A DNA stretch of 64,000 nucleotides, from positions 12,688-76,687 of the forward strand of contig JAICYB010000004.1 of NCBI GenBank assembly GCA_025934435.1, written 5' to 3'. This stretch comes from Actinomycetes bacterium (lineage in GTDB: Bacteria; Actinomycetota; JAICYB01). A program made the translations under genes and the position numbers. The notes beneath the pieces were generated by a model. The model made no database searches and was not told the origin of the DNA. It was given only the letters and a program-made list of their open reading frames with translations. How positions within the stretch are numbered: the stretch's first letter is position 1; the number at the start of each line of letters is the position of its first letter. Below, piece after piece: positions 1 to 64,000 of this stretch.

Positions 1-102
1 CGCCGAGCATCTCGGCGATCTCGGCCATGCCCATGAGGTGGTGCATGCAGGCACCATAAGCCAACTATTGCGCTATGTCAAGGGCTAACCCTTGACGATG
101 AG

Positions 103-510
103 CTAGCTCGCTGGGCCGAGGACGAAGAACTCGAGCGCGTTGTTGTCCGGGTCACGGAACGAAAGGCCCGCGCCGTAGGACGCCTCGACCACCCCGCCGT
201 GCTTGATCCCGATCTCGTCGAGCCGCGCTTCCCACGCCTTCAGCTCGTCGCGGTGCTGCAACGTGAAACCGACGTGATCGAGGCCGGGACGAAGCTCGTC
301 CATCGGATCGGTCGAGTGCAGGTTCTTGTGCTGATGGATGCCGAAGAGCGTTCCGTTCTCGAAGCCCCACACGACGTGGTGGTACGTGCCGGCGTCCTCC
401 ATCTCGTCGACGACCGGCTGCGCAGCGAACAGCTCCGAATACCACGGACGCGAAACTTCGAGATCGCGCACGGTCAACGCGACGTGGTGGATCCCATGGA
501 ACTCCGGCAT
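103..510 (-). CDS. VOC/glyoxalase-bleomycin resistance family protein
   Basis: 135-aa ORF; typical VOC-fold hallmarks (HHVAL..RDLE.S..WY, paired beta-alpha-beta-beta-beta modules). Confidence 0.75.
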   Translation of the reverse strand: MPEFHGIHHVALTVRDLEVSRPWYSELFAAQPVVDEMEDAGTYHHVVWGFENGTLFGIHQHKNLHSTDPMDELRPGLDHVGFTLQHRDELKAWEARLDEIGIKHGGVVEASYGAGLSFRDPDNNALEFFVLGPAS

Positions 511-522
511 CCTGCCCTCCTG

Positions 523-1377
523 TTAGACGAGTTGGTCGGCTACATCTTGCGGCAACAGGCCCACGGATGGAAGACGACGGAGGAGCTCTCTCCAGTGCCC
601 GGTCGGAGCGGCGTAGGCACGCTCGAGGAACGAACGTGCTTCGTCCACCTTGCCGAAGTTCGCGAGCATGACGCCCCGCCAGAACGTGAATTCCATGTTG
701 TCCGGCGCGCCTTCCTGCGCCACTTCGTACGCCTGCATCGCGGCTTCGAGGTCGCCCGCGGCGAGGTGGGCGTCCCCTTCGTTCATCGACACATACGACC
801 GGTGCACGCGGACGAGGCGACGCAGCTCGTGCAGCGGCTCGGGATCGTCCTCGACCCGCAGTTCGACGACGCCGGCGACGAGCAACGCCGACGACTGCCT
901 CCCGCGGATGTCGCCGCCCTCCGCCTCGGCGGCATCGAGCGCTGCGAGCAACCGATCGATCAGGTCGCCCGACGCGGCTTCGAAGGCCGATGCCATGGCG
1001 GACGGAACCGTGTCGCGAAGCATCATGTTCGCCTGGCACGAGTAGTTCTCGCCGACGACGTGGGACGCTTCGCCGAGGCACTCGGCCCCCGTGTGCGCGT
1101 GGACGTTCCCGGACGAATCGATCATCGCGACCTGCCGCCGTGACGACGCTTCGTCCGCGGCGAGGAGGGCGGACAACGCTTGCGGCGCCGTCTTGCCGCC
1201 CCGCATCAGCCCGAGGCCGAGCGGTCCGTAGGACGGCTCGCCGAAGGCTTGCGTCGCGACGGCGCCGACGCCCGGCTCGGCCCACGTGACGACCGAACCG
1301 GTCCCGAACCAGTGCGACTGGACGGCCACGCCGAGCTGCCCGGTGGACGGATCCCTCGCGACGATCGAATAGGTCAT
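523..1377 (-). CDS. DUF1028 family (Ntn-hydrolase-like) protein
   Basis: N-terminus MTYSIVARDPSTGQLGVAVQS is the characteristic DUF1028 start (Thr2 nucleophile). Confidence 0.65.
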   Translation of the reverse strand: MTYSIVARDPSTGQLGVAVQSHWFGTGSVVTWAEPGVGAVATQAFGEPSYGPLGLGLMRGGKTAPQALSALLAADEASSRRQVAMIDSSGNVHAHTGAECLGEASHVVGENYSCQANMMLRDTVPSAMASAFEAASGDLIDRLLAALDAAEAEGGDIRGRQSSALLVAGVVELRVEDDPEPLHELRRLVRVHRSYVSMNEGDAHLAAGDLEAAMQAYEVAQEGAPDNMEFTFWRGVMLANFGKVDEARSFLERAYAAPTGHWRELLRRLPSVGLLPQDVADQLV

Positions 1378-1394
1378 CTTTGGAATCTCCTTAG

Positions 1395-2366
1395 GTGGGT
1401 AATGTGCCCAGCGTGACGTACGAGCGCGGGTTGGTGCAGGTCGGCGACCGCACCTACGCGTTCCTCCAACCCGACGGCGGCTGGGGCTGGTCCAACGCAG
1501 GCCTCATCATCGGCAATGACGAGGCCGTCCTCGTGGATACCTTCATGGACCTCCGCAACACGCGCGAACTGCTCGACTCGATCGAATACGCGACCGATCG
1601 CCCCGTCCGCAACCTCGTGAACACGCATCACAACGCCGATCACACCTGGGGCAACCAGCTCGTCGAGGGCGCGCGGGTGATCGGACATCACCGCTGCCGC
1701 GCCGAGCTCATCACCGGGACGCAGCCGACGATGCTCGCCGCGCTCCAGAACGCCGATGACGTCGATGGCCCGCTGCGCTACATGAAGGAAGCGTTCGCGC
1801 CGTTCGATTTCAACGGGATCGACCTCGTTCCCCCGACCGTCACCTTCGAAGATCGGCTGTGGCTGCACCCGGGTGGCATCGGCGTGCGACTCGAGTACTT
1901 CGGTCCCTGCCACACGCTCGGCGACATCGTTGCGTGGGTGCCGGACGAGCGCGTGCTCTTCGCCGGCGACATCGCGTTCATCGAGTCGACCCCGCTCGTC
2001 TGGGAGGGGTCGATCCTGAACTGGATCGAAACGGTCGAAGCGCTGATCGCGCTGCGACCCGAGGTCATCGTTCCGGGACACGGCCCGGTCAGCGACATCA
2101 ACGGCCTGCGCTCGATGGAGGCGTATCTCCGGCATGTCGTGTCGGAGGGGGCCAAGCTCAAGGAGCAAGGGTTGACACCGCTCGAAGCCGCGTACGAGAT
2201 CGACCTCGGCGCCTACGCCTCGTGGACGGATCCCGAGCGCATCGTCCTCAACCTCATGCGCCTCTGGCTCGAGCTCGACGGACAGCGTCCCTCCACGCGT
2301 ATCGACGGTATCGACGCCTTCGGCGCGATGGCCGACTACAAAGGACGGCTACGCGCCGTTCCGTGA
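1395..2366 (+). CDS. MBL-fold metallo-hydrolase
   Basis: HHNADH (HxHxDH) zinc motif plus downstream His/Asp ligands; 323 aa. Confidence 0.8.
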   Translation: MGNVPSVTYERGLVQVGDRTYAFLQPDGGWGWSNAGLIIGNDEAVLVDTFMDLRNTRELLDSIEYATDRPVRNLVNTHHNADHTWGNQLVEGARVIGHHRCRAELITGTQPTMLAALQNADDVDGPLRYMKEAFAPFDFNGIDLVPPTVTFEDRLWLHPGGIGVRLEYFGPCHTLGDIVAWVPDERVLFAGDIAFIESTPLVWEGSILNWIETVEALIALRPEVIVPGHGPVSDINGLRSMEAYLRHVVSEGAKLKEQGLTPLEAAYEIDLGAYASWTDPERIVLNLMRLWLELDGQRPSTRIDGIDAFGAMADYKGRLRAVP

Positions 2367-2687
2367 GCCGTCGCGCAGCTTGCGACCGAGGAGCGTCTCG
2401 AGGATCTGGCGGTCGCCCGTCCAGTGCTCGGTCAGGAGCGGCTCCGGGATGCGACGGATCATCGCGCGCACGCCGACCGTGAGGACGACGAAGTCGTCCA
2501 GCTGACCGGCGATCGGGATCCAGTCCGGGATGACGTCGAACGGGAGCGCCAGGTAACCGGCGATCGCGATCAGTCCGCCGCGAACGGTCCAGGAGATGCG
2601 CTCGTCGCGCACCACGCGCCATAGCAGCCGGAGGATCTGCGGCAAGGCGAAGACAAGATCTCGTCGAGTCGCGTCACGGTCGCTCAT
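2349..2687 (-). CDS. DUF1232/YkvA-like small membrane protein
   Basis: Motif ALPFDVIPDWIPIAGQLDD typical of DUF1232; convergent 18-nt overlap with the MBL gene. Confidence 0.55.
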   Translation of the reverse strand: MSDRDATRRDLVFALPQILRLLWRVVRDERISWTVRGGLIAIAGYLALPFDVIPDWIPIAGQLDDFVVLTVGVRAMIRRIPEPLLTEHWTGDRQILETLLGRKLRDGSRNGA

Positions 2688-2737
2688 GGACGGGATGGTA
2701 CCCGGAACCTGCTGGTCTCGAATCTGTATCCTCCCGA

Positions 2738-3541
2738 GTGATGTTGACCGAAGAACGCCGGGGGCAGGTCCGCACCCGCGCGCGCGCAGCGATCGAACAG
2801 GCGACGCTCCGCAAGGACGCGTGGTGGGCCGAGCCGTTCGTCTCGATGGCCGTTCTCGGGATCTTCGTCGTCTACGCGACGTGGGCCGCGATCATCGGCA
2901 CGCACTACTACTCGGACCCGTACATCTCGCCCCTCTACGCGCCGTGCATCGCCGACCGCTGCGCGCACGTGTCGTTCCACATCATCGGATCATTCTGGCG
3001 CTGGTCGCCGGCGCTCCTGATCATCCTGTTCCCGCTCGGCTTCCGGACGACCTGCTACTTCTACCGTCGGGTCTACTACCGCGGGATGGGCATGCCGTCT
3101 GCGTGCGCGGTGCGCGAGCCGTGGCCGCGCTATCTCGGCGAGAGCAAGCGCCCGTTCATCGTCATGAACATCCACCGCTACTTCTTCTACGTCGCGTTCA
3201 TCCTCGCGCTGCTGCACTGGTCGGACTTCGTCCTGTCCTTCCACTTCAAAGCGGGATGGGGGATCGGCTTTGGGACGCTGCTCATGGGGCTCGACACGGT
3301 CCTGCTTTCGCTCTACGTCCTGTCGTGTCACGCCGGACGTCACTTCCTCGGCGGACACGTCGACAAGTTCTCGCAGGCGCCTATCCGTTACCGTCTCTGG
3401 AAGCTCTCGTCCTACTTCAACCCGAAGCACGGGCCGATCGCGTGGGCGAGTCTCGTGAGCGTCATGCTCGTCGACATCTACGTGCGGCTCCTCTCGTACG
3501 GCGTCTTCCACGACCCGCACCTCATCCTGCTGGGCAAGTGA
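2738..3541 (+). CDS. succinate dehydrogenase/fumarate reductase membrane anchor (cytochrome b-like) subunit
   Basis: Polytopic membrane protein with His-rich TM segments immediately upstream of sdhA/sdhB; mycobacterial Rv0249c-type three-gene arrangement. Confidence 0.55.
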   Translation: MMLTEERRGQVRTRARAAIEQATLRKDAWWAEPFVSMAVLGIFVVYATWAAIIGTHYYSDPYISPLYAPCIADRCAHVSFHIIGSFWRWSPALLIILFPLGFRTTCYFYRRVYYRGMGMPSACAVREPWPRYLGESKRPFIVMNIHRYFFYVAFILALLHWSDFVLSFHFKAGWGIGFGTLLMGLDTVLLSLYVLSCHAGRHFLGGHVDKFSQAPIRYRLWKLSSYFNPKHGPIAWASLVSVMLVDIYVRLLSYGVFHDPHLILLGK

Positions 3542-5346
3542 TGATCGATCACGAGACGCATACCTACGACGTCGTCGTCATCGGCGCGGGTGGTGCGGGG
3601 ATGCGAGCCGCGATCGAAGCCTCCGGCAACGGCGCGAAGACGGCCCTGGTGTGCAAGTCGCTCCTCGGCAAAGCACACACGGTGATGGCCGAGGGTGGGA
3701 TCGCCGCGGCGATGGGCAACGTCTACCCGCAGGACAACTGGAAGGTGCACTTCCGCGACACCATGCGTGGCGGGAAGTTCCTCAACAACTGGCGCATGGC
3801 GCAGCTGCACGCACAAGAAGCACCGGAACGGGTGTGGGAGCTCGAGGATTGGGGCGCGCTGTTCGACCGCACGGCCGACGGCAAGATCTCGCAGCGCGAC
3901 TTCGGCGGACATCGGTACGCACGCCTGGCGCATGTCGGCGACCGTTCGGGTCTCGAGATGATCAGGACGTTGCAGCAGCACGCCGTCGGTGAGGGTCAGA
4001 TCGACGTGTTCATGGAATGCACGTTGGTCGAGCTCCTGCTCGACGATTCGGGTGCCGTCTGCGGCGCGTTCGGCTACTGGCGTCCGACGGGTGACTTCAT
4101 CTCGTTCGCCTGCAAAGCCGTCGTGATGGCGACGGGCGGGATCGGACGAGCGTGGAAGGTCACCTCGAACTCGTGGGAGTACTCGGGGGACGGCCACGCG
4201 ATGGCGCTCCGCGCCGGCGCCGAGCTCATCGACATGGAATTCATCCAGTTCCACCCGACCGGGATGGTGTGGCCGCCTTCTATCCGCGGGGCGCTCGTGA
4301 CCGAGAGCGTTCGCGGCGACGGTGGGATCCTCACGAACAAGTTCGGCGACCGCTTCATGTTCAACTACGTCCCCGACCTGTTCCGCAAAGAGACGGCCGA
4401 AACCGAGGAGGAAGCCGACCTCTGGTACAAGGACCACTCCGCGGCTCGCCGTACACCCGACCTCCTCCCGCGCGACGAGGTAGCGCGAGCGATCAACGCC
4501 GAGGTGAAGGCCGGACGGGGCTCCCCGCACGGCGGTGTGTACCTCGACGTGTCGTCGCGTCTGTCCGCGGACGTGATCAAGCGCCGGCTCCCGTCGATGT
4601 ACCACCAGTTCCTCGAACTTGCCGACGTCGACATCACGAAGGAGCCGATGGAGATCGCTCCGACGTGTCACTACACGATGGGCGGCATCCGCGTCGATGC
4701 CGAAACCGAAGCGACGACCATCCCCGGCCTGTTCGCATGCGGCGAATCCGCGGGCGGCATGCACGGCGCGAACCGGCTCGGCGGGAACTCTCTTTCCGAT
4801 CTGCTGGTGTTCGGCAAGCGTGCGGGCGAGCACGCCGCGCAGTACGCGGCCGGCAAGGCCGGCGCGCCCACGATCCCGGAAACGCAGGTGACCGACGCCA
4901 CACGCGAAGTCCTCGCACCGTTCGAGCGCGTCGACGGTGAGAACCCCTACACGGTTCTGAACGACATGCAGGAGATGCTGCACAACCTTGTCGGCATCAT
5001 CCGGATCGAAGCCGAGCTGAAGGAAGCGCTCGAGCGCTTCGTCGAGCTCAAGGAGCGGGCCGGAAAGGTTCGCGTGATCGGGACGCGCGCGTACAACCCG
5101 GGATGGAACACGGCGATCGACCTGCGCAACATGCTCATGGTCGCCGAGGGCTGCACGAAAGCGGCGCTCGCCCGGCGGGAGAGCCGCGGCGGTCACACCC
5201 GCGAGGACTTCCCGGTCACCGATCCCGAGTTCGCGAAGATCAACCATGCGGTTCGCTACGAGAACGGCGAGGTGACGATCACACCGACACCGTTGCCGCA
5301 GATGCCGGACGATCTGCGTCAGATCGTCGAGGAGAACCCAGAGTGA
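3541..5346 (+). CDS. sdhA: succinate dehydrogenase/fumarate reductase flavoprotein subunit
   Basis: N-terminal FAD Rossmann motif (VVVIGAGGAGMRAAIEA); covalent-FAD His region; conserved active-site Arg/His residues; TGATG overlap with the anchor gene. The track ORF 2596..5346 is an upstream over-extension. Confidence 0.9.
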   Translation: MIDHETHTYDVVVIGAGGAGMRAAIEASGNGAKTALVCKSLLGKAHTVMAEGGIAAAMGNVYPQDNWKVHFRDTMRGGKFLNNWRMAQLHAQEAPERVWELEDWGALFDRTADGKISQRDFGGHRYARLAHVGDRSGLEMIRTLQQHAVGEGQIDVFMECTLVELLLDDSGAVCGAFGYWRPTGDFISFACKAVVMATGGIGRAWKVTSNSWEYSGDGHAMALRAGAELIDMEFIQFHPTGMVWPPSIRGALVTESVRGDGGILTNKFGDRFMFNYVPDLFRKETAETEEEADLWYKDHSAARRTPDLLPRDEVARAINAEVKAGRGSPHGGVYLDVSSRLSADVIKRRLPSMYHQFLELADVDITKEPMEIAPTCHYTMGGIRVDAETEATTIPGLFACGESAGGMHGANRLGGNSLSDLLVFGKRAGEHAAQYAAGKAGAPTIPETQVTDATREVLAPFERVDGENPYTVLNDMQEMLHNLVGIIRIEAELKEALERFVELKERAGKVRVIGTRAYNPGWNTAIDLRNMLMVAEGCTKAALARRESRGGHTREDFPVTDPEFAKINHAVRYENGEVTITPTPLPQMPDDLRQIVEENPE

Positions 5347-6161
5347 CCCTCATCCAGAAGGGAAGCGGCCTCGGGCAGTGGTCCGCGGAGCGCAAGGCGG
5401 AAGCCACCGGACAGAAGGTGGCGACGATGCGCGTGTGGCGCGGTGATGCGACCGGCGGACGATTCGAAGAGTTCCAGGTCCCCTACGAGGACGGCGAGGT
5501 CGTCCTCGACATCCTTCACCGCATCCAAGCGACGCAAGCGAGCGACCTCGCCGTGCGCTGGAACTGCAAAGCCGGCAAGTGCGGATCGTGCTCGGCGGAA
5601 GTCAACGGGAAGCCCCGTCTCACGTGCATGACGCGCATGTCGATCTTCGAGTCCGGCGATCCGATCACGGTCAATCCGCTGCGGACCTTCCCCGTCATCA
5701 AAGATCTCGTGACCGACGTTTCTTTCAACTACGAGGTCGCCGCGAAGATCCGCCCGCTGAAGCCCGTGGCGCCCGCCGGCGACGACGGTCACCACCGCAT
5801 GTTCCAGGAAGACGTCAACCGCGGGCAGGAGTTCCGCAAGTGCATCGAATGCTTCCTCTGCCAGAACGTGTGCCACGTGATCCGCGACCACGAGGAGAAC
5901 AAGCAACACTTCGCGGGGCCGCGCTTCTTCATCCGCATGGCCGAGCTCGATATGCACCCACTCGACACCGAGCCGAACCGCGCGGAGCGCGCACAGGACG
6001 ACTTCGGTCTCGGCTATTGCAACATCACGAAGTGCTGCACCGATGTCTGTCCGGAGCACATCCACATCACCGACAACGGGATCATCCCCATGAAGGAACG
6101 GGCCATGAGCGCGAAGTACGACCCGATCCCGTGGATCATCCGGAAGATCCGCCGGAGGTAG
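5343..6161 (+). CDS. sdhB: succinate dehydrogenase/fumarate reductase iron-sulfur subunit
   Basis: 2Fe-2S motif CKAGKCGSCSAEVNG; 4Fe-4S/3Fe-4S Cys clusters (CIECFLCQNVCH, CNITKCCTDVCP); GTG start overlapping the sdhA stop. Confidence 0.85.
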   Translation: MTLIQKGSGLGQWSAERKAEATGQKVATMRVWRGDATGGRFEEFQVPYEDGEVVLDILHRIQATQASDLAVRWNCKAGKCGSCSAEVNGKPRLTCMTRMSIFESGDPITVNPLRTFPVIKDLVTDVSFNYEVAAKIRPLKPVAPAGDDGHHRMFQEDVNRGQEFRKCIECFLCQNVCHVIRDHEENKQHFAGPRFFIRMAELDMHPLDTEPNRAERAQDDFGLGYCNITKCCTDVCPEHIHITDNGIIPMKERAMSAKYDPIPWIIRKIRRR

Positions 6162-6377
6162 TCAGCCCGCGAGGGCTTCGTCCTCGCCGTCCGGCTGGAA
6201 GATCTCTTCGATCTGCAGTTCGAAGAGGCTCGCGATCTTGAAGGCGAGTGGAAGGCTCGGGTCGTACTTCCCCTTCTCGATCGACACGATCGTTTGACGA
6301 GAAACGTCGAGCCGCTCCGCGAGATCGGCCTGCGTCCAATCACGCTCGGCGCGTAGGACCGGCAGCCGGTTCCTCAT
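6162..6377 (-). CDS. XRE-family HTH transcriptional regulator (small, Cro/C1-type)
   Basis: Motif QADLAERLDVSRQTIVSIEKGKYDPSLPLAFKIASLFELQIEEIF; probable start MRNRL internal to the track ORF 6162..6416; start overlaps the upstream membrane-protein stop. Confidence 0.7.
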   Translation of the reverse strand: MRNRLPVLRAERDWTQADLAERLDVSRQTIVSIEKGKYDPSLPLAFKIASLFELQIEEIFQPDGEDEALAG

Positions 6378-6943
6378 GTCCGCATGAGCCAGAGGACGAC
6401 GTACGTCACGAGCCACACGCCGGCGACGACCGGCACCACGATGAGCAGATCGGGGGCCGCGAAGTGGTAGACGCGGCCGAGGATCGCATAGCCGAGCCCG
6501 CCGACCACGAACGCGCCGAGCGCGACGACGGCTGATCGCGCGAGGACCGTACGTTGGAACTCGTCGCCCTGCTGTTCGACGAGGACTGCGAGGAGCGGGA
6601 GCGGCGCCAGGAAGAAGAGGACGGCGACGGCTCCAAGAACCGCATGGCTGGCGACGTTCGGATGACGTCCGATGGTGACGCCCAGCCCTACCGCAAAGAT
6701 GAAGGTCGACACCAACGTGAGAGGCTCGATCTTGCGCCCGCGACGACGACCGACGACCGACTGCGTCGTCATGCCGAGCAGGAAGAACGCGTCTCCGGCG
6801 ATCAAGAATCGAGCACCGCGGATCGAGTTGTCCGGCGCCGCAGCACCGAGACCGAGAAGGACGACAGCGACGGCGAAGATCACGAGGAACATCGCGCGCT
6901 CGGGCGCGCTGAACCGTCGCGAAGTGTCGCGCTGCTCGCTCAT
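6374..6943 (-). CDS. polytopic membrane protein; paralogue of the 7697..10243 family
   Basis: About 6 predicted TM helices and no soluble domain. Shares a C-terminal block with four upstream paralogues: DE.QR...S..AF...P.L....W. Confidence 0.55.
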   Translation of the reverse strand: MSEQRDTSRRFSAPERAMFLVIFAVAVVLLGLGAAAPDNSIRGARFLIAGDAFFLLGMTTQSVVGRRRGRKIEPLTLVSTFIFAVGLGVTIGRHPNVASHAVLGAVAVLFFLAPLPLLAVLVEQQGDEFQRTVLARSAVVALGAFVVGGLGYAILGRVYHFAAPDLLIVVPVVAGVWLVTYVVLWLMRT

Positions 6944-7629
6944 GCCGGCTCGATCAGATAGAGATGCCGCTGGCCGACGCCCTTGAGGTCGTGCGAGCCG
7001 GCGTCCTTCAGCGGTTCGTCCGTCGCCGTCGCCGTGGCCTCGGAAACGAGGATCTGCCCGCCCTTCGCCGCACTACAGACGCGGGCCGCTTCGTGGACCG
7101 CGAGACCAACGAAGCGGTTGCCGACAGCGAAGGCTTCGCCCGTGTGGATCCCGATGCGGATCTTCACCTGCGCGCCGCGCGGCCAAGATTCCGCGGCGAT
7201 CGCGCGTTGCGCCGCGAGCGCCGCCGCCATCGCATCTTCCGGACGTTCGAACGCGGCGAAGCTCGCGTCCCCCGAATCGTCGACGACGCGCCCACCGTGG
7301 GATGTCAGCGCCTCGATGAGGATCTCGCGGTGTCGTCGCAGGACGTCGACGTAATCTTCGCCGAGCTCGCTCGCGAGCGCCGTCGACTCCACGATGTCTG
7401 TCATCACGAATGTGGCGGTTGTCCGTTCGGTGTCTTCGGACGCCGCCGGGAAGATGTCCTCGACCGCTACGCGGAAGAAGCGAGCAAGTTCCTTCGCGAG
7501 CGGGAGGCTCGGATCGTACTTGCCCTTCTCGATCGAGACGATCGTCTGGCGCGAGACGTTGACGGCATCGGCGAGATCGGCCTGCGCGATGTCGCGCCGC
7601 GTCCTGAAGGCGGCAAGTCGGTTGAGCAT
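6940..7629 (-). CDS. XRE-HTH / class-III nucleotide cyclase fusion protein
   Basis: N-terminal HTH nearly identical to the 6162 regulator (VSRQTIVSIEKGKYDPSLPLA). C-terminal ~155 aa carry adenylate/guanylate cyclase catalytic-domain hallmarks (FVMTDIVEST...DDSGD...RIGIHTGEAFAVGNRFVGLAVHEAARV). ATGA overlap with the downstream membrane gene. Confidence 0.7.
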   Translation of the reverse strand: MLNRLAAFRTRRDIAQADLADAVNVSRQTIVSIEKGKYDPSLPLAKELARFFRVAVEDIFPAASEDTERTTATFVMTDIVESTALASELGEDYVDVLRRHREILIEALTSHGGRVVDDSGDASFAAFERPEDAMAAALAAQRAIAAESWPRGAQVKIRIGIHTGEAFAVGNRFVGLAVHEAARVCSAAKGGQILVSEATATATDEPLKDAGSHDLKGVGQRHLYLIEPA

Positions 7630-7696
7630 CAGGCCTCCGCCACCCGGACGGCAGCTTGGTCGATGAGCTCCGTCCGTCTGCGGTGCGTCCGGCGGA

Positions 7697-8314
7697 TCAC
7701 ATGCGCCTCTTCAGGACGAACAACGCGGCGAACCAAGCAACCGCTGCGGTGATGAAGACGTATGACGGCTCGAGCTTCGGGCCGATGTTCGAAGACTGCA
7801 GGAACGCGAACACCATCACGACCGCGAGCGTCGCGAGGAACGCGAATGCGAGGGAACCGTTGACGAGGGCGCGCTGACGCTCGTCCTCCGAGCGGCGCAA
7901 GCGGTACACACCGATGCCGACCGAAACGACGAGGCACAACAAGATCACGAGCGAGAACGCGGTCAACCACGCCGGCCGGCCGTGCGCGTAGTTCGCCGTC
8001 GCGCGGTCGAACGCGAGGAAGAGCGAGAGTGAGAAGCTCACGGTGATCGAACCGTCCGGCCGTGCCGTTGCTTGACGAGCCTTGCGCCAGAGATCCGCCA
8101 TATCGACCACGCCGCTGACGAAGAACCCCAGCGCCATCAGCCCGCGGTCGCGCGGTGTCCCTGTCTTGGATCCCGTCGCGATCCATGCGATGAGCGCCGC
8201 GACGAAGGCGCCATCACCGACGACCTTCACGAGCCATCCGAGCAGGCTCCGTTTGTCCTTCGCGACGTCGGTACTCACATGCGCCTCTGCAGGACGAACC
8301 ACGCACCGAACCAC
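7697..8314 (-). CDS. paralogous polytopic membrane protein 1
   Basis: 205-aa ORF, 4-5 TM helices; C-terminus ...SEDERQRALVNGSLAFAF...WFAALFVLKRRM is conserved with its neighbours. Confidence 0.5.
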   Translation of the reverse strand: MVRCVVRPAEAHVSTDVAKDKRSLLGWLVKVVGDGAFVAALIAWIATGSKTGTPRDRGLMALGFFVSGVVDMADLWRKARQATARPDGSITVSFSLSLFLAFDRATANYAHGRPAWLTAFSLVILLCLVVSVGIGVYRLRRSEDERQRALVNGSLAFAFLATLAVVMVFAFLQSSNIGPKLEPSYVFITAAVAWFAALFVLKRRM

Positions 8315-9069
8315 GACGTTGTCGCCGTCGCGATCACGTAGTCGGGACGTAGCGACGGCCCCACCTTCAGCGCTTCGAGCAACGAGAACGTGAGGACGAG
8401 GGTCATCGTCACGATGAAAGCGAACGCCAACGATCGGTTCGCGATCAGCGACTCTCGCTCGTCACTGCGCCGGATCCATTCGATCACGGCGTACGGGGTC
8501 GTTGCGATGAGCCCGACCACCAACACGATGCCGAGGGCCGTGAGCCACGCCGGCTGCGATCGATGTGGCTGGGGCGTCGTGAGCTCGAAGGCCATCGCGA
8601 GCCCAGCGAGTGCCGCGACCCCAACGGGAACGTGCCGACGGTTTCGCGATAGGGCGGAACCCTTGGAAGATCGAGCGGACGCGATCTCGGCCCCCGACCA
8701 CATGAGGAAGCAAATCGCGCCGGCGAGACGGATCAACGAATCGTGCCCATTCCCGGACTCCCACGCGTACGCCGCAAGCCCGGCGAGGAACGCGTACTCA
8801 CTGACGAACCTGAGGACGTTCTTGCCGAGCGACGCCGTGCCTCGTGAGCGCTTCTCGCCCGTGCGCGCGCGACTCCGAACGGCTCGCGCCCATCCCGCCG
8901 CGTATCCCGCGACGATGATGGTGGCGATGCCGGTATAGGACGCAGCGTCCCGATTCTTCTGCGGGACGAGGAACCCGACCATCGCCGCGAGACCGACGAC
9001 GACCGCGCCGGTCAGGAGGATGAAGATCAGGCGGTCCTCAGCCCAGAAGTCGCGGATCTTCGCCTTCAC
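8275..9069 (-). CDS. paralogous polytopic membrane protein 2
   Basis: Track ORF 8275..9675 is over-extended. A GTG at 9069 overlaps the upstream stop (GTGA); an alternative ATG lies near 8982. C-terminus ...SDERESLIANRSLAFAF...WFGAWFVLQRRM. Confidence 0.45.
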   Translation of the reverse strand: MKAKIRDFWAEDRLIFILLTGAVVVGLAAMVGFLVPQKNRDAASYTGIATIIVAGYAAGWARAVRSRARTGEKRSRGTASLGKNVLRFVSEYAFLAGLAAYAWESGNGHDSLIRLAGAICFLMWSGAEIASARSSKGSALSRNRRHVPVGVAALAGLAMAFELTTPQPHRSQPAWLTALGIVLVVGLIATTPYAVIEWIRRSDERESLIANRSLAFAFIVTMTLVLTFSLLEALKVGPSLRPDYVIATATTSWFGAWFVLQRRM

Positions 9070-9665
9070 GAGTACCTCCGCCGGAAGACCAGCGACGAGA
9101 CGACCCACGACACCATCCCGACGGTGAAGACGAGCCACATCGAAAGCTTCGGTGCTTTGAACCACGCTTCGAGGAGGCCGTACGACAGCGCGAAAAGCAT
9201 CGTGACGAAGAAGGCGATCGTGATCGACTCCGTGAACATGAGCCGGTCGACCTCTTTGCTCCGACGACCTCCAAGGAACGCGCTCAGCGTTCCGGCCACA
9301 GACGACACGATCGTCCCCGCGGCGATCGCGATGAGCGCCCACGTCGGCTGCGGCTTGTGCGACTGAAAGATGCTCCCCGCGCCGACGAGGACGAAGTAGA
9401 AGCCGAAGCAGGCGAGGCTTATCGAACGAGTCGCGGCGATGAGCGTCGAGACGAGCAGCGCCCCGATCACCATCGCGACGATCGCGACGGGCGTTCGCCA
9501 GGAGCGCGGGCCGAAGCCGGCGATCAGGCCGAGCGCCAAGCCGGAGATACCGACGGTGAACGTCAGGTATCGGAACCAGGCTCCAGCGAACTGACCGGCT
9601 CGGTACGCCTTGCTCGGTTCGTTCACGAGTACCGCCGCCTGAACAACCATTCGAGCGTCGCCCAC
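9066..9665 (-). CDS. paralogous polytopic membrane protein 3
   Basis: 199-aa ORF; C-terminus ...VDRLMFTESITIAFF...VSSLVFRRRYS. Confidence 0.5.
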   Translation of the reverse strand: MGDARMVVQAAVLVNEPSKAYRAGQFAGAWFRYLTFTVGISGLALGLIAGFGPRSWRTPVAIVAMVIGALLVSTLIAATRSISLACFGFYFVLVGAGSIFQSHKPQPTWALIAIAAGTIVSSVAGTLSAFLGGRRSKEVDRLMFTESITIAFFVTMLFALSYGLLEAWFKAPKLSMWLVFTVGMVSWVVSSLVFRRRYS

Positions 9666-10207
9666 ACCACCGCACCGAACACGGGTACCCAGATCAACCC
9701 GACCCGCGGCACTTTCACGAACAGCTCGAGCGCGCCGTAGATCCCCGCCGCGAGCACGGTCACGAAGAACGCGGCGGATGTCGCGTCGCTGAACAACCGC
9801 TGTTCTAGCTCGCGCACACGGCGCGAATAGAACAACGCGGTCCCGATCGCGAGGCTAAAGACCAACATGAAACTCACGGCTTCGAGCGCTCCCGACGTCG
9901 CCGTGTGGTGCCCGGCCGACTTATCGAGGACGCCGGCGATGATCCCGGGAGTCACCACAACGGGGATCAGGAGGCCGAGCCACGAACGCTTGTAGAGCGC
10001 ATAGCCGACGAAGGCCAACAAGATCACCCCGCCGACGATCCCTCCGGCGAGCGGATAGCGAGTCACCAGCGGCTCGAAGTGGCCGAGCCGGGCGATGATC
10101 ACCGCGGCGAGCGCTACCCCGCACGCAGCCCCGATGAAGAACGAGATCCGGTTCGAGTCCCGCTCGGACGGCGATGCCTTCTGCTTGCCCTGCCCTTCGT
10201 CCCCCAT
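9623..10207 (-). CDS. paralogous polytopic membrane protein 4
   Basis: C-terminus ...ELEQRLFSDATSAAFF...LEWLFRRRYS. Start is probably MGDEGQGK (ATG ~10207) rather than the track start 10243, because a TTGACA promoter-like hexamer lies inside the extended N-terminus. Confidence 0.45.
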   Translation of the reverse strand: MGDEGQGKQKASPSERDSNRISFFIGAACGVALAAVIIARLGHFEPLVTRYPLAGGIVGGVILLAFVGYALYKRSWLGLLIPVVVTPGIIAGVLDKSAGHHTATSGALEAVSFMLVFSLAIGTALFYSRRVRELEQRLFSDATSAAFFVTVLAAGIYGALELFVKVPRVGLIWVPVFGAVVWATLEWLFRRRYS

Positions 10208-10316
10208 GAACGCGAGAGTAAAGCAGGCTTTACTTCTTGTCAAGGCTCCTTTACGTCAGATCGCGACTTCGGTGCCTCGCCGTAGCAGAGCACCGTTGAA
10301 GCACCGAAGTCAGGGG

Positions 10317-11567
10317 TTAGGCCATCCGGTCGACGATGGCCTGTCCGAATTCGGAGCACTTCACCGGGTCGACCTGCGGCTGCATCAGCCGGGCGAAGTC
10401 GTAGGTCACGACCTTCTCCGCGATCGCGCGCTCGATGCCGTGCTCGATGAGATCGGCGGCGGCGTCCCAGCCCATGTGACGGAACATCATCACCCCGGAC
10501 AGGATCACGCTCGACGGGTTCACCTTGTCCTGGCCCGCGTACTTCGGCGCCGTGCCGTGCGTCGCCTCGAAGATGGCGTGCCCCGTGTCGTAGTTGATGT
10601 TGCCGCCCGGCGCGATGCCGATCCCCCCGACCTGCGCCGCGAGCGCGTCGGACAGGTAGTCGCCGTTCAGGTTCATCGTCGCGATGACGTCGAACTCATC
10701 GGGACGGGTCAGCACCTGTTGCAGCGTGATGTCCGCGATGTTGTCCCACACGAGTATCTGACCCTCGGGTGGTTTGCCGCCGCAGTCGTCCCACGTCACG
10801 GCGCGGCCCTCGAACTCCTTGTGCACGAGCCCGTAGCCCCAGTCACGGAACGCGCCTTCGGTGAACTTCATGATGTTGCCCTTGTGGACGAGGCACACAT
10901 TGCGCCGCTTGTAACGCAAGGCGTATTCGATCGCTGCGCGGACGAGGCGCTCCGTCCCTTCGCGCGACACCGGCTTGATGCCGATCCCCGACGTGTTCGG
11001 GAAACGGATCTTGTTCACGCCCATCTCGTCCTGGAGGAACTTGATCACCTTCTGCGCTTCCGGTGACTCCGCTTCCCACTCGACGCCGGCGTAGATGTCC
11101 TCGGTGTTCTCGCGGAAGATCACCATGTCGACCTTGCCCGGCTCCTTCACCGGCGACGGCACACCCTGGTACCAGCGGACGGGGCGCAGACACACGTACA
11201 GGTCGAGGATCTGGCGGAGCGCGACGTTCAGCGAGCGGATACCGCCGCCGACGGGCGTCGTGAGCGGACCCTTGATGCCGACGAGATAGGTGCGGAACGC
11301 TTCGATCGTGTCGTCCGGCAGCCAGTTTTCGAAGCGGTCGAAGGCGTCCTGTCCGGCGTGCACCTCGAACCAATTGATCTTCTTCTTGCCCCCGAAGGCT
11401 TTCTCGACGGCGGCATCGAAGACGAGCTGCGACGCATGCCAGATGTCCGGACCCGTCCCGTCCCCGCGGATGAACGGCATGATCGGGTCGTCGGGCACCT
11501 GCAGGACGCCGTCCGAGATCGAGATGGTGCCGCCCTGCGCAGGCGGGGTTACGTCTTTGAACGCCAT
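10317..11567 (-). CDS. icd: NADP-dependent isocitrate dehydrogenase
   Basis: 416 aa; full-length match to the prokaryotic dimeric IDH pattern ([34 protein letters not shown]). Confidence 0.95.
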
Positions 11568-11594
11568 GAAGGTCCTCCGGCTAACGTTTCGAGA

Positions 11595-12581
11595 GTGACG
11601 AGCCTAACCGCGCGTGACCTCCGGACGCTCCCGAAGACCGATCTGCATCTGCATTTCCAGGGGTCCGTCCGAATCGCGACGCTCCGCGAATTCGCGGCGA
11701 AGCACGGGACCGAGCTGCCGCCGGGGCTCGAGGGCGACAGCTACTCGTGGAACGACTTCATCGACTTCATCCGTCAGTACGGCATCGTTTGCAGCGCTTT
11801 GCAGGAGCCGGCCGACTTCGCACGCGTCGCGACCGAGATCTGCGAGGACCTCGCACCGCAGGGCGTCCGCTACGCGGAAGTGACGCTTTCGACACGCAGC
11901 AGATCGGACGTCTCCGCCGCGCTCGACGGCTTCGACGAAGGGTTCGACCGGTTCGGTGTCCGCTGCCGCCTCGTGCTCGATCACGTTCGGGGGTTCCCCG
12001 TCGAGTTCGCCGAGCAGACGCTCGACGCGGCGCTCGCGTACAAAGATCGCGGTGTCGTCGCGATCGGCCTCGGCGGGCCGGAACAGGTGCCCGGAGCATC
12101 GGCAGCCCCCGTCTTCAAGAAAGGGATCGACGCCGGCCTCCATTCCGTGCCGCACGCCGGAGAAGCCGCCGGTCCCGAGAGCATCCGGGAAGCGATCGAT
12201 CTTCTCGGGGCGGAACGGATCGGCCACGGCTTCCGCATCCTCGAGGACGAAGCTCTGGTCGACGAGGTCCGCGACCGCGGCATCGCACTCGAGGTCTGTC
12301 CGACGTCGAACGTTGCGCTTCGACTCATCGATTCGCTCGACGCGCACCCGCTTCCGCGCCTCATCGACGCCGGCCTCACGGTCACCTTGAATTCGGACGA
12401 CCCCGCGATGTTCGGTTCGTCCGCCCTCGGCGAATACGAGGCAGCGCGGGGGGCCTTCGGCATGCCGGACGAGGCCCTGGCGGCGCTCGCGCGGGCCGGG
12501 GTCCAAGCCTCGTACGCTGACGAGGACATCAAACGCCAGATGCTCGAAGGCATCGACGCCTGGATCAGGGAGGAAGCGTGA
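11595..12581 (+). CDS. add: adenosine deaminase
   Basis: [13 protein letters not shown] zinc-binding HxH; HAGE and SDDP motifs; GTG start chosen downstream of the divergent icd start. Track ORF 11358..12581 is over-extended. Confidence 0.85.
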
Positions 12582-13567
12582 GCAAGAAACCGGTCAAGGT
12601 CGCGATCAGCGGCGCCAGTGGGAACGTGAGCTACGCGTTGCTCTTCCGGATCGCGTCCGGACAACTCCTCGGGGACGACACACCCGTCGCGTTGCAACTT
12701 CTCGACATCGAGCCCGCGCTCCCCGCGCTCGAGGGCGTCGTGATGGAGCTCGACGACTGCGCGTTCCCACTCCTGCGCTCGGTCGAGATCACCTCCGACG
12801 CGAAAACCGCATTCAACGGCGTGTCGTGGGCGCTGCTCGTCGGGTCGATCCCACGCAAAGAAGGCATGGAGCGCAAGGACCTGCTCACGATCAACGGCGG
12901 CATCTTCGGTCCGTACGGTCAAGCGCTTGCGTCAGCGGCCGCGAGCGACGTACGCATCCTCGTCGTCGGCAATCCGTGCAACACGAACTGCCTCATCGCG
13001 CGCGAGAACGGACGTGACATCCCGGCCGACCGCTGGTTCGCGATGACGCGCCTCGACGAGAATCGGGCCAAGGCGCAGCTCGCGAAGAAGTCCGGAACCG
13101 ACGTGAAGGACGTGACGAACCTCGCCATCTGGGGCAACCACTCGGCGACGCAGTTCCCCGATTTCCAGAACGCGCGCATCGACGGCAAGCGCGCGCCGAA
13201 GGTGATCGACGACGACGCGTGGTTGCAAGGTGAATTCATCGCGACGATCCAGCAACGGGGCGCCGCGATCATCAAGGCGCGCGGACAATCCTCTGCCGCT
13301 TCCGCGGCAAACGCCGCCGTCGACTCCGTCGTGAGCATCTGGCAGAAGACGGACAAGGACGACTGCGTTTCGCTCGCCGTCTGCAGCGACGGCTCGTACG
13401 GCGTTCCCGAAGGGTTGCAGTTCAGCTTCCCGGTGAGGAGTAAAGGCGACTCGTGGAAGATCGTCGACGATTTCACCCACGACGACTTCGCGAAAGAGAA
13501 GATCAAAGTCACGACCCAGGAACTGATCGAAGAGCGTGATGCGGTGAAGGAGCTGCTGCCGGCGTAA
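12578..13567 (+). CDS. mdh: malate dehydrogenase (LDH-like, cytosolic type)
   Basis: [16 protein letters not shown] Rossmann motif; GNPCNTN and IWGNHS catalytic motifs; 329 aa; ATGA overlap with add. Confidence 0.95.
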
Positions 13568-13584
13568 CCGAAGAGGAGGCAGAG

Positions 13585-14181
13585 ATGTTCGCACAGGTGA
13601 TCAGAGCCACCGTCAAGGACACCGCCGCGGTCGCCGCGGCGAGCGAGAAGTGGCAGAAGGAACTGAAGCCGGGGGCCAAGGGCTACCTCGGCGTCACCAG
13701 CGGCGCTACGGACGACGGCAAGTCGATCACGATCGTGCGCTTCGAGTCGGCGGAGGCCGCGCAGGCGAACTCGGAGCGCCCGGAGCAGGGCGAGTGGTTC
13801 AACAATGAGCTCGCACCGCACCTGGAGAACGTTTCCTTCTTCAACTGCAGCGAGGTCGACCTCTTCATGGGCGGCGGGGACGATTCCGCCGGCTTCGTCC
13901 AAGTCATGGTGTACAAGCCATCCGATCTCGGCGCGATACGCGATGTCGCGAAGACCTTCGAGAACGTCGCGGGTGAACGCCCGGACATCCTCGGCGGCAT
14001 GATGGTCATCGCCGACGACGGAACGATCTTCGATGCGAATTACTTCACGTCGGAAGCGGACGCCCGAGCGGCCGAGGGTAAACCGATGTCGGACGAAGTG
14101 AAAGCCGCGATGGAGAAGTTCCGCCAGGTCGCCGGCGAAGTCGAGTTCCTCGACCTCAAGAGCCCGGAGCTTCGTTCGTGA
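13585..14181 (+). CDS. hypothetical protein, possibly tandem ABM/Dabb-like ferredoxin-fold halves
   Basis: Two ~95-aa halves with similar beta-alpha-beta patterning; no catalytic motif recognised. Confidence 0.35.
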   Translation: MFAQVIRATVKDTAAVAAASEKWQKELKPGAKGYLGVTSGATDDGKSITIVRFESAEAAQANSERPEQGEWFNNELAPHLENVSFFNCSEVDLFMGGGDDSAGFVQVMVYKPSDLGAIRDVAKTFENVAGERPDILGGMMVIADDGTIFDANYFTSEADARAAEGKPMSDEVKAAMEKFRQVAGEVEFLDLKSPELRS

Positions 14182-14633
14182 CGCTGGCGAAGCTCATGTT
14201 GACCGGACACATCCTGTCCGTCGTCACCTGGGTCGGCGGCGGGATCATGATGCAAGCGCTCGCGGCGCGTGCGCGCGCCGCCGGTCCGGACGACGTCTAC
14301 GGCTTCGCGCAGAGCGCCGCGTGGGCCGGCAACCGCGTGTTCATGCCGGCGTCCGTCGCGACGCTCGCTTTCGGACTGGCGACCGTCGCGACCGAACACT
14401 GGACGTTCAAGCCCCTGTGGATCAAGCTCGGCCTCCTCGGCTGGCTCCTGACCGCGGTGAACGGCGGCGCCGTGCTCGGTCGTCTCTCCCGCAAGATGAA
14501 GAACCTCGGCGCGGAGCGCGGACCGACGGATCCGAGCGTGCAAGCCGCGTCACGGAAGCTGCTCGCGGCGATGAACATCGATCTCGTGATCGTGATCCTC
14601 GTGATCGCCGACATGGTGTTCAAGCCCTCGTAG
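14178..14633 (+). CDS. DUF2269-like integral membrane protein
   Basis: 151 aa with 4 TM helices; ATGA-type overlap with the upstream gene. Confidence 0.5.
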   Translation: MTLAKLMLTGHILSVVTWVGGGIMMQALAARARAAGPDDVYGFAQSAAWAGNRVFMPASVATLAFGLATVATEHWTFKPLWIKLGLLGWLLTAVNGGAVLGRLSRKMKNLGAERGPTDPSVQAASRKLLAAMNIDLVIVILVIADMVFKPS

Positions 14634-15016
14634 TGCGCATCGTCGCGACCGTAGTGAGCGTCTGGATCGCATGGCGCTGGATCGGGTTCTTCGTCGGGAT
14701 CGTGCGTGTGCGCGGCTTCGAGAAAGGCGCGGACCGCCGCGAAGCGCGTCGAAGCGTCATCGCGCGCGGCGCGATCAACGTGTTCCTGTCGGTTGCGGTG
14801 CTCTACCTATGGGCGTCCGTCGAACATCAACAACCGAACGACGTCTTCGTGGGATTCCTCGCCGCGGCGATGATGTGCTCGCTCGCGATCGGCGTCGCCA
14901 CGGCGTTCATGCAGCCACAGGAACGCAACCCGGAAACGCTGAACATCTGCAGCGTCTTCAGACGGAAAGCTCGGCCGCCCGAACCGTATTCCACATCAGC
15001 ATCGTCCGAGTCATAG
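14633..15016 (+). CDS. small hypothetical membrane protein
   Basis: GTG overlapping the previous stop; three hydrophobic helices (VATVVSVWIAWRWIGFFVGIV...). The track ORF 14321..15016 extends upstream in this frame. Confidence 0.3.
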   Translation: MRIVATVVSVWIAWRWIGFFVGIVRVRGFEKGADRREARRSVIARGAINVFLSVAVLYLWASVEHQQPNDVFVGFLAAAMMCSLAIGVATAFMQPQERNPETLNICSVFRRKARPPEPYSTSASSES

Positions 15017-15815
15017 GACCGACGCCGCCGGGAACCGGCGTGATCGCGCGGACCTTCTGCGAAACCGCGTCGAAGTCGACGTCGCCGATGAGCTTGCCCT
15101 CGGCGTTCGCCGTCGTGCCGACGTCGATGACGACACAGTCCTGCGTGACGTGATCGGCCGTGATCATCCCCGGCGAGCCGGCGGCGGCCACGAGGATATC
15201 GGCCGTCAGCGTGTAGCGCGAAAGGTCTTTCGTTCCGGTGTGGCAGAGCGTGACCGTCGCGTTCGCGTCGGCCATCTTCGACGAGAGCAACACCGAGAGC
15301 GGACGACCCACCAGGTTGCTTCGTCCGACGATCACGACGTGTTTGCCTTCGATCTCGTAACCGCTCCGTACGAGCAGCTGCTGCACCCCGTACGGCGTGC
15401 ACGAGATGAAGCGCGGCTGACCGCGCATGAGCATGCCTTGGTTGCGTGAGGTCAGGCCGTCGACGTCTTTGTTCGGGTCGATGCGCTCGAGGAACGCGGG
15501 TTCGTCCAAGTGCTTCGGGATGGGCGTCTGCAGGAGGATGCCGTGGATGGACGGATCCGCGTTCAGCGAATCGATGAGCTCTTCGAGATCGTCCGGCTCG
15601 GTCCCCGGCGGCATCTTGTAGGTGACGGCTTCGATGTCCGTCTTCTGCGCGTCGCTGTTCTTGAGGCGCACGTAGGTCGCGGACGCTGGGTCGTCGCCGA
15701 CGAGGATCACGGCGAGGCCCGGCTGAACTCCCTTGTCACGAAGGACGGCCACGCGGTCCTTGAGTTCCGCGCGGATCTCTTTGGCGACCTTCTTGCCGTC
15801 GATGATCTCGGCCAT
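14958..15815 (-). CDS. folD: bifunctional methylenetetrahydrofolate dehydrogenase / methenyltetrahydrofolate cyclohydrolase
   Basis: 285 aa; conserved motifs IDGKKVA, YVRLKNSDAQ-like region, GRSNLVGRPL, PVPGGVGPMT. Confidence 0.9.
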   Translation of the reverse strand: MAEIIDGKKVAKEIRAELKDRVAVLRDKGVQPGLAVILVGDDPASATYVRLKNSDAQKTDIEAVTYKMPPGTEPDDLEELIDSLNADPSIHGILLQTPIPKHLDEPAFLERIDPNKDVDGLTSRNQGMLMRGQPRFISCTPYGVQQLLVRSGYEIEGKHVVIVGRSNLVGRPLSVLLSSKMADANATVTLCHTGTKDLSRYTLTADILVAAAGSPGMITADHVTQDCVVIDVGTTANAEGKLIGDVDFDAVSQKVRAITPVPGGVGPMTRTMLMWNTVRAAELSV

Positions 15816-15889
15816 GGACCCGTAGCGTACTTCGGGTCGCCGACGCCGGTGAACCGAACGACCGCCTGCGGTGTCGTAACAGATGAGGG

Positions 15890-16360
15890 ATGCACGAAGA
15901 CGAGCGGATAGCGCGGATCGAGCAGTGGGTCGCCGAGTTCCAGCCGGTGATCTACCGCGCCGCCTATCTGATCCTCCGCGACAGATCGGGGGCCGAAGAC
16001 GTGGCGCAAGAGACCTTCATCAGAGCCTTCAAGGCTCTCGACCGGACGGACCCCGGCCACGGTGCGCGCCCATGGCTCTACAAGATCGCGGTCAACACCG
16101 CGCTGAACGAGCTGCGACGCCGGAAGCGTGAATCGTCCGCGTACGCCAAGGTCGGTGAGGCTGCGCCGTCGGAAGCCATCGCGAGTTCCGAAAAGCTCCC
16201 GGACAATCTGCGCGTTGCCGTCATCTGCCGCTACTTCCTCGACCTCTCCGAAGTTGAGATGGGGTCGGTGATCGGCGTGCGGGCGGGCACGGTGAAGTCT
16301 CGTCTCCACCTCGCACGCAAAGCGCTCGCCGGCGATCTCGAGATGGCGGTGGAGCGATGA
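15890..16360 (+). CDS. RNA polymerase sigma-70 factor, ECF subfamily
   Basis: Region 2 (DVAQETFIRAFKAL) and region 4 HTH (LSEVEMGSVIGVRAGTVKSRLHLARKAL); 156 aa. Confidence 0.85.
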   Translation: MHEDERIARIEQWVAEFQPVIYRAAYLILRDRSGAEDVAQETFIRAFKALDRTDPGHGARPWLYKIAVNTALNELRRRKRESSAYAKVGEAAPSEAIASSEKLPDNLRVAVICRYFLDLSEVEMGSVIGVRAGTVKSRLHLARKALAGDLEMAVER

Positions 16361-17430
16361 CGTACGAAACCGACGTGCGGATGGCGCTCGCCGTCATGGC
16401 GCACGAGGTCGATGTTCCGAGCGATCTCGCTGGACGGACCATCGCCGCCCTTCGCGCGATAGAGCCTCGCCAGCGCCCGACGTTCCGGCGCTGGGCGTAC
16501 GTCGCGGTCGCAGGCGCCGCGGCGATCTTGATGCTCGTCATCGGGACGTTCGTTGCGGTGCGGCGCCCGCCGCCGGCAGCTGGGCATTCCCCTCGGACCA
16601 ACCAGTACAGCGCGGCGACCGGTGGAACCACGAATTCCTTCGTCGGGGCCAACAGCGACGCCGGGACGTCCAAGAGCGGCGACGCCGTCGCCGGACAGGT
16701 CGGGGCCGTCGTATCGGGCGGGCGGTCTAGTGCCCCCGCCGCGGTCGCGGGCCCCGCGACGCTCGCTCCGCTCCCGTCAATCGTGAGGACGGCGAGCATC
16801 AGCGTTCGGGTGAAGGACTTCGAGAAGTCGTGGAAGGACGCGACGGACGTCGGCCCGAACGACGGTGGTTACGTCACGAACTCGAACACGTCCGAGTCGG
16901 GTGGCCAGGTCGGCAGCGGCACGATGACGATCCGCGTTCCGAGCGACCGCCTCGAGCGCACGCTTCGCGATCTGCGCGAGCTCGGCACGATGACGGCGCT
17001 CGCGACCAACGGCAACGACGTCACGTCACAGATGACCGATCTCCGCGCGCGACTCCGTGATGCGCAAGCGGAAGAGACGCAGCTCGTGAACCTGATGAAT
17101 CAAGCCGGGAGCCTCGGTGACGTGATCGACATCCGCAACCAGCTGAACGACACGCGCACGGAGGTCGAGAAGCTCCAATCGCAGCTCAACTCGTACCAGG
17201 ACGAGGTCGATTACTCGACGATCACGGCCACGGTCTTCGAGAAGGGGACGCAACCCGGGAAACCGATCCTCGGAACGGGCACGCTCGGTCACGCCGTTCG
17301 AACGTCGGCACACGTCGCGGTCGCCCTCGTCGCAGGCTTGCTCATCCTGCTCGGCGGGTTGCTGCCGCTGGCCGCTCTCGTGCTACTCGGTTGGTTCGTG
17401 GTACGGCGCATACGCGAACGCCGCCCGTAG
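16357..17430 (+). CDS. putative anti-sigma factor / DUF4349 domain membrane protein
   Basis: ATGA-coupled to the ECF sigma gene; single TM after an N-terminal cytoplasmic segment; extracytoplasmic coiled-coil DUF4349-like region and a C-terminal TM. Confidence 0.55.
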   Translation: MTYETDVRMALAVMAHEVDVPSDLAGRTIAALRAIEPRQRPTFRRWAYVAVAGAAAILMLVIGTFVAVRRPPPAAGHSPRTNQYSAATGGTTNSFVGANSDAGTSKSGDAVAGQVGAVVSGGRSSAPAAVAGPATLAPLPSIVRTASISVRVKDFEKSWKDATDVGPNDGGYVTNSNTSESGGQVGSGTMTIRVPSDRLERTLRDLRELGTMTALATNGNDVTSQMTDLRARLRDAQAEETQLVNLMNQAGSLGDVIDIRNQLNDTRTEVEKLQSQLNSYQDEVDYSTITATVFEKGTQPGKPILGTGTLGHAVRTSAHVAVALVAGLLILLGGLLPLAALVLLGWFVVRRIRERRP

Positions 17431-17450
17431 CTCGGTAGTCTCACCGGACC

Positions 17451-18425
17451 GTGCGGATCGTTCTGGCGAATCACTCGAGCTACCCGCGTGTTGCGTCGGC
17501 GGGCGACGGCACTCGGCTGCGGCGCGCGTACGCGAACCGCGAGACGGGCAAGATCACCGGCGCGGACTATGACGAGGTCGCGCGCGACTACACGGCCGAG
17601 ATCGTCAAGGAGCAAGAAGACGCCGGCGTCGAGCTCGTCACCGACGGTCTCGTCACGTGGTACGACCTGATGTCCCGTCCCGCGTCGCGGCTCGGGGGCG
17701 TCACGATCAACGGCCTCGTCCGCTTCTTCGACACGAACACCTACGTGCGGCAACCCGAGGTCGTCGGCGATGTCTCCGGCCAGTTCGGCCTCGCGGACGA
17801 CTTCGCGGCGGCTTCCGAGATCGCGACCGCAGAGCTGAAGGCCGTCGTGACCGGGCCGTATACGCTCGCCCGCCACTCGATCATCAAGACGGACGCCGAT
17901 ATCTCGACAGTCGCCCTCGGCTACGCCGAAGCGCTCCGCCGCGAGCTCGTCGCGCTCGCGAAGGTCGGGGCGCGGGTGGTGCAGATCGATGAACCATCGC
18001 TCCTGAAGTTCCCCGAGGACGCCGAGCTCGTGCGGTCGGTGCTCGGACGCGCGATGGAATCGAAGGGCGACCTCTTCGTCAGCCTCGCGACGTATTTCGG
18101 CGACGCCACGACGATCTACGGTGAACTCCTCAAGATGCCGGTCGACATGATCGCGCTCGACCTCGTCTACGGCGAGCGTTTGATCGAGACGATCCTTCAC
18201 GAAGGAGCGGACAAACCACTCGCGCTCGGTCTCATCGACGGACGGAACACGAAACTCGACGACGTAACGTCGACGGCCGATAGGTTGAAGCGCATCGTCG
18301 ACGCGCTCGACGCGCGCGGCGTGCCCGAGGTGCATCTCCAACCGTCGTGCGGTCTCGAGTTCCTGCCGCGCGACCGCGCGCGACGGAAGCTCGAACGCAT
18401 GCGCGAGATCAAAGAGGCTCTATGA
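17451..18425 (+). CDS. cobalamin-independent methionine synthase (MetE)-like UROD-fold protein, N-domain-like
   Basis: 324 aa; C-terminal SCGLEFLPRDRARRKLERM resembles the MetE C-terminal DCGLKTR tail; lacks the His/Cys zinc-ligand block. Confidence 0.55.
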   Translation: MRIVLANHSSYPRVASAGDGTRLRRAYANRETGKITGADYDEVARDYTAEIVKEQEDAGVELVTDGLVTWYDLMSRPASRLGGVTINGLVRFFDTNTYVRQPEVVGDVSGQFGLADDFAAASEIATAELKAVVTGPYTLARHSIIKTDADISTVALGYAEALRRELVALAKVGARVVQIDEPSLLKFPEDAELVRSVLGRAMESKGDLFVSLATYFGDATTIYGELLKMPVDMIALDLVYGERLIETILHEGADKPLALGLIDGRNTKLDDVTSTADRLKRIVDALDARGVPEVHLQPSCGLEFLPRDRARRKLERMREIKEAL

Positions 18426-19441
18426 GCAAGGGACGGGACAAACTCAAGCAGCTCGGCATCGAGCTCCCGATGCTCCCGATCACGGCGGTCGGGAGCTACG
18501 CGAAGCCGCGCTCGCTCGTGCAGGCGCGCGCGAGGTTCGTCCGAGGCGACATCGACGCTGCCGCGCTGCGGGCCGAGCAAGAAGAAGCGACGGCCATGTG
18601 GATGGGGTTCCAGAACGAGATCGGCGTGGACGTCCCCGTCGACGGTGAGATGTACCGCACGGACATGGTCGAATTCTTCGCCGAGAACATGGACGGCTTC
18701 GAAGTCGGCGACTGGGTCCGCAGCTACGGCAATCGTTACTACCGCAAGCCGATCGTCACCGGCGAGGTGCGCTGGCGCGGTCCGATGACCGTCGACTGGT
18801 GGCGTTTCGCGCAATCACTGACGGACAAACCCGTGAAGGGGATGTTCACCGGCGGGTACACGACGATGGACTGGTCGTTCAACGAGCACTACCCCGATCG
18901 CCGCGCTACCGCCCTCGCGCTCGCGCACGAGTTCCGTAAGGAAGTCGAAGCGCTCGTCGAAGCCGGATGCAAGATCATCCAGGTGGACGAACCCGCGGTA
19001 TCGGTTCGTCCCGACGAGATAGACATCGCCCTCGAAGCCACAGCGATCACCTGCGAAGGCATCGACGCGTACTTCATCACGCACGCGCTCGAGTACGGCT
19101 ACCCGCAAACGGTCTTCCCCGACGTCTTGCATCTCGCCGTCGACAACTTCGACATGGAGTTCGCGAACTCCGACTTCGTCTTCCTCGAAGCACTGAAGGA
19201 CTTCGGCTTCGACAAGGACCTCTCGCTCGGTCTCGTCGACAGCCACACGCACGAGATCGAGTCCGTCGACCTCGTCGCGGAGCGCCTCCGGCGAGCCGTC
19301 GACATCCTCCCGCCCGATACCATCTGGCCCGACCCGGACTGCGGGCTCAAGACGCGGACGGTGGAGGAATCCATGGGCAAGATGCGGGTGATCGCACAGG
19401 CGACGAAGCAGGTGCGGACGGAGCTCGCTTCACGTGGCTGA
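18422..19441 (+). CDS. MetE C-terminal-domain-like methyltransferase
   Basis: Motifs GSYAKP, IQVDEPA, PDCGLKTR; ATGA overlap with the preceding paralogue. The expected HxC zinc-ligand block reads THALEYG (Cys appears replaced by Leu). Confidence 0.65.
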   Translation: MSKGRDKLKQLGIELPMLPITAVGSYAKPRSLVQARARFVRGDIDAAALRAEQEEATAMWMGFQNEIGVDVPVDGEMYRTDMVEFFAENMDGFEVGDWVRSYGNRYYRKPIVTGEVRWRGPMTVDWWRFAQSLTDKPVKGMFTGGYTTMDWSFNEHYPDRRATALALAHEFRKEVEALVEAGCKIIQVDEPAVSVRPDEIDIALEATAITCEGIDAYFITHALEYGYPQTVFPDVLHLAVDNFDMEFANSDFVFLEALKDFGFDKDLSLGLVDSHTHEIESVDLVAERLRRAVDILPPDTIWPDPDCGLKTRTVEESMGKMRVIAQATKQVRTELASRG

Positions 19442-20183
19442 GCTCAGCGGCCGCGTCGCGATCGTCACCGGTTCGTCCCGCGGCATGGGACGAGGCACCG
19501 CCGCGCACCTGGCGAAGCTCGGGGCGAACGTCGCGGTGTGCTACGTCCGGTCGAAAGATCTTGCGGAGGAGCTGTCGGAAGAGATCCGCGGCGCCGGCGG
19601 CAACGCGCAGGCCTTCGGTGCCGATCTGACGACGGAGGACGGCGCGCAAGGACTCATCGACTCCGTAGTCGCGCACTACGGTCACCTCGACACACTCGTG
19701 TGCAACGTCGGCGGTTTCCTTCGCAAGCCCTTCGACGAAACGACGACGGACGAGTGGCGCGAGCAGTTCGCGCAGAACACCGACACGATGTTCTTCTGCA
19801 TCCGCGCGGCACTCCCGCATCTGCGCGCGTCGAAGTCCGGACGCATCGTCAACTTCGCCGCGTCGGGGGCCGATCAAGCAGCACGGCAGACGAACTTCGC
19901 CGCGTATGCCGCAGCGAAGTCGGCCGTGGTTGGCTTCTCGCGTGCCCTCGCGCGCGAACTCGCACCCGACGGCATCACCGTCAACGTGATCGCGCCGGGG
20001 ATCGTGTCGGACAACGCACCGACCCGCGACGCGGCTCGCGCGATCGGTGCCGTCAAGCACACGCCGGTCGGGCGCGTCGGTTCCTTCGAAGACGTGGCGG
20101 AAGCGGTCGCGTTCCTCGTTCGTCCGGAAGCCGACTACATCACGGGGGCGCTGCTCGAGATCGCCGGGGGCTGGCGGATCTAG
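19434..20183 (+). CDS. SDR-family oxidoreductase
   Basis: TGSSRGMG Rossmann motif; catalytic YxxxK (YAAAKSAV); 249 aa. Confidence 0.85.
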   Translation: MAELSGRVAIVTGSSRGMGRGTAAHLAKLGANVAVCYVRSKDLAEELSEEIRGAGGNAQAFGADLTTEDGAQGLIDSVVAHYGHLDTLVCNVGGFLRKPFDETTTDEWREQFAQNTDTMFFCIRAALPHLRASKSGRIVNFAASGADQAARQTNFAAYAAAKSAVVGFSRALARELAPDGITVNVIAPGIVSDNAPTRDAARAIGAVKHTPVGRVGSFEDVAEAVAFLVRPEADYITGALLEIAGGWRI

Positions 20184-20431
20184 CGCTTCAGCACGATCGC
20201 GACGATCATCCCGGCAAGGCCGAGGAACAGCGTGATGTTGAACGTCACCATCCGCTGGGAGATCCGAGCCTCCAACGCATGGAGATCGGCCCGCATCGCG
20301 AGCTGAAAGTGCTCGAGGTCCGACTTCGTCGCGATCTGGTCCGACAAGGGCATCGACTCAGCGATCATCTTCGCCGCCTCCTCGCCCACCGTGGGCTTCA
20401 AGGCTTCGTACAACTCGAGGCCTGTGGCCAT
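20180..20431 (-). CDS. small C-terminally membrane-anchored coiled-coil protein
   Basis: 83 aa from ATG 20431, with a GGAGG RBS 7 nt upstream; C-terminal TM (ITLFLGLAGMIVAIVL). The track ORF 20180..21028 is an over-extension. Confidence 0.4.
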   Translation of the reverse strand: MATGLELYEALKPTVGEEAAKMIAESMPLSDQIATKSDLEHFQLAMRADLHALEARISQRMVTFNITLFLGLAGMIVAIVLKR

Positions 20432-20507
20432 CGTAGTACCTCCGTGACGGGGGAAGTCCGGAGGGGAAGAGGCGCAGCGTAGGGCGGAGCACCGACAGTA
20501 CGCTCGC

Positions 20508-21356
20508 GTGATGAAGATCGGTTTCGTCGGGCTCGGCACGATGGGCGCGCCGATGGCGGGCAACCTCGTCGCCGCCGGGTTCGACGTCACCGTGCACAAC
20601 CGCACGCGGCAGCGCGAGGAAGGCTTCGAGAAGCGCGCTTCGTCGCCCGCCGAAGTCGCGAGCGACAAAGACCTTGTCGTCATGATGGTCTCCGACACGC
20701 CGGACGTCGAGGAGGTGCTCTTCGGCCCCCACGGAGTCGTGCACGGTGCTCCGCCCGGTGCGCTCATCGTCGACATGTCGACGATCTCCGCCGACGCGAC
20801 GAAAGACTTCGGCGCGCGGCTGGCCGAACACGACATAGCCATGATCGACGCGCCCGTCTCCGGGGGATCGGAGGGAGCCGAGAAAGGGACGCTCACCATC
20901 ATGGTCGGCGGGGACGAAGCCGACGTCGAACGCGCACGCCCCGTGCTCGACGTGCTCGGTGGGAAGGTCACGCACATCGGTCCACTCGGATCGGGGCAGC
21001 TCACGAAAGCTGTCAACCAGGTGATCATCTCCGGCTATTTCGAAGGCGTCGCCGAGGGACTCGTCCTCGCGATGAAGTCCGGGCTCGATCCGTACAAGGT
21101 CGTCGAAGCGCTGTCGGCCGGGATGGCGCGATCGGCCGTCCTCGAGATGCGCGCGAAGAACATGATCGAGCAGACGTACCCACTCGGCTTCAAGCTCGCG
21201 CTCCACCTGAAGGACCTGAAGATCGCGCTCGAATCGGGGATCGACCTCCCCGTCGCGCGGATGGTGAAGGAGACCGAAGAGCGGCTCGTCGCCGAGCATG
21301 GAGACGAGGACATGTCAGCATTGGCGATCGAAGTCAGGAGAAAGGCAGGGCTATGA
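20508..21356 (+). CDS. NAD(P)-dependent oxidoreductase, 3-hydroxyisobutyrate dehydrogenase/tartronate-semialdehyde reductase family
   Basis: IGFVGLGTMGAPMAGNL Rossmann motif; conserved catalytic Lys region (GSGQLTKAVNQ). Confidence 0.85.
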   Translation: MMKIGFVGLGTMGAPMAGNLVAAGFDVTVHNRTRQREEGFEKRASSPAEVASDKDLVVMMVSDTPDVEEVLFGPHGVVHGAPPGALIVDMSTISADATKDFGARLAEHDIAMIDAPVSGGSEGAEKGTLTIMVGGDEADVERARPVLDVLGGKVTHIGPLGSGQLTKAVNQVIISGYFEGVAEGLVLAMKSGLDPYKVVEALSAGMARSAVLEMRAKNMIEQTYPLGFKLALHLKDLKIALESGIDLPVARMVKETEERLVAEHGDEDMSALAIEVRRKAGL

Positions 21357-22387
21357 CGATCCCGACCGACGTGCGATCGATGGAGGCGGCCGCACGAGAG
21401 CTCATCTCGCCCGTCGCCTACGCCTACTACTCCGCGGGTTCGTACGCCGAGTGGAGCGTCGTCGAGAACGTGACGGCCTGGTCGCGGTGGTACGTCCGGC
21501 CGCGCATGGGAGTGAACGTCCAGTCGATCGACACGTCGACGACGATCCTCGGCACGCCGATCTCCATGCCCGTGTTCACCGCGCCCTGCGGCTTCAACCG
21601 GCTCGCGCACGACGACGGCGAGTTCGGCGTGGCGCGTGCGTGCGCGGCCGTCGGGACCGTGCAAGTGCTATCGACGGCCACCGGACTCGACCCGAAGACC
21701 GTCGCCGACGCGAGTGACGCAGCGAAATGGTTCCAGCTCTACGCGGACAACGACGCCGCCGTCACCGACGAACGCGTCGCGCGCGCGGCGGACGCCGGCT
21801 TCGAAGCCGTCGTGATCACCGTCGACACACCGACGCTCGGCGTGCGCTACCAGGGTCTCGCCGACGTGGTCGAGTTCCTCAACGAACTCGAACGGAAAGA
21901 GGTCACGAACCCCGTGCTCACGTTCTGCGACCGTCTCGACTGGACGGAACTCGAACGCATCGCGGCGAACACGACGCTCCCGGTCGTGTTGAAAGGGATC
22001 CTCCATCCCGAGGACGCCCGCCGCGCGCCCGATCACGGCGCGAGCGCGGTGATCGTGAGCAACCACGGTGGCCGACAGATGGACGGATCCGTCCCGCCGG
22101 CGCTTGCGCTTCCCGACGTCGTCGACGCCGCGGACGGACGGATCGAGGTCTACGTCGACGGCGGCGTCCGCACGGGTGTCGACGTACTGCGCGCGCTCGC
22201 ACTCGGCGCGCGTGCGTGTCTGATCGGACGACCCTACCTGTGGGCGCTCGCGATCGCCGGTGAAGATGGCGTCCGGGAGCTGCTGGAGCGGTTCAAGGCC
22301 GAGCTCGCGAACGCGATGGCGCTGTCGGGGCAGACGGATGCGAAAGCGATCGATCCGTCGATCGTCGTGAGTGCGTCGAAGTACTAA
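21353..22387 (+). CDS. FMN-dependent alpha-hydroxy-acid dehydrogenase/oxidase (glycolate oxidase / L-lactate dehydrogenase family)
   Basis: TIM-barrel FMN motifs (VSNHGGRQMDG, VYVDGGVRTGVDVLRALALGA); ATGA overlap with the upstream gene. Confidence 0.85.
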   Translation: MTIPTDVRSMEAAARELISPVAYAYYSAGSYAEWSVVENVTAWSRWYVRPRMGVNVQSIDTSTTILGTPISMPVFTAPCGFNRLAHDDGEFGVARACAAVGTVQVLSTATGLDPKTVADASDAAKWFQLYADNDAAVTDERVARAADAGFEAVVITVDTPTLGVRYQGLADVVEFLNELERKEVTNPVLTFCDRLDWTELERIAANTTLPVVLKGILHPEDARRAPDHGASAVIVSNHGGRQMDGSVPPALALPDVVDAADGRIEVYVDGGVRTGVDVLRALALGARACLIGRPYLWALAIAGEDGVRELLERFKAELANAMALSGQTDAKAIDPSIVVSASKY

Positions 22388-22616
22388 GACCTAAGCGGCC
22401 GTCCGTTGCATATGCGCTGGGTTACGCCCCGTAATCACCCGAAGGGATGACGAGGGTCGACCGCTCGTAGGCGTGCGACGGTCAACGCAGTGATGTAGAT
22501 TCTCCGAGCCACGGTTGGGGGACTGTGGTGCGGGGACCGATCGACGCGCGGGGGCAGCCTCGTGTCGCGCGATCCATGGGTGAACCTGGGCGGGGGCCCA
22601 GCTTGGGGAGGCGGGG

Positions 22617-25600
22617 ATGCGACCCTTCTTTCAGCGGCGCTTGTTCCGTCGTGTGTCGTTCCGTTCGAGGTCGGCGGCTAGTAAGCGATCGTCCCGGAAA
22701 CGCGAGCGCGTGCGTCTTTCAGCCGCCGCGCTGATCACGCTGTGTGCGCTTCTGGCAACGAGCGTCCAACCGGCGAACGCTTCGGTATCGCGCCCGAAGG
22801 CGCAGAAACCTCTCAAGAAGGTCGAGATTCTTCACTCGAGGCACCCACGCGCGATTCGGCCGAGGGTGTCGGGCGTGGCGCCGGTCACGTTCCATTCGGG
22901 CGATCGGAAGCGTCAGAAGCACCGTGCCGTGCGAGAACTGCGCTCGGACCGAACCGCGCTGTTGCGCGCCTTCGCCAACGACGACGGCACCATCACCATC
23001 CAGAACTATCTGACGCCGATCTTCCACAAGACGCACCGGGGCTGGGTGCCGATCCACAACGACATCGTGCGCCGTGGTCACCTGCTCGAAACGACAGGGA
23101 ACGCGTGGCGGACTGCGTTTGATGCGACGAAGTCCGGCATGAAGCTCAGCGCGCCGGAAGGAACGGTTCGCATCGTTCCCGTCGGGCCGAGGGGCAACGC
23201 CCGGCCGGATGTCATCAGCTCGCCGAACCGTCTGCGCTTCAGGAGTGCCCGCGGAACCTTGGCGCACACGGCGATCCCGCCTGCCGGCCTCGTCGGCTAC
23301 AGGGGGGTTTGGCGCGACGTCGACCTCCGCTACGAGGTCAGCGGGAACGGCTTGAAGGAGAACATCCAAGTCCGTTCGAGTAAGGCGCCCGCGGCATACG
23401 CCTTCGACGTCCTCGGCGCCATCTTGAAAGCAGACAAGCGTGGGGGCCTCGCTCTCGCCGGGCCACTCGGTCGGCGGTTCTACATACCTGCGTTGATGGT
23501 TCGGGGTGCGGACGGATCGCTGCTTACGTCGCCGTCGCGTGCGCGCTACGGGCTCACCGCTCTTCCTCACGGCAAAGGCACACGCGTTACGGTCACTCTC
23601 GATCAGTGGTGGCTGCGCTCACTTCCGAACAAGGCCTTCCCGCTCGACGTCGATCCGACCTTCGGCGACTGCCGTGGCACGGTCGGCGAATGCCCTGATA
23701 CGAACGCCATCACCCTCGGTAGCAACGGGTTCTCGAGCTCGAATACGACGGTGGACGTCGGACGCGACAGCTCCGGGAACATCTTTCGCGCGGCCATGTA
23801 CTTCCAGGACTACGAAACCTGGCTGAAGCAGGACTACCGCGTCTACGACTCACAGCTCGCGTTGAACGTCAGCCCGGGCGTCGGCACGCTCACCGTCGCC
23901 GATCAAGGATCGAACGATCCGACGTCACCGACATGGACCTACACGCAGCTTTCCAACGCGGGCGTTCCCATCGTCGGGACGTGGGATTCGACCATCCCCG
24001 GCAGCTCGACGGTGTTCGACGCGACCAATACCGTCGACCAGTGGTACGCCGGAAACCTGACCAAGCGCTGGTTCGGTATCACCGGGACGGAGACGGGGAG
24101 CTCGAACACCGAAGATTCGATGAACGGCTTCCTCACACTCGACGTGTACTTCCAACCGGCGGCGTCTCGGGTCACGAACCTTACGGCCAACCAGATCCTG
24201 TCGACGACGACACCGTCGCTTCAGGCCTTCGCCATACAGCCTGCGCCAAACACCGAATTCGCCAATGGCGGTTACGAGCCGATCTACGACTACGAGATCA
24301 CCACGTCGCCGGTCCCGGGCAAGAGCATCGTGGCGTCGTCGGGCGACCTCGGGTGTTCGAACAGCGATCCCGGGGTCTGGTCGTGTTCGCAGGACACCGA
24401 CGGCGGCGGACCGATCCCGACGTGGAACGTGCCGCCCGGCGCGCTGCAGGACGGCGTCACCTATTACGCCTGGGTCCTGACTGACTGGTCGAACAGGCCG
24501 TATGCGCTGTTCCACGACGGCGCGCCGGAAACCACGCCGCCCGCGTCGTGGGGCGTTCCCTTCAAGGTCGATCTCGGTCTCGGCAACGGCGGCAACTTCC
24601 CGACGGATGCCGTCGGCGCCGTTCCCGGAAGCGCGCAGACGCCCTCGGAGGGAGCACCGAACCCCGCGCTGCCGCCGTCGAAGGTCACGGTGAACCTCGT
24701 CGACGGCAACGCTGCCATCGCAGTCGACAACCCCAAGCTCGAGACCGTTTCCGGCGGAGCGCAGCTTCGCTTCACCTACAACTCGCTGGCGACGGCGCAG
24801 GAAGGCGTGCGCGGTCTGCAGGGCGACTACTACAACGACACCAACGGCAACGGCACGCTCGATCCGGGCACCGACGCCCTCGTGGCCGAGCGCACCGATC
24901 CGTCGGTGTGGTTCAACACGGGCTTCCCCGTGCAAGGCATCGTCGACGCGCAAAGCCCGGCGAAGGCCTTGGCCGAGTGGACCGGGTTTCTCACGCTGCC
25001 GAACTCGGATTCGTGGGAGATCGGCGACATCTCCTCCGACGGCGTGACGGCCACCGTGAACGGCGTCAGCCGGTTGAGCGACTTCGGCCCGCACGCCGCA
25101 CAGCCCAAGCCGACGTTCGGAACGAGCTTCGCGGCCACGCCGCAGATGCCCATCAAGATCGATTGGCACCACTCGAGCGGTCGTCCGTCGGTCATCGCCA
25201 TGTACGCCAAGGACATGGCCACCTGCGACGCGAACGGCAACAACTGCAAGGTCTACGCGCTCGACCCTTCTTGGCTCACGAGGGCACCGAAGACGCTTCC
25301 GGCCGGGTGGGCCTTCAACTCGACGGCCGCAACCGCGCAGTGGACGCGGCTTGTCGATCACGGCGACCTCGTCACCTTGTATGCCGACGACGGGACAGGC
25401 CATGTATTCACCCGCGCATCGGGTGGTCGCTACGTCGCGCCTCCAGAGACACCCCAAGACCTGCTGACGAACGTCGGGAACGGACAGTTCAACCTCGTGT
25501 CAGGCGGATACACCTACACCTTCGGTCCGACGGGCGACGCGATCTCCATCGTCACGACCAGCGACGATCTCCACCCGGCGGCCCCCCAGCACTCGTTCAC

Positions 25601-28600
25601 GGGCACGCCGCCGCTCCTACACACGATCACCGATCCGGTGCGATGCGCCGGCGCCGTCCCCTGCCCGTCGTCGAGCCAGGTGTCGCTCAACTACGGCGGC
25701 GATGCCGGCGCACCGGCGGAGTGCAACGGTGCGCCGAGCGGGATGCTCTGCTACATCTCGTACTTCGACGCCTCGGCCACGATCATCACCTACGACAGCT
25801 TCGGCAACCTCAGCCGCATCATCGAGCCGGGCAACGTCGTGTACGACTTCGCTTACGACTCGCTCGGGCGAGTGACGGATGTGCGCGACCCGTTGGCCTA
25901 CAACGCCATCCAGGCTGGTGTACGCGTGGACGATGCCACGGCCAAGACGCATATCACCTACGACTCGTCGTCGGCGACGGGGCGCGTGCAAACGATCACG
26001 CAGCCGGCGCCTGCCGCCGGCGGTGCGCGTCCCGAGCGTTTGTACTGTTACGGATCGGCCAAGGCGTACTCGGCCGGCGCGCCGTCGTGCAACACGGCGC
26101 AGGCGAACACGACATCGGTCGGCGTGTACGGCTTCAACCCGACCGTGGGCTACGCGTATCAAGAGCAGTACGACTCGCGGAACCGCAAGGTCGCTTCCTT
26201 CGACTCAGCCGGCCTGAAGACGAGCTACACGTGGGACGACAAGGACCGCCAGGTGACGACGGTCGATCCTGCCGGCCTCGAAACCTCGACCATCTACGAC
26301 GCGCTCGGTCACGCCGTGACGAACTACGGACCGGCGGCGAAGGCGTTGTTCAACGCCGACGGCACGCTTATCACACCGGGCAGCGCGCCGACGACGCAGA
26401 AAACCTACGACGGCGGCATCACGGGTCTCGCGGCGTCGTGGTATCCGACGACCGATCTCAGCGGATCAGCCGCCTACCACACGACGTCGAACCTGGCGGA
26501 CACGTGGTCGGGGGCGTGCAACTCGCCGTCGGCATGCAACGGCGGCGGCACGGTCATCCCAGCCTCCGGATTCTCGGGCGATCTCAGCGGGAAAGTGACG
26601 CTTCCTTCACCGGGCCGGATCAGCTTCGACGGCGACGGCGGCCGCGTGCTCGTCGACGGACATCTCGTTGTGGATCAGAAGGACGGACCTCTATCGGCGG
26701 CCGTGCGTGCCGATCATCCGCTCGACTTCTGGCGCCTGGCCGACGCGACGGGATCGACGCTCGCCGCCGACTCGAGCGGCGCCCTCGCCGGCACCTACAG
26801 TCCGTCCGGTACGACGCGAGGGGTTGGCGGGCCGGCAAGCGGCGACAACGCGACGGCCGCGACATTCGACGGAACGGCCGGCAACATCACCATCCCAGAC
26901 GATCCGACCCTTCGCTTCGACCGTCTCCAGCCGTTCTCCGTCGAGGCGTGGATCAAGACGTCGAGCGCCACGACGCAAGTCATCGCGTCCAAGCTTCCCA
27001 ACGCCGGCAGCGGCTGGGAGCTCGATGTGTCGAGCGGGAAGCTGCTGTTCCTGCTGACGAACTCCTATCCGTCCAACACCATCCAGCGCTCGGGATCCGT
27101 AACTCTCACCGACGGCAACTGGCATCACGTCGCGGTGACCTACGACGGATCATCGACGGCCGCCGGCGTGACGTTCTACGAGGACGGCGTAGCCGATCCG
27201 GCGCCGGTGACGAACGTCGACACCCTGACCTCGGACCCGCGGGGAACGTCGGGACTCAACATCGGGTCACGTCCGGCCGACGGCTTCTTCTTCAACGGGA
27301 CCATCGCCGACGTCGCCGTCTACAACCAGCAGGTGAGCGCCGCCCGCATCGCCGCGCACAAAGCCGCCGCCGCCTTACTGTCGAGCGCGGCGGCGAGCCC
27401 GATCATCTACAACTCGCCCTACCCCACCGCTGTGGACGCGAATTCACCGACGTCGTTCTGGCGTCTCGGCGAAGCATCGGGAACCACCGCGACAGATTCC
27501 AACGGTTCGAGCAACGGCATGTACACGGGGTCGGTGACCTTGAACCAGCCCGGACCGATACCTGGAGACCCGTCGACGTCGGCGATCTTCGGCGGCGGCA
27601 CCGGAACGGTGAGCGTTCCAGATTCGCCGGCGCTGCGTGTCAACCAGTCGCAGCCGTTCAGCGTCGAAGCGTGGGTGAAGACCACCACGTCGAGCCAGAT
27701 GGCCATCGCTTCGAAAATGCCGGGCACGGGCTCATTGCAGGGTTGGGAGTTCGGGCTCGCGTCGGGCAAGCCGTATCTCACGGTGATCAATACGGTCGCT
27801 ACGAACTGGATCGATGTCGCCGCTTCGACGAGCGTCGTGGACGGCCGCTGGCATCATCTGGTCGGAACCTACGACGGCAGCTCGAGAGCATCGGGCGTGC
27901 ATCTGTACATCGACGGCCACATCGACGGCGGTCCCGGCCTCATCTTCGGCGATTCGCTTTCGGCATCGTCGGCATCGTCGGTGCCGCTGTACATCGGTTC
28001 GCGGGCAGCGAACAGCCTGTGGTTCTTCGGGAACCTGGCCAACGTCGCCATGTATCCGAATGCGCTCGGCGCCGACGACGTCGCGCGTCATGCTGTAGCC
28101 GGTCAAGGTCCCGTGCCGCTCACCGTGCAGCAGGACGGCGCCGCCTCGTATTGGCGGCTTGGCGAGTCGCTCCCGCAGGTCAAGGCGCTCGATATGACGG
28201 GCGCCAACAACGCTACGTACAGCCCCCTCGGGTGCGGACAGACAACGGGCGGGTTGAACGGCGATGCGAACGGTGCCACCACCTTCGACGGCACGAACTG
28301 CAACGTAAGCGTCGGGGAGATGCCGAGCCTTCGGGTCGGGCGTACGCAGGCGGCGAGCATCGAGGCATGGGTCAAGACGACGGCGGCGGTAACGCAAGTG
28401 ATCGCAGCCAAGATGGCCAACACGTCTCCGTTCACCGGCTGGGACTTCGTGATGAATCCCAGTGGTCAGCTCTACTTCCAGCTCATCTCGAGCTGGACGG
28501 CAAGCGCCATCGAGGTCGACGGGACGAAGGTGCTGAAGGACGGTGCATGGCACCACGTCGCTGCGACCTATGACGGCAGCGGAGTCGCTGCCGGCGTCAA

Positions 28601-31600
28601 GCTCTATGCCGACGGTGTCGCCGATACGGTGACCATCTCGCACGACACGCTCGGCACGACGAACCCGACGAATTCCTCGAACCCGTTCACCATCGGGTCG
28701 CGCGCGACGGGTCTGAACTTCAACGGATCGATGTCCGACGTCGCCTTCTACGACCGCGCACTGTCGAGCGACCAGGTGGCGAACCACCGCAATGCCGGCA
28801 TCACCGCGCCACCGGCTCCGGTCACCGATCACCGCATCGACGTGCAGGACCAGCAGTTCGTCGCCGGCGGTCACCTCACGGTCACGTCGGCGGCAGCGAC
28901 GTTCGGTCCGAACTACGGGCTGCTCACCCAGACCACCGACCCCGACGGCAAGATCACGCAGACGCAGTACGCCGACGCGGTGAACGGCATCGACCCGAAG
29001 TTCGGCCTGCCCACGGCGACCATCCAGGACCCGAGCACGCTGAATCTCAAGACGTCGACCGCCTACGAGCCGCCGGGCGCGACGAGCTTCCTGCGGCGTG
29101 TATCGAAGACGCTTCCTGCCGGCAACCAGACGACGTATGCGAACTACGCGGGAAACGATCCGCCCATCGCCAACGTGTGCGGGGTCACGGCGTCCACGCT
29201 GCAAGCCGGGCTTCCCAAACAAGAGACCGATCCCGTTCCGGCCGTCGGTTCGGCGCGCGTCGAGCAGTACGTCTACGACTCGCTCGGCCGCGAGGCCGGA
29301 CACCGCATCGGCACGACAGCCACCATCTCGTCGGTCGGCTGGGACTGCACGACCTACGACGCCGCGGGTCGCATGGTGACGCAGTCGTGGCCGGCCTTCG
29401 GATCGCAGCCGTCACGCACCGCCACGTACACATACGGCGTCGGCTCCCCGACGCCGAATCCGCTCGTCAACTCGGTGACCGATACGACGTGGCCGGCGCA
29501 GTCCATCTCGACGACCGTCGACCTGCTCGGCCGGACCGTGAGCTACAGCGACATCTGGGGACAGACGACGACGACGACCTTCGACCAAGCGGGCCGGGTC
29601 ACCGACACCGCCGGACCAGTCGGGGCGCGCCACACCGACTACGACGGCGCCGGACGAGTCTCAGATCAGATGCTCGGCGCTCAGAAGGTCGCTGTGCCCG
29701 GCTACGACGCGCCGACCGGACGGATGACGAGCGTGTCCTACCCGACGGGGACCGGCAACGGCGGCAACGGCAGCAACCTCGCCATCGGATACGACGCCAA
29801 CGGCCGCCAGAATTCCTTGAGCGCCACGGGGCCGGGTTCAGCCCTCATCACCTCAGACAGCGACGTCTTCAGCGCTGGCGCGCGGGTGAGCTCGGAGACC
29901 ATCGACGGCAACTCCGGCAGTCCTTCTTCCTTCGGCTACGACGGCGCCGGCCGGCTCACGACGGCCACCGTCCCCGGCCACACCCTCACCTACAACTACG
30001 CCGCCACCGGCGGATGCGGTCCTGAAGCGGCGGCGGGAAACAACACGAACCGCACGAGCGTGGTCGACGGCGCGACGACCACGACGTACTGCTACGACAA
30101 CGCGGACCGTCTCACTTCGACCTCCGACGCCCGCTACACGACGCCGACCTACGACGATCATGGCAACACGTCTTCGATCGGCGACGAGACCATCACCTAC
30201 GACGCCGCCGACCGCCACCTGGCCACGACGACGACCGGCGGTGCCTTGCCGACCACGGTCAATTACCTCCGCGATCCCCTCGACCGCATCGCCGAGCGCG
30301 ACGCCACCGTGATCCCGCCGCTCGGCCGCCGCACGCCTGGGACCATCGCCACGACATCGACCACGGTGACGAGCATCGCTGTCCCGAAACCGGCAGGAAC
30401 CGTTTCCGGCGACTTCCTGCTCGCCGACATCTCCGAACGCGGGACGCCGACCATCACCCCGCCGTCGGGATGGACACTGCTCAACTCGACGGCGAGCGGC
30501 ACGACGGTGACCGATGCCGTCTACTACAAGGTCGCGGGATCGAGCGAGCCGGCGTCGTACACCTTCTCGTTTTCGACAGCTACCTCGGCCACCGGAGCGA
30601 TCATGGGCTACGTGGGCGTCGATACCACGAACCCCATCGACACTTCGGGTGTCGTGACGGACACCAACGTGACCTCGCACACCGCTCCCGCCGTGACCAC
30701 GACGAGCCCTGACGACATGCTGCTCGTCATCTTGGCCTCCGACGGCAACAGCACCGTCACCAAGGACGCGCAGACCACGCAGCAGTGGTTCCTCAAGAGC
30801 GCCGCGGCCAGCAACAACGTGGAGTCCGACGGCGCCGACCAGGTCGTCACCAAGACCGGCTCGACAGGTACGCGCAGCGTCACCACGGCCACGGCGCAGA
30901 GCTCGGTCGTGCGCTCCATCGCCTTGAAGTCGCGCCCGGTGGCGCCCATCGCCTTCCGCGACGTTGCCACGGCCACCACCGGAGCCTCGATCCTCACACC
31001 GCTCGTCGTGCCGAGACCGGCCAAGGCCCTGCCGGGCGATCTGCTCGTTGCCGACGTCTCCCTTGTCGGCGCACCGACCATCACCACGCCGCCGGGATGG
31101 ACGGCGTTGCCGCCCCAGGTCATCGCGGGCCTGCTCACCGACGAGATCTTCTACAAGGTGGCGACCTCCTCCGAGCCGACCTCGTACTCCTTCGCCTTCT
31201 CGGCGGCCACCTCGGCCACCGGCGCCATCACCGCCTACTCGGGCGTCGATCCGCTCAACCCCATCGACGTCTCAGCCGTGGCCACCGACGGCTCGACGAC
31301 GACGACGCACACGGCGCCGAGCGTCACGACGACCTCGCCCGCCGACACCGCGCTGTTCATCCTCGACGCAGCCGGTAACAGTGCCGTCACCCCGGACGCG
31401 CAGACGACGCAGCGCTGGAACCTGGCGACGACGGCAGCCACCAACGTGCAGAGCAACGGCGCCGACCAGCTGATCGCGGCCGCCGGCGCAACGGGCACAC
31501 GAACGATCAAGACGGCGACCGCGGCGCGCGGGATCATGCGCTCCATCGCCCTTCGGCCGCAGGCCGTGAGCCGCACACGCTACGGCTACGAGGGCCACGA

Positions 31601-32348
31601 CGACTCACCGTCACTCGAGATGGACGGCGCGGGCAGCATTATCGACCGCACGGTGTCGCTCGCCGGTGGCGTGGTCGTCACGCGCACCGTCGCCACGGCA
31701 ACCTCCACCGACACCTGGAGCTACCCGAACGTGCATGGAGACGTGGCTGCGACGGCGAACGGCAGCGGCGCCAAGGTTGGGTCGACACTCACCTACGATC
31801 CGTATGGTCAGCCGCTCGCGGGAAACGCGTCCGATACGTCGAGCAACTTCTCGTTCGGCTGGGAAGGATCGAAAGAGAAGCTGACGGAGCATCAAGACGA
31901 CATCGCGACCATCGAGATGGGAGCGCGTCAGTATGTCTCGGGTCTCGGGAGATTCCTCAGCGTTGATCCGGTTGAAGGTGGGTGTGCGAACGCGTACGTC
32001 TTTGCGTTCGGTGATCCTGTCAGCTATCCCGATCTCAATGGCTTGCGGTCAAAGCCGTGTAGCTCTAAGCACCACCACGGCTTGGGTTTCTATATAGGCG
32101 TTGCAGTTGTCGGCGGTTTTGTAGCAGGCGCGGCGGCAGCGGGCAGTGTCGCCGCCGGCGGTGCGGCAATTGCTACCGTTGCTAGCGCGGTTCTTGCGGG
32201 AAACGCTCCGCTCATCCCCGACGCGGTCTCCGACGTCGCCCGAGCAGTAGTCACTGCCGCGACCTTCCTCGGGGGCGCAGCGGGCGCGGTCGGAACGCAC
32301 AACGAGATTTGTAATGGTCAACGTCATGTGGAGGCGCCGCAGCCGTGA
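22617..32348 (+). CDS. secreted RHS/YD-repeat polymorphic toxin (WapA/teneurin-like), 3243 aa
   Basis: GGAGG RBS 7 nt upstream of the ATG. N-terminal signal-peptide-like segment (RKRERVRLSAAALITLCALLATSVQPANA). Two PA14-like domains (GLQGDYYNDTNGNG...; ASWYP...VLVDGHLVVD). Three LamG/ConA-like repeats (WRL..[AS]G....D..G...G.Y...Q.FSVEAW[IV]KT...WHH...TYDG). Numerous YD repeats (YDSLGR.., YDAAGR.., FGYDGAGRLT..). RHS terminal repeat (WSYPNVHGDVAATANGSGAKVGSTLTYDPYGQPL) and core (GARQYVSGLGRFLSVDPVEGG.NAYVFAFGDPVSYPDLNGL) followed by a short variable tip. Confidence 0.9.
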   Translation: MRPFFQRRLFRRVSFRSRSAASKRSSRKRERVRLSAAALITLCALLATSVQPANASVSRPKAQKPLKKVEILHSRHPRAIRPRVSGVAPVTFHSGDRKRQKHRAVRELRSDRTALLRAFANDDGTITIQNYLTPIFHKTHRGWVPIHNDIVRRGHLLETTGNAWRTAFDATKSGMKLSAPEGTVRIVPVGPRGNARPDVISSPNRLRFRSARGTLAHTAIPPAGLVGYRGVWRDVDLRYEVSGNGLKENIQVRSSKAPAAYAFDVLGAILKADKRGGLALAGPLGRRFYIPALMVRGADGSLLTSPSRARYGLTALPHGKGTRVTVTLDQWWLRSLPNKAFPLDVDPTFGDCRGTVGECPDTNAITLGSNGFSSSNTTVDVGRDSSGNIFRAAMYFQDYETWLKQDYRVYDSQLALNVSPGVGTLTVADQGSNDPTSPTWTYTQLSNAGVPIVGTWDSTIPGSSTVFDATNTVDQWYAGNLTKRWFGITGTETGSSNTEDSMNGFLTLDVYFQPAASRVTNLTANQILSTTTPSLQAFAIQPAPNTEFANGGYEPIYDYEITTSPVPGKSIVASSGDLGCSNSDPGVWSCSQDTDGGGPIPTWNVPPGALQDGVTYYAWVLTDWSNRPYALFHDGAPETTPPASWGVPFKVDLGLGNGGNFPTDAVGAVPGSAQTPSEGAPNPALPPSKVTVNLVDGNAAIAVDNPKLETVSGGAQLRFTYNSLATAQEGVRGLQGDYYNDTNGNGTLDPGTDALVAERTDPSVWFNTGFPVQGIVDAQSPAKALAEWTGFLTLPNSDSWEIGDISSDGVTATVNGVSRLSDFGPHAAQPKPTFGTSFAATPQMPIKIDWHHSSGRPSVIAMYAKDMATCDANGNNCKVYALDPSWLTRAPKTLPAGWAFNSTAATAQWTRLVDHGDLVTLYADDGTGHVFTRASGGRYVAPPETPQDLLTNVGNGQFNLVSGGYTYTFGPTGDAISIVTTSDDLHPAAPQHSFTGTPPLLHTITDPVRCAGAVPCPSSSQVSLNYGGDAGAPAECNGAPSGMLCYISYFDASATIITYDSFGNLSRIIEPGNVVYDFAYDSLGRVTDVRDPLAYNAIQAGVRVDDATAKTHITYDSSSATGRVQTITQPAPAAGGARPERLYCYGSAKAYSAGAPSCNTAQANTTSVGVYGFNPTVGYAYQEQYDSRNRKVASFDSAGLKTSYTWDDKDRQVTTVDPAGLETSTIYDALGHAVTNYGPAAKALFNADGTLITPGSAPTTQKTYDGGITGLAASWYPTTDLSGSAAYHTTSNLADTWSGACNSPSACNGGGTVIPASGFSGDLSGKVTLPSPGRISFDGDGGRVLVDGHLVVDQKDGPLSAAVRADHPLDFWRLADATGSTLAADSSGALAGTYSPSGTTRGVGGPASGDNATAATFDGTAGNITIPDDPTLRFDRLQPFSVEAWIKTSSATTQVIASKLPNAGSGWELDVSSGKLLFLLTNSYPSNTIQRSGSVTLTDGNWHHVAVTYDGSSTAAGVTFYEDGVADPAPVTNVDTLTSDPRGTSGLNIGSRPADGFFFNGTIADVAVYNQQVSAARIAAHKAAAALLSSAAASPIIYNSPYPTAVDANSPTSFWRLGEASGTTATDSNGSSNGMYTGSVTLNQPGPIPGDPSTSAIFGGGTGTVSVPDSPALRVNQSQPFSVEAWVKTTTSSQMAIASKMPGTGSLQGWEFGLASGKPYLTVINTVATNWIDVAASTSVVDGRWHHLVGTYDGSSRASGVHLYIDGHIDGGPGLIFGDSLSASSASSVPLYIGSRAANSLWFFGNLANVAMYPNALGADDVARHAVAGQGPVPLTVQQDGAASYWRLGESLPQVKALDMTGANNATYSPLGCGQTTGGLNGDANGATTFDGTNCNVSVGEMPSLRVGRTQAASIEAWVKTTAAVTQVIAAKMANTSPFTGWDFVMNPSGQLYFQLISSWTASAIEVDGTKVLKDGAWHHVAATYDGSGVAAGVKLYADGVADTVTISHDTLGTTNPTNSSNPFTIGSRATGLNFNGSMSDVAFYDRALSSDQVANHRNAGITAPPAPVTDHRIDVQDQQFVAGGHLTVTSAAATFGPNYGLLTQTTDPDGKITQTQYADAVNGIDPKFGLPTATIQDPSTLNLKTSTAYEPPGATSFLRRVSKTLPAGNQTTYANYAGNDPPIANVCGVTASTLQAGLPKQETDPVPAVGSARVEQYVYDSLGREAGHRIGTTATISSVGWDCTTYDAAGRMVTQSWPAFGSQPSRTATYTYGVGSPTPNPLVNSVTDTTWPAQSISTTVDLLGRTVSYSDIWGQTTTTTFDQAGRVTDTAGPVGARHTDYDGAGRVSDQMLGAQKVAVPGYDAPTGRMTSVSYPTGTGNGGNGSNLAIGYDANGRQNSLSATGPGSALITSDSDVFSAGARVSSETIDGNSGSPSSFGYDGAGRLTTATVPGHTLTYNYAATGGCGPEAAAGNNTNRTSVVDGATTTTYCYDNADRLTSTSDARYTTPTYDDHGNTSSIGDETITYDAADRHLATTTTGGALPTTVNYLRDPLDRIAERDATVIPPLGRRTPGTIATTSTTVTSIAVPKPAGTVSGDFLLADISERGTPTITPPSGWTLLNSTASGTTVTDAVYYKVAGSSEPASYTFSFSTATSATGAIMGYVGVDTTNPIDTSGVVTDTNVTSHTAPAVTTTSPDDMLLVILASDGNSTVTKDAQTTQQWFLKSAAASNNVESDGADQVVTKTGSTGTRSVTTATAQSSVVRSIALKSRPVAPIAFRDVATATTGASILTPLVVPRPAKALPGDLLVADVSLVGAPTITTPPGWTALPPQVIAGLLTDEIFYKVATSSEPTSYSFAFSAATSATGAITAYSGVDPLNPIDVSAVATDGSTTTTHTAPSVTTTSPADTALFILDAAGNSAVTPDAQTTQRWNLATTAATNVQSNGADQLIAAAGATGTRTIKTATAARGIMRSIALRPQAVSRTRYGYEGHDDSPSLEMDGAGSIIDRTVSLAGGVVVTRTVATATSTDTWSYPNVHGDVAATANGSGAKVGSTLTYDPYGQPLAGNASDTSSNFSFGWEGSKEKLTEHQDDIATIEMGARQYVSGLGRFLSVDPVEGGCANAYVFAFGDPVSYPDLNGLRSKPCSSKHHHGLGFYIGVAVVGGFVAGAAAAGSVAAGGAAIATVASAVLAGNAPLIPDAVSDVARAVVTAATFLGGAAGAVGTHNEICNGQRHVEAPQP

Positions 32349-32737
32349 GCTGGTACTTGCGCAACAGAGTAGCAATCCATCTCGGCACCGTCCTTGTCGC
32401 AGGTTTGAATCTGCTCTTGGCGCTCCATCTCCGCATTTACGGAGGCATCCTTGCTCTGGATGTCGCCTTTGTCGTGTTCGGATTGATAGCCGGACCGATC
32501 CTTGGGCGAGTTCTCGTCCGGACGGAGAATCGACCTTCCCGACCCCGAACGCGACGGGCGTCCCTCGTGAGGTGGGTCATATTCGGCGTAGTTGCCGGAG
32601 GAACGATCGCTATCAGCATTGCGATCATTGTTTCCAACGTAGGTTGGCTACCTTTCGCCCTGATCTTCGGTCCTTTCGCAACTGCGATGACCTTCTTCCT
32701 CCTTAAACGCTGGCACGCTCGCTCGTCGAGGTCATGA
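32345..32737 (+). CDS. putative immunity protein (polytopic membrane protein) for the RHS C-terminal toxin
   Basis: GTG start overlapping the RHS stop (GTGA); 130 aa with 4 hydrophobic helices; position and coupling typical of cognate immunity genes. Confidence 0.5.
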   Translation: MSWYLRNRVAIHLGTVLVAGLNLLLALHLRIYGGILALDVAFVVFGLIAGPILGRVLVRTENRPSRPRTRRASLVRWVIFGVVAGGTIAISIAIIVSNVGWLPFALIFGPFATAMTFFLLKRWHARSSRS

Positions 32738-33167
32738 CTGGCGACATGGACCATGATCCATGACTGTCCGTACCTCCGTGAGAACGCATGACACCCAGCC
32801 GGCGAAATGTAACGTGGTGCTCAAGCAGCTTGACGTCGCGTCGGCTGCTGATGCCGACGCCTGATGTGATGTCACGATTCACCGTTTAGAAAGAGTGTTC
32901 GTTGCGGATTTCTCGCTAGCAACGCCGTCAGCATCCGGTGCGGCTCCCCGCGAACGGAGCCGGCGGCATCCATGGAGCGAAGTCGGCGCTCAGGTCGTAA
33001 TCGACGCACTCGACTGCGTGCCGTGCGGCGCGCCACCGCGCCGACCGCCGCTGCAGGAGTGCGGAGCGCGCGGGCCGGATGTGACGGGCTCACCCTCTCG
33101 GACCCGGCTGCTCCGGACCGATGAAATCGCCGGTCACGAACGTCGTCGCTCAACAGATCGACGCCGT

Positions 33168-34199
33168 CTATGCCGTGAGTTCCGCCATCATCTCGAAGGT
33201 CTCACGGCGGCCCCCGCCGAGCAGCAGCACCGTGCACGGCGATTCCTTCCACGCCTCGAGCCGGTCCTTGATGCGCGCTTTCGGTCCGACGAGCGACACT
33301 GCGTCCGCGAGTTCGTCCGGAACGGCGGCGATCGCTTCGGCCTTCTTGCCGTCGAGGTAGAGATCCTGGATCTGCTTCGCCGCCGCCTCGAAACCGTAGC
33401 GGCACGCGAGGTCGTTGTAGAAGTTGCGTCCGCGCGCGCCCATGCCCCCGATGTAGAGCGCGAGTCCGGGCTTCACGAAACCGAGCGCTTGCTGGATGTC
33501 GTCCGTTTCGATCACGGCCGCGCTCGCGTAGACGTCGAACTCCGACGACGGACGAAGATCGCTTGCGCGTCGCTTGAATCCTTGCGCGAGCGGCTCGTTG
33601 AACACTTCGGACTTGTACGGGTTGAAGAACGCCGGGATGAAACCGTCGGCGATCTCACCGGACAGCGCGATGTTCTTGGGACCGATCGCCGCGATGACGA
33701 TCGGGATGTCCGCGCGCGGATGCAGGATCGACTTCAGCGGTTTGCCGAGGCCCGTTGCGTTCGGTCCCGCGTACGGGATCTGGTAGTGCTCGCCTTCGAA
33801 CTCGAGCGGCTTCTCCCGCTTCCAGATCGCGCGGAGGATCTCGACGTACTCGCGCGTCTTCACGAGCGGCTTCCCGTACGGCATCCCGTGCCAGCCTTCG
33901 ACGACTTGGGGGCCGGAGAGTCCGATCCCGCAGATGAATCGTCCGCCGGAGAGCGCGTCGAGCGTCGCCGCGGTCATCGCGGTCATCGCCGGTGTGCGCG
34001 CGGGCATCTGCATGATCCCCGTCGCGAGCTTCACGTTCGTCGTGTGCGCGCCCATCCAGACGAGCGGCGAGATCGCGTCGGAACCGTAGGCCTCCGCCGT
34101 CCAGATCGAATGGAACCCCAGCTCATCGGCGAGTTTCGCGGCGTTGACGCTGTCGGACACACCCGCGCCCGAATAGCCGATCTGCATCCCGAGCTTCAT
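33168..34199 (-). CDS. LLM-class F420-dependent (luciferase-like) oxidoreductase
   Basis: Start MKLGMQIGY with a GGAGG RBS; luciferase-like TIM-barrel pattern. The track ORF extends 39 codons upstream. The antisense track ORF 32895..34325 is rejected. Confidence 0.8.
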   Translation of the reverse strand: MKLGMQIGYSGAGVSDSVNAAKLADELGFHSIWTAEAYGSDAISPLVWMGAHTTNVKLATGIMQMPARTPAMTAMTAATLDALSGGRFICGIGLSGPQVVEGWHGMPYGKPLVKTREYVEILRAIWKREKPLEFEGEHYQIPYAGPNATGLGKPLKSILHPRADIPIVIAAIGPKNIALSGEIADGFIPAFFNPYKSEVFNEPLAQGFKRRASDLRPSSEFDVYASAAVIETDDIQQALGFVKPGLALYIGGMGARGRNFYNDLACRYGFEAAAKQIQDLYLDGKKAEAIAAVPDELADAVSLVGPKARIKDRLEAWKESPCTVLLLGGGRRETFEMMAELTA

Positions 34200-34291
34200 T
34201 TGCGCCTCCGCTTCGCTGCGGCGTGGTCTTGTCCGGCCCAGTCTGCCAAGTTCCGTGACATCGCCGCGCTGCTGGTCGAACCTGGGTCCGG

Positions 34292-35218
34292 ATGGCGTTC
34301 CGCCGAGTCTTCCCAATCCTCGTGATCGCCGCCGGGGTCCTCATACCGGCCAGATCGGCCTCCGCCGGTGACGTCGAATCACAGGTGTTCGCGATGATCA
34401 ACGCCGGACGAGGCACCGGACTCGTCCTCCACCACGGGCTCCTCGGCGACGCCGAGTCCCACTCGCAGTACATGGCGTCGACGGGCAACCTCAACCACGA
34501 CGACGCGCAGGAACGCGTCGACAACGCCGCCCCCGACCCGGCCGAAGCGAACGGCGCCCCGGACGACGGCTTCAACCTCTACGGCTGGTGCGAGAACGCG
34601 ACTTACGTCACGCCGGCGCAAGGCGACCCCGCGACGGCGATCTACAACAACTGGAAGAACTCGCCCCCGCACAACGCGTGCATGAACAACACGGGCAAGA
34701 ACGTCGGCGCGGTCGGCATCTACTGGGACGGCAGCACGTACTGGGCAACCTTCGTCGCCGAGTCGGACACGACACCGCCGGGCGGCGCGAGCACCGGACC
34801 GCGAACGCAGGACGTCACGAACCCGAGCAACCCGACGAAGGTGCAACCGCAGCTCCCGAGCGGCGTGTCGACGCCGACGAGAACGGCGCCCCCGGCGACG
34901 TCGTCGACATCGCACTACTACCCGTCGGCTCCCGCGTATCAGGCGCCCGTGACGACGGCGGCTCCCAGCGCGACGCCCGCGCCGAAACCTGCGGTTGTCG
35001 CAGTACCGAGGACGGACCTCCTCTCACCTTCGACCGTCGATAACGCACAGCCCGCGCGCGCTCAGGGATTCGGCATGCCGGAGCTCGCGGCGGCGATCGC
35101 GTGTCTCGTCCTCGGATGCCTGTTGCTCGAGCGACGGATGTACGTGCCGACCGAGTTCGCCGTGCAGGACGAACCACTGCCGAGCAAAGAGCTCGCGCTG
35201 TCGACTACTTCAAGCTGA
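34292..35218 (+). CDS. secreted CAP/SCP/PR-1-like domain protein with Pro/Thr-rich linker and C-terminal hydrophobic anchor
   Basis: Signal peptide (PILVIAAGVLIPARSASA); CAP-domain motifs (HHGLLGDAESHSQYMA...GHY.QVVW-like YWATFV); PT-rich low-complexity segment; C-terminal TM. Confidence 0.65.
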   Translation: MAFRRVFPILVIAAGVLIPARSASAGDVESQVFAMINAGRGTGLVLHHGLLGDAESHSQYMASTGNLNHDDAQERVDNAAPDPAEANGAPDDGFNLYGWCENATYVTPAQGDPATAIYNNWKNSPPHNACMNNTGKNVGAVGIYWDGSTYWATFVAESDTTPPGGASTGPRTQDVTNPSNPTKVQPQLPSGVSTPTRTAPPATSSTSHYYPSAPAYQAPVTTAAPSATPAPKPAVVAVPRTDLLSPSTVDNAQPARAQGFGMPELAAAIACLVLGCLLLERRMYVPTEFAVQDEPLPSKELALSTTSS

Positions 35219-35618
35219 ACGTTCCGGTCATCCCGGACGCGCGGTGGTACTTGCAGTAGAACGGCACGGACGCCGCGCTCCCGAGCGGCACCGTCACCTT
35301 CGCGGTGTGTCCCGGATCGACATCGGTGTCGATGTGCGCGGACACGATCGTCAGGTTGTGCTTCACGGTTCCGACGTTGCGCACGGTGATGGTCGCCGTC
35401 GATCCTTTCACTGCTTCGATCTTCGCGGGAGTGAAGTAGTAGCCCGCGGTATCGTTCCCGGCATCGAGCGTGAAGCTGAACGCGGCCGCGTGGAAGCTCG
35501 CGACACCCGGGACCGGCGTGGCGGGGGACGACGGCGGTCCTTCGAGCGCCGGCGACTCACCCGACGAGCAGGCCGCGACGACGACGAGGAGCGCGGCCGC
35601 GACGAAGAGCTTGCGCAT
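35205..35618 (-). CDS. cupredoxin-like lipoprotein (blue-copper fold)
   Basis: Lipobox VVAACSS. C-terminal copper-ligand motif YCKYHRASGMTGT (Cys, His, Met) with an upstream His. Confidence 0.7.
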   Translation of the reverse strand: MRKLFVAAALLVVVAACSSGESPALEGPPSSPATPVPGVASFHAAAFSFTLDAGNDTAGYYFTPAKIEAVKGSTATITVRNVGTVKHNLTIVSAHIDTDVDPGHTAKVTVPLGSAASVPFYCKYHRASGMTGTFSLK

Positions 35619-35677
35619 CGCTACAAGCCTGCCCGATTTCTCGCTCGGCGCGGCAACTCATTAGGCTCGCGAGCAAG

Positions 35678-37066
35678 GTGACGGAACGCATCTTCGAACG
35701 GGACGCCTACGAGATCGCCGACCTCGTCCGCGGCGGCGAGCTCGCGGCGAAGGAAGTCCTCGAAGCGTTCGTCGAGCGCATCGAGACCTACAACGAAGAG
35801 CTGAACGCGCTCGTCTATCTCGACATCGATCGCGCCCGAGCGGACGCCGCGGAGATCGACGCGCGCATCGCGAAGGGCGACGACCCCGGCCCCCTCGCCG
35901 GCGCACCCATCGGGATCAAGGACCTCGAAGACGTGGCCGGTATGCCGACGACCTACGGCTCCGTCCCCTACGCCGACAACGTCCCGCAAGCCGACGGCAT
36001 CCAAACGGCTCGCCTCCGCGAGGCGGGCGCGATCATCGTCGGCAAGACCGCCGCGCCGGAGTTCGGCGCGGAAGCGATGACGCGGACGATCCTCCACGGC
36101 ACGACACGCAACCCATGGAACCTCGAGCGAACACCGGGCGGTTCGTCCGGCGGATCGGCCGCGGCCGTCGCCGCCGCGATCCTTCCCATCGCGAGCGGAT
36201 CGGACGGCGGCGGGTACATCCGCATCCCCGCGTCGTACTCGGGACTCGCCGGCATGAAAGGCACGTTCGGACGGATCCCGAAGGGCGGCGTCGATGCGTC
36301 CATGACGACCGCATACGGCTGCATGGCGCGCTCACTTCGCGACACCGCGCGCTACTGGGACTGCGTCGTCGGCCCTCACGAACGCGATGCGCTCTCGCTG
36401 CCGCATCCCGGCTTCTCCTACGAAGCTGTGCTGGACGAAACACCACGTGTGCGCGCGACATGGTCGGACGATCTCGGTTACCAGCAGTGCCGGAACGACA
36501 TCCTCGAGATGACGCGCGCGGCCGCGCAAGCGCTCGACGTCGATCTCGTGGATCGTCCCGTTGCGCTGAAGGACATGTCGGCGGCGTGGGGACTGTTCAA
36601 CATGCCGGGAACGTGGCTCGAAGTGAAGGACTTCTGGCCGGATCGCGAGCACGACTTCACGCCGGTCATCCGCGCCGGCGTGCGGAGCCAGGATCGGTTC
36701 ACCGTCGAGCAGGTCGCGCGAGCGGTCGAACGGCGCCAGGAGAACAACGCGATCCTCGCCGAGGTCTTCCGCGACGTCGACATCATCCTCACGCCGACGA
36801 CGGGTACCACCGCGTTCCGCGCGGAAGGGCCGATGCCGACCGAGATCGACGGACGGCCCATCAAGGCGATGCACTCGATCTATACCTATCCCTTCAACGT
36901 CTCCGGACACCCCGCGTGCAGCGTCCCGTGCGGACTCGACGCCGACGGGCTCCCCGTCGCGTTGCAGATCATCGGACGACGCCACGAAGACCACGTCGTG
37001 ATGCAGCTCGCGCGCGCGTTCGAGCGCGCTCGTCCGTGGCCGAAGATCGCCCCGAATTACCTGTGA
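35678..37066 (+). CDS. amidase (amidase-signature family)
   Basis: GGSSGGSAAAVA signature; catalytic Ser-cisSer-Lys triad context; 462 aa; GTG start. Confidence 0.85.
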   Translation: MTERIFERDAYEIADLVRGGELAAKEVLEAFVERIETYNEELNALVYLDIDRARADAAEIDARIAKGDDPGPLAGAPIGIKDLEDVAGMPTTYGSVPYADNVPQADGIQTARLREAGAIIVGKTAAPEFGAEAMTRTILHGTTRNPWNLERTPGGSSGGSAAAVAAAILPIASGSDGGGYIRIPASYSGLAGMKGTFGRIPKGGVDASMTTAYGCMARSLRDTARYWDCVVGPHERDALSLPHPGFSYEAVLDETPRVRATWSDDLGYQQCRNDILEMTRAAAQALDVDLVDRPVALKDMSAAWGLFNMPGTWLEVKDFWPDREHDFTPVIRAGVRSQDRFTVEQVARAVERRQENNAILAEVFRDVDIILTPTTGTTAFRAEGPMPTEIDGRPIKAMHSIYTYPFNVSGHPACSVPCGLDADGLPVALQIIGRRHEDHVVMQLARAFERARPWPKIAPNYL

Positions 37067-38343
37067 CGATCGAGGTTCCGACCGAACGCATCGCCTTCCC
37101 GGACGGCTTCGCGTGGGGATCGGCCGCGTGCGCGCACCAGACCGAAGGCGGGAACTGGAACAGCGATTGGTGGGAGTGGGAGCACCGTCCGGGAACGCCC
37201 TGCATCGAAGTCTCGGGCGATGCGATCGACCACTACAACCGGTACGACTCCGACTTCGAGCTGCTTGCCTCACTCGGCCACAACGCCCACCGTTTCGGCA
37301 TCGAGTGGGCGCGCATCGAGCCCGAGCCGGGCGAGATCAGCAAGGCGGCGCTCGATCACTACGCGCGCGTGATCGAAAGTCTCCACCGCAACAACCTCAC
37401 GCCGTTCATGACGCTCCACCATTTCTCCTCGCCGCGTTGGTTCGCGGCTGAGGGTGGATGGGCATCCGAGACGGCGGTGGACCGCTTCCGCCGCTTCGCC
37501 GAGGTCGTCGCGAAACGGCTCGAGGTTCCGTTCGTGTGCACGATCAACGAACCACAGATCGTCGCCCAGATCGGCTACCAGGGCACCGGCTTCCCGCCCG
37601 GCGCCGGGGAGAACTACCTGTTCGGTCCCGTGACGCGGAACTTCATCGCGTCGCACGGCGCGGCGGTCGAGGTCTTCAAGGAGCATCAGCCGAGCGCGCA
37701 GATCGGCCTCGTCCTCGCGACCGCCGATTACCAGGCCGCGAACGAAGAATCGGTGAAGCTCCGCGACCGCGTGCATCACCGCATGGTCGGCGTCTATCAC
37801 GACGCGCTGCGTACCGGGGTCTTCACGGGATTCGGCGACGACGAGGAGCTCCGCGGCGTCGGCGGAACGTCCGACTTCGTCGGTGTGAATTACTACACCC
37901 GCACGGTGATCGACGTGAACGAACGCGGGAACGCCCAGATGCCGAAGCCCGGAGCCGAGACGACGCAGATGGGCTACGAGGTCGTCCCCGAGTGCTTCGT
38001 CACCGTGCTGAAGCTCGCGCACGAGAAGACCGGGCTCCCGGTCTACGTCACCGAGAACGGCATCGGGACGGACGACGACCATCAGCGCGTCCGGTTCATC
38101 GCGCGGCATCTCACGGCGGTCCGCCAAGCGATCGACGAGGGCGCCGACGTGCGCGGCTACATGTACTGGTGCCCGATGGACAACTTCGAGTGGACGTTCG
38201 GCTTCTCACGCACGTTCGGACTCATCGCCGTCGACCGCACGACATTCGAGCGCACACCGAAGCCGTCGGCGTCCTATTTCGCGGAGATCTGCCGCGCGAA
38301 CGCGATCGACCCCGTGGTTACGGCCTCGTACCTCGAGTCCTGA
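37063..38343 (+). CDS. GH1-family beta-glucosidase
   Basis: FAWGSAACAHQTEGG N-terminal signature; TINEP acid/base motif; YVTENG nucleophile motif; GTG start overlapping the amidase stop. The track ORF 36115..38343 is an out-of-context extension. Confidence 0.8.
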   Translation: MTIEVPTERIAFPDGFAWGSAACAHQTEGGNWNSDWWEWEHRPGTPCIEVSGDAIDHYNRYDSDFELLASLGHNAHRFGIEWARIEPEPGEISKAALDHYARVIESLHRNNLTPFMTLHHFSSPRWFAAEGGWASETAVDRFRRFAEVVAKRLEVPFVCTINEPQIVAQIGYQGTGFPPGAGENYLFGPVTRNFIASHGAAVEVFKEHQPSAQIGLVLATADYQAANEESVKLRDRVHHRMVGVYHDALRTGVFTGFGDDEELRGVGGTSDFVGVNYYTRTVIDVNERGNAQMPKPGAETTQMGYEVVPECFVTVLKLAHEKTGLPVYVTENGIGTDDDHQRVRFIARHLTAVRQAIDEGADVRGYMYWCPMDNFEWTFGFSRTFGLIAVDRTTFERTPKPSASYFAEICRANAIDPVVTASYLES

Positions 38344-38995
38344 AGAACAGGAGCGCACCACCGGCCGCGGCCAGCGCCACGGCGGCGATCGCGATCCCGA
38401 TCAGCGGACCACGGTTCGACTTGGTCGTCGTCCCGAAAGCGATCGGCGACGAGAACGGCGAACCGATCGGCGACACAGCCGCTCCGAGCGTGGCGACCGG
38501 TGTCGCGGTCGCCGTCGGTGAAGGCGGCGCGGTCGTCGGCGCCGCCGTTCGAGCGACGGGAGCGACCGTCGGCTTGGCCGTCGGGGTTGCCGTCTTCGGC
38601 GGCAGCGTCACCTTCGGGGTCGGTGTCGCGGCCTTCGGTTCGACGATCACCTTGCCGTGCATGCTGCTGTGCACCGTGCAGTGATAGAGGAACGTGCCGG
38701 CCTTGTTGAAGGAGACGGAGAAGCGGTCGCCGGGCGCCATGCATCCGCTCATCACACTCGGAGAGCACGTCTGACCGGCCTTCGTCGAATTGAAGCTGCC
38801 GTCGTCGGCCGTGACGCTGTGGCCGGTGCTCGTGTCGTTGTTCGTCCACGTCACCTTGTCGCCGAACTTCACGGTGATCGTCGACGGGTTGTACTGGATG
38901 TTCTTGATGCTGACGTTCGCCGTCGCGGCGAAGGCCGGCAGGCAGATCAGCGCGACGACGCAGACGGCGAAGGCAACCACCAGTCGTTTCGTCAT
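38318..38995 (-). CDS. secreted cupredoxin-domain protein with Pro/Thr-rich linker and C-terminal membrane anchor
   Basis: Signal peptide; plastocyanin-like ligands (H...YHCTVHSSMHG); PT-rich linker; C-terminal TM plus RTRGTRP basic tail. Confidence 0.7.
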   Translation of the reverse strand: MTKRLVVAFAVCVVALICLPAFAATANVSIKNIQYNPSTITVKFGDKVTWTNNDTSTGHSVTADDGSFNSTKAGQTCSPSVMSGCMAPGDRFSVSFNKAGTFLYHCTVHSSMHGKVIVEPKAATPTPKVTLPPKTATPTAKPTVAPVARTAAPTTAPPSPTATATPVATLGAAVSPIGSPFSSPIAFGTTTKSNRGPLIGIAIAAVALAAAGGALLFFRTRGTRP

Positions 38996-39306
38996 AGGAG
39001 GTCGTCCAACGACTTCTTCTTCTTGGGCTCCCGTGCCATGAGGTCTCCGAGGTCACCTTTCGGTTTCGTTGCTTCTTCCGACAATCGGGCTTCGAGCTGC
39101 GCCGACTTCCCCTTGATATCCCCCGCCGCTTCCATCAACTCCTCGAGCGACTTCCGTGGCCCGCCCTCGATACGGATCCGGAGCGCCGCGAGGACGTCCG
39201 CGTGCCGGTCGATCAGCCCCTGCGTCCGGTCGATCTCCGCGAGCACCGCCTCCGCCTTCCGCAGCAGGCCAAGATCCGCATCGTCTTGCTTGGCTTTCTC
39301 CGCCAC
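38992..39306 (-). CDS. hypothetical coiled-coil protein
   Basis: 104-aa charged, helical-looking ORF; ATGA overlap with the downstream cupredoxin gene. Confidence 0.35.
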   Translation of the reverse strand: MAEKAKQDDADLGLLRKAEAVLAEIDRTQGLIDRHADVLAALRIRIEGGPRKSLEELMEAAGDIKGKSAQLEARLSEEATKPKGDLGDLMAREPKKKKSLDDLL

Positions 39307-39368
39307 GCTCCCAGCCTATCGGCTTGCTGAGGCCCGTTACCCTTGATGGTCCGAGAGGGGGCTTTGAG

Positions 39369-40830
39369 TTGACGAGAGAACGCCTGACACCTGCCGACGC
39401 GATGTTCCTCCACCTGGAGGACGACGTCACGCACATGCATGTCGCCTCGGTGACGATCTTCGAAGGTTCGGTCGATTACACCGAAGCCGTCGAACATCTG
39501 CGCAAGCGACTCCACCTCGTTCCTCGCTTCCGTCAACGACTCGCATCCGTTCCGCTCGGAGCGGGCCGTCCCGTGTGGGTGGACGATCCTCATTTCAATC
39601 TCGAATACCACCTTCGTCACACCGCGCTCCCCGAACCGGGATCGGAGGAACAGCTCAAGAACCTGACCGGACGGCTCATGTCCCAACAGCTCGACCGGAC
39701 GAAGCCCCTCTGGGAGATCTGGCTCGTCGACAAGCTCGCGGGCAACCGGTTCGCGATGATCAGCAAGACGCACCACTGCCTCGTCGACGGCGTCTCCGGT
39801 GCGGACATCACCGCCGTCCTCCTCGATCTCGAAGCCGATCCGCCCGACGTGGAGCAGCAGCCGTGGACACCGGAACCGGAGCCGACTCCCGCGCAGCTCC
39901 TCACCGAAGCCCTCGTCGAGCGCGCAACGGAACCGGTGGAGATCGCACGTAACATCCGCCGCACGCTGCGGACGCCCCGCCGGATCGCGAAGCAGGCGAC
40001 GGACGTCCTCGAAGCACTCGGCGCACTCGCGTGGGCGGGCCTGAATCCCGCCCCGCACACGGCGCTGAACGTCCCGATCGGCCCCCACCGTCGCGTCGAA
40101 TTCGTGCGGGCGTCGCTCGCCGACTTCAAAGCGATCAAGAACGTGCTCGGTGGCACGGTGAACGACGTCGTACTCGCCGTCGTGACCGGTGCGCTCCGTC
40201 GGTTCCTCCAGCACCGCGGCGTCGACGTCCGCGGTCTCGAGATGAAGGCCATGGTGCCGGTGTCGACGCGCGCCGAAGAGCAGCAAGGCGCGCTCGGCAA
40301 CCGCGTCACGGCGATGGCGGCTCCGCTCCCCGTCTACGAAGAGGAGCCCGCGCTGCGTCTCGCGATCGTCCGCGAGTCGATGAAGGACGTGAAAGAGAGC
40401 AAGCAGGCCGTCGGCGCCGAGATGATCACCTCGCTCTCCGGTTTCGCGCCTCCGACGATCCTCGGTCAAGCCGCGCGTCTGCAGAACAACCAACGCTTCT
40501 TCAACCTGCTCGTGACGAACGTCCCCGGCCCCCAGTTCCCACTGTGGTCGGGCGGACATCCGCTCATCGATCTCTTCCCGATCGCACCGCTCTCGTCGAA
40601 CCAGGCACTGAACGTGGCCGTCATGTCGTACAACGGCCAGTTCGGCTTCGGTCTGCTCGCCGATTACGACGCGATCCCCGACCTCGGCGTGTTCGCCGAG
40701 GGCCTCGAGAAGTCGATCGGCGAGCTCCTCCAAGCCGCGGAAGAGATCAGTGCGCGTGGTTCGTCCGACGGAGCCGCGGTGATGGACGAAGCCGCCATCG
40801 CCGAAGCAGCGGATCGCGAAGTTTCACCGC

Positions 40831-40838
<8 letters not shown>
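39369..40838 (+). CDS. wax ester synthase / acyl-CoA:diacylglycerol acyltransferase (WS/DGAT)
   Basis: Catalytic HHCLVDG (HHxxxDG) motif; ~489 aa from a TTG (alternative ATG at 39402). The track ORF 39156..40838 is over-extended. Confidence 0.8.
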
Positions 40839-41521
<683 letters not shown>

Positions 41522-42760
41522 CTAGCCTCCCGTACCCGCCGCGTAGGCGGTCTCCCCGTGCTGCGAGAGGTCGAGTCCGACGTTCTCCTCATCCACAGTT
41601 ACCCGGAGACCGATCGTCCAGTCGACCGCCTTCAGGATGATGAAGCTGAGCGCGAATGACCAACCGGTCACGATCAACGAGGCAAGCGCCTGCTTGCCGA
41701 CCTGCGTGAACGTCCCCGAGTAGACAAGGCCGACCTTCGCAGCGAACACGCCGGTCAGCAGAGCGCCGACGAGGCCTCCCACGTAATGGACCCCGACGAC
41801 GTCGAGCGCGTCGTCGTAGTTGAACCGTCGCTTCAGGTTCACGGCGAAATAGCAGATGAACCCGGCCAGTCCGCCGATCACGAGCGCCGCCCACGGCCGG
41901 ACGAATCCCGACGCCGGCGTGATCGCGACGAGTCCGGCGACCGCGCCGGTCGCGGCGCCGACGGTCGTCGGCTTGCCGTGCTCGGCCCACTCGGGGATCA
42001 GCCATCCGAAGATCGCAGCCGCCGCCGCGAGGTGCGTGTTCGTGAACGCGAGAGCGGCGAGCGCGCCGGACGCGAGCGCGCTCCCACCGTTGAACCCGAA
42101 CCATCCGAACCAAAGGATCGACGCACCGAGCACGACGTAGGGCACGTTGTGGGGGACGAACTCACCCTCCGGCCATCCCTTCCGCTTGCCGAGGACGAGG
42201 ATCGCCGCGAGCGCGGCGATACCTGCGTTCTGATGGACGACGGTCCCACCGGCGAAATCGAGTGCGCCGAGACCGTGGGGGCCGAGGAGCCCGTTACCCC
42301 AGACCCAATGTGCGACCGGCGCGTACACGACGAGCACCCACACGGCGGTGAAGATGACGTACGCACTGAACTTGAACCGCTCGGCATATGCGCCCGCGAT
42401 GAGTGCGGGCGTGATCACCGCGAACATCATCTGGTACGACGCATACGCGAGATGCGGCACGGTCGGCGCGAGTCCGATCGGGGCCGCGCCGACGTTCCGG
42501 AAACCGAGGAAGTCCAGTCCGCCGATCCAGCCGCCGTTCCCGATCGCTTTCCCGATGTCGGGACCGAACGCAAGAGTGTGCCCGATCAGCACCCAGAGCA
42601 CTGTGACGATGCCGAGGGCCATGAAGCAGTACATGATCGTCGACAGGACGTTCGTCGTCCGGACGAGGCCCCCGTAGAAGAACGCCAGACCCGGCGTCAT
42701 GAACATGACGAGCGCCGCCGAAGCGAGCAGCCACGCCGTATCACCCGCACTGATATGCAT
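41522..42760 (-). CDS. amt: ammonium transporter
   Basis: 412 aa from ATG 42760; Amt/MEP signatures (DFAGGTVVH, twin-His). The track ORF 41522..43684 is over-extended through glnK2. Confidence 0.9.
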   Translation of the reverse strand: MHISAGDTAWLLASAALVMFMTPGLAFFYGGLVRTTNVLSTIMYCFMALGIVTVLWVLIGHTLAFGPDIGKAIGNGGWIGGLDFLGFRNVGAAPIGLAPTVPHLAYASYQMMFAVITPALIAGAYAERFKFSAYVIFTAVWVLVVYAPVAHWVWGNGLLGPHGLGALDFAGGTVVHQNAGIAALAAILVLGKRKGWPEGEFVPHNVPYVVLGASILWFGWFGFNGGSALASGALAALAFTNTHLAAAAAIFGWLIPEWAEHGKPTTVGAATGAVAGLVAITPASGFVRPWAALVIGGLAGFICYFAVNLKRRFNYDDALDVVGVHYVGGLVGALLTGVFAAKVGLVYSGTFTQVGKQALASLIVTGWSFALSFIILKAVDWTIGLRVTVDEENVGLDLSQHGETAYAAGTGG

Positions 42761-42785
42761 GCCCACCGACTTTCTAGCACAAAGA

Positions 42786-42817
42786 AGGGGCGCGGCCTCC
42801 GAAGAAGCCGCGCCCCT
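42786..42817 (-). terminator. GC-rich hairpin downstream of glnK copy 2 (intrinsic terminator candidate)
   Basis: 10-bp stem aggggcgcgg / ccgcgcccct with a 12-nt loop, followed on the minus strand by a T-rich tract; sits ~25 nt upstream of the amt copy-1 start. Confidence 0.5.
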
Positions 42818-42831
42818 CGAACCGTTCGAAC

Positions 42832-43179
<348 letters not shown>

Positions 43180-44808
43180 CTAACTCACCGACTCGGACGA
43201 CTGCGAACTGCGGGGCTTCGTCGCGGCGACCTCGTCTGGACGAAGCGCTCCGGACGACTGGTGCAACACGAAGTCCGGGTAGCACGCCGCACCGAACTCC
43301 GGCACGTCGAGACCTTCGATCTCGGCCTCGGGCGACACACGAACCTGCGCGAACATCTTCCAGATGGAGAACAGGATGAACATCATGCCGAACGCCCAGA
43401 TGAAACCGACGACGACGTCGACGACCTGCGCACCGAACTGTCCGAAGTCGCCGTAGAGAAGACCCTTCACGTTGCCGGCGACGCCGTTCCAACCGGCACC
43501 GTACGTGCCGTCGGCGAAGATGCCCGTGCACAGCACACCGAACGCGCCGCACACGCCGTGCACGGAGATCGCACCGCAGGGGTCGTCCACCTTCATGCGG
43601 TCCCAGAAGTAGACGCTTCCGACCACGATGAATCCCGCCATCGTTCCGATCAGTGCCGCGGCCCAGGGCGCGATGAACGCACACGGAGCCGTCACGGCGA
43701 CGAGGCCGGCGAGCATCCCGTTACACGACATCGAGATGTCCGGCTTGCCTTGCGTCCAGTTCGTGACGGCCATCGCCACGATGAAGCCGAAGCACGCGGC
43801 GAGCAGCGTGTTGACGGCGACGATCGAGATACGGAGGTCCGTCCCACCGAGCGTCGACCCCGGGTTGAACCCCATCCAACCGAACACGAGGATGAGCGTC
43901 CCGAGGACCACGTAGCCGATGTTGTGTCCGGGGAACGCGTGCGGCCTGCCGTCTTTGTCGAACTTCCCGATGCGCGGACCGAGCACGATCGCGAGCGCCA
44001 GTGCGGCCCATCCTCCCGTCGCGTGCACCACCCCCGAACCGGCGAAGTCCACCGCGCCGTGTCCCAAGTGATACGTCTGGCCGAGGTGTGCGAGGAAACC
44101 GCCGCCCCACACCCAGTTGCCGAAGATCGGGTAGATCACCGCGCCGATGCAGATCTCCGCGAAGATGAATCCCGCGAAGCTGATCCGCTCGGCGATGGCG
44201 CCGACGATGATGTAACCGGCCGTCTCCATGAAGACGACTTCGAACAGGAACAGACACGCCGTACCGACGTCGTAGGTGTGTCCGCTCTGCAGGAAGAAGC
44301 CCTTGAGTCCGATGAGGCCCCAGTTCCCGGTGGGGAACAGGTGGGATAACGGCGCAACACCGCCCAGGTTCGCTATCGGAGCGATCCCGCCGAACTGGAA
44401 CGCGAAACCGACGACGTAGTACGCGACGAACGCGATCGCGAACGCCGCGATATTCATCATCATCATGTGGGACGCGTTCTTCGCGCGCGTGAGGCCTGTG
44501 ACGAGCATCGCGAAACCGACCTGCATGAACAGGACGAGGAAGCCCGTCATGAGCGTCCACATGAAGTTGATGGACACCCGTGCGTGGCCCGCTTCGTTCG
44601 CGAGCTGGTTCACGCCGACCTGCGAGATCTGCACGCCCTTCGCGAACGAGTCGGCCGCCACTCCCGTCGCCGTGCCTGTGGCGTCGCCGGTGTGGTGGTT
44701 GAACATCGCCCCGACGACGATGAGTGCTATGAACGTCAGCACCGACAGCGCTACGAGCTTCTTGCCGTTCGACAAGTGTGCCTCCCTGTCCTGGACCGGC
44801 CACGGCAT
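43180..44808 (-). CDS. amt: ammonium transporter (copy 2, with N- and C-terminal extensions)
   Basis: 542 aa; Amt signatures (DFAGSGVVH...); ~50-aa C-terminal tail. Confidence 0.85.
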   Translation of the reverse strand: MPWPVQDREAHLSNGKKLVALSVLTFIALIVVGAMFNHHTGDATGTATGVAADSFAKGVQISQVGVNQLANEAGHARVSINFMWTLMTGFLVLFMQVGFAMLVTGLTRAKNASHMMMMNIAAFAIAFVAYYVVGFAFQFGGIAPIANLGGVAPLSHLFPTGNWGLIGLKGFFLQSGHTYDVGTACLFLFEVVFMETAGYIIVGAIAERISFAGFIFAEICIGAVIYPIFGNWVWGGGFLAHLGQTYHLGHGAVDFAGSGVVHATGGWAALALAIVLGPRIGKFDKDGRPHAFPGHNIGYVVLGTLILVFGWMGFNPGSTLGGTDLRISIVAVNTLLAACFGFIVAMAVTNWTQGKPDISMSCNGMLAGLVAVTAPCAFIAPWAAALIGTMAGFIVVGSVYFWDRMKVDDPCGAISVHGVCGAFGVLCTGIFADGTYGAGWNGVAGNVKGLLYGDFGQFGAQVVDVVVGFIWAFGMMFILFSIWKMFAQVRVSPEAEIEGLDVPEFGAACYPDFVLHQSSGALRPDEVAATKPRSSQSSESVS

Positions 44809-44860
44809 CCCGCGCCGGAACGGACAGTAGGCGGTGAATGTGTCCTGACCTTTGCCCTTT

Positions 44861-44876
44861 GTTACAGCGGTGTTAC
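44861..44876 (-). promoter_or_regulatory. GTTAC-n6-GTTAC direct repeat upstream of amt copy 2 (GlnR-box-like operator candidate)
   Basis: gttacagcggtgttac, with 11-bp periodicity, in the 144-bp glnK3-amt2 intergenic region. Confidence 0.4.
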
Positions 44877-44952
44877 GGGTTGGACGCGCGTCGAGACCGC
44901 CCGGAAGGCACTCCGGACGGCCTGAACGCGCTGGTCGTCGGACCTCTTCTTG

Positions 44953-46856
<1,904 letters not shown>

Positions 46857-46901
46857 GCGGACGAACCTATGGAACGCGCATTTCCCGTCCGTGTCGGAGT
46901 G

Positions 46902-46920
46902 TTAAGAGCACGTTAAGAGG
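46902..46920 (-). promoter_or_regulatory. GTTAAGAG-n3-GTTAAGAG direct repeat upstream of amt copy 3 (nitrogen-regulator operator candidate)
   Basis: Perfect 8-bp direct repeat with 11-bp periodicity, ~45 bp upstream of the amt3 start codon. Confidence 0.4.
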
Positions 46921-46997
46921 GTGTAGCGGTACGATTCCGATCCGGGAGTGCCGGGAAGCCTGGTCGGCACCGATGCAGCGTGCGACCAGGAGGAACG

Positions 46998-48227
46998 ATG
47001 AAAGTCTCGCTTCACACCAAGGAAGCTCTCCGGACGAATCTCTGGTTCGTACCGGCATGTCTCGTCGCTTCGGCCGTCGCGCTCTTCGTGGTGACGGCAA
47101 TGGTCGACCGGTCGGGCCTCGTCCATTCGAAGATCGCCGCCGACGCCGGCCGGCAGATCCTGACGGCCATGGGCGCGGCCGTCATCACCGTCGTCGGGCT
47201 CGTGTTCTCGATCGTCATCGTGGCGTTGACCTTGGCGGCGACGCAGTTCGGTCCCCGGATGCTGCGCAACTTCATCCGCGACCGCGGGACACAGTTCACG
47301 CTCGGGGCGTTCGTCGCGACGTTCGTCTACTGCGTCTTGTCGCTGGCGACGAACGTGCGGCTTTCCGTGTGGGTCGCGTTCGCGCTCGTGCTCGTTGACT
47401 CCGTTCTTCTCATCTACTTCATCCATCACATCGCCCGGTCGATCCAGCTTCCGGTCGTCGTCGCCGACATCGCCGCCGACCTGAAGCACGCGATCGACGC
47501 GCACGCCGGGCACGAGAAGCCGCCCGAACTGCCGGACGGAGCACCGATCGTCGCGCGAACGAGCGGGTACCTGCAGTTCGTAGAGCACGACCGGTTGGTA
47601 CGCATCGCCGTGGAAGAAGACGCCGTCGTACGGTTGCTCTATCGACCGGGGCATTTCGTGACGAGCGGATCCGCATTCGCGATCGTCGATCCGCCCACTG
47701 CGGCCGCCGCCTTCGAACGCGAGCTGGACCGCGCGCACATCACCGGTCCGTACCGAACGCTCGCCCAAGACCTCACCTTCGCGATCGATCAGATCGTCGA
47801 GATCGCGATACGCGCACTGTCCCCCGCGGTCAACGACACGTTCACCGCGATGACGTGCGTCGACTGGCTCGGTGACGGGCTGTCGGATATCACGACGCGC
47901 GGACTCGAACCGCTGATCCATCGCGACCGCGGCGGTGTCGTCCGCGTCGTCGATGCGACGATCGGCTACGACCGTATCGTCGACCGCGCGTTCGACAAGA
48001 TCCGTCAAGCCGGTGTCGGCATGCCCGCGATCGCGATCCGTCAGCTGGCGATGCTTGCGCGCGTCATGCGCGTCGCGACCACGAATGAGCAGCGAGACGT
48101 CCTGCAGTCGCAGGCGGACATGATCCTGCGATCGAGCGAGTCGTCCATACCGGAAAGAAACGATCGAGCGGACGTGCGCCGCCGTTATGACGCCGTGCTC
48201 GAGGCAGCTGCCCTCGGAGCGCGGTAG
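46998..48227 (+). CDS. DUF2254-family membrane protein
   Basis: N-terminal TM bundle then a soluble domain; ATG preceded by an AGGAGGA RBS. The track start 46980 (GTG) would place the RBS inside the ORF. Confidence 0.55.
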   Translation: MKVSLHTKEALRTNLWFVPACLVASAVALFVVTAMVDRSGLVHSKIAADAGRQILTAMGAAVITVVGLVFSIVIVALTLAATQFGPRMLRNFIRDRGTQFTLGAFVATFVYCVLSLATNVRLSVWVAFALVLVDSVLLIYFIHHIARSIQLPVVVADIAADLKHAIDAHAGHEKPPELPDGAPIVARTSGYLQFVEHDRLVRIAVEEDAVVRLLYRPGHFVTSGSAFAIVDPPTAAAAFERELDRAHITGPYRTLAQDLTFAIDQIVEIAIRALSPAVNDTFTAMTCVDWLGDGLSDITTRGLEPLIHRDRGGVVRVVDATIGYDRIVDRAFDKIRQAGVGMPAIAIRQLAMLARVMRVATTNEQRDVLQSQADMILRSSESSIPERNDRADVRRRYDAVLEAAALGAR

Positions 48228-48451
48228 GACGACCGCGCGGCACCCTCACCGAACCCATCATCGACTCGTACCGCGACATCACCGACCTCAGCGAACCGTT
48301 CCAACTCGACGACTTGTCGGGCTCGACCTATGTCAACAACGTCTACGAGGTGCCCGGACGCGCCATCACAGTGACGGCCCACTGCGTGCCCGGGCCGTGC
48401 GATCAGCTCGACCTGCTGATCTCGGGCAGATCCAACGCGTAACGTTCCTAT

Positions 48452-49381
48452 GTGATCTCGCGTTGGTGGTGGGGCCCGACGACGGCCGGTCAGCTCTGGG
48501 TGAAGGACCGGTCCGTGCGGTCTTTCGACGGCGCGACCATCCGTTACTGCGTGCGTGGTTCGTCCGGCCCCGTGGTTGCGCTGTGCGCCGGATTCGTCTG
48601 CGCGGATTCGTATTGGAAGTACCTCGTGCCCGCTCTCGAGACCGATCACCGCGTGATCGTTTTCAACTACCGCGGCATCGGTGTGTCGGAGCTGCCTCGG
48701 CCGCCGGGATTCCACACGCACGCGATCCGTCCCGACGATCTGAGCATCGAGGTCAACGCGAAGGACCTCCGGGCGATCCTCGATGCCGAAGGCGTCGACC
48801 AAGCAGCGCTCATCGGACACTCGATGGGCGTCCAGGTGATCCTCGAGGCGTACGAGCAGTACGCCGGGCGCGTCGCCGCTCTGGTCTCGATCGCCGGCCC
48901 ATACGAGACGCCGCTGCGTACGTTCTACGGCACGGACGCGAGCGCGCGACTCGCACCTGTCGCTCTACCTTTGCTGCATCTCCTTCCGCGTCTTTCGCTG
49001 CTCGCATGGCGCGGGATCGTCAACAGTCCCCTCTCCTACGACGCGGGACGGCTCGCTCGCGCGATCGGCTCCCGGACGAAGAGATCGGACATGACCGGCT
49101 ACTTCGATCACGTGTCGCGGATCGACCCGCTGATCATCTCGAAGATGATCCGCGGCATGCACGCGCACAGCGCCGAGTCGTTGCTCCCGAAGATCGACGT
49201 TCCCGTCCTCATCTGCCACGGCACGGCCGACCCGTTCACGCCGATCGGCGTCGCACGCGAGATGGCCGACCGCATCCGCGGCGCGAAGCTCGTCGTCTTC
49301 GAGGACGGATCACACACGCTCCCCATCGAATATCCGGACGAGATCGCCTCCGAGGTGCGCGCGTTCCTCAGCTCGCTTTGA
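48452..49381 (+). CDS. alpha/beta-fold hydrolase
   Basis: GHSMG nucleophile elbow; C-terminal Asp/His (ICHGTADP...GSHTL). Confidence 0.7.
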   Translation: MISRWWWGPTTAGQLWVKDRSVRSFDGATIRYCVRGSSGPVVALCAGFVCADSYWKYLVPALETDHRVIVFNYRGIGVSELPRPPGFHTHAIRPDDLSIEVNAKDLRAILDAEGVDQAALIGHSMGVQVILEAYEQYAGRVAALVSIAGPYETPLRTFYGTDASARLAPVALPLLHLLPRLSLLAWRGIVNSPLSYDAGRLARAIGSRTKRSDMTGYFDHVSRIDPLIISKMIRGMHAHSAESLLPKIDVPVLICHGTADPFTPIGVAREMADRIRGAKLVVFEDGSHTLPIEYPDEIASEVRAFLSSL

Positions 49382-50228
49382 CCTTCGTCCCTTCGGGGAC
49401 AGGACCGAGCGTCGCGGACGCATCACCGGCGCCGAGGACTGCGCCTTCGGCGAGTTCGCTCCGGGCCATGCCGATCCCGACCAGGCCGAATCGCGGGGAG
49501 GACGCGAACGACGTGACGCGTCCGACGCTTTCGCCGTCGAGCGTGAGGTCGGTCCCGGGAGTCGTTTCCCGATCGAAGCGAAGCGTCCGAAGCACTTTGT
49601 TGATGTGTCCGCGGAAGTGGATGCGCGCGACGGTTTCCTGCCCGACGTAACAGCCCTTCTCCATCGCGAGCGTCCGGGTGAGACCGGCTTCCTGCGGGAG
49701 CGTGCGAACTTCGTAGTCGACGCCGTAGCGCGCGACGCCGGCTTCGATACGAAGCAGTTCGTACAGCTCGAGTGGTGCGTCCGGCGTGTCGTCGCTTCCG
49801 AACCGATCGATGATCGGGACCTCACCGAGCGAACGTGGAAACGACACGGGCACGAACCCGTCGCCCGCGGCGCCGAGGAGCGTACGCAGTGGGTCGTCGC
49901 GCAGCTCGATCTCGACTTTCGTCCGGAACCGCCGCGAGACGAACCAGTCGGCAAGCCTCGCGCCGTACGCGGGCTCGTCGGCGATCCAGATCTCCTCGCC
50001 GGCGATCCCACAGAAGAAGTGCGCGAAGACACGTCCCTTCTCATCGAGGAGGCAGGACTCGACCACGTCGCCCGGCGACGCGCCCTCGATATCGGCCGTC
50101 ACCGTGTTCTGCAGGAACCAGTCCCGCTGGGGACCGGCCAGGCGGATCAGACGCGAGACAGGCGGATGCTCGACGCACACGACACCGCCGCCGGTCACGA
50201 TGTCGTAGGCGTCGGCGAGCGTCCTCAC
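49368..50228 (-). CDS. YgfZ-type folate-binding protein (GcvT-like fold)
   Basis: KGCYVGQE signature near the C-terminal third. Confidence 0.6.
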   Translation of the reverse strand: MRTLADAYDIVTGGGVVCVEHPPVSRLIRLAGPQRDWFLQNTVTADIEGASPGDVVESCLLDEKGRVFAHFFCGIAGEEIWIADEPAYGARLADWFVSRRFRTKVEIELRDDPLRTLLGAAGDGFVPVSFPRSLGEVPIIDRFGSDDTPDAPLELYELLRIEAGVARYGVDYEVRTLPQEAGLTRTLAMEKGCYVGQETVARIHFRGHINKVLRTLRFDRETTPGTDLTLDGESVGRVTSFASSPRFGLVGIGMARSELAEGAVLGAGDASATLGPVPEGTKVKAS

Positions 50229-50250
50229 GCGTCAACGCTAACCTGAGTTC

Positions 50251-51615
50251 GTGCTACGCCTGCGGAACGAGCTCACGCGTGAGGTGGAAGACGTTCCGGT
50301 GCGCGACGGCGTCGTCCGTATGTACTCGTGCGGGCCCACGGTCTACCGGCCGCAGCACATCGGCAACATGCGGTCGTTCCTGCTCCCCGACCTCATCGCG
50401 CGGACACTTCGTGTCCACGGCGTCGAGGTCCGGCGTTTGATGAACATCACCGACGTCGGACACATGACCGACGAGCTGTCCGAAGCCGGCCGCGACAAGA
50501 TGCTCCTCGCAGCCGACGACGAAGGTCTCACGACCCAGGGCATCGCGGAGAAGTACACGCAGCTCTTCCTCGACCACACCGACGCGATCAATATCGTCCG
50601 CGCCGACCTCTATCCGAAAGCGACCGAGCACATCGCCCAGATCATCGAAGTCGTCACGAAGCTGATCGAGCGCGGACACGCCTACGAGATCGAAGGCAGC
50701 ATCTACTACGACGTCACGACGTTCCCGGCGTACGGCGCGCTGTCCGGGCAGTCACTCGATGCGATGCGTGCGGCGCACCGCCTCGATGCCGTCGATCCGC
50801 GCAAGCGCAACCATCAGGATTTCGTCCTGTGGGTCCACGCCGGTCCGCGCCGCGAGCTCGTCTACGGCTCGCCCTGGGGGCCGGGGTACCCCGGCTGGCA
50901 CATCGAATGTTCGGCGATGTCGCTCCATCACTTCGGCGAGCGGTTCGAGATCCACACCGGCGGCATCGACAATCGCTTCCCCCACCACGAAGACGAGATC
51001 GCGCAATCCGAAGGTGCGGTCGGGCATCGCGTCGTCGACATGTGGGTCTACGGCGAGCACCTGCTCATGGGCAGCGCGAAGATGGCGAAGTCCGCCGGCA
51101 ACGTCGTGACGATCGGCACGCTCATCGAGCGCGGCTACGACCCGCTGGCCTTCCGCTATCTCTGCTTCAACGGACGCTACCGCCGTCAGGTCGATTTCAC
51201 CGACGACGCACTCGATTCGGCGGCGACGACGCTTCGCCGATTGCGGGAGCGCATCGCCATGCTGGGCCCGCCGTCGACGACGGTGAACGAGACATATGAC
51301 AACAGGTTCATGGCCGCCGTCGACGACGACCTCGATCTTCCGGCCGCGGTGAAGGTGCTGCACGAAGCCTTGTCGGACGAATCCGTGCCGCCGTCCGAGC
51401 GTTCCGCACTCGTCGCACGCTGGGACGCCATCCTCGGTCTCGACCTCGCGCCGGACGCATCACTCGACGACGAACTCACGTCTCTCATCGCCGAGCGCGA
51501 AGAGGCGCGGCGAGCGAAAGACTTCGCGCGTGCCGACGCGATCAGGGACCGGCTGCGTGAGCGAGGGATCGAACTTCTCGATTCAGGGCAGGGAACGACG
51601 TGGGTACGTCGCTAA
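50251..51615 (+). CDS. cysS: cysteine--tRNA ligase (class I); an MshC-type cysteine ligase paralogue is not excluded
   Basis: MYSCGPTVY...HIGN; KMAKS (KMSKS) motif; zinc/cysteine-binding Cys and His residues; 454 aa, closer to CysRS than to the shorter MshC. Confidence 0.75.
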   Translation: MLRLRNELTREVEDVPVRDGVVRMYSCGPTVYRPQHIGNMRSFLLPDLIARTLRVHGVEVRRLMNITDVGHMTDELSEAGRDKMLLAADDEGLTTQGIAEKYTQLFLDHTDAINIVRADLYPKATEHIAQIIEVVTKLIERGHAYEIEGSIYYDVTTFPAYGALSGQSLDAMRAAHRLDAVDPRKRNHQDFVLWVHAGPRRELVYGSPWGPGYPGWHIECSAMSLHHFGERFEIHTGGIDNRFPHHEDEIAQSEGAVGHRVVDMWVYGEHLLMGSAKMAKSAGNVVTIGTLIERGYDPLAFRYLCFNGRYRRQVDFTDDALDSAATTLRRLRERIAMLGPPSTTVNETYDNRFMAAVDDDLDLPAAVKVLHEALSDESVPPSERSALVARWDAILGLDLAPDASLDDELTSLIAEREEARRAKDFARADAIRDRLRERGIELLDSGQGTTWVRR

Positions 51616-52595
51616 CGCCGCGTCCGACGAAGTCCTCGCTCGAAGAACTTCTCGCGAACGCGACGTCCCGCGAGCAGTGGAAGACCGCTGAGTCGCTCTC
51701 AGGAAGCATGCTCGAGCGCATCGAGATCGAGGGCGAGCCGTTCGTCTTGAAGCACATGCACGTCGACGACGACTGGATCCAGCGTTCGATGGGCGATCTG
51801 TACACGAAGCCGCTCGAGATGTGGCGGTCGGGCCTCTTCGACGCACTTCCGCCGTCCATCGACCACACGATCGTCGACGTCGCCTGCGGTCTCGGGCGCA
51901 ACGGATGGGGTTGCGCGGTCTTGATGCGGGACGTGTCCTCGTCGATGCTCCCGATCGACACGATCCCGATCGACCTCCAACTCCAGTTCCTCGATCACAT
52001 GGCGGAGCTCCACGCTCGCTTCTGGGGCTTCGAGGACACCGTCGGCCTGCTCCCGGTGAGCAATCGGTACTTCTTGTTGTCGCCGCTGATGGCGTCCTTG
52101 GAAGCGGAGCGCGAAGCGGTCGACGTCGTACCGTCGATCGTTCCACAGGGATGGGCAACTACCTTCGATTCCTCCGCGGTCGTCGCGAAGTTCGTCCGCC
52201 CGCTGCTGGCCGATCCCTTCCCGCTGGTGCAAGCGCAGGCGTCCGACCCGCAATGCCTCGTCCACAGCGATTGGAAGGCCGGCAATCTCGGTGCGACACC
52301 CGACGGGCGGACGGTGCTCATCGACTGGGCGCTACCCGGGCAAGCTTCGGTCACGGTCGACATCGCCGACTACCTCGCGGTGAACTGCGATCTCTTGCCC
52401 GTTTCGAAGGAAGAGACGATCGCGCAGTATCGCGAAGCACTCGAACGGCGCGGGATCGCCACGGAAGCTTGGTTCGAGAGATCGCTCGACCTGTCGCTCC
52501 TCGGGCTCACGGTGTTGATGGCGTGGTCGAAGCAGGGCGACGAGCTCGCATGGTGGGAAGAACGCGTCGAGCGCGCTATGCGCTACTTCGACTGA
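51600..52595 (+). CDS. phosphotransferase-family (APH/kinase-like fold) protein
   Basis: Brenner-type motif VHSDWKAGNLG (HxDxxxxN); DWA Mg-binding region (LIDWALPG). Confidence 0.6.
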   Translation: MGTSLTPRPTKSSLEELLANATSREQWKTAESLSGSMLERIEIEGEPFVLKHMHVDDDWIQRSMGDLYTKPLEMWRSGLFDALPPSIDHTIVDVACGLGRNGWGCAVLMRDVSSSMLPIDTIPIDLQLQFLDHMAELHARFWGFEDTVGLLPVSNRYFLLSPLMASLEAEREAVDVVPSIVPQGWATTFDSSAVVAKFVRPLLADPFPLVQAQASDPQCLVHSDWKAGNLGATPDGRTVLIDWALPGQASVTVDIADYLAVNCDLLPVSKEETIAQYREALERRGIATEAWFERSLDLSLLGLTVLMAWSKQGDELAWWEERVERAMRYFD

Positions 52596-55138
52596 GCGAC
52601 GGCCGTGTGCAGGTGCGCCTCGAGCTCGGCGATGCGCGCCGGGTCCGTGAGCTTGTGTCCCGCGAGATCGCGCACATAGAAGACGTCGACGACGTCCAGG
52701 CCGTACGTCGCCACCTTCGCGAGCGACAGGTCACATCCGGCGTCCGCCAGAACCTTCGTGATCACGCGGAGCAAACCGACCCTGTCACGCGTGTGGATCT
52801 CCACGACGGTGTGGGACTCCGACGCGGCATTGTCGACGACGACCTCGGCGTCCGATGGCGACGCCGGCGCGACGCGCCGCCGCCGCGTCTGCGCGGTCTT
52901 GCGTGCCAGTTCCGCGTCGAGGTCCAGTGAACCGTCCAATACGGCGATCACGTCCGAGCGGACGCGCGCCCACCGGTCCTCCGGGATCGGTCCGTGCGCG
53001 CCGATCACGCGGAAGATCTCGACCGCGATGCCGTCCGAACGTGTGTAGATCTCCGCATCGTGCACGTCGATCCCGCGGAGCGCGAGTGCGCCCGTGACCA
53101 TCGAGAACAGACCCGGCCTATCGTGCGCGACGAGCACGAACTCCTCCGCGTCCTCGACGGTCGCCGTCGCCGTCCGAACCTCTCCCGCTGCGAGCGGTTG
53201 ATAGAGCAACACGAGCTGACGCGCGGCCGAAGCCACATCGACGCTCCGCATCCAGCTCTCGGGCATCGGTCCGGCGAGACGCAAGGCCTCGGCGGCGTCG
53301 ATGTCGAGCGCGGCCGCGATCTCGTTCAACCTGGTCGATGCCGCGTCGTCGTCGACCCTCACACCTTCGAGGTGCTCCAGTGCCTTCGCGTAGAGCTCTC
53401 GTATGAGCGATGCACGGAAGGACGACCACGCCTCGGCCCCCGTCGCGAGCGAGTCGGCTCGCGTCAGCAGGAAGAGCATCGCCAGACGCCGGGCGTCGCC
53501 GACGCGTGACGTCACCTCTTCGATCGTCTTCGGATCGCTCAGGTCGCGCCGCGTGGCGAGCGTCGGGAGCAAGAGGTGGGCTTCGACGAGGAACGCGGCG
53601 TCTGCACGTTGATCGTCGCGAAGATTCATCGATATGGCGGCCTTCGCCACGATCTCGGCACCGAGCGCGCTGTGATCGGTGTCGCGGCCCTTCCCGATGT
53701 CGTGGAGGAAGGTCGCGAGAACGAGCGCGTGCGCATCGTCGACACGCGTCCATGCGTCCCGCACGTAGGCGTCGTCGCTGCTGCGACTCGACGCGAGCTC
53801 GGCGACGGCCTCGATCAGATGCCGGTCGACCGTGAACCGGTGGTAGAGATCTCGCTGCGGGTAAGCGCGGATCGCCCTCCACGGCTCGAACAGCGTCGTG
53901 ATGAGGCCCGCGCGATCCATCGCTTCGAGCGCGTCCGACCCCGGACGTCCCGACTCGAGGATGTCGAAGAACGCTTCGCGTGCTTCGGGCGTCCAACGCA
54001 CGGTGCCGGACGACTCGAGTTCGTCGTGCAACCGGTTGATCGACGCGCGGCCGATCGGCGCATCCGCACGGACCGACCGACGGAAGACGCGGAGCCATCC
54101 GGCGGGATCGTCCGCGACGTGCGTCACGGCAACGACCTCGAGGCGGCCGTCCTGCAGGACGCATCCATCGCCGACCGATTCCGACGACGAGCGTCGCAAC
54201 CGTCGGCGACGCGTCGCATGCAGGATCTGATCCCAGAAGCTGGACGCGATCGCATCGACGTTCCGCGCGTGCTCGTAGACGTCCCGCATCAAGATGTCAC
54301 CGGCGCGCCGCGGTGGTTCGTCCACATAGCCGAGGTTCTCGGCGATCGGGTCCTGATCGGCGAGATAGAGCTGATCCTGATGCCGCGAGGTCCGGAGATG
54401 GAGGTCGATGCGGATCCGCAACAGGACGCGGCGAGCGTTGCCCAGCATGACGGCGTCGCGTTCACTGAGATAGCCGGATTGCGCGAGCGCGTCGATGCCG
54501 TCGCCCCCGCGCAGGCAGCGCGACGCCCACGCGACGGACTGGATGTCGCGGAGGCCGCCCGCGGAATCCCGGATGTTCGGCTCGAGAAGGTGTCCGGCAT
54601 GGCCGAAACGGTGATGGCGCTCCTCGCTCGCCGCCGCAAGATCGCGCAGGAACGCATGCCGGTTGCGTTCGAGATGACGGCGGACCTGATCCTCGAGATC
54701 GGCGAACAAACCCTCGTCTCCCGCGAGGAACCGAGTGTCGAGCAACGCGCAGAGCTCGTCGACCCGATCGATGTTGCGAAGTGCCTCGCGCGGCGTGCGG
54801 ACGCGGTCGCCGAGATCGCGCCCCGAATCCCAGAGCGGGTACATCACGGCGCGATTCAGCGTGTTGATGTCCGCCGGTTTCAAACCGCCGTGCAACAAGA
54901 CGAGATCGAGATCGGACCCCGTCGAGAGCTCGCGACGTCCGTATCCGCCGAGGGCAACGAGGGCGACGGGTCCGGGAACGGATCCGGACGCGAGCGCGCG
55001 TTCGAACGTCTCGATCACGAGTCCGTCGGCGTCCGCCGTATGCGCGTGGAGGATCTCGTCGGGTTCCGCGCCGCTTCGCTGCATATGCTCAACGCGTTCG
55101 CGTGCGCGATCGAACGAAGCGCGGATCTCTTCCGTCAC
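52583..55138 (-). CDS. glnD: [protein-PII] uridylyltransferase / uridylyl-removing enzyme
   Basis: 851 aa; N-terminal nucleotidyltransferase (GGYGRRELSTGSDLDL); HD domain (HDIGKG); two C-terminal ACT domains. Confidence 0.9.
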   Translation of the reverse strand: MTEEIRASFDRARERVEHMQRSGAEPDEILHAHTADADGLVIETFERALASGSVPGPVALVALGGYGRRELSTGSDLDLVLLHGGLKPADINTLNRAVMYPLWDSGRDLGDRVRTPREALRNIDRVDELCALLDTRFLAGDEGLFADLEDQVRRHLERNRHAFLRDLAAASEERHHRFGHAGHLLEPNIRDSAGGLRDIQSVAWASRCLRGGDGIDALAQSGYLSERDAVMLGNARRVLLRIRIDLHLRTSRHQDQLYLADQDPIAENLGYVDEPPRRAGDILMRDVYEHARNVDAIASSFWDQILHATRRRRLRRSSSESVGDGCVLQDGRLEVVAVTHVADDPAGWLRVFRRSVRADAPIGRASINRLHDELESSGTVRWTPEAREAFFDILESGRPGSDALEAMDRAGLITTLFEPWRAIRAYPQRDLYHRFTVDRHLIEAVAELASSRSSDDAYVRDAWTRVDDAHALVLATFLHDIGKGRDTDHSALGAEIVAKAAISMNLRDDQRADAAFLVEAHLLLPTLATRRDLSDPKTIEEVTSRVGDARRLAMLFLLTRADSLATGAEAWSSFRASLIRELYAKALEHLEGVRVDDDAASTRLNEIAAALDIDAAEALRLAGPMPESWMRSVDVASAARQLVLLYQPLAAGEVRTATATVEDAEEFVLVAHDRPGLFSMVTGALALRGIDVHDAEIYTRSDGIAVEIFRVIGAHGPIPEDRWARVRSDVIAVLDGSLDLDAELARKTAQTRRRRVAPASPSDAEVVVDNAASESHTVVEIHTRDRVGLLRVITKVLADAGCDLSLAKVATYGLDVVDVFYVRDLAGHKLTDPARIAELEAHLHTAVAQSK

Positions 55139-55176
55139 GTCAACAGTGTGACTGCTATCACGCGTGGAAAAGGAAA

Positions 55177-55206
55177 CTCCCGGCGGGTCTCCGCCGGGAG
55201 TTTTGG
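55177..55206. terminator. GC-rich hairpin flanked by A-run (5') and T-run (3'): bidirectional intrinsic terminator candidate
   Basis: ctcccggcgg-gtct-ccgccgggag followed by ttttggttt; lies between the repeat-protein stop and the glnD start. Confidence 0.6.
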
Positions 55207-55225
55207 TTTCCTTGATAACCGCGCG

Positions 55226-55699
55226 TTACTTCTTCTTGCGCGGGCGCTTCATTGCGATCTCAGGAGCAGCCGCAGCCTTGCGACGACGTCCTGCGGACTT
55301 CTTACGACCGCCGGCCTTCTTGCGTCCGGTGGCCTTCTTACGGCCGGTCGCCTTCTTGCGGCCGGTCGCCTTCTTACGGCCAGTGGCCTTCTTGCGGCCG
55401 GTCGCCTTCTTGCGTCCGGTGGCCTTCTTACGACCGCCGGCCTTCTTGCGGCCCGTGGCCTTCTTACGGCCGGTCGCCTTCTTGCGTCCGGTGGACTTCT
55501 TGCGACCCGCGGCCTTCTTGCGACCAGTGGTCTTCTTGCGGCCGGTCGCCTTCTTGCGACCAGCAGCCTTCTTACGACCTGTCGACTTCTTACGAGCAGT
55601 CGACTTCTTGCGAGCCGGAGACTTACGCGCCGTCGACTTCTTGCGCGCAGCCGGCTTACGCTTCGATCGCTTCGCAGCCTTGCGTGGCATTCGGTTCAC
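55226..55699 (-). CDS. histone-H1-like repetitive basic protein (Lys/Arg-rich hexapeptide repeats)
   Basis: 157 aa made almost entirely of [AST]GRKK[AKS] hexapeptide repeats. A strong GGAGGGAGG RBS precedes the in-frame ATG (~55690); the track start is a GTG 9 nt upstream. Rho-independent terminator immediately downstream. Confidence 0.55.
   Translation of the reverse strand: MNRMPRKAAKRSKRKPAARKKSTARKSPARKKSTARKKSTGRKKAAGRKKATGRKKTTGRKKAAGRKKSTGRKKATGRKKATGRKKAGGRKKATGRKKATGRKKATGRKKATGRKKATGRKKATGRKKAGGRKKSAGRRRKAAAAPEIAMKRPRKKK
55290..55650. repeat. ~20 tandem copies of an 18-bp unit (coding repeats of 55226..55699)
   Basis: ggccttcttgcg[tg]ccgg[tc]c units visible directly on the plus strand. 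Confidence 0.8.
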
Positions 55700-55879
55700 C
55701 TCCCTCCTACTTGGTCAGATGACCTCTGCATGCATCCAACAAACACGCAGATGCATAACCCACTAACGAGGTCAAGATTCACCATAGCGACAAGTCGTGC
55801 GTATGTGAAGGGTTTTCACGAAACTCATTCGAACGAGTTCTTCGCACGATCAACAGGTCGGTAACGCGTTTCGCGCGTG

Positions 55880-56212
55880 CTACGACGCAACGCGCGTGCG
55901 CGGTCGACGACCGATGCGCACGGCAGCAACGCGTGAAAGCACGTCGCGGATGTCTTCACCATCCGCGATGAGTGCGAACAAGCGCTGCGCTTGTCGACGC
56001 AAACGTGTGCGTTCGCGTTCAGTAAGTCCGCCCCAGATCCCGTAACGTTCGCTGTTCGCGAGTGCGTATTCGAGACAGTCGAGACGTACGGAACAATTCA
56101 CGCAAACACGTTTCGCTGAATCGCCGGGACTTCCACGTTCGGGGAAGAACAGATCTGCATCTTCACCACGGCACAGTGCGTGCTCTTGCCAGTCGTAACG
56201 GATCCGCCACAC
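55880..56212 (-). CDS. whiB: WhiB-family transcriptional regulator
   Basis: Four Cys (C..C..C.....C) plus the GIWGG turn; 110 aa. Confidence 0.85.
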   Translation of the reverse strand: MWRIRYDWQEHALCRGEDADLFFPERGSPGDSAKRVCVNCSVRLDCLEYALANSERYGIWGGLTERERTRLRRQAQRLFALIADGEDIRDVLSRVAAVRIGRRPRTRVAS

Positions 56213-56309
56213 GCCCGATCTTCTCCCTGCGAGGGGCCACAGGTCTGTAATTACGCTCGTGTCATTTTAGAGACGATGCTGATTCTGTCAAGACCCGCGT
56301 TCAGTCGGC

Positions 56310-56735
56310 TCAGCTGAGGTAGCGGCGCCAGATCCAGAAGGACGACATCAGCATCGCGCCCGAACCGAACAACCCGAGGATCGCGAGGCCGCGATTGGGG
56401 GTCGCCGCCGGCGTCGGCGTCGGGCTCGGCGTCGGGGTCGGCGAAGCGGTCGCCGTCGGTGTCGGTGAAGCGATCGGCGCCGTGCTGTGCGAGGGGATCG
56501 GCGTGAAGGTATGGAAGAACGTGCGCACGGGCGTCTTCGTCGGAACCGGCGTCGGCTTCACCGTCGGAGACGGTGTCGGCGTCGGGCAATTGAACCCCGG
56601 TATGCACGCCGGCGTGGGCGTCGGCGTGGCGGTGACCGTCGGCGTCGGGAAGGTGATCTGCGCCTGTGCGATCGCCGCGCCACCAAGTGCAAAAAGCACG
56701 ATGAACAGGGCAGATATGGCGATCCGGCGCGTCAT
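56310..56735 (-). CDS. secreted Pro/Thr-rich protein with C-terminal hydrophobic anchor
   Basis: Signal peptide (AIAQAQ); low-complexity TPTPTP repeats; C-terminal TM plus RRYLS basic tail. Confidence 0.4.
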   Translation of the reverse strand: MTRRIAISALFIVLFALGGAAIAQAQITFPTPTVTATPTPTPACIPGFNCPTPTPSPTVKPTPVPTKTPVRTFFHTFTPIPSHSTAPIASPTPTATASPTPTPSPTPTPAATPNRGLAILGLFGSGAMLMSSFWIWRRYLS

Positions 56736-56780
56736 GACGTGGTCGCCAGAGTGTAGCGCTCGGCAATAGCATGACTGGCA

Positions 56781-57302
56781 GTGGCGCGTGTTCTGCTCAC
56801 CGGCGCACCAGGTTCAGGAAAGACGACACTCACGCGCCGCGTCGTCGAGGTGCTCCGCGAACGCGGTGAAGTGCTCGCAGGATTCACGACGTCCGAGATA
56901 CGCCGCGGCGGACGACGCACCGGGTTCGTCGTCACCGGTATCGGTGGACTCGAGCGGACGCTCGCGCTGCGAGGTGCGAACGGTCCGCGCGTCGGCACAT
57001 ACGGCGTCGACGTCGCAGCCTTCGATGAAGTCGCACTGCTCGAGATCTCGAACGGCATCGAGCTCGGATCCACGCTCGTCGTGGACGAGATCGGGAAGAT
57101 GGAACTCCTCTCGGACGGCTTCCGGGCCCTCATCGGCCGGATCTTCGAGTGTCCGCGCGTCCTCGCGACCGTTCCGGCGGCCGCGGTCCCGCTCGTCGAC
57201 GACCTCAAAGCACGGCCGGACGTGACCCTCATAACCGTGGATCCGTCCGTCGATCCCGAGCACGTCGCCCGGCTGGTCGTCGACGACGGCGATTTCCGAT
57301 AG
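56781..57302 (+). CDS. P-loop NTPase (THEP1/NTPCR-like)
   Basis: Walker A GAPGSGKTT; Walker B VVDEIGKME; 173 aa. Confidence 0.6.
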   Translation: MARVLLTGAPGSGKTTLTRRVVEVLRERGEVLAGFTTSEIRRGGRRTGFVVTGIGGLERTLALRGANGPRVGTYGVDVAAFDEVALLEISNGIELGSTLVVDEIGKMELLSDGFRALIGRIFECPRVLATVPAAAVPLVDDLKARPDVTLITVDPSVDPEHVARLVVDDGDFR

Positions 57303-57348
57303 GATTCGGTTCCAAATCTGTACCGGGGGGGACCGGTTCGGACCGCCG

Positions 57349-58050
57349 TTGGAGGACAGTAAAGGTATGCCCGAGACCCGTCTGGAGACCCCGGCCGCGT
57401 GGCCACTACCTCCCGAGGTCTCCGAACCACAGCCGCCGCAGGAGCGCCGGTCCTGGGGCAAGGTCTCCCATTCCGAGCGGTACAAGCGCCAGCGCCGCGA
57501 CCTGCTCCGCGCCGCGAGCCGCCTCGCGGCCCGCGACGGCTACGAGCGGACGCGCGTGGCCGACATCGTGGCCGAAGCCGGCCTCTCGAAGAGCACCTTC
57601 TATGAGCACTTCACGTCCAAAGAGGAATGCTTCGTCGATCTCTACCGCCGGACGAGCGGACAGATGCTCCGCGGAGCGGTCGAGACGGCCGAGGCGACGA
57701 TCCACCTCGGCCCCCACGAGTGCCTGCTCTCGGTGATCCGGGCCCTCGTCGGCTACTCCGAGCGCAACCCGCGCCTCGCGGAAGCGCTTCGCGTCTCGCT
57801 CGGCGCGATGGACGCGAACGTCATCGATACGAGCTATGACAACATGCGCCGGATCATCCACTTCTTCGTCGCGCTCGCGCACCGGCTCGATTCACCGCTC
57901 GAAGGAGACGACTTGGAGCTGACGGCAACGGTCATGGTGCGCGGCGTCACGGACATCCTCGGCACGTTGCGCAGTGATCCGTCCACCCTCGACGACCGGC
58001 TGGACCAGGTCGCCCGGATGGGCGTCCGAGCATTCGGGTTCGCGCCGTGA
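57349..58050 (+). CDS. TetR/AcrR-family transcriptional regulator
   Basis: N-terminal HTH TRVADIVAEAGLSKSTFYEHFTSKEE; acidic/Pro-rich N-terminal leader. Confidence 0.8.
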   Translation: MEDSKGMPETRLETPAAWPLPPEVSEPQPPQERRSWGKVSHSERYKRQRRDLLRAASRLAARDGYERTRVADIVAEAGLSKSTFYEHFTSKEECFVDLYRRTSGQMLRGAVETAEATIHLGPHECLLSVIRALVGYSERNPRLAEALRVSLGAMDANVIDTSYDNMRRIIHFFVALAHRLDSPLEGDDLELTATVMVRGVTDILGTLRSDPSTLDDRLDQVARMGVRAFGFAP

Positions 58051-59807
58051 GGTGGAAGCAATACAAGCGCCTCCTCGGTGACGCGCGTCCGTATCTCGGG
58101 AAACTCGCGCTCGCCCTCGTCGGTGCGGTGATCGTCGCCGTGATCGTTCCGATCGTTCCTTTGTTCGTCCGCGCCGTGATCGACAAAGGCATCACGCCCC
58201 GTCACTACAAGGTCGTGACGGAGCTCGTGCTGGCGATGATCGGGATCAGCGTGATCAAGGCCATCGGGTTCGGCACCCGCCGGCAGATGGCGGGCGAGAT
58301 ATCGATCGGTGTCGAGGGCGACCTCCGGCAGAAGATCTACAACCACGTCCAGGCGCTCGACGCCGGCTATCACGAGCGCGTTTCGACCGGGCAGATCATG
58401 TCGCGCGCGACGAGTGACATCAACGCGATCCGCCAGTACATGATGTCGCTCGGCTGGTCGGTGACCTTGGTCCTCCAGGTCGTCGCGATGTTCGCGATCA
58501 TGTTCATCATCGCGCCGCAGCTCGCGTTGATCTTCCTCATCGCGGCACCGTTCGTCGGTTACTACACCTACCGCTTCGCCGACCGCTTCGACCCCGTCGT
58601 GTGGCGCATGCAACAGAATCTCGGCGAGTTCGCGGCCGTCGTCGAAGAGACGGTCGTCGGCATCCGCATCGTCAAGGCCTTCGGTCGCGAGAAGGACCAG
58701 GTCCGCAAGCTCACGAAAGATGCCGACGCGGTCTACGACGCGGCGATGGAGTCCATCAACCTCCGCGCGCGGTTCGTCCCCTTCTTCAACCTCGTCCCGA
58801 CACTCGGTCTCGCCGCCGTGCTCTGGGTCGGCGGGAACATGGCGATCCACGGACGCCTGACCGCCGGGACCATCGTCGCGCTCTTCCAGTACCTCTTCCT
58901 GATGATCCAGCCGCTGCGCTCGATCGGGATGATCATCGCGTGGGGCCAGCGCGCGGTCACGGCGTCGACGCGCATCTACGAGATCCTCGAGACCGAGCCG
59001 GGCATCGCCGACCACGACGGAGCGAACAAGATCGATGTCACCGGCGCCGGCGTGCACTTCGAAGACGTGCACTTCGCGTATCCCGACGGCGGCCCGGTCC
59101 TCGACGGCGTCACGCTCGACGTGCCGGCCGGTTCGTCCGTCGCGCTCGTCGGACAGACGGGGTGCGGCAAGTCGACGCTCATGCGCCTCCTCCCGCGCTT
59201 CATCGAACCCGCGCGAGGAACGGTCACGATCGACGGACAGAACGTGTCCAACGTCACGCTCCGTTCGCTTCGCGCGCAGATCGGGATCGTGTTCGAAGAC
59301 ACGCTGCTGTTCAGTGACACGATCGCGCAGAACATCGCGTTCGGCCGTCCGGATGCGAGCGTCGAGGAGATCGTCCGTGCCGCCGCGATCGCCCAAGCGC
59401 ACGAATTCATCGAGGAACTGCCCGAGGGTTACGACACGGTCGTCGGTGAGCACGGCTACACGCTGTCCGGCGGGCAGCGTCAGCGCATCGCGATCGCGCG
59501 CGCGATCCTGCTGAACCCGCGCATCCTGATCCTGGACGACGCCACGTCGAACGTCGACGCGCGGGTCGAGGCGGCGATCCGCAAGGGCCTCGTCCAAGCG
59601 ATGAAGGGACGCACCACCATCATCGTCGCGCGCCGTCCGCAGACGGCCGCGCTCGCCGATCACGTCGCGCTGATGGACCACGGACGCATCGTCGACTTCG
59701 GAACGCACGCAGATCTCTGGCGAGAGAACACGGCGTATCGCGAGACGCTGCTCTCGTCGGTCGGCGTCGACGAGATCAAGGCCGCGCAGGAAGTCGAGCG
59801 CGTCTGA
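58047..59807 (+). CDS. ABC transporter permease/ATP-binding protein (type I exporter half-transporter)
   Basis: 6-TM domain plus NBD with Walker A GQTGCGKST, signature LSGGQRQR and Walker B ILILDDATS. Confidence 0.9.
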   Translation: MRWKQYKRLLGDARPYLGKLALALVGAVIVAVIVPIVPLFVRAVIDKGITPRHYKVVTELVLAMIGISVIKAIGFGTRRQMAGEISIGVEGDLRQKIYNHVQALDAGYHERVSTGQIMSRATSDINAIRQYMMSLGWSVTLVLQVVAMFAIMFIIAPQLALIFLIAAPFVGYYTYRFADRFDPVVWRMQQNLGEFAAVVEETVVGIRIVKAFGREKDQVRKLTKDADAVYDAAMESINLRARFVPFFNLVPTLGLAAVLWVGGNMAIHGRLTAGTIVALFQYLFLMIQPLRSIGMIIAWGQRAVTASTRIYEILETEPGIADHDGANKIDVTGAGVHFEDVHFAYPDGGPVLDGVTLDVPAGSSVALVGQTGCGKSTLMRLLPRFIEPARGTVTIDGQNVSNVTLRSLRAQIGIVFEDTLLFSDTIAQNIAFGRPDASVEEIVRAAAIAQAHEFIEELPEGYDTVVGEHGYTLSGGQRQRIAIARAILLNPRILILDDATSNVDARVEAAIRKGLVQAMKGRTTIIVARRPQTAALADHVALMDHGRIVDFGTHADLWRENTAYRETLLSSVGVDEIKAAQEVERV

Positions 59808-61642
59808 TGCGTCCGCCACCTTCTTCCCTCGGACGCGCGATCGGCCAACAAGCCGAGCAAGACGATTCGCAGGCTCGCTTCGGAAAGAGCGAGCTGAGGC
59901 TCCTCTGGCCGCACCTGCGGCCGCACCTGCGGTATGGAGTGATCGCCTCGATCGCGCTCATGTTCTCCCAGGCGGGCGCGCTCGCCGCACCGTGGCTCGT
60001 CGGCCGAGGCGTCGACAAAGGCATCCTCTCGCGGAACGAACGCGCGCTCGAGGTGTACGTCCTCGCGATCGTGGCGACGGGGATCGTCACGTGGATCACG
60101 CTCAGGATCGCGACGTCCGTCGGCGGACGGTTCGGTGAGAGCGCGCTCCGCTCGATCCGCATCAACGTCTTCGATCATCTCGTGCACCTCGACATGAGCT
60201 TCTTCGAGCGCGAGAAGGTCGGCCGTCTCGTCGCGCGCCTCACGTCCGACGTCGAAACGATCGAGGTTCTCGTGACCGAGGGCCTCGTCCAGATGAGCGC
60301 GATGTTCATGTACCTGATCGGATCCGTCCTCGTGCTCGTGGCGATCAACTTGCGACTCGCGCTCGTGACGCTGGCCGTCTCGATGCCGCTCATGCTCGTC
60401 GGGACGATCATCTTCCGTGGGTTCTCGGAGCGCGCGTACCGGAAAGTTCGCGACCGCATCGCGTCGGTGCTCACCTTCATGCAGGAGACCGTTCGCGGTG
60501 TGCACGTCGTGCAAGCGTTCGGCCGCGAGCGCTTCAACTCGCGACGCTTCCAGCAGGTGAACGACGACTGGCGCGACGCGAACGTCCGGTCGTTCTGGCC
60601 CGGCGCGATCTACTTCCCGCTCGCGGAGCTCTTCGGCCTTCTCGGCCTTGCCGCCGTCTTGATGTACGGCGGATACCTCGCGATGCACGGACACACGGTC
60701 AACCACAAGTTCATTCCGTTCGTGACCGTCGGCGTGCTCGCGTCCTTCGTGCTCTACCAAGCGGCGACGCTCGACCCGATCCAACAGCTCTCGCAGCTCT
60801 ACGACACGTTCCAGCAGGCGATGTCCGGACTCGCGAAGCTCTCGTTACTGCTCGACGAACGCTCGAAGATCGTGGACACCGCGGAGGCGGTCGCACTGGA
60901 CGGCGGCCACGGCGGCGCAGCGTTCGACGACGTGAACTTCCACTACCGCGACGATCTTCCGCTCGCGCTCGCCGATGTCAACATCGAGATCTCGCCCGGT
61001 GAGGTGCTCGCGCTCGTCGGTCCGACCGGCGCCGGCAAGTCGTCCATCGCCAAGCTGCTGCTCCGCTTCTACGATCCGACCACCGGTTCGGTGTCGCTCG
61101 ACTCACTCGACCTGCGCAACGTCACCGTCGAGTCGTTCCGGTCGCAGACGTCGATGGTGCCGCAGGAAGCGTTCCTCTTCCGCGGGACGATTCGCGACAA
61201 CATCCGTTTCGGCAAACCGGAGGCGACCGATCACGAGGTCGAAAGCGTCTGCCGCCTCCTCGGCATCGACGAGGCGATCCACCGCCTGCCGCAGGGCTAC
61301 GACACCGAGGTGCGCGAACGAGGAGCGGCGCTCTCCGGCGGAGAGCGCCAGCTGATCGCTCTCGCCCGTGCCGTCCTCGTCGATCCGAAGCTCATGATCT
61401 TGGACGAAGCCACCTCGAACCTCGACGCCGCGACGGAAGCGCACGTCGAGCAAGCCCTCCGGCTCGCGTCGGCCGGCCGGACGACCATCGTCATCGCCCA
61501 CCGGCTCTCGACGGCCGCGCGCTCGAATCGAGTCGCGGTCTGCGACCACGGCCGGATCATCGAGCTCGGAACGCACGACGAGCTGCTCGCGCGCCCGGAC
61601 GGGCTGTACGCCAAGCTCTACGCGCACTGGCTCGCGAACTGA
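59807..61642 (+). CDS. ABC transporter permease/ATP-binding protein (partner half-transporter)
   Basis: Walker A GPTGAGKSS; signature LSGGERQ; Walker B MILDEATS; start overlaps the upstream stop (heterodimeric exporter). Confidence 0.9.
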   Translation: MRPPPSSLGRAIGQQAEQDDSQARFGKSELRLLWPHLRPHLRYGVIASIALMFSQAGALAAPWLVGRGVDKGILSRNERALEVYVLAIVATGIVTWITLRIATSVGGRFGESALRSIRINVFDHLVHLDMSFFEREKVGRLVARLTSDVETIEVLVTEGLVQMSAMFMYLIGSVLVLVAINLRLALVTLAVSMPLMLVGTIIFRGFSERAYRKVRDRIASVLTFMQETVRGVHVVQAFGRERFNSRRFQQVNDDWRDANVRSFWPGAIYFPLAELFGLLGLAAVLMYGGYLAMHGHTVNHKFIPFVTVGVLASFVLYQAATLDPIQQLSQLYDTFQQAMSGLAKLSLLLDERSKIVDTAEAVALDGGHGGAAFDDVNFHYRDDLPLALADVNIEISPGEVLALVGPTGAGKSSIAKLLLRFYDPTTGSVSLDSLDLRNVTVESFRSQTSMVPQEAFLFRGTIRDNIRFGKPEATDHEVESVCRLLGIDEAIHRLPQGYDTEVRERGAALSGGERQLIALARAVLVDPKLMILDEATSNLDAATEAHVEQALRLASAGRTTIVIAHRLSTAARSNRVAVCDHGRIIELGTHDELLARPDGLYAKLYAHWLAN

Positions 61643-61681
61643 CGGTACAGACGGCCCTGTTCGTCCGATACTGGTAACGCT

Positions 61682-61954
61682 TTGCTCGGTCTCCTGGTCA
61701 AACTCTGGCTGTTCATCATCGGCGCCGTCGCCATCCTGCTCGTCGTGCTCAACATCACCGGGGTCTTCAAGCCGGGAACGATCTCGCTGCACAAGCCGGA
61801 CGGGACACCGTGCCAGCGGATCGCCGCCGCCGATGTGAACCATCCACGGATCGCCGAGGTGCGCTGGCTCTGGAACCCGAAGGCGTACGGGTGGGGCTGC
61901 TACTTCGAATACGACATCGGCGACTCCCGGACCGTCGCACCGATGCCGAAGTAG
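61682..61954 (+). CDS. small hypothetical protein with N-terminal TM helix
   Basis: 90-aa ORF; hydrophobic N-terminus LVKLWLFIIGAVAILLVVL. Confidence 0.3.
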   Translation: MLGLLVKLWLFIIGAVAILLVVLNITGVFKPGTISLHKPDGTPCQRIAAADVNHPRIAEVRWLWNPKAYGWGCYFEYDIGDSRTVAPMPK

Positions 61955-61964
61955 CGTCTCGGTC

Positions 61965-62687
61965 GTGAGCGACTGGGACGCCGCCACCTACGACAAGGTC
62001 TCCGATCCGCAAGCGCGGTGGGCGCTCGCGGTCATCGAGCGCATCGAAGGATCGCCCGCGCGCATCCTCGACGCGGGCTGCGGATCCGGACGAGTCACCG
62101 AACTCCTGATCGAGCGCTTCCCGCAAGCGCGCGTCTTCGCCGTCGACGCCTCGCAGGCGATGGTCGAACGAGCGCGGCAGAGGCTCGGCAGCCGGGCCGA
62201 AGTCCTGCAAGGCAACCTGACCGATCCGTTGCACATCGACGCCGTGGATGCCGTCTTCTCGAACGCGGTGTTCCACTGGATCGACGATCACCCGAAGCTG
62301 TTCGCCAACCTGGCCTCGCTGCTGCGTCCCGACGGACAGCTCGTGGCGCAGTGGGGCGGGTTCGGCAACATCGAGAACATGCTCGAAGTGACGCGCCGGC
62401 TCGGCGGCCCGCAGCCGTACGAGCGGAACTTCGCAACGCCGGAGGAAACGAAGCACCGTCTCGAGGTTGCCGGCTTCGGCGACGTACAGGCATGGCTCGA
62501 GCCCGCTCCGACGCAGTTCGACTCCCGGGACGCGTTCGCGACTTACTTGCGTACGGTTTGCCTTCGCGTGCATCTCGATCTGCTGCCGCCGGACGAACAG
62601 GACGCCTACGTCGACGCCGTTGTCGATGCGATGCCGGACCTCCGTATCGATTACGTGCGCCTGAACGCGGTGGCCCGCCGGGCATGA
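61965..62687 (+). CDS. class I SAM-dependent methyltransferase (Tam-like)
   Basis: Motif I ILDAGCGSGRVT; motif II/III spacing; 240 aa. Confidence 0.8.
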   Translation: MSDWDAATYDKVSDPQARWALAVIERIEGSPARILDAGCGSGRVTELLIERFPQARVFAVDASQAMVERARQRLGSRAEVLQGNLTDPLHIDAVDAVFSNAVFHWIDDHPKLFANLASLLRPDGQLVAQWGGFGNIENMLEVTRRLGGPQPYERNFATPEETKHRLEVAGFGDVQAWLEPAPTQFDSRDAFATYLRTVCLRVHLDLLPPDEQDAYVDAVVDAMPDLRIDYVRLNAVARRA

Positions 62688-63979
62688 CCGACCCGCGGCG
62701 CAAGCTTCCGCAGGTCGACCGGCTGGTCGGTGAGCTCGACCATCTGGGTCTGCCACGTCCCGTGGTGGTCGATGCGGTGAGGCGCGTCGTCGACGCGCAG
62801 CGTCGACGAGCGCGCCGGACGAAGCAGGTTCCGTCGGAAGATGAGCTCATCGCGGTGTGCCGCGATGAGCTCATCCGCACCCACCGCAGCGTACTCCGTC
62901 CCGTCATCACCGCGACCGGCGTCCTCCTTCACACGTACCTCGGACGCGCTCCGTTGTCGCACGGCGCGTTCGACGCCGTCGCGACCGTCGCCCGCGGCTA
63001 TTCGAACCTCGAGTTCGATCTCACCGGCGGACGGCGCGGCGATCGTTTCGTCCACGTCGAGCCGATGCTCGCGGCGCTCACGGGGGCCGAAGCGGCTCTC
63101 GTCGTCAACAACAACGCGGCGGCCGTCCTGCTCGTGTGCGCCGCACTCGCATCCGGGAAGGAAGTCGTCATCTCACGCGGAGAGCTCATCGAGATCGGCG
63201 GTTCCTTCCGCATCCCGGACGTCCTCGCGCAGTCCGGCGCGCTCCTCCGCGAGGTCGGTACGACGAACAGGACGCACGTCCGCGATTACGAGCGTGCGGT
63301 CTCGGAGAACACCGCGTTCATCCTGAAGGTGCACCCATCCAACTACCGCGTCGTCGGTTTCACCGCATCGCCGTCGACCGAAGCGCTCGGCAAGCTCGGC
63401 GTCCCCGTCGTGTACGACATCGGGTCAGGACTCTTCGGACGAACCATCGCCGACGAACCCACCATCGACGGTGCGCTCGCGGCCGGCGCGTCGCTCGTCT
63501 GCTTCTCGGGCGACAAGCTCTTCGGCGGGCCACAAGCCGGGATCGTCGTGGGCCGCGCCGACCTCGTGGCGGCGCTCCGCACGCATCCGCTGCTGCGGGC
63601 GCTCCGTCCCGACAAGATGCAGCTCGCGGCGCTGGGCGCGACCGTTGAGTCCTACCTGCGCGACGCCGGCGACATCCCGGTTGCGCGCATGCTCGACGCA
63701 GGCTCCGGCGAGATCGCGGGCCGGGCGCGCAAAGTCATTCGGGGCATCGACGATGCGTCGCTCGTCGACGGCGAGTCGATGACGGGCGGGGGCTCCGTCC
63801 CGGGCGAAGGCATCGCGACGACGTTGATCGCGATCCCCGACGCGAAGCTCGCGGAACGCCTGCGCGACGGCGACCCGCCGATCATCGTGCGCGTCGAGAA
63901 GGGCCGCGTCCTCATCGATCTCAGAACCGTCGATCCCCGCGACGACAAGATCGTCGCGTCCGCGCTCGCTAACCGATAA
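62684..63979 (+). CDS. selA: L-seryl-tRNA(Sec) selenium transferase
   Basis: ATG overlapping the methyltransferase stop (ATGA). SelA hallmarks: YSNLEFDL..G.RG.R, LTGAEAALVVNNNAAA, SRGELIEIGGSFRIP, EVGTTNRT, PLP-Lys in FSGDKLFGGPQAG. The track ORF 62018..63979 is over-extended. Confidence 0.8.
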   Translation: MTDPRRKLPQVDRLVGELDHLGLPRPVVVDAVRRVVDAQRRRARRTKQVPSEDELIAVCRDELIRTHRSVLRPVITATGVLLHTYLGRAPLSHGAFDAVATVARGYSNLEFDLTGGRRGDRFVHVEPMLAALTGAEAALVVNNNAAAVLLVCAALASGKEVVISRGELIEIGGSFRIPDVLAQSGALLREVGTTNRTHVRDYERAVSENTAFILKVHPSNYRVVGFTASPSTEALGKLGVPVVYDIGSGLFGRTIADEPTIDGALAAGASLVCFSGDKLFGGPQAGIVVGRADLVAALRTHPLLRALRPDKMQLAALGATVESYLRDAGDIPVARMLDAGSGEIAGRARKVIRGIDDASLVDGESMTGGGSVPGEGIATTLIAIPDAKLAERLRDGDPPIIVRVEKGRVLIDLRTVDPRDDKIVASALANR

Positions 63980-64000
63980 GCGCGGCGACCCGGGTCTTCG

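Follow-up and report, generated by a model that had tools for sequence, protein, structure and literature searches.

Introduction

The closest described relative of the locus studied here is the regulatory gene pair of the cytolysin (cyl) operon in Enterococcus faecalis. Downstream of the gene for the membrane protein CylR1 lies that for CylR2, a repressor characterised both by its structure and by genetics (PMC3709268). CylR2 forms a homodimer that binds its own promoter and represses it, and CylR1, which is predicted to have three transmembrane (TM) helices, is required for induction (PMC3709268; bioRxiv 10.64898/2026.09.04.749385). The mechanism of the pair is itself unresolved (PMC3709268). 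Another point of reference is the class III nucleotide cyclases, whose residue roles have been worked out in Ma1120 of M. avium (PMC4215837). Changes in the substrate site often lower the activity of these enzymes, though Ma1120 is active despite lacking the transition-state Asn (PMC4215837). The locus described below, from an uncultured actinobacterium, carries elements reminiscent of both.

Gene organization

Seven genes on the minus strand, at positions 6162-10207 of the window (the whole 64-kb stretch of DNA that was analysed), make up one translationally coupled operon (Table 1). A preliminary description of this stretch had listed the seven ORFs in the order p4, p3, p2, p1, HTH-cyclase, p5 and small XRE, and all of them are indeed present. 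The junctions that it named were also right (GTGA at 9066-9069, ATGA at 6940-6943, and the p5/XRE junction with ATGA at 6374-6377), and with two further GTGA overlaps at 9623-9626 (p4/p3) and 8275-8278 (p2/p1) there are five 4-nt start/stop overlaps. In the claimed frames GC3 amounts to 0.81-0.87, and the icd and sdhB genes that flank the operon have 0.87-0.91. A check for frame-shifted pseudogenes, which had been raised as a concern, found no frame-shift in any of the seven genes. An alternative, overlapping ORF at 7629-8186 has a GC3 of 0.54 and was rejected as spurious.

Table 1. Positions of the operon's genes and predicted operators in the window, in the direction of transcription
Feature	Position	Strand	Basis
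Operator O1 (predicted), GTAAAGGAGCCTTGAC, 16-bp imperfect palindrome	10239..10254	-	conserved layout
Operator O2 (predicted), GTAAAGCCTGCTTTAC, perfect palindrome	10218..10233	-	conserved layout
p4, membrane paralogue type A, 194 aa	9623..10207	-	ORF; GC3 0.87
p3, membrane paralogue type B, 186 aa from the GTG of the GTGA overlap	9066..9626	-	ORF and overlap
p2, membrane paralogue type C, 264 aa	8275..9069	-	GTGA start/stop overlap
p1, membrane paralogue type D, 193 aa	7697..8278	-	ORF
23-codon ORF	7629..7700	-	GTGA overlap with p1, TGATG with the cyclase gene
HTH-cyclase, 229 aa	6940..7629	-	Pfam HTH_3 and Guanylate_cyc
p5, membrane paralogue type E, 189 aa	6374..6943	-	leave-out family HMM
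Small CylR2-like XRE, 71 aa, ATG 6377	6162..6377	-	Pfam HTH_3, 55.9 bits

The 5′ boundary needs to be corrected. It had been placed at 10243, but the TTG at this position is the first triplet of the conserved -35 box TTGACA, and the start of p4 is therefore most likely ATG 10207. A 194-aa entry in our NCBI-sourced collection (P0003) is identical to p4 from this ATG, and p4 has positional orthologues in four related loci (L001 m1, L004.1, L006.1 and L009.1). For p3, the counterpart in the collection has 194 aa, which implies a start at 9650. p2 exceeds the length of about 200 aa that had been given for all five membrane proteins, in that it has an additional N-terminal extension of approximately 70 aa (GC3 of the extension 0.85); its orthologue in L001 is called at 252 aa. 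Orthologues were also found for p1 (P0004-P0007, 50-74% identity in the family alignment) and for p5 (P0174, 53% identity, at the equivalent position in L009).

The sole gap in the operon, 67 nt between p1 and the cyclase gene, contains and is bridged by the coupled 23-codon ORF. The 3′ end of this ORF, GCGGAG..GCCTGATGCTCAACC, matches the end of L001 m5, a 185-aa gene that occupies the same position in L001, and the two also have in common an Arg-rich N-terminus at the GTGA overlap. The ORF thus probably represents an in-frame deletion remnant of an additional type-E paralogue.

The membrane protein family

Sequence comparison places the five membrane proteins in one family of true paralogues with a conserved C-terminal block, as had been proposed, and their similarity goes beyond mere composition. 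p1 and p2 share 42% identity over 108 aa (E 2e-27), and the pairs p2-p3 and p3-p4 give E-values of 4e-11 and 2e-13. The weakest member is p5, for which no similarity to the other paralogues was detectable in pairwise comparison (E 0.4-0.8). With p5 and all sequences of BLAST E<0.05 to it left out of the family HMM, p5 still obtains 57.4 bits, as against 8.4 bits for the best of 1000 shuffles.

The family comprises 488 representative clusters and is indeed uncharacterised: there is no Pfam model for it, searches of Pfam and NCBIfam gave no transporter or channel family above cut-off, and no fold match was found in the PDB (best E about 1). There is a faint resemblance to DUF2178 (PF09946), likewise a family of small polytopic proteins with predicted membrane location, but no protein of the window reaches its gathering score: p5 obtains 14.6 bits (E 0.034) against a cut-off of 22.8, and p1-p4 do not match. 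Other weak matches to DUF2178 come from the orthologue P0006 and a 180-aa member in L002. The domain is not among the top 25 families that are recurrently matched by 150 representatives of our family, and no mention of it was found in the literature searched.

An AlphaFold2 model of p3 has six helices and a mean pLDDT of 92.1. The distribution of basic loops indicates an N-in/C-in topology, which would place the conserved charged residues in the cytoplasm, among them a conserved cluster of R121, E125, R128, R183 and R184 (p3 numbering). The most conserved residues also include the intramembrane positions A138, F139, T142, G170 and W174. In two genomes with a single membrane gene-XRE pair (L007 and L008), the family member clusters with type B, that is, with p3.

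The two XRE regulators

By its sequence, the small XRE is a close homologue of CylR2 and of the CylR2 type, with 51% identity over 59 aa (BLASTP, E 2e-19). PDB matches are 1utx (CylR2) and 9k3w, with 1utx being hit by the HTH-cyclase through its HTH (9.6e-11). The preliminary description had held that no function was known for either the regulator or the membrane family. For the membrane proteins this stands, but for the XRE it was overstated, given the identity to a characterised repressor. The HTH domains of the two regulators are 61% identical over 66 aa, so that they are paralogues, as had been suggested. Across all related loci, the small XRE is nearly invariant.

The presumed habit of small XREs to pair with a membrane protein could be verified. 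In 6/6 single-copy loci examined, the XRE gene lies immediately downstream of a family member, and such single-pair operons consist of these two genes and nothing else. Among plasmid-borne relatives of the small XRE, all six have an adjacent protein with 3-4 TM helices, which in one case is a clear family member (82 bits).

The HTH-cyclase consists of a CylR2-like XRE HTH (7432-7629), a linker of about 10 residues and a class III cyclase domain (6943-7431), so the described fusion is real: Pfam recognises HTH_3 with 46.7 bits and Guanylate_cyc (PF00211) with 42.7 bits (cut-off 21.9). The cyclase region of LipJ in NCBIfam matches with 87.8 bits (6e-25), and the closest solved structures are Ma1120 (4e-19) and Rv1900c/LipJ (9e-17). 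The metal-binding residues D78 and D121 and the transition-state residue R183 align with those of both proteins and are invariant in 37 homologues. Asp117, Arg172 and His179 are likewise invariant among these homologues, which have 47-83% identity. The substrate-specifying pair is formed by Asp117, which aligns with K101 of Ma1120, and Arg172, which aligns with D157. It is non-canonical, since neither the Lys/Asp of ATP-specific enzymes nor the Glu with Cys/Ser/Thr/Gly of GTP-specific ones is found, and the canonical transition-state Asn is absent as well. Its position is taken by H179, as in the aligned Rv1900c, and by Ala in Ma1120. With an Asp/Arg pair, the cyclic nucleotide that would be made cannot be predicted. 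Judging from these residues, the cyclase could be weakly active, or it could serve as a nucleotide-binding sensor instead of an enzyme.

In every HTH-cyclase context examined, the small XRE and members of the membrane family co-occur. The cyclase HTH has an altered recognition helix (SNATI, SRSTI) in the L006/L018 branch, where the operators are unchanged, which argues that this HTH may not bind O1 and O2.

Promoter and predicted operators

The operon is preceded by a sigma-70-type promoter with two GTAAAG-N4-CTT(T/G)AC palindromes across the -35 and -10 boxes. The right arm of O1 holds most of the -35 box TTGACA (10238-10243), the right arm of O2 overlaps the -10 hexamer TACTCT (10215-10220), and the centres of the two palindromes are 21 bp apart. 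All aligned loci, including the single-pair loci, have this layout upstream of their first family gene; across nine aligned promoters, G..AAG and CTTTAC are invariant and the flanks are variable. O1 and O2 are the sole matches of the pattern GT[ACT]AAG-N4-CTT[TGA]AC in the window, and the 18-bp extended palindrome of O2 occurs once versus 0.02 matches expected. Since the module's own operators are the only ones in these 64 kb, no regulon is visible in the window.

The ATG of p4 lies 7 nt past the -10 hexamer, and the corresponding distance is 6-8 nt in six loci. Transcription thus probably starts at or adjacent to the first ATG, giving a leaderless transcript.

Genomic context and conservation

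In related metagenomic contigs, the module lies between icd and sdh and contains 2-8 membrane paralogues in conserved order. The sdhAB genes are found beside it in every locus whose contig reaches that far, and icd in most loci (L006 shows no icd). Its GC and GC3 are host-like and its chromosomal position is fixed. Orthologues are as diverged as 47% identity, which indicates vertical inheritance. The membrane family is expanded to five true paralogues, as had been described, but as judged from the aligned loci it did not expand recently: its paralogue types are old, and their order has been kept across diverged loci.

A model for the module and its alternatives

We propose that the module is an expanded CylR1/CylR2-like sensor-repressor system that is coupled to cyclic-nucleotide synthesis, a reading to which we would give about an even chance of being correct. 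In this model, dimers of the small XRE would bind O1 and O2 and repress their own operon, with the membrane proteins as their partners in sensing or anti-repression. Each paralogue type might receive a separate input through its variable N-terminal helices, and the conserved cytoplasm-facing cluster might be the site of contact with the HTH proteins. Dimerisation of the HTH in the HTH-cyclase would hold two cyclase domains together, such that the same membrane input, or DNA binding, could set the synthesis of a cyclic nucleotide, which would be the output of the module beyond autoregulation. We are thus probably dealing with a signalling module without a phosphorelay. Of the earlier proposal of a membrane-stress or signalling module, the signalling part is the best reading, whereas nothing points specifically to membrane stress.

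It is possible, if on the unlikely side, that the roles are reversed and the membrane proteins are cargo, i.e., a channel, a transporter or a membrane-remodelling assembly, possibly a hetero-oligomer of the paralogue types, which the XREs repress until it is needed, and that sensing or co-regulation falls to the cyclase domain. The only target of the regulators that is detectable in 64 kb is their own operon, the single-pair operons hold no other gene, the most conserved residues include the intramembrane positions, and old paralogue types in fixed order would be expected of complex subunits. However, a copy number that varies from 2 to 8 among related genomes is hard to square with a fixed complex, the searches for transporter or channel families and for folds returned nothing above cut-off, and the sole characterised system with such a gene pair uses its membrane protein for signalling (PMC3709268). 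The proposed sensor-repressor system would also lose its second-messenger output if the cyclase domain were catalytically dead, or nearly so, and only tuned the second repressor as a domain for NTP or bicarbonate binding or for dimerisation. The replacement of Lys/Asp by Asp117/Arg172 and of the transition-state Asn by His179 speaks for this, as does the frequent decrease of class III activity upon changes in the substrate site (PMC4215837). Nevertheless, we consider it rather improbable, because these residues are invariant along with the metal Asp pair and the transition-state Arg, which is more in keeping with a specific active site than with decay, and because Ma1120 is active without the Asn (PMC4215837).

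Very unlikely, in our view, is a function in toxin-antitoxin or anti-phage systems, with membrane toxins or effectors, XREs as antitoxins and autorepressors, and a cyclase making an alarm nucleotide as in Pycsar. The succession of a toxin-like gene and an XRE gene, their tight coupling and the autoregulation are reminiscent of higBA-type and mqsRA-type systems, there are weak matches of the XRE to Y4mF and HipB, the cyclase matches PycC models with about 26 bits, and p4 has a weak match to a SLATT 2TM effector (E 0.12). Yet these matches are below curated cut-offs (Y4mF 42.6 bits versus 71.65, HipB 25.9 versus 79) or weaker than those to generic class III models such as LipJ. No toxin family matches the membrane proteins, which have no PADLOC match and one weak match in PHROGs (p3, E 0.005), and an effector with a cNMP-binding domain is not present. 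Relatives were not found in viral contigs, in a scan limited by its search patterns, and the fixed chromosomal site near icd/sdh, host-like composition and vertical inheritance also argue against such a role.

Comparison with known systems

As in Pycsar, small membrane proteins are found beside a class III-type cyclase whose substrate residues are non-canonical. However, Pycsar effectors are transmembrane or TIR proteins with a cNMP-binding domain, and no such domain was found in the membrane proteins here (Pfam, PADLOC). Furthermore, the module's cyclase is fused to a DNA-binding domain, its locus is conserved, chromosomal and vertically inherited, and the scores with PycC HMMs, about 26 bits or less, fall behind those with generic cyclase models.

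Like Ma1120 and Rv1900c/LipJ of M. tuberculosis, the HTH-cyclase has a compact catalytic domain of about 160 aa. It shares with them the metal Asp pair and the transition-state Arg, and in the alignment it has the His of Rv1900c at the Asn position. The enzymes differ in their N-terminal partner, an XRE HTH here, none in Ma1120 and an alpha/beta hydrolase in LipJ, and in their substrate residues, Asp/Arg here as compared to Lys/Asp in Ma1120 (PMC4215837) and Asn/Asp in the aligned Rv1900c.

The small XRE is, like CylR2, a single domain of 66-71 aa with the recognition helix VSRQTI and a K-x-K-Y-x-P-S-L-x-L-A motif; within the operon, its gene comes directly after that of a small polytopic membrane protein, and neither module has a kinase or phosphorelay. 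The cyl promoter region next to cylR1 contains TTGTCAAGTG-T-CACTTGACAA, whose half-site GTCAAG resembles the GT(A/C)AAG found here, though the half-sites are spaced by N5 in cyl and by N4 here. CylR1 and the C-terminal module of our family have a common layout (TM, acidic DER-type (D/E-E-R) motif, TM, Pro loop, TM, basic tail). This resemblance is architectural only: the family HMM gives CylR1 0.9 bits, rank 292 among 2000 shuffles of CylR1, and hhalign a probability of 0.07%, with CylR1 represented by near-identical copies only. The partners in our module, with four to six helices or more, exceed the three of CylR1. The cyl operon also differs in its surroundings, as the module lies between icd and sdh with no lanthipeptide or other toxin genes nearby. 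Finally, where CylR1/CylR2 has one partner gene, the module has five, and it adds a second, cyclase-fused regulator.

A seven-gene operon between sdhB and icd

The seven minus-strand open reading frames (ORFs) of the module, which the preliminary description had listed in the order p4, p3, p2, p1, HTH-cyclase, p5 and small XRE, are all present in that order between sdhB and icd, in a window whose G+C content is about 65%. Reading of the junctions shows them to be chained by 4-nt start/stop overlaps (see the table), and GC3 is 0.81-0.87 in all seven frames, resembling that of the flanking housekeeping genes. The sole gap in the chain, 67 nt from p1 to the cyclase gene, is bridged by a 23-codon ORF, VIRRTHRRRTELIDQAAVRVAEA, whose 3′ end matches the end of a 185-aa type-E (p5-like) paralogue at the same position in the related locus L001. 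Judged from its sequence, this ORF looks like an in-frame deletion remnant that retained both coupling junctions. A 185-aa ORF overlapping this region (7629-8186) was rejected as spurious on account of its GC3 of 0.54. Likewise, TTG 10243 was rejected as the start of p4, since it falls inside the -35 box, and ATG 10207 is the most likely start. The start of the XRE gene was corrected to ATG 6377, giving 71 aa, and the length of p2 to 264 aa.

At the downstream end, the sdhB and XRE stop codons abut with 0 intergenic bases and without a terminator-like structure between them, and in the related locus L009 the equivalent gap is only 2 nt. Convergent transcription could thus collide at this junction. 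At the other end, directly after the icd stop and ahead of the operon promoter, lies a perfect inverted repeat with 11-bp arms, GACTTCGGTGC ... GCACCGAAGTC, that enclose a loop of 25 nt. This is a possible icd terminator, which a simple terminator scan did not call. An Rfam search of the whole window gave 0 matches. The source actinobacterium is uncultured.

Coordinates of features in the window and in related loci
Locus	Feature	Position	Strand	Remark
Window	sdhB	ends 6161	+	flank of module
Window	sdhB stop TAG	6159-6161	+	abuts XRE stop
Window	XRE stop TGA	6162-6164	-
Window	p5/XRE junction	6374-6377	-	ATGA overlap
Window	cyclase/p5 junction	6940-6943	-	ATGA overlap
Window	23-codon ORF	7629-7700	-	GTGA with p1 stop, TGATG with cyclase start
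Window	p2/p1 junction	8275-8278	-	GTGA overlap
Window	p3/p2 junction	9066-9069	-	GTGA overlap
Window	p4/p3 junction	9623-9626	-	GTGA overlap
Window	-10 hexamer to p4 start	10205-10220	-
Window	O2	10218-10233		candidate operator
Window	O1	10239-10254		candidate operator
Window	inverted repeat	10265-10311	-	possible icd terminator
Window	icd	10317-11567	-	flank of module
L001	169-aa membrane protein	11837-12346
L002	unannotated small ORFs	6610-6771, 8947-9453
L006	fused HTH, altered recognition helix	3956-4156
L018	fused HTH, altered recognition helix	2-170
L009	family fragment in array gap	6496-7116		probable pseudogene
L021	family member and XRE	1130-1707		P. aeruginosa plasmid CP109682.1
L024	XRE and three-TM protein	1498-2000		B. 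cereus plasmid CP128128.1

A conserved promoter with two candidate operators

Two palindromes of 16 bp, both fitting GTAAAG-N4-CTT(T/G)AC and with centres 21 bp apart, lie in the sequence upstream of p4, GTAAAGGAGCCTTGACAAGAAGTAAAGCCTGCTTTACTCT; we designate them as candidate operators O1 and O2. O1 provides the -35 box TTGACA, and O2 overlaps a TAnnnT -10 hexamer that lies 17 nt after it. This two-palindrome layout recurs ahead of the first family gene in all related loci, among them the single-pair loci with one membrane gene and one XRE gene, and the surrounding bases are not conserved. Within the 64-kb window a degenerate operator pattern finds these two sites only, and 0.02 occurrences of the extended O2 palindrome would be expected by chance. 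The promoter was missed by a simple promoter scan because TACTCT is a poor match to TATAAT. In six multi-gene loci (the window, L001, L002, L004, L006 and L009) the start codon follows the -10 hexamer by 6-8 nt, such that the mRNA is probably leaderless. The single-pair locus L007 is unlike these in having a leader with a GAGGAG Shine-Dalgarno sequence. The promoter region beside cylR1 in the Enterococcus faecalis cytolysin system, TTGTCAAGTG-T-CACTTGACAA, has a half-site similar to those of the module's palindromes.

Across related loci the small XRE is nearly invariant. The HTH fused to the cyclase varies more, and one branch lacks the Gln of the SRQT recognition helix even though its operators have not changed, which makes the small XRE the likelier of the two to bind the operators as an autorepressor. 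In L006 and L018, whose HTH-cyclase is 47% identical to that of the window, the recognition helix reads SNATI or SRSTI, not SRQTI, and in L006 both O1 and O2 and the small XRE are unchanged. The fused HTH of this branch may have another DNA target, or none.

A new family of membrane proteins

The paralogy claimed for the five membrane proteins proved genuine. Pairwise comparison links p1 with p2 (42% identity over 108 aa, E 2e-27), p2 with p3 (E 4e-11) and p3 with p4 (E 2e-13). No pairwise link joins p5 to p1-p4; however, it scored 57.4 bits (best of 1000 shuffles, 8.4 bits) against a family HMM of 96 sequences from which p5 and all its BLAST-detectable relatives had been removed. In Pfam and NCBIfam scans no model reached the cut-off for any of the five, with sub-threshold noise only (DUF2178, DUF1129, SLATT, CyanoTRADDas_TM). 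A profile built from the window proteins together with the few sequences close to them retrieved, from 1.84 billion representative proteins, 488 clusters at E<=1e-3, of which 96 reach E<=1e-10, in two size classes of about 125-135 aa and 180-200 aa. Since a Pfam scan of 150 family representatives returned no recurrent family, we regard the family as unclassified. Word-indexed protein searches with the family alignments gave only 8 and 6 matches, the candidates being saturated by hydrophobic words. Pattern scans found 2 loci in representative genomes, 1 already known locus in metagenomes and no relatives in viral contigs; they rest on one or two short peptide patterns and are a poor guide to true abundance.

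An AlphaFold2 model of p3 (121 family sequences as input, mean pLDDT 92.1) has six helices; its best match to a solved structure, at E about 1, was not meaningful. According to column statistics of the family, helices 3-6 form the core common to all members, helices 1-2 are an add-on of the long forms, and conservation is highest in helices 5-6. Neutral loops alternate with Lys/Arg-rich ones (H2-H3, H4-H5 and the C-terminal RR tail), which argues for an N-in/C-in topology; on this topology the conserved R121, E125, R128, R183 and R184 (p3 numbering) would face the cytoplasm, and Pro159, likewise conserved, would lie outside.

The small XRE, a CylR2 homologue, and the membrane partners of its relatives

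It had been stated that no function is known for either component family. This holds for the membrane family, which is uncharacterised, large and absent from Pfam, and fails for the small XRE, which shares 51% identity over 59 residues with E. faecalis CylR2 (E 2e-19). The HTH of the fusion protein likewise matches CylR2 structures (1utx, 9.6e-11) as well as a 65-aa PbsX-family regulator (9k3w, 7e-16). CylR2 is a homodimer that represses its promoter, and the mode of signalling from CylR1 to CylR2 is not known (PMC3709268; 10.1101/2024.08.13.607848; 10.64898/2026.09.04.749385). According to a 2024 preprint, descriptions of the CylR1/CylR2 system had been confined to the enterococcal cytolysin, and its wider prevalence was unexplored (10.1101/2024.08.13.607848). 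The cylR2 gene directly follows cylR1, whose membrane-protein product resembles the last three helices of the family in layout: it has three TM helices, with KKDER between the first two, a Pro-containing loop between the second and the third, and NKRTS after the third. Comparison of CylR1 with the family profile (HMM, hhalign) detected no sequence similarity, and tblastn of CylR1 against plasmids returned only copies at least 96% identical, with too few differences for a CylR1 profile. We thus treat the membrane partners as an analogy and the repressors as homologues.

The proposed pairing of XRE regulators with a membrane protein was borne out: a CylR2-like XRE lies directly downstream in every single-copy family locus examined, namely two MAGs of the representative-genome collection (L007, L008) and four distant short members from the profile matches. 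XRE relatives occur in 530 plasmid records from bacteria and haloarchaea. All six of the records examined carry an adjacent protein with 3-4 predicted TM helices, one of them a clear family member (L021; 124 aa, 82 bits). In this handful of sequences, several unrelated partners share with CylR1 and the family an acidic motif, D-E-[RLM], that is closely followed by a TM helix. The L021 pair lies directly upstream of a non-ribosomal peptide synthetase gene, which recalls the position of CylR1/CylR2 beside peptide-toxin genes. In L024 the order is reversed, with the XRE first and then a 99-aa three-TM protein with a KDER motif; the gene that lies divergently to this pair carries the annotation beta-channel forming cytolysin. 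Our literature search returned nothing on DUF2178 and, for CylR2-like families, only one bibacillin preprint.

The HTH-cyclase fusion

The C-terminal 160 residues of the HTH-cyclase form a class III cyclase domain (Pfam, 42.7 bits), which matches the LipJ cyclase region of NCBIfam (6e-25) and the structures of Ma1120 (4e-19) and Rv1900c (9e-17). With residue roles as given for Ma1120 (PMC4215837) and transferred by alignment, the metal-binding Asp78 and Asp121 and the transition-state Arg183 are present. The transition-state Asn position holds His179, where active Ma1120 has Ala and the aligned Rv1900c has His, and the substrate-specifying Lys and Asp positions hold the non-canonical Asp117 and Arg172. 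None of these residues varies among 37 full-length homologues of 47-83% identity, which argues for a functional and specific site, though the nucleotide made is not predictable. The fusion is found in about 40 clusters, all from metagenomes or MAGs, and the literature searched holds no account of XRE-cyclase fusions. As far as this literature shows, the combination of such a fusion with an ordered multi-paralogue array is undescribed.

Distribution and evolution of the array

Every HTH-cyclase context retrieved carries family members and the small XRE, and the module adjoins sdhAB wherever the contig reaches that far, in most contexts icd too. The number of membrane genes before and after the cyclase gene varies: four and one in the window, five and two in L001, two and none in L002/L003, one and one in L004/L005, five and three in L006, and at least three plus a fragment and one in L009/L010; L017/L018 has one after the cyclase gene and is truncated upstream of it. 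In a neighbour-joining tree the C-terminal modules group by position, not by genome, as types A (p4), B (p3), C (p2), D (p1) and E (p5), type B being nearest to the single-pair genes of L007 and L008. Hence, the paralogues had arisen before these lineages diverged, and loss and gain account for the differences between the arrays; recent tandem amplification was rejected, the orthogroups being positional and old.

Individual arrays show further peculiarities. The fragment in L009 lies in an unannotated gap and aligns with no more than the C-terminal half of the profile (positions 100-185, E 4e-19); it is probably a pseudogenised paralogue. In L001 the HTH-cyclase and the last family member are separated by a membrane protein of 169 aa, which does not match the family HMM at E 1e-3 and is either very divergent or of another family. 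Unannotated small ORFs of 53, 65 and 87 aa, without a window counterpart, flank the module in L002/L003, the 53-aa one between icd and the conserved promoter.

A CylR1/CylR2-like model and its alternatives

The operon structure, family membership, pairing with the XRE, operator architecture, homology to CylR2 and conservation of catalytic residues are established; from gene content, homology and conserved DNA sites we infer everything beyond, that is, the protein-protein contacts, the signal, DNA binding and enzymatic activity. The best-supported model is that of a CylR1/CylR2-like system, for which we see the balance as about even. The small XRE would repress the operon at O1 and O2, and the membrane proteins would be its sensing or anti-repressor partners, acting through their conserved cytoplasmic face. 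The HTH-cyclase would respond to the same input, or to DNA occupancy, by making a cyclic nucleotide; its HTH dimer would act, through a linker of 10 residues, as the scaffold of the cyclase dimer, which is obligate.

The membrane proteins might instead be the regulated cargo, a reading that agrees with the lack of any operator in the 64 kb besides the module's own and that we consider unlikely, if by no means negligible. That the cyclase is a non-catalytic sensor domain overlaps with the CylR1/CylR2-like model and strikes us as distinctly improbable. A toxin-antitoxin or Pycsar-like defence system is highly improbable: PADLOC gave no hits, PHROGs gave only one weak match (p3, E 0.005), antitoxin and PycC scores stayed sub-threshold, pattern scans of viral contigs found no relatives, and the chromosomal synteny is stable.

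In the cytolysin system itself, how the signal passes from CylR1 to CylR2 has been an open question since its first description. CylR2-type repressors with a small membrane protein encoded beside them are widespread, as the plasmid records alone, archaeal ones included, attest, and one family of partners, with its 488 representative clusters, is new. The HTH-cyclase fusion places on the same HTH an enzymatic readout that the cytolysin system lacks and that could make the coupling of membrane protein and HTH directly measurable; its invariant Asp/Arg substrate-specifying pair is a candidate for unusual nucleotide specificity, and the ordered, anciently diverged array of 2-8 paralogues is a natural series of receptor variants. 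A wider proposal, which we put forward as rather doubtful, is that CylR1/CylR2 would be a small branch of a very large class of phosphorelay-free signalling systems in bacteria and archaea, in which a CylR2-type HTH dimer would be under the direct control of a small polytopic membrane protein, exerted via a conserved cytoplasmic acidic/basic face. A nucleotide cyclase of this actinobacterial clade would have gained the HTH as its receiver domain, so that up to eight differentiated receptors would be read out as a cyclic nucleotide, possibly other than cAMP given the Asp/Arg pair, in addition to the autoregulation.

What the first reader, a model, noticed from the sequence alone, without database searches (positions are those of the whole stretch)
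6940..7629. XRE-type HTH fused to a class-III nucleotide-cyclase catalytic domain
The first 70 aa are a near copy of the neighbouring stand-alone regulator, including the SRQTIVSIEKGKYDPSLPLA recognition helix. The remaining ~155 aa carry the Asp-Asp metal site and the RIGIHTG...GNRFVGLAVHEAARV arm of adenylate/guanylate cyclases. A DNA-binding protein that itself synthesises a cyclic nucleotide is an unusual design. By eye, the position where purine-specifying Lys normally precedes the second metal Asp (K..GD) reads VDDSGD. If so, substrate specificity could be non-canonical or the domain could be regulatory.
Basis: partly seen in the sequence, partly recalled or inferred. Interest (0 to 1): 0.6.

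Follow-up and report, generated by a model that had tools for sequence, protein, structure and literature searches.

The report
XRE repressor fused to cyclase domain
A soil actinobacterium encodes a small DNA-binding repressor fused to a nucleotide-cyclase domain with an unusual base pocket, inside a self-regulated operon of duplicated membrane proteins; the fusion is real and conserved, but it is a variation on known designs and its chemistry is untested.

Summary
Window 6940-7629 (- strand) encodes a 229-aa protein with a CylR2-like XRE helix-turn-helix (aa 5-58) joined by a roughly 10-residue linker to a minimal class III cyclase domain (aa 71-227). Its closest relatives are mycobacterial Rv1900c/LipJ and Ma1120.

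The fusion is not an artefact. About 40 metagenomic orthologues (47-83% identity) share the architecture, and both domains are under purifying selection.

Catalytic residues:
- Kept and invariant: both metal Asp (D78, D121) and the transition-state Arg (R183).
- Replaced: Lys by D117, Asp by R172, Asn by H179. Rv1900c has the same His, and the active cyclase Ma1120 has Ala there.
- This Asp/Arg/His trio also occurs in 53 related cyclase domains with other architectures, so it marks a clade, not the fusion.

The gene lies in an accessory operon between icd and sdh: 1-8 paralogous ~6-TM proteins, the fusion, then a 71-aa stand-alone paralogous HTH. The operon follows a conserved promoter carrying two GTAAAG-N4-CTT(T/G)AC palindromes over the -35 and -10 boxes.

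Best reading: a CylR2-type autorepressor whose cyclase domain dimerises, binds NTP-metal and probably cyclises it, with unknown base preference. A non-catalytic sensor domain is the main rival. New variant of a known kind; moderate interest.

The parts
6940..7629 (-). HTH-CHD fusion gene (229 aa)
   Evidence: ORF; Pfam HTH_3 + Guanylate_cyc; about 40 full-length orthologues; AF2 model with mean pLDDT 92.7
7456..7617 (-). CylR2-like XRE helix-turn-helix domain (aa 5-58)
   Evidence: Pfam HTH_3 E 3.3e-12; PDB 9k3w E 7e-16 and CylR2 1utx E 1e-10; five predicted helices
6949..7419 (-). Class III cyclase homology domain (aa 71-227). Metal Asp D78 and D121, R158, D117 (Lys position), R172 (Asp position), H179 (Asn position), R183
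   Evidence: PF00211 E 6e-11; Ma1120 E 2e-19 and Rv1900c E 6e-17; Foldseek Rv1900c TM 0.90, rmsd 1.8 A; all six canonical positions invariant in 31 orthologues
6162..6377 (-). Stand-alone paralogous HTH regulator (71 aa), last gene of the operon
   Evidence: HTH_3 E 4e-15; 61% identical to the fusion's HTH; 73-85% conserved across loci, more than the fusion's HTH; ATGA overlap with the upstream gene (read from the sequence)
6374..6943 (-). Membrane protein paralogue TM-F (189 aa, about 6 TM), translationally coupled to the fusion gene (ATGA overlap)
   Evidence: only a weak DUF2178 hit (E 0.034)
7697..8314 (-). Membrane protein paralogue TM-D (about 205 aa; start uncertain), immediately upstream of the fusion gene
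   Evidence: orthologue in L001 at 7451-7993 lies directly upstream of the fusion
8275..9060 (-). Membrane protein paralogue TM-C (start uncertain)
   Evidence: C-terminal RRSDERE...RRM motif aligns with the other paralogues; hydropathy
9066..9665 (-). Membrane protein paralogue TM-B (about 199 aa; start uncertain)
9623..10207 (-). Membrane protein paralogue TM-A (194 aa), first gene of the operon
10215..10243 (-). Promoter: -35 TTGACA (10238-10243), 17-nt spacer, -10 TACTCT (10215-10220)
   Evidence: Read from the sequence; invariant in five loci. Not called by the E. coli-type scan because the -10 matches only TANNNT
10218..10233 (.). Operator O2: palindrome GTAAAG-N4-CTTTAC between the -35 and -10 boxes
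   Evidence: The strict 18-mer has a single match in 64 kb, 0.02 expected; conserved upstream of the first TM gene in L001, L004, L005 and L006
10239..10254 (.). Operator O1: GTAAAG-N4-CTTGAC overlapping the -35 box, centre 21 bp from O2
   Evidence: invariant in all five loci

Best explanation
The gene encodes a two-domain, one-component regulator-enzyme. An N-terminal CylR2-like XRE HTH is tethered by a roughly 10-residue linker to a minimal class III (LipJ/Ma1120-type) cyclase homology domain.

It is co-transcribed with 1-8 paralogous ~6-TM membrane proteins and a second, stand-alone HTH paralogue. Transcription starts from a promoter whose -35 and -10 boxes are each overlapped by a GTAAAG-N4-CTT(T/G)AC palindrome.

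Proposed mechanism (inferred):
1. Both HTH proteins bind these operators as dimers and autorepress the operon, as CylR2 does at its promoter.
2. The cyclase domain forms the head-to-tail homodimer typical of the fold. This gives the fusion a second dimer interface and two composite nucleotide sites.
3. The chemistry-bearing residues are invariant (two metal Asp, the S82/T83 phosphate loop, R158, R183). The domain therefore most likely binds Mg/Mn-NTP and cyclises it.
4. Base preference is set by an invariant Asp117/Arg172 pocket that matches neither the ATP (Lys/Asp) nor the GTP (Glu/Cys-Ser-Gly) code.
5. Cyclase-domain dimerisation and operator occupancy are coupled, so nucleotide binding or turnover and repression influence each other.
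6. The membrane paralogues are the likely signal input, by analogy with CylR1/CylR2.

Shown here: domain identity, fold, residue map, conservation, operon structure and the conserved palindromes. Inferred: DNA binding, dimerisation, catalysis, coupling and the role of the membrane proteins.
For: - Domains: Pfam hits for both.
- Closest solved relatives are active cyclases: Ma1120 (E 2e-19) and Rv1900c (E 6e-17). The AF2 model (pLDDT 92.7) superposes on the Rv1900c cyclase domain at TM 0.90 and 1.8 A.
- All six canonical active-site positions are invariant in 31 orthologues, although only 38 of 164 domain columns are invariant. The chance of that is about 1e-4.
- dN/dS is 0.18-0.21 for the cyclase domain and 0.12-0.26 for the HTH against the three closer loci (L001, L005, L006); it is about 0.5 against the distant L004.
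- The Asn is dispensable in this subfamily. Ma1120 has Ala164, and A164N kills activity (PMC4215837). Rv1900c has His and is active (PMC4886424), and the query shares its VHxxARVC motif.
- Operon: ATGA overlaps; the same gene order in five loci spanning 47-80% protein identity.
- Operators: invariant dual palindromes over -35 and -10. The strict 18-mer matches once in the 64-kb window against 0.02 expected.
- The HTH is homologous to CylR2. CylR2 represses by binding its promoter and depends on the membrane protein CylR1 (PMC3709268).
Against: - Three of the six canonical residues are replaced.
- No member of the Asp/Arg/His clade has, to my knowledge, been assayed.
- The putative gamma-phosphate Lys (K214 in LKGV) is not conserved in the family.
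- No cNMP receptor (CNBD) was found nearby, though only by a crude tblastn with E. coli CRP.
- The cassette is absent from close relatives, so any messenger it makes is not part of core physiology.
- Dimerisation, DNA binding and catalysis are all untested.
- The E. coli-type promoter scan did not call the promoter.
Confidence: 0.5

Rival explanations
1. Pseudo-cyclase sensor. The cyclase domain no longer turns over substrate in a meaningful way. It serves as a dimerisation and NTP- or ligand-binding module that tunes the DNA affinity of the HTH. This would make the protein a one-component regulator that reads nucleotide status, or a signal passed on by the membrane proteins.
For: - Both base-specifying residues and the Asn are replaced.
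- The gamma-phosphate Lys is not conserved.
- No cNMP receptor was seen in the window.
- The charge-swapped pair (K/D to D/R) could form an internal salt bridge in the base pocket (inference).
- A CylR2-type HTH needs a dimer to bind palindromes, which a cyclase domain would supply (inference).
Against: - A pure dimerisation module has no need for invariant metal-binding Asp residues, the S/T phosphate loop, R158 and R183 across 47-100% identity.
- The nearest characterised homologues, which carry comparable substitutions, are active enzymes (PMC4215837, PMC4886424).
- Stand-alone CylR2-type HTHs dimerise by themselves (own knowledge of the 1utx structure).
Confidence: 0.35
2. Decoy or anti-repressor. 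The fusion shares nearly the same recognition helix as the stand-alone HTH. It competes for, or heterodimerises at, the same operators and so modulates repression by the stand-alone protein. The cyclase domain supplies bulk or regulation. This is not exclusive of the two readings above.
For: - The stand-alone HTH is far more conserved across loci (73-85%) than the fusion's HTH (53-61%), as expected if the former is the primary operator binder.
- Both genes are always present together.
- There are two operators 21 bp apart.
Against: There is no direct evidence. The fusion's HTH keeps all family-invariant DNA-contact positions and is under purifying selection.
Confidence: 0.1
3. Pycsar-like anti-phage module. 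The cyclase makes cCMP or cUMP on infection, and the adjacent membrane proteins are pore-forming effectors.
For: - Weak PycC HMM hits (best E 1e-6, 26 bits).
- Neighbouring membrane proteins.
- The cassette is accessory and varies in copy number.
Against: - PycC scores are far below those for LipJ (87.8 bits) and the generic PF00211 model.
- The membrane proteins have no PADLOC hit and no cyclic-nucleotide-binding domain, which PycTM effectors require (PMC11224242).
- The same type of membrane protein is also paired with the cyclase-less HTH.
- The locus is syntenic between housekeeping genes, with no mobile-element genes seen among the neighbours listed.
Confidence: 0.04
4. Artefactual fusion caused by a frameshift, misassembly or a wrong gene call.
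For: None. One relative (P0045) does look frameshifted.
Against: About 40 independent assemblies from JGI, ENA, Logan and NCBI give the same 226-245-aa fusion. Linker length is conserved, dN/dS is about 0.2 in both domains, and the AF2 model is confident across both.
Confidence: 0.01

Closest known systems
Rv1900c (LipJ) cyclase homology domain, Mycobacterium tuberculosis (PDB 1ybt/1ybu)
   Same: Best structural match (TM 0.90, rmsd 1.8 A, 35% identity) and best NCBIfam hit. It shares the short 'arm', the GxAVHxxARVC motif with His in place of the catalytic Asn, and a non-Lys residue at the Lys position.
   Different: Rv1900c has an N-terminal alpha/beta-hydrolase domain, not an HTH. Its base pair is Asn/Asp, against Asp/Arg here. 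The query scores 87.8 bits against an equivalog cut-off of 800, so it is not an orthologue.
Ma1120 adenylyl cyclase, Mycobacterium avium (PDB 4wp3 and others)
   Same: Best sequence match among solved structures (E 2e-19). It is a minimal cyclase domain that lacks the canonical Asn (Ala164) yet is active (PMC4215837).
   Different: Ma1120 keeps the canonical Lys101/Asp157 ATP pair and has no DNA-binding domain.
CylR2/CylR1 regulator pair of the Enterococcus faecalis cytolysin operon
   Same: The HTH domain is homologous to CylR2 (1utx, E 1e-10). A small HTH gene sits next to a multi-pass membrane protein gene, and palindromic operators overlap the promoter (PMC3709268).
   Different: CylR2 is a 66-aa stand-alone protein. 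No homology between the TM paralogues here and CylR1 was shown. There is no lantibiotic cluster here, and one of the two HTH paralogues carries a cyclase domain.
CHD+LuxR regulators of mycobacteria (Rv0386, Rv1358, Rv2488c)
   Same: One polypeptide carries a class III cyclase domain and an HTH DNA-binding domain. Rv0386 is an active cyclase with a non-canonical substrate-selecting pair (PMC3466318).
   Different: Those proteins are large, with the cyclase domain N-terminal, a LuxR-type HTH C-terminal and a long region between them (I recall an ATPase/STAND module; not checked here). Here an XRE-type HTH is N-terminal and joined directly to the cyclase domain in a 229-aa protein.
Uncharacterised 'Asp/Arg/His' clade of cyclase domains (N-termini of STAND/TPR proteins, tandem-cyclase proteins, CHD-REC-GerE regulators)
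   Same: The same DxxGD...R...VHxxAR active-site signature appears in 53 non-family proteins among the nearest 307 domains. The loci L008 and L009, 1010-aa proteins that by sequence look like NTPase/TPR (STAND-type) proteins (not scanned against Pfam), share VGLAVHEAARIC, although their base-pocket pair is Gly/Asp.
   Different: The partner domains differ. None of those inspected has an XRE HTH. I found no biochemical data for this clade.

Membership tests
Class III nucleotidyl cyclase catalytic domain (PF00211) | Profile match above the curated threshold | tested here: met
   42.7 bits against a gathering score of 21.9, aa 71-227 covering profile positions 8-182 of 183
Class III nucleotidyl cyclase catalytic domain (PF00211) | Cyclase homology domain fold | tested here: met
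   AF2 pLDDT 92.7; Foldseek top 50 hits are all class III cyclases, with Rv1900c at TM 0.90 and Ma1120 at 0.92
Class III nucleotidyl cyclase catalytic domain (PF00211) | Two metal-binding Asp residues | tested here: met
   D78 and D121, invariant in 31 orthologues
Class III nucleotidyl cyclase catalytic domain (PF00211) | Transition-state Arg | tested here: met
   R183 aligns with Ma1120 R168 and is invariant (PMC4215837)
Class III nucleotidyl cyclase catalytic domain (PF00211) | Transition-state Asn | tested here: not met
   H179 instead. Rv1900c has the same His and Ma1120 has Ala164; both are active enzymes (PMC4215837, PMC4886424)
Class III nucleotidyl cyclase catalytic domain (PF00211) | Canonical base-specifying pair (Lys/Asp for ATP; Glu with Cys, Ser or Gly for GTP) | tested here: not met
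   D117 and R172, invariant in the family
Class III nucleotidyl cyclase catalytic domain (PF00211) | Head-to-tail dimer and cNMP synthesis | not testable with these tools
   No multimer modelling or biochemistry was available
LipJ (NF058673 equivalog) | Full-length lipase plus cyclase above the 800-bit cut-off | tested here: not met
   87.8 bits, cyclase part only (profile 288-444 of 449)
XRE/Cro-C1 HTH (PF01381), CylR2-like subgroup | Profile match and a five-helix HTH domain | tested here: met
   46.7 bits against 23; CylR2 1utx E 1e-10 and 9k3w E 7e-16; five helices predicted in aa 5-59
XRE/Cro-C1 HTH (PF01381), CylR2-like subgroup | Binding to a palindromic operator | tested here: inconclusive
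   Conserved dual palindromes overlap the operon promoter, but binding was not tested
CylR1/CylR2-type membrane-protein plus HTH signalling pair | Small HTH gene adjacent to, and co-transcribed with, a multi-pass membrane protein gene | tested here: met
   ATGA-coupled TM-F to HTH; TM-D immediately upstream of the fusion gene (67-bp gap, no overlap); same layout in five loci
CylR1/CylR2-type membrane-protein plus HTH signalling pair | Membrane partner homologous to CylR1, or to DUF2178 | tested here: inconclusive
   Only sub-threshold DUF2178 and DUF1129 hits. The profile search found no outside homologues. CylR1 itself was not compared.
Pycsar (PycC cyclase plus CNBD effector) | PycC-specific profile match, and an adjacent effector with a cyclic-nucleotide-binding domain | tested here: not met
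   Best PycC hit is 26 bits. Neighbours have no CNBD and no PADLOC hit.
CHD+LuxR regulators (Rv0386 type) | C-terminal LuxR/GerE HTH and an intervening ATPase module | tested here: not met
   Only HTH_3 and the cyclase domain are present in 229 aa

The most novel reading that the evidence does not exclude
The invariant Asp117/Arg172/His179 pocket defines a base specificity not yet described for class III cyclases. Candidates are guanine read by an Asp/Arg pair, or a pyrimidine. The pocket is shared by a large uncharacterised clade of cyclase domains. In this fusion the enzyme would be gated by operator binding, or by the membrane paralogues, so that a repressor synthesises a second messenger directly at its own promoter.
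Probability: 0.15. Interest if true: 0.75.

Novelty: new variant of a known kind. Interest (0 to 1): 0.45.

Why it matters
If the domain is active, this 229-aa protein would be about the simplest known link between DNA occupancy and cyclic-nucleotide synthesis. It would be a tractable model for how dimerisation gates class III cyclases.

Its Asp/Arg/His pocket is shared by many cyclase domains at the N-termini of STAND/TPR and other signalling proteins whose product is unknown. A single assay here could therefore assign or exclude a substrate class for a large, uncharacterised clade.

The operon also offers a compact, expandable version of the poorly understood CylR1/CylR2-type module of membrane protein plus small HTH.

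If the domain is inactive, it is one more case of an enzyme fold recruited as a sensor, which is of limited general interest.

Tried and rejected
- Pycsar membership: rejected. PycC scores are weak and there is no CNBD effector.
- LipJ orthology: rejected, 87.8 bits against a cut-off of 800.
- Artefactual fusion: rejected.
- The idea that the Asp/Arg/His pocket is unique to the HTH fusion: rejected. 53 non-family domains carry it.
- Other XRE-cyclase fusions among the closest cyclase domains: ten proteins with 55-95-aa N-terminal extensions carry no Pfam HTH. Only two 50%-identity clusters in 1.84 billion representatives match full length. No full-length fusion was found in 185,579 GTDB species genomes.
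- Homologues of the TM paralogues: the profile search returned only the input genomes, and Pfam gives no consistent family.
- Stem-loop between TM-D and the fusion gene (7630-7696): no better than shuffles, z = -0.38.
- CNBD receptor in the window: none by tblastn with E. coli CRP, a crude test.
- Exact-protein look-up of the window's own contig: not on record.
- The Rv1900c primary paper (PMC549627) and the body of PMC2447327 are not held. Rv1900c residue roles therefore rest on the alignment and on statements in PMC4886424.
- The afdb50 fold library was unavailable.
- No paper mentions DUF2178, and none describes an XRE-class III cyclase fusion.
Full report
**1. Observation.**
The window contains an ATG-to-stop ORF at 6940-7629 on the - strand encoding 229 aa. 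A GGAGG ribosome-binding site lies 6 nt upstream.

Pfam places HTH_3 at aa 5-58 (E 3.3e-12) and the adenylate/guanylate cyclase catalytic domain PF00211 at aa 71-227 (E 6e-11). Both are well above the curated thresholds.

The N-terminal 66 residues are 61% identical to the regulator encoded two genes downstream. That gene is really 71 aa (6162-6377), starting at an ATGA overlap with the preceding gene. The 20-residue identical block (VSRQTIVSIEKGKYDPSLPLA) looks like a family-wide signature of CylR2-like XRE proteins rather than a sign of recent duplication. It is nearly invariant in both paralogues across five loci, and the HTH matches CylR2 (1utx, E 1e-10) and a PbsX-family regulator (9k3w, E 7e-16). 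That CylR2 carries the same block is my recollection of its sequence; no residue alignment to it was made here.

**2. The fusion is real and under selection.**
A search of 5.8 billion proteins found about 40 full-length proteins of 226-245 aa with the same two Pfam domains. They are 61-83% identical, with two more at 47%, and come from JGI, ENA, Logan and NCBI assemblies.

Against 1.84 billion 50%-identity representatives, only two clusters match the profile over its full length. None was found among 185,579 GTDB species genomes. The family is therefore small and confined to an uncultured lineage.

The linked isocitrate dehydrogenase is 84-87% identical to proteins named 'Actinomycetota bacterium'. 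The window is 65.8% G+C.

Nei-Gojobori dN/dS against three orthologues is 0.12-0.26 for the HTH and 0.18-0.21 for the cyclase domain; against the most distant locus (L004) it is about 0.5.

**3. What kind of cyclase domain.**
The best matches among solved structures are:
- M. avium Ma1120 (E 2e-19)
- the cyclase domain of M. tuberculosis Rv1900c/LipJ (E 6e-17)

The best NCBIfam hit is LipJ, but at 87.8 bits against an equivalog cut-off of 800. The relationship is therefore one of subfamily, not orthology.

An AlphaFold2 model built on 39 sequences has mean pLDDT 92.7, and only the linker (aa 61-70) falls to about 73. Foldseek superposes it on the Rv1900c cyclase domain at TM 0.90 and 1.8 A, and on Ma1120 at TM 0.92.

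**4. Catalytic residues.**
I used the Ma1120 numbering given in PMC4215837 (K101, D157, A164, R168) and the alignments.

| Canonical role | Residue here | Status |
|---|---|---|
| Metal Asp 1 | D78 | kept |
| Metal Asp 2 | D121 | kept |
| Transition-state Arg | R183 | kept |
| Purine-specifying Lys | D117 | replaced |
| Purine-specifying Asp | R172 | replaced |
| Transition-state Asn | H179 | replaced |

All six positions are invariant in 31 orthologues, as are S82/T83 of the phosphate loop and R158. Only 38 of 164 domain columns are invariant, so the chance of all six being invariant is about 1e-4.

Loss of the Asn does not imply inactivity in this subfamily:
- Ma1120 has Ala at that position, and the A164N change abolishes activity (PMC4215837).
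- Rv1900c has His and is an active cyclase (PMC4886424). The query shares its GxAVHxxARVC motif, and Rv1900c also lacks the Lys, having Asn there.

**5. The Asp/Arg/His pocket is a clade feature.**
I aligned 307 cyclase domains from all proteins retrieved to a profile of the family and tabulated the key columns. Asp/Arg/His is the commonest combination, with 94 domains. Fifty-three of the proteins carrying it lie outside the HTH family, at lengths of 133-1656 aa.

Other relatives carry Asp/Gly/His, Gly/Glu/His (the CHD-REC-GerE regulators P0048 and similar) or Gly/Asp/His. The last group includes the 1010-aa proteins in L008 and L009, which by sequence look like NTPase/TPR (STAND-type) proteins, though I did not scan them against Pfam.

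I found no assay of any member.

**6. Genomic context.**
The gene is the fifth of seven co-directional genes between icd (10317-11567) and the convergent sdhB/sdhA:
- TM-A (9623-10207)
- TM-B (9066-9665)
- TM-C (about 8275-9060)
- TM-D (7697-8314)
- HTH-CHD (6940-7629)
- TM-F (6374-6943)
- HTH (6162-6377)

The last three are coupled by ATGA overlaps.

The five TM proteins are paralogues with about six hydrophobic segments. They share a C-terminal module, RRxDE(R/L)(E/D)R...AF...W...RR(M/YS). They match no Pfam family above threshold, with only weak DUF2178 and DUF1129 hits. They have no PADLOC match.

The same layout recurs in four other distinct contigs whose fusion proteins are 47-80% identical (L002 and L007 duplicate two of them). 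The number of TM genes varies: 1 (70 aa, L005), 2 (L001), 2 (L006), 5 (window), and 8 (L004).

In close relatives (Icd 85-87% identical) the slot is empty, or holds only an MFS transporter. The cassette is thus accessory and evolutionarily dynamic, yet none of the neighbouring genes listed at these loci is a mobile-element gene.

**7. Promoter and operators.**
Downstream of the icd stop lie an 11-bp-stem hairpin (10265-10311) and then an AT-rich island (47% G+C). The island holds TTGACA (10238-10243), a 17-nt spacer and TACTCT (10215-10220), ending 7 nt before the TM-A start codon.

Two palindromes overlap these boxes, with centres 21 bp apart:
- O1, GTAAAG-N4-CTTGAC (10239-10254), over the -35 box
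- O2, GTAAAG-N4-CTTTAC (10218-10233), running into the -10 box

The 18-mer form of O2 occurs once in 64 kb, against 0.02 expected.

The whole arrangement is invariant at the start of the cassette in all five loci, including the most distant one.

The generic E. coli-type scan does not call this promoter because the -10 matches only TANNNT. That TANNNT suffices in Actinobacteria is my own knowledge.

This is the expected target of the two HTH proteins. The stand-alone HTH is more conserved across loci (73-85%) than the fusion's HTH (53-61%), which suggests it is the primary operator binder.

**8. Mechanism.**
Shown: a CylR2-type HTH tethered to an Rv1900c/Ma1120-type cyclase domain with an intact metal and phosphate apparatus and a conserved but non-canonical base pocket. 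It is co-expressed with membrane-protein paralogues and a second HTH, from a promoter that carries conserved palindromes.

Inferred:
- Both HTHs autorepress the operon, as CylR2 does at its promoter, with the membrane protein CylR1 required for induction (PMC3709268).
- The cyclase domain homodimerises head-to-tail, binds Mg/Mn-NTP and probably cyclises it.
- Dimerisation and operator occupancy are coupled.
- The TM paralogues supply the input signal.

I put about 0.5 on this reading. The main rival (about 0.35) is that the cyclase domain is a non-catalytic nucleotide- or ligand-sensing dimerisation module. A decoy or anti-repressor role for the fusion is compatible with either.

A Pycsar-like defence role is unlikely (about 0.04). 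PycC scores are weak, there is no CNBD effector, and the same TM type is paired with the cyclase-less HTH (PMC11224242).

**9. Comparison and novelty.**
Cyclase domains joined to DNA-binding domains are known. The CHD+LuxR group includes the active, non-canonically selecting Rv0386 (PMC3466318). PF01381+cyclase architectures are listed in a domain-fusion survey (PMC4886424). JGI already labels these proteins 'class 3 adenylate cyclase'.

I found no description of a characterised XRE-cyclase fusion, nor of this operon.

I classify it as a new variant of a known kind. It is a minimal N-terminal XRE HTH joined to a cyclase domain carrying the Asp/Arg/His pocket, embedded in an expandable CylR1/CylR2-like cassette.

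Interest is moderate (0.45). The find is tractable, and it could unlock the substrate of a large cyclase clade. Nothing here contradicts current understanding, and the chemistry is untested.

Noticed in passing
window 10215-10254: Conserved promoter (TTGACA, 17 nt, TACTCT) with two palindromes, GTAAAG-N4-CTTGAC and GTAAAG-N4-CTTTAC, 21 bp apart over the -35 and -10 boxes. The arrangement is invariant in five loci whose proteins are only 47-80% identical.
   Followed up: yes
window 6374-10207; L001, L004, L005, L006: Tandem array of paralogous ~6-TM membrane proteins with a shared C-terminal RRxDE(R/L)xR...RR(M/YS) module and no Pfam family. Copy number ranges from 1 to 8 between related genomes.
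   Followed up: partly
L025 8248-8254; L026 and L027 8245-10600: The whole cassette is missing from the icd-sdh slot in close relatives (Icd 85-87% identical). There icd abuts sdhB directly, or only an MFS gene intervenes. The cassette is therefore an accessory insertion or deletion with no mobile-element genes among the neighbours listed.
   Followed up: partly
proteins P0046-P0279; L008 and L009 6004-9066: A broad set of cyclase domains with other partners share the VHxxAR motif (STAND/TPR, tandem cyclase domains, CHD-REC-GerE). 53 of them share the full Asp/Arg/His active-site trio. I found no biochemical characterisation.
   Followed up: partly
window 10265-10311: Hairpin with an 11-bp perfect stem (GACTTCGGTGC...GCACCGAAGTC) and a 25-nt loop immediately after the icd stop codon. 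It has no T-run, so it may be a terminator or an RNA-stability element separating icd from the cassette promoter.
   Followed up: no
window 7630-7696: The 67-bp gap between TM-D and the fusion gene contains an ACGGACGG/CCGTCCG stem-loop. Its folding energy is no better than shuffled sequence (z = -0.38), and the gap is only 7 bp in L001. It is probably not functional.
   Followed up: yes
protein P0045 (ENA, 42-kb contig): A 277-aa gene call starts inside the cyclase domain (MTDIVDST...), goes out of frame at the VGLAVHEAARV motif and runs on into a TM-paralogue-like sequence. This is probably a frameshifted or misassembled copy of the fusion plus the downstream TM gene.
   Followed up: no
window 6964-7752 (+), 7629-8186 (-), 2596-3700 (+): Long ORFs on the opposite strand or in other frames overlap the real genes. 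The 5' extension of the sdhA ORF is a similar case. They have no Pfam hits and are the shadow ORFs expected at 66% G+C.
   Followed up: partly

Follow-up and report, generated by a model that had tools for sequence, protein, structure and literature searches.

What are the two closely similar segments that lie near the end of the shell of a large Rhs protein, and what might they do for it? Rhs cocoons are understood mainly as containers, and it is, to our knowledge, poorly known how the Rhs toxins that Gram-positive-type bacteria secrete via Sec locate a target cell and stay attached to it. The protein in question is encoded in a 64,000-nucleotide stretch of DNA (referred to below as the window) with a G+C content of 66%. 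An initial annotation of the window, made from the letters of the DNA, reported that the two segments are internal duplicates of a domain of unknown type, placed unusually for a Rhs protein. We followed up this report by computational analysis of the units, of the site where they are inserted and of the family to which they belong.

The host protein

The gene, defined from the list of open reading frames and their translations, occupies positions 22617–32348 of the forward strand and encodes 3243 amino acids. Searches with Pfam revealed RHS_repeat (E 5e-12, 46.3 bits against a cutoff of 22), three Laminin_G_3 domains (E 2e-64) and a weak match to PA14 that fell below the cutoff, while NCBIfam returned YD_repeat_2x (33.3 bits, cutoff 15.8). 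The three LamG_3 (concanavalin-like) domains, whose boundaries were set by jackhmmer, span nt 26838–28796 of the same strand (aa 1408–2060); they form another accessory block of the protein and are flanked by YD-repeat stretches. The RHS repeat-associated core domain (NCBIfam TIGR03696, Rhs_assc_core; 39.8 bits, cutoff 32.5) was located at aa 3060–3143 (nt 31794–32045, forward strand). It ends with ...DPVSYPDLNGL, a conserved motif of the D-x-x-G-L type that precedes the tip; autoproteolysis is putative.

The 100 residues that follow this motif (aa 3144–3243, nt 32046–32345, forward strand; delimited by sequence and hydropathy) make up the variable C-terminal tip, which is hydrophobic, rich in Gly and Ala and presumed to be the cargo toxin. 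The next open reading frame (nt 32345–32737, forward strand) overlaps the Rhs stop codon by 4 nt and encodes 130 amino acids with four hydrophobic segments. Its product had no match in Pfam; it is a putative immunity-protein candidate, and the gene order fits that of a toxin tip followed by an immunity gene.

If the ATG at position 22617 is used, the protein begins with basic residues, after which comes a hydrophobic, signal-like segment that extends to ...PANA, and, provided that this codon is the start, a Sec-type signal peptide is predicted at aa ~30–56. In the database copy, P0053, the start lies 86 codons further downstream (at residue 87), so that the signal segment is absent. Since a signal segment, YD repeats, TIGR03696, a tip and a small downstream open reading frame are all present, we call the host a Sec-type Rhs/YD polymorphic toxin; the genome in which it resides is Actinomycetota-like. 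The nearest relatives of the protein come from metagenome-assembled genomes of Acidimicrobiales and other Actinomycetota, and the genes around the locus are ordinary metabolic genes.

Two units that arose by an old duplication

Unit 1 corresponds to nt 30333–30935 of the forward strand (aa 2573–2773), with an HMM core at nt 30366–30926; unit 2, a copy of the same domain, follows directly at nt 30936–31562 of the same strand (aa 2774–2982), with an HMM core at nt 30993–31553. When aa 2569–2773 were aligned with aa 2773–2985 by BLASTP, 111 of 205 positions were identical (54%; 69% positives, 2 gaps, E 2e-67). A search of the six-frame translation of the whole window with an HMM of the domain retrieved exactly two copies (domain E 4e-62 and 6e-54), and both units matched the family profile A1 over positions 2–186. 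The internal duplicates that the initial annotation had placed at ~30340–30930 and ~30935–31560 are therefore real, lie in frame with the open reading frame and have boundaries within a few codons of those given above. The residue pattern proposed for them (P.G..GD, GWT, SEP.SY, GVD..NPID, AP.VTT, G.TGT) also held up: its elements coincide with conserved positions in 356 copies of the family.

Over 621 aligned nucleotides, the DNA sequences of the two units are 63.9% identical. Because identity is this low, the duplication is old and no artefact of assembly; at ~64% identity, a recent duplication is likewise ruled out. The region is rich in Thr, Ser and Ala, and a low-complexity artefact was considered as well; it is ruled out by confident structural models and by thousands of profile matches below 1e-30 (both described below). 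Chance or artefact as the source of the unit pair is excluded.

The units are all-beta domains without a named family

Neither unit matched any Pfam-A family, even at E<=10, and no NCBIfam family covers aa 2573–2982. Searches against PDB sequences with phmmer and with a profile returned noise only, and no match was obtained to the carbohydrate-binding module (CBM) families of Pfam. Laminin_G_3 or another concanavalin-like lectin was considered as an identity for the units; comparison with an alignment of LamG_3 copies gave an hhalign probability of 0.05%, i.e., no relation, and this identity was rejected. The units show no YD periodicity, as had been noted at the outset, and the region that they cover is free of Pfam and NCBIfam matches.

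A structural model of unit 1, built by AlphaFold2 from a 27-sequence alignment, had a pLDDT of 96.5 and a pTM of 0.91 and contained eleven strands and no helix. The AlphaFold2 model of the pair had a pLDDT of 93.6 and a pTM of 0.77. In the pair model, the segments that were first taken as linkers form an extra N-terminal strand in each unit, which brings the number of strands per unit to 12. As judged from these models, the domain is predicted to be a compact, well-defined all-beta module of the beta-sandwich type.

Both the single-unit and the pair model were compared by Foldseek with 350,542 PDB chains. No match was found at E<=0.001; TM-scores reached at most 0.26 with the single-unit model and 0.16 with that of the pair, and no solved carbohydrate-binding module resembling the domain was retrieved with either model. 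A description of the domain was not found in the literature on Rhs, PA14 and actinobacterial architectures. With Pfam, NCBIfam, PDB sequence and profile searches and Foldseek all returning no match, the original description of the units as domains of unknown type stands; a confident match to a known shell segment or to a common adhesin domain, which would have refuted it, was not obtained.

Conserved positions of the family are P8, D15, G34-W35-T36, S59-E60-P61, Y64, P89 and G164/G167, all of which are present in both units. Further conserved stretches among the 356 copies are P32, G83-V84-D85...P89-I90-D91, P133/G135 and G164-T166-G167. D15 and E60 are conserved in ~90% of the copies, and S59, D85 and D91 in ~63–65%. 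The conserved residues fall in alternate loops (L2, L4, L6, L8 and L10), and both window units keep all of them.

The pair occupies a YD hairpin turn inside the shell

In order to define the insertion site, the C-terminal part of the shell was used as a query with the insert removed, and the sequences flanking the insert were located in the best 120 matches; 117 homologues, each with both flanks, were counted. The left flank (nt 30249–30332, forward strand), the final shell strand ahead of the insert, is the YD-repeat strand '...VNYLRDPLDRIAERDATVIPPLGRR', which aligns to 'Y.RD..DRI..R' of the 117 homologues. The right flank (nt 31563–31676, forward strand) is the shell strand 'AVSRTRYGYEGHDDSPSLEMDGAGSIIDRTVSLAGGVV', which was defined by alignment with insert-free relatives and which in these relatives comes after the left flank via a turn of 4–11 amino acids. 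In 111 of the 117 close homologues, 'Y.RD..DRI..R' is joined to 'RYGY.G.GD.PD' by just these 4–11 residues; in the window protein, the same YD hairpin turn is occupied by 410 residues. When the splice site was mapped by sequence onto solved Rhs shells, the core alone aligned (SGS1, PDB 8fjp, E 0.004), and the hairpin assignment rests on the alignment with insert-free homologues.

The position of the pair had been called unusual, and the count of insert-free homologues bears this out. The further claim, that the pair is inserted between the YD-repeat shell and the terminal repeat, does not hold: the pair ends 78 residues upstream of TIGR03696 and sits in a hairpin turn within the shell sequence.

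What occupies this turn varies among close relatives. A single copy of the domain is found at exactly the same turn in four of them (P0190, P0212, P0291 and P0267), P0070 has two copies there, as the window Rhs does, and P0278 carries an unrelated insert of 148 aa. Other Rhs proteins have the domain elsewhere: P0076 contains two copies one hairpin later than the window site, P0079 two copies at a mid-shell YD turn and P0068 two copies N-terminal to the shell. The turn is thus an insertion hotspot, a permissive site at which close relatives have gained or lost receptor-like modules, exchanged them and duplicated them. The domain pair thus recurs in other Rhs proteins (P0070 and P0076), and the C-terminal tips of these two proteins and of the window Rhs are all unlike one another.

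Identity is 53–80% between units inside one protein and does not exceed 59% across proteins; the lone copy of P0190 shares 51–55% identity with each window unit. These values suggest that pairs arose repeatedly by duplication in place, which would be expected if binding is better with two copies than with one. The simplest account would be a single insertion, after which the module was duplicated where it stood, and this independently in several lineages. Alternatively, the similarity of units within a protein could stem from concerted evolution.

The domain family in bacteria and phages

The profile of the domain was searched against 1.84 billion representative sequences of clusters formed at 50% identity. 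Matches were obtained in 43,822 clusters at E<=1e-3, in 24,758 at E<=1e-10 and in 3,808 at E<=1e-30. Each of the best 150 of these 43,822 matches contained 2–6 copies of the domain, mostly arranged head to tail, and five of the 150 had a Rhs core. In 27 large members, the companion domains were Big_9, cadherin-like domains, fn3, LamG_3, CBM_4_9, purple acid phosphatase, peptidases and other parts of extracellular type. One narrow peptide pattern, scanned against genomes, was enough to detect the domain in Actinomycetota, Chloroflexota, Myxococcota, Planctomycetota, Verrucomicrobiota, Bacteroidota, Proteobacteria and Saccharimonadales. A member from Myxococcus xanthus is a lipoprotein with three copies of the domain. 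No functional name was encountered among the family members found, which are labelled 'hypothetical' or, in a few cases, carry the automatic label 'cell wall anchor protein'.

Phage members were detected by tblastn against GenBank phages. The matches included minor tail proteins of Rhodococcus phages, a 'purple acid phosphatase' of a Streptomyces phage and proteins of Gordonia and Mycobacterium phages. In the Rhodococcus phage Jflix2, gp21 is a minor tail protein of 1331 aa whose gene adjoins that of the tape measure protein, and its residues 548–920 consist of two tandem copies of the domain. A stand-alone member of 225 aa is encoded within the structural gene module of a phage contig 41 kb long. 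Two PHROG families, 3329 (function unknown) and 13624, match the domain. The latter is labelled 'hydrolase'; in gp123 of phage Tomas, a 616-aa 'purple acid phosphatase', the domain occupies aa 1–183, and the label belongs to the metallophosphatase half of the member proteins. Among predicted viral structures (BFVD), Foldseek retrieved 46 matches at E<=1e-3 with TM-scores of up to 0.87, and two weaker matches, with E of about 2–4e-3, were to mycobacteriophage minor tail proteins. A domain that has no name in the libraries searched is thus very common in bacterial surface proteins and in phage tail proteins.

A possible role in binding to cell surfaces

We consider it rather probable that the two units are externally displayed modules that bind a ligand on the cell surface. 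A widespread extracellular module has been spliced into one dispensable YD hairpin turn of a Rhs cocoon and duplicated. According to this reading, the pair would be located on the outer surface of the shell, a placement that comes from steric reasoning and strand counting rather than from a three-dimensional model of the whole shell. An outside location is suggested because most relatives close their shells without the pair, and because a folded domain of ~41 kDa is unlikely to fit, together with the cargo, into a shell cocoon of ~1000 residues, an argument drawn from published Rhs structures and not computed. Since the number of strands is even (12), the termini of each unit are expected at the same end of the domain, as insertion into a hairpin requires. 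Since the conserved residues are located in every second loop, these loops (W35, T36, E60, D85, D91 and G164–G167) would lie opposite the termini; they would form a binding end that faces away from the shell, as one would expect of a tip that binds a ligand.

The pair may then act as a bivalent ligand-binding, or receptor-recognition, device, whose ligand would most probably be a glycopolymer of the cell envelope or some other structure at the surface. Jointly with the PA14-like region (below cutoff) and the three LamG_3 domains, it would keep the container in contact with a cell, and the hydrophobic C-terminal tip would be released thereafter. Independent duplications at the Rhs site and tandem arrays elsewhere in the family suggest selection for multivalency, a typical property of proteins that bind glycans with low affinity. 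It is also conceivable, if doubtful, that this very large family consists of surface-recognition modules, that phages use it in their tails for host recognition and that Rhs proteins captured it repeatedly, by insertion at YD hairpin turns and duplication on the spot, changing targets much as phages swap host ranges.

The ligand could instead belong to the producer. The modules would then serve as a wall anchor that binds the cell's own envelope and keeps the secreted Rhs on the cell that made it, a role with which the Sec signal peptide, the lack of any other recognisable anchor in the host Rhs and the Myxococcus lipoprotein with its three copies would agree. A few myxobacterial members are even called 'cell wall anchor protein' by NCBI, but these names are automatic predictions, and the copies in phage minor tail proteins point to recognition of the surface of another cell. 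Moreover, most close relatives do without the insert, so it can be no general anchoring solution for this Rhs lineage, and we regard an anchoring role as unlikely.

The conserved acidic residues D15, E60, D85 and D91 are also compatible with a catalytic or metal site, and the units might be enzymes, e.g., a glycanase or an esterase, that degrade an envelope polymer and clear the path of the toxin. The ~90% conservation of D15 and E60, the ~63–65% conservation of S59, D85 and D91 and the presence of the domain in phage tail proteins, where depolymerases are common, are consistent with such an activity. The 'hydrolase' label of PHROG 13624 would be so too, were it not traced to the metallophosphatase half exemplified by Tomas gp123. 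Arrays of up to 6 tandem copies, however, are characteristic of modules that bind rather than of domains that catalyse, separate catalytic domains usually accompany the domain, and Foldseek matched no enzyme fold in the PDB; an enzymatic function is accordingly hard to favour and, in our estimate, improbable. Finally, the location of the pair close to where the shell ends on its C-terminal side, 78 aa ahead of the core domain, and the hydrophobic nature of the cargo could mean that the pair is a part of the container itself, such as an internal plug, a cap or a chaperone of the cargo. We give this very little credence: the shell is closed without the pair in the 111 insert-free relatives out of 117, the domain functions elsewhere in the shell and in many proteins that are not Rhs, and ~41 kDa plus cargo are unlikely to be accommodated inside a cocoon of ~1000 residues.

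Comparison with known systems

The closest structural precedent for surface display by the pair is the mosquito protein SGS1, solved by cryo-EM, in which a CBM and a lectin domain are formed by segments inserted in the Rhs/YD sequence (PMC9935623). In SGS1 the two domains lie side by side on the exterior of the shell, where cooperative binding has been proposed, and transmembrane helices are stored inside (PMC9935623). The window Rhs resembles SGS1 in having beta-sandwich-type domains inserted in the YD sequence and a hydrophobic cargo, and its RHS core aligns to that of SGS1 (PDB 8fjp). The inserted domains themselves are unrelated in sequence, and the PDB set searched by Foldseek, which returned no match at E<=0.001, included entries of the 8fjp era. 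In contrast to SGS1, the insert of the window protein is a true tandem duplicate, is located at a different, late hairpin and comes from an actinobacterium-like bacterium and not from an insect. The window protein thus looks like a bacterial counterpart of SGS1 built with a different inserted module. Added receptor domains are also carried by the YD shells of TcB (a beta-propeller) and teneurin (NHL and other domains) (PMC9935623), the folds, positions and partners of which differ from those of the window pair.

Inserted receptor domains on Rhs shells, as in SGS1, teneurins and TcB, are therefore already known, and the host is an ordinary member of the Rhs group. It has the signal peptide, YD shell, TIGR03696 domain, variable tip and small downstream open reading frame of Sec-dependent Rhs/WapA-type toxins of Gram-positive bacteria; unlike these, it adds the weak PA14-like match, three LamG_3 domains and the spliced pair. 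New is the inserted module, which represents a very large family that has no Pfam entry, informative name or detectable solved relative and that is common to phage tails and toxins. Also new is the recognition of one YD turn as a hotspot of gain, loss and duplication among close relatives, with capture of the module at other YD turns as well. Such a turn offers a natural experiment on what determines Rhs targeting.

The module shares some features with CBM and LamG-type lectin domains: it is all-beta, ~190 aa long, extracellular, found in tandem beside enzymes and adhesins, and has conserved aromatic and acidic loop residues. It differs from them in the hhalign probability of 0.05% with LamG_3 and in matching no Pfam CBM and, by Foldseek, no solved CBM, and sugar binding is putative. 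Because the domain is common, has an excellent predicted structure and lacks a Pfam entry or a solved structure that we could find, it makes an easy and useful target for solving a structure and for screening ligands. As a building block that is common to many phyla and to phages, it should also be useful for the annotation of phage receptor-binding proteins. The minor tail proteins of actinophages (Jflix2 gp21) and PHROG 3329/13624 belong to the same family, with tandem copies and matching predicted folds; the phage copies are part of a tail protein or stand alone at ~220 aa, whereas those of the window are grafted into a toxin container.

Variation around the Rhs Shell

The Rhs/YD-repeat protein of the window can be read from two start codons. 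The public copy, P0053 (3157 aa), begins with a GTG at nucleotide 22,875, 86 codons 3′ of an ATG at 22,617 (both on the forward strand). The ATG reading supplies a signal-peptide-like segment (residues ~30–56) that P0053 lacks; for an Rhs protein that is secreted, this longer version seems the likelier of the two.

Three LamG_3 domains (26,838–28,796, forward strand) lie between the YD-repeat stretches of the window protein, whereas its relative P0070 carries FG-GAP repeats and PA14 in their place, so there is more than one position at which the accessory domains of this Rhs lineage differ. In P0278, a close Rhs relative, the hairpin turn that holds the window pair of the unnamed all-beta domain is occupied by a 148-aa insert (residues ~307–454), which opens with TESSLDRLQLLAAAEQ, is unrelated to the window domain and matches no Pfam family.

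The Domain Outside Rhs Proteins

Three tandem copies of the domain (residues 81–709) make up part of a 998-aa putative lipoprotein of Myxococcus xanthus AM003 (locus L050, 1456–4452), each with an extra Cys pair; an unannotated C-terminal region follows. Similar genes are present in many Myxococcus and Corallococcus genomes. Two further tandem copies (residues 548–920) were found in gp21, a 1331-aa minor tail protein of Rhodococcus phage Jflix2 (locus L001, 3850–7845), which has no Pfam match anywhere along its length and whose gene adjoins the tape measure gene.

C-Terminal Tips and Putative Immunity Genes

The tip of the window protein (residues 3144–3243; 32,046–32,345, forward strand) begins after the sequence DLNGL. 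Because it is strongly hydrophobic and Gly/Ala-rich, with runs resembling a glycine zipper, its composition suggests a small membrane-inserting toxin rather than an enzyme. The tip of another Rhs protein, P0076, is different but similarly hydrophobic. The cocoon of the mosquito Rhs/YD protein SGS1 also has transmembrane helices stored within it (PMC9935623).

A 130-aa ORF (32,345–32,737, forward strand) starts with a GTG and has a 4-nt overlap with the Rhs stop codon. No Pfam family matches its product, a candidate membrane immunity protein in which four segments are hydrophobic. The gene downstream of P0070, which encodes a 149-aa DUF6869 protein (locus L002, 13,773–14,222), also overlaps the end of the Rhs gene; this putative immunity gene differs from the one in the window, matching the different tip of P0070.

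Follow-up and report, generated by a model that had tools for sequence, protein, structure and literature searches.

Among described systems, RHS-encapsulated pore formers are represented by Tse5 (RhsP1, PA2684) of the Pseudomonas aeruginosa H1-T6SS, whose C-terminal fragment Tse5-CT is neutralised by the membrane protein Tsi5 (PMC9637101, PMC10684867) and for which the PDB contains cryo-EM entries (PMC10684867). Depolarising tips with glycine zippers are known on other carriers, namely the type VIIb LXG toxins EsxX and TspA of Staphylococcus aureus, with the immunity proteins ExiCD (plus ExiAB) and TsaI, and TelE of Streptococcus gallolyticus, with TipE; channel-forming effectors receive their immunity from polytopic membrane proteins "in almost all cases" (PMC12744356). 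Sec-exported RHS toxins of the WapA type, known from Gram-positive bacteria, include WapA of Bacillus subtilis and WapA-CT1 of Streptococcus suis (PMC12704120). For polymorphic toxins in general, Zhang et al. 2012 catalogued a single pore-forming toxin domain, Tox-WTIP (PMC3482391). Finally, the CDI ionophore toxins (the CdiA-CT EC93 group) dissipate the membrane potential and are paired with cognate-specific, polymorphic CdiI membrane immunity proteins (PMC11630599).

We analysed a 64,000-nt stretch of DNA from an Actinomycetes bacterium (the window), in which an RHS/YD-repeat gene with a hydrophobic C-terminal tip overlaps a gene for a small membrane protein (Table 1). We put the probability at about 0.6 that the tip is a non-enzymatic, membrane-inserting, depolarising toxin with a cognate four-helix membrane immunity protein, carried on a Sec-exported, WapA-like RHS protein. 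An initial annotation had proposed a pair of this kind and implied that it was new. The novelty is smaller than that, because Tse5/Tsi5 already provides an RHS-encapsulated pore-forming tip with membrane immunity; the locus appears to hold a weapon of a familiar type whose sequence has no detectable relatives.

Table 1. Features of the RHS locus, in coordinates of the window.
Feature	Position	Strand	Basis or remark
RHS/YD-repeat polymorphic toxin gene	22617..32348	+	single ORF, 3243 aa
Predicted Sec signal peptide, aa 1-56	22617..22784	+	read from sequence
Low-GC3 block: core end, tip, 130-aa ORF and ~160 nt downstream	31750..32900		GC, GC3
RHS repeat-associated core, aa 3060-3143	31794..32045	+	TIGR03696, 4.8e-10, above family cut-off
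C-terminal tip, aa 3144-3243, 100 aa	32046..32345	+	composition, hydropathy, AlphaFold2
GGAGG Shine-Dalgarno of 130-aa ORF	32330..32334	+	in last RHS codons, 10 nt before GTG
Candidate immunity gene, 130 aa, four-helix integral membrane protein	32345..32737	+	ORF, hydropathy, AlphaFold2

The carrier protein consists, in order, of a Sec-type signal peptide, a PA14-like and three LamG-type domains, YD repeats, the RHS core and the tip. Its shell-forming YD/RHS repeats, which are typical of RHS/YD-repeat toxins, are recognised both by Pfam (RHS_repeat at 5e-12 in four stretches, together with Laminin_G_3 at 2e-64 and a weak PA14 match) and by NCBIfam (TIGR03696 and TIGR01643, with YD_repeat_2x at 4.4e-08). 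The predicted signal peptide comprises a strongly basic n-region, an h-region (LSAAALITLCALLATSV) at residues 31-53 and the c-region QPANA|SV, with ANA|SV after the h-region; in the database copy of the protein (P0122), whose start is placed 86 codons further downstream, the signal peptide is missing. We found no Pfam match to PAAR, VgrG or LXG in the protein, and no T6SS, T7SS or ESX genes near the locus, where the neighbours are metabolic genes. Because a signal peptide is present and T6SS/T7SS genes are absent nearby, delivery is likely to be of the Sec/WapA type.

As in RHS toxins, the TIGR03696 core ends in an aspartyl-protease motif of the DPxG-x18-DPxG(L) type, here DPVE-x18-DLNGL, and the match stops exactly at L3143. 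We predict D3117 (nt 31965) and D3139 (nt 32031) to be catalytic, and the "DL" form (D-L-x-G) of the second motif is seen in 93 of the 111 closest clade relatives. By analogy with Tse5, which is cut between L1168 and I1169, we infer that cleavage occurs after L3143 (nt 32045). The spacing of 22 between the two aspartates and the end of the TIGR03696 match bear out the initial annotation in placing an RHS autoproteolysis motif, in the correct register, before the tip. Its positions need correction: DLNGL (residues 3139-3143) had been put at ~32050-32064 and in fact occupies nt 32031-32045, ~19 nt further upstream, and the tip had been given ~95 aa and not the 100 that we find.

The tip follows ...PDLNGL in frame and contains 24 Ala, 15 Gly and 13 Val per 100 aa. 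In tip numbering, a polar Cys/His linker (residues 1-11) leads into a uniformly hydrophobic Gly/Ala/Val segment (12-52), which is followed by a NAPLIP turn, an amphipathic-to-hydrophobic helix (57-83) and a polar Cys/His tail (84-100). Just 9 of the 100 residues are D, E, K or R, and none of them falls in residues 9-58 (3152-3201 of the protein), a run which at 50 aa is the longest D/E/K/R-free one in the whole RHS protein (runner-up, 33). Signal peptide aside, the tip is also the only part of the protein with Kyte-Doolittle windows of at least 1.4. The hydrophobic moment is 0.4-0.49 at residues 49-78 and at most 0.16 at 10-57, and a single-sequence AlphaFold2 model predicts helices at 11-50 and 57-80 with low confidence (pLDDT 63). 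The earlier view that the tip has no enzymatic hallmark is supported by this scarcity of charged residues and by searches of Pfam (no family at E up to 1) and NCBIfam (none).

The same annotation described the tip as dominated by small-xxx-small (glycine-zipper-like) repeats, which we found not to be enriched over its Gly/Ala composition. There are 23 small-xxx-small pairs, compared to 19.1 +/- 2.5 in shuffles (P = 0.09), and the longest i+4 chain of small residues has 6 members, compared to 5.0 expected. Three motifs, at residues 20-28, 72-80 and 76-84, conform to the strict glycine-zipper definition, (G/A/S)xxxGxxxG or GxxxGxxx(G/S/T) (PMC12744356), where 1.06 would be expected from composition (P = 0.10). 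The Pfam glycine-zipper HMMs (Gly-zipper_Omp, Gly-zipper_OmpA, Gly-zipper_YMGG and Rick_17kDa_Anti) give no match to the tip at E up to 1. We describe the tip as a hydrophobic Gly/Ala/Val-rich segment with zipper motifs in it; these counts do not establish a periodic repeat.

The ORF directly downstream of the tip is a candidate immunity gene, judging from its GTG start, which overlaps the TGA stop of the RHS gene (GTGA), its Shine-Dalgarno sequence and its position in the same low-GC3 block. It is already a called protein in NCBI data (P0001). Its hydrophobic segments span residues 9-30, 31-58, 76-98 and 101-121, and AlphaFold2 predicts helices at 3-31, 36-61, 70-98 and 102-127, again with low confidence (pLDDT in the range 62-63). 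Basic residues are located at the N-terminus, in the central loop and at the C-terminus, in obedience to the positive-inside rule, and the predicted topology is N-in/C-in, with the basic loop of aa 56-76 in the cytoplasm. The ORF has 63 hydrophobic windows, a number that none of 20,000 shuffles reached. It matches nothing in Pfam, NCBIfam or the PDB, and a protein database search returned only the ORF itself. With its stop overlap, GGAGG, four hydrophobic segments and modelled helices, the coupled four-helix membrane protein of the initial annotation stands. The rule by which hydrophobic tips go with membrane immunity proved not to be strict: at five analogous loci with hydrophobic RHS tips, the protein directly downstream is a 2-TM membrane protein in only two, is soluble in two, and is missing in one.

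Long spurious Ala/Gly-rich ORFs arise in GC-rich DNA, there are many among the ORFs here, and with a GC3 of 0.62 the tip frame does not stand out. Even so, we regard it as very improbable that the tip is an annotation or frame artefact, such that the gene ends at the RHS core and the tail and the 130-aa ORF are chance frames, or that the tail is the frameshifted remnant of a toxin. The tail frame is unbroken from the 3143-aa RHS body. Its 50-aa uncharged run was reached in none of 20,000 nucleotide shuffles and none of 1465 out-of-frame 100-codon windows from the same gene, and its count of hydrophobic windows was matched in only 3 of the 1465. With only 3 Arg and 5 Pro, the tail differs from what GC-rich DNA gives when translated out of frame; the alternative frames in 32046-32737 match no family, and the other ORFs there are Arg/Pro-rich. 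The 130-aa ORF, for its part, has a ribosome-binding sequence, the GTGA overlap and four regularly spaced positive-inside helices.

The core end, the tip and the 130-aa ORF share an anomalous base composition. GC drops from ~0.70 to 0.54-0.64 over the block, and GC3 is 0.85 in the RHS body, 0.74, 0.64, 0.54 and 0.70 across core and tip, 0.63 in the 130-aa ORF, and 0.85 in the next gene. Because of this common drop in GC3 the three look jointly imported. The anomaly of tip and ORF looks like a swapped toxin-immunity cassette, and the block is probably the extent of a horizontally exchanged core-tip-immunity cassette.

A full HMMER search with the tip against 1.84 billion representative sequences returned only its own protein. 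By phmmer against the PDB, the last 350 aa of the RHS protein hit nothing at E up to 1, and the tip alone hit nothing significant. When core and tip were used together as a query, most of the 120 matches listed covered only ~52% of it, that is, the core, and the relatives that share the core diverge fully past the D-L-x-G motif. We extracted the tips of 106 relatives and found none significantly similar to ours (best E = 0.08 in a 106-sequence database), so that here, as in RHS toxins, the payload after the motif is unrelated among proteins with a common core. Since core relatives diverge there and no tip resembles the query's, we take the region past D-L-x-G to be a polymorphic payload slot. 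Among 78 core relatives, the RHS proteins whose cores are most similar, 32 (~40%) carry hydrophobic tips, which are hyper-variable in sequence, and for this reason the tip is not a new principle; it is a further member of an abundant, uncharacterised class of hydrophobic tips. The tip had been called very likely an "uncharacterised toxin family": at the sequence level it is uncharacterised, as HMMER finds only the protein itself, but it is a singleton, and the searches reveal no family. Neither the tip nor the ORF has homologues in the sequence databases searched, so their pairing carries no signal of conservation or co-variation.

A C-terminal hydrophobic stretch of a Sec substrate can be a stop-transfer anchor, and the tail, instead of being a toxin, might tether or plug the RHS protein as such an anchor or as a decayed payload serving as filler, with the ORF either unrelated or a partner in anchoring or export. 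The first tip segment scores +1.9 kcal/mol in a crude estimate of translocon insertion, near two helices of the 130-aa ORF and thus level with real helices of a membrane protein, and because of this value the tip could stall in the producer's Sec channel and act as an anchor. A tip without homologues, and analogous tips with no membrane protein downstream, would also suit this explanation. We nevertheless judge it quite unlikely. The tail occupies the payload slot, where the intact aspartyl-protease motif would sever an anchor from its protein, and it appears to have been imported with its coupled gene as a low-GC3 cassette, which is a signature of toxin-immunity exchange. By the same crude estimate, segments 2 and 3 are marginal (+3.2 and +4.5 kcal/mol), and the tail is Ala/Gly-rich, unlike the Leu/Ile-rich sequence of typical anchors. 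The hyper-variability of hydrophobic tips among the core relatives suggests arms-race diversification instead.

Class II microcins require a membrane-protein receptor. The tip, similarly, may be targeted to the membrane and form no pore, but poison or hijack a specific integral membrane protein, such as a transporter or a flippase or synthase of cell-wall precursors; the four-helix protein would then protect by competing for that interaction or masking it. The anatomy of the locus would be identical to that under a depolarising toxin, and CDI ionophore toxins, too, require specific membrane-protein receptors (PMC11630599). The unique sequence of the tip and the hyper-diverse tips of its clade suit protein-protein recognition better than generic lipid insertion, and a defined fold is suggested by the polar ends, which are rich in Cys and His and look conserved (C5 and C89; in P0002 the Cys are 78 residues apart). 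We still think this unlikely, because only 11 polar residues, and no receptor-binding or "entry" domain, precede the hydrophobic part, and because 100 aa is small beside the two-domain CDI ionophores (five-helix bundle plus entry domain). BLASTP of the tip against a colicin V sequence also found no similarity.

If the tip is a depolarising toxin, as we prefer, it would have been gained together with the core end and the immunity gene as one cassette, as the composition suggests, and might work as follows. The signal peptide, recognised as a sequence feature, would export the 3243-aa precursor. The YD-repeat shell would enclose the tip, and the D3117/D3139 protease would cut after L3143, keeping the 100-aa tip soluble inside the cocoon; the motif itself is observed, and encapsulation and cleavage are predicted from Tse5, RhsA and Tc toxins. 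Attachment to a neighbouring cell may be through the LamG and PA14-like domains, which would bind a glycan on its surface. Once released at the cytoplasmic membrane of the target, the tip would insert its 40-residue Gly/Ala/Val segment and its amphipathic helix as a helical hairpin, and copies of the tip would self-associate via their small-residue faces into ion-conducting pores, collapsing the membrane potential, a scheme extended from the composition of the tip and from the examples of glycine zippers and Tse5. Producer cells and their kin would have the four-helix protein in this same membrane, where it would bind the tip helices or block their insertion or oligomerisation, and it may also protect while the tip crosses the producer's own membrane during export.

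Compared to other pore-forming or depolarising systems, the tip resembles Tox-WTIP in being a small, highly hydrophobic, predicted pore-forming tip with two helices, a type sometimes found on RHS repeats, but it has no Trp and lacks the defining RxxR (helix 1) and Wx[ST]IP (helix 2) motifs (PMC3482391), and Tox-WTIP is limited to proteobacteria. With the CDI ionophores it would share the pairing of a polymorphic C-terminal depolarising toxin with integral-membrane immunity. Those toxins have an entry domain and a five-helix bundle, whereas the tip has two or three helices in 100 aa; they are carried on CdiA filaments of Gram-negative bacteria and depend on receptors, whereas the carrier here is an RHS protein, and HMMER detects no similarity between them.

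EsxX, TspA and TelE, from bacteria without an outer membrane, are likewise polymorphic toxins with a C-terminal Gly-rich hydrophobic segment bearing (G/A/S)xxxGxxxG motifs, and the proposed attack on the cytoplasmic membrane from outside, with polytopic membrane protectors encoded downstream, would follow their example. They differ in using an LXG helical domain, Lap partners and T7SS where our protein has an RHS cocoon and a Sec signal; there is no LXG match in Pfam, no ESX/T7SS neighbour and no sequence similarity. The locus also has no gene for a soluble cytoplasmic immunity protein like the ExiAB of EsxX or the TipE of TelE. This absence would suit a tip that Sec exports co-translocationally, before it could ever fold in the cytoplasm.

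WapA, too, is a YD-repeat protein of giant size that starts with a Sec signal peptide, has N-terminal modules for surface binding and lacks dedicated injection machinery; its polymorphic C-terminal toxin is released by autocleavage and has its immunity gene alongside, as we predict here. The WapA tips that have been characterised are soluble enzymes, for the most part tRNases, and their immunity proteins are soluble as well, unlike the putative membrane peptide and membrane immunity of this locus, and LamG and PA14-like modules take the place of LysM or cell-wall-binding repeats.

For Tse5/Tsi5 the tip and the ORF show no sequence similarity (HMMER against 1.84 billion sequences; PDB), and there are other differences: Tse5, with its PAAR-like N-terminus, is delivered by T6SS with VgrG4, in contrast to the Sec signal peptide and LamG/PA14-like domains of a protein without T6SS genes nearby; its tip has ~149 aa as against 100; its second protease motif is DPxG and not DLNG; and Tsi5 has two helices where four are predicted here. 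The likeness lies in the design, an RHS cocoon around a hydrophobic C-terminal fragment that is short and non-enzymatic, is predicted to form transmembrane and amphipathic helices, and is cut just past a Leu (as predicted here) by an aspartyl protease of the DPxG-x18-DPxG type, with membrane depolarisation as the expected outcome and a small integral membrane protein, encoded next to the toxin gene, as the candidate for immunity. Although in sequence it is a member of none of these groups, the candidate pair would act like Tse5-CT/Tsi5, TspA/TsaI or EsxX/ExiCD.

The RHS gene encodes a single polypeptide with Pfam matches to three Laminin_G_3 domains (2e-64), to RHS repeats (5e-12) and, weakly, to PA14. 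NCBIfam adds YD repeats and identifies residues 3060-3143 as the RHS repeat-associated core TIGR03696 (4.8e-10, above the family cut-off). The N-terminus, MRPFFQRRLFRRVSFRSRSAASKRSSRKRERVRLSAAALITLCALLATSVQPANA/SV, resembles a Sec signal peptide because it combines a basic n-region, a hydrophobic h-region and an AxA site, and it is the protein's only hydrophobic window besides the tip (its last 100 residues). P0122, the copy of this protein in the database (3157 aa), has its start further downstream. We regard this public gene model as probably 5'-truncated, masking the export route, because a convincing Sec-type signal peptide is gained with the longer ORF. The core ends in GRFLSVDPVEGGCANAYVFAFGDPVSYPDLNGL, an intact RHS aspartyl-protease motif of the form DPxG-x18-DxxG(L), with 22 residues from D3117 to D3139; in its second motif Leu replaces Pro, as it also does in 93 of the 111 closest relatives. 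In Tse5 the catalytic residues are D1141 and D1164, and cleavage occurs between L1168 and I1169 (PMC10684867); by analogy, the RHS protein is predicted to be cut after L3143. The initial annotation had put the DLNGL motif at ~32050-32064, but it actually lies 19 nt upstream. The tip follows directly, in the payload position.

Coordinates of the features discussed, in nucleotides of the window
Feature	Coordinates	Strand	Remarks
RHS ORF	22617-32348	+	single ORF, 3243 aa
Start of the RHS ORF	22617-22877		ATG at 22617; P0122 begins 86 codons downstream of it
Doubled domain	~30340-31500		RHS aa ~2575-2765 and ~2775-2960
Low-GC3 block	~31750-32900		starts ~280 nt upstream of the cleavage motif, ends ~160 nt past the immunity ORF
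DLNGL motif	32031-32045		
Tip	32046-32345		residues 3144-3243
Immunity candidate ORF	32345-32737	+	130 aa; GTG start overlaps the RHS stop codon (GTGA)
GLIAGPILG	32480-32506		immunity candidate aa 46-54, helix 2
FolD gene	14958-15815	-	

Two tandem copies of an unannotated domain of ~190 aa lie after the last YD repeats and before the RHS core, with the rough pattern ...PPxGWT...YYKVA.SSEP.SY.F.F..ATSATGAI..Y.GVD..NPID.... One copy used as a query had no Pfam match up to E 10. A related metagenomic RHS locus (L004, 11..2485) likewise has a doubled domain just upstream of its core. The domain of the window may be inserted into the shell or serve as a surface module.

The tip, RSKPCSSKHHHGLGFYIGVAVVGGFVAGAAAAGSVAAGGAAIATVASAVLAGNAPLIPDAVSDVARAVVTAATFLGGAAGAVGTHNEICNGQRHVEAPQP, contains 24 Ala, 15 Gly and 13 Val. 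Its 50-residue stretch free of D, E, K and R is the longest in the whole protein (the runner-up is 33), and every Kyte-Doolittle window of at least 1.4 outside the signal peptide falls within it. It is very improbable that this segment is a reading-frame artefact: an uncharged run of this length was seen in 0 of 20000 nucleotide shuffles and in 0 of 1465 out-of-frame 100-codon windows of the RHS gene, and since neither set ever equals it, GC-rich DNA does not by itself account for the run. The 28 hydrophobic windows of the tip were equalled by three of the 1465 out-of-frame windows and by no shuffle. A single-sequence AlphaFold2 model, of low confidence (pLDDT 63), has a helix at tip residues 11-50, a NAPLIP turn, and a second helix at 57-80. 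Hydrophobicity is uniform along the first segment (hydrophobic moment at most 0.16) and residues ~49-78 are amphipathic (0.4-0.49), while the polar ends are rich in Cys and His, with C5 and C89. Small-xxx-small repeats, which had been described as dominating the tip, are indeed present, but composition accounts for their number (23 pairs, versus 19.1 +/- 2.5 in shuffles; P = 0.09). Strict glycine-zipper motifs number 3 against 1.06 expected (P = 0.10).

The downstream ORF is coupled to the tip, with overlapping start and stop codons and a GGAGG 10 nt upstream of its GTG, and it is a called protein in the NCBI data (P0001). It has hydrophobic segments at residues 9-30, 31-58, 76-98 and 101-121, its hydrophobic-window count was reached by none of 20000 shuffles, and its AlphaFold2 model (pLDDT 62) consists of four helices. 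Both termini are basic and the central loop is very basic (RTENRPSRPRTRRASLVR), so the protein has a clean predicted N-in/C-in, positive-inside topology. Helix 2 carries a GxxxGxxxG motif of its own, GLIAGPILG, which is a candidate helix-packing surface for the small-residue faces of the tip. We found no convincing terminator after the ORF.

The tip and the immunity candidate also share a compositional signature. GC3 is 0.85 both in the body of the RHS gene and in the gene after the immunity ORF, whereas from ~31750 through the tip it takes values of 0.74, 0.64, 0.54 and 0.70, and in the immunity ORF it is 0.63; bulk GC recovers only near 32900. This common drop marks the core end, the tip and the immunity ORF as a single block of foreign composition, as would be expected if recombination inside conserved core-coding sequence had exchanged a toxin-immunity cassette. 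The start of the drop within the region encoding the RHS core suggests an exchange junction in the conserved core, as opposed to one at the motif. The neighboring genes are metabolic (MetE-like proteins, dehydrogenases, a luciferase-like monooxygenase, a cupredoxin and an amidase), with no T6SS or T7SS components among them, and in the window there is no second RHS core, orphan tip module, immunity paralog, or Rfam or tRNA feature. The FolD protein encoded in the window has at most 56% identity to any species-representative genome, and its best matches are scattered among Dehalococcoidia, Planctomycetota, Deltaproteobacteria-labelled MAGs and Bacillota, which suggests that the host comes from a lineage with little representation.

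The reading best supported as a whole, to which we give a probability of about 0.6, is that the locus encodes a Sec-exported, WapA-like RHS toxin whose encapsulated payload would be cut off by the core protease and would act as a non-enzymatic, membrane-inserting, depolarising peptide, with the four-helix protein as its membrane-resident immunity factor. We consider it unlikely that the tip is instead a membrane toxin that depends on a receptor and forms no lipid pore. Another alternative, that the tip is a non-toxic anchor or filler and the ORF an unrelated membrane protein, draws on a crude insertion estimate of +1.9 kcal/mol for the first tip segment (the scale values are reportedly those of Hessa et al. 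2005); however, the intact protease motif would cut such an anchor off, and the cassette signature also argues against it, making this alternative quite improbable. The analysis itself shows the RHS identity, the intact protease motif, the payload position, the hydrophobic helical anatomy of the tip, the gene coupling, the membrane topology and the composition of the cassette; cleavage, encapsulation, membrane insertion, pore formation and protection are inferred.

The tip alone had no match in a word-indexed database of 5.8 billion proteins, and a full HMMER search over 1.84 billion representatives recovered only the RHS protein itself (P0122); a homolog search with the immunity candidate likewise found only itself. 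Neither gave anything significant in Pfam, NCBIfam or PDB, and the last 600 residues of the RHS protein had no relative in contigs of GTDB species representatives, which places the source genome outside that set. Two further candidates were set aside: a Gly/Ala stretch of a PDB 'cation transporter' (6pe4_Q/9ux0_A; E 0.23-0.39, not significant), treated as compositional, and a resemblance to colicin V or class II microcins (BLASTP E = 2.6 against a CvaC sequence). A query comprising core plus tip hit 135 RHS fragments, chiefly of metagenomic origin or from Actinomycetota-labelled bacteria, and among the matches listed nearly all cover the core only (~52% of the query). None of the 106 tips that we cut out after the D-L-x-G motif is significantly similar to the window's tip; the best E-value was 0.08, in a tiny database made up of those 106 tips.

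A single one of the matches listed, P0002, covers 95% of the core-plus-tip query. It is an orphan RHS C-terminal fragment of 266 aa on a 6913-bp contig (JGI 3300043313, gene at 864-1664). Its tip is laid out like that of the window, with a polar Cys/His linker, ~70 hydrophobic residues and a polar tail with a second Cys, and the Cys residues are 78 residues apart, versus 84 in the window's tip. The 566-bp gap downstream of it contains no called gene. We rejected homology of the two tips as unproven (tip-versus-tip BLASTP E = 0.02; phmmer found nothing).

Hydrophobic tips are frequent among the relatives of the RHS core. Of 78 relatives that align through the core only, and so were not selected by tip similarity, 32 (41%) have a 19-mer with a Kyte-Doolittle value of at least 1.5 in the tip, a sample that is perhaps somewhat biased by word-based candidate selection; in 14 of the 78 the value reaches at least 2.0. 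These tips often contain Gly/Ala and Cys, and they are mutually unrelated in sequence. They seem to make up a large class of membrane-type RHS payloads, so far uncatalogued, in metagenomic bacteria that carry actinobacterial labels. The initial annotation took membrane immunity proteins to be the rule for pore-forming or ionophoric toxins, and the pairing holds at two of the five analogous loci, which encode a downstream protein with two transmembrane helices plus a soluble domain, but not at the other three (two soluble proteins and one locus with none).

The proteins downstream of the hydrophobic RHS tips at loci L001 (2220-2663) and L090 (3376-3843) look similar: both are ~150 aa, with two N-terminal transmembrane helices and then a soluble domain of ~80 aa. 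Such proteins may represent an immunity architecture that recurs with membrane-type tips, unlike the four-helix one of the window. Another RHS locus (L002, 1-3815; GCA_017884165.1, contig JAGELE010003796.1) strings together RHS C-terminal and small-ORF modules and gives the impression of displaced toxin-immunity modules stacked one after another. Among them are a 100-aa protein with two transmembrane helices (990-1292) and a 123-aa Gly/Ala-rich hydrophobic protein (1441-1812) beside a bPH_6-domain protein.

More tentatively, a broader reading combines a payload reservoir, a solubilising cocoon and private locks and keys; taken as a whole it is possible but doubtful. The pair may exemplify a large pool of membrane-active payloads, hyper-diverse and so far uncharacterised, that seem to be the prevailing kind in one clade of Sec-exported RHS proteins. 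The hosts of this clade are uncultured, high-GC bacteria of soil and sediment that are probably actinobacterial, a label that derives only from how RHS-core relatives are named. The main role of the cocoon would be that of a chaperone which keeps an otherwise insoluble pore-forming peptide in solution, so that it could be delivered without an injection machine to the exposed cytoplasmic membrane of a neighbor; since no entry would be needed, the unsolved entry problem of WapA-type tips would be avoided. Every tip would match its immunity protein as a private lock and key without sequence relatives, and the tips might be disulfide-stapled through their flanking Cys residues.

If the tip is a depolarising toxin, the Tse5 principle, in which an RHS cocoon carries an insoluble pore-forming peptide, would extend beyond T6SS-bearing proteobacteria to a WapA-like RHS protein exported by Sec, from a high-GC lineage of which few members have been sampled, and killing without an injection apparatus would be simply explained, the target being the first membrane met. 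Tip and partner, sequence orphans among ~15 billion proteins, would add a minimal toxin-immunity pair of 100 aa and 130 aa for studying how a membrane immunity protein recognizes its cognate helix. The mechanism is already established elsewhere, so specialists would expect it and find no surprise in it. That ~40% of the closest RHS relatives have hydrophobic tips suggests a common class that has been overlooked, since domain databases miss such tips; their abundance in the clade merits a systematic survey.

Several known systems pair a membrane-active toxin with a membrane-embedded antidote. Tse5-CT is an RHS-encapsulated pore-forming fragment that is neutralised by the membrane protein Tsi5 (PMC9637101, PMC10684867). 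EsxX, TelE and TspA have glycine-zipper depolarising tips against which polytopic membrane proteins protect, an arrangement said to hold for almost all channel-forming effectors (PMC12744356), and the ionophores of CDI systems are paired with polymorphic membrane CdiI proteins (PMC11630599). By analogy, the window pair would work like Tse5-CT/Tsi5 and the glycine-zipper LXG toxins, yet it belongs to neither: it has no sequence homology to them in HMMER or PDB searches, and the locus has neither the T6SS context in which Tse5 is delivered nor the T7SS context of LXG toxins. The motifs of Tox-WTIP are likewise absent from the tip. To our knowledge, and in the literature retrieved, T6SS delivery is the only route for which RHS-borne pore formers have been characterised to date. 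Judged by all sequence criteria open to testing, the protein is a bona fide RHS polymorphic toxin, and what is new here is an orphan sequence within a known functional class, on an RHS carrier of the Sec type.
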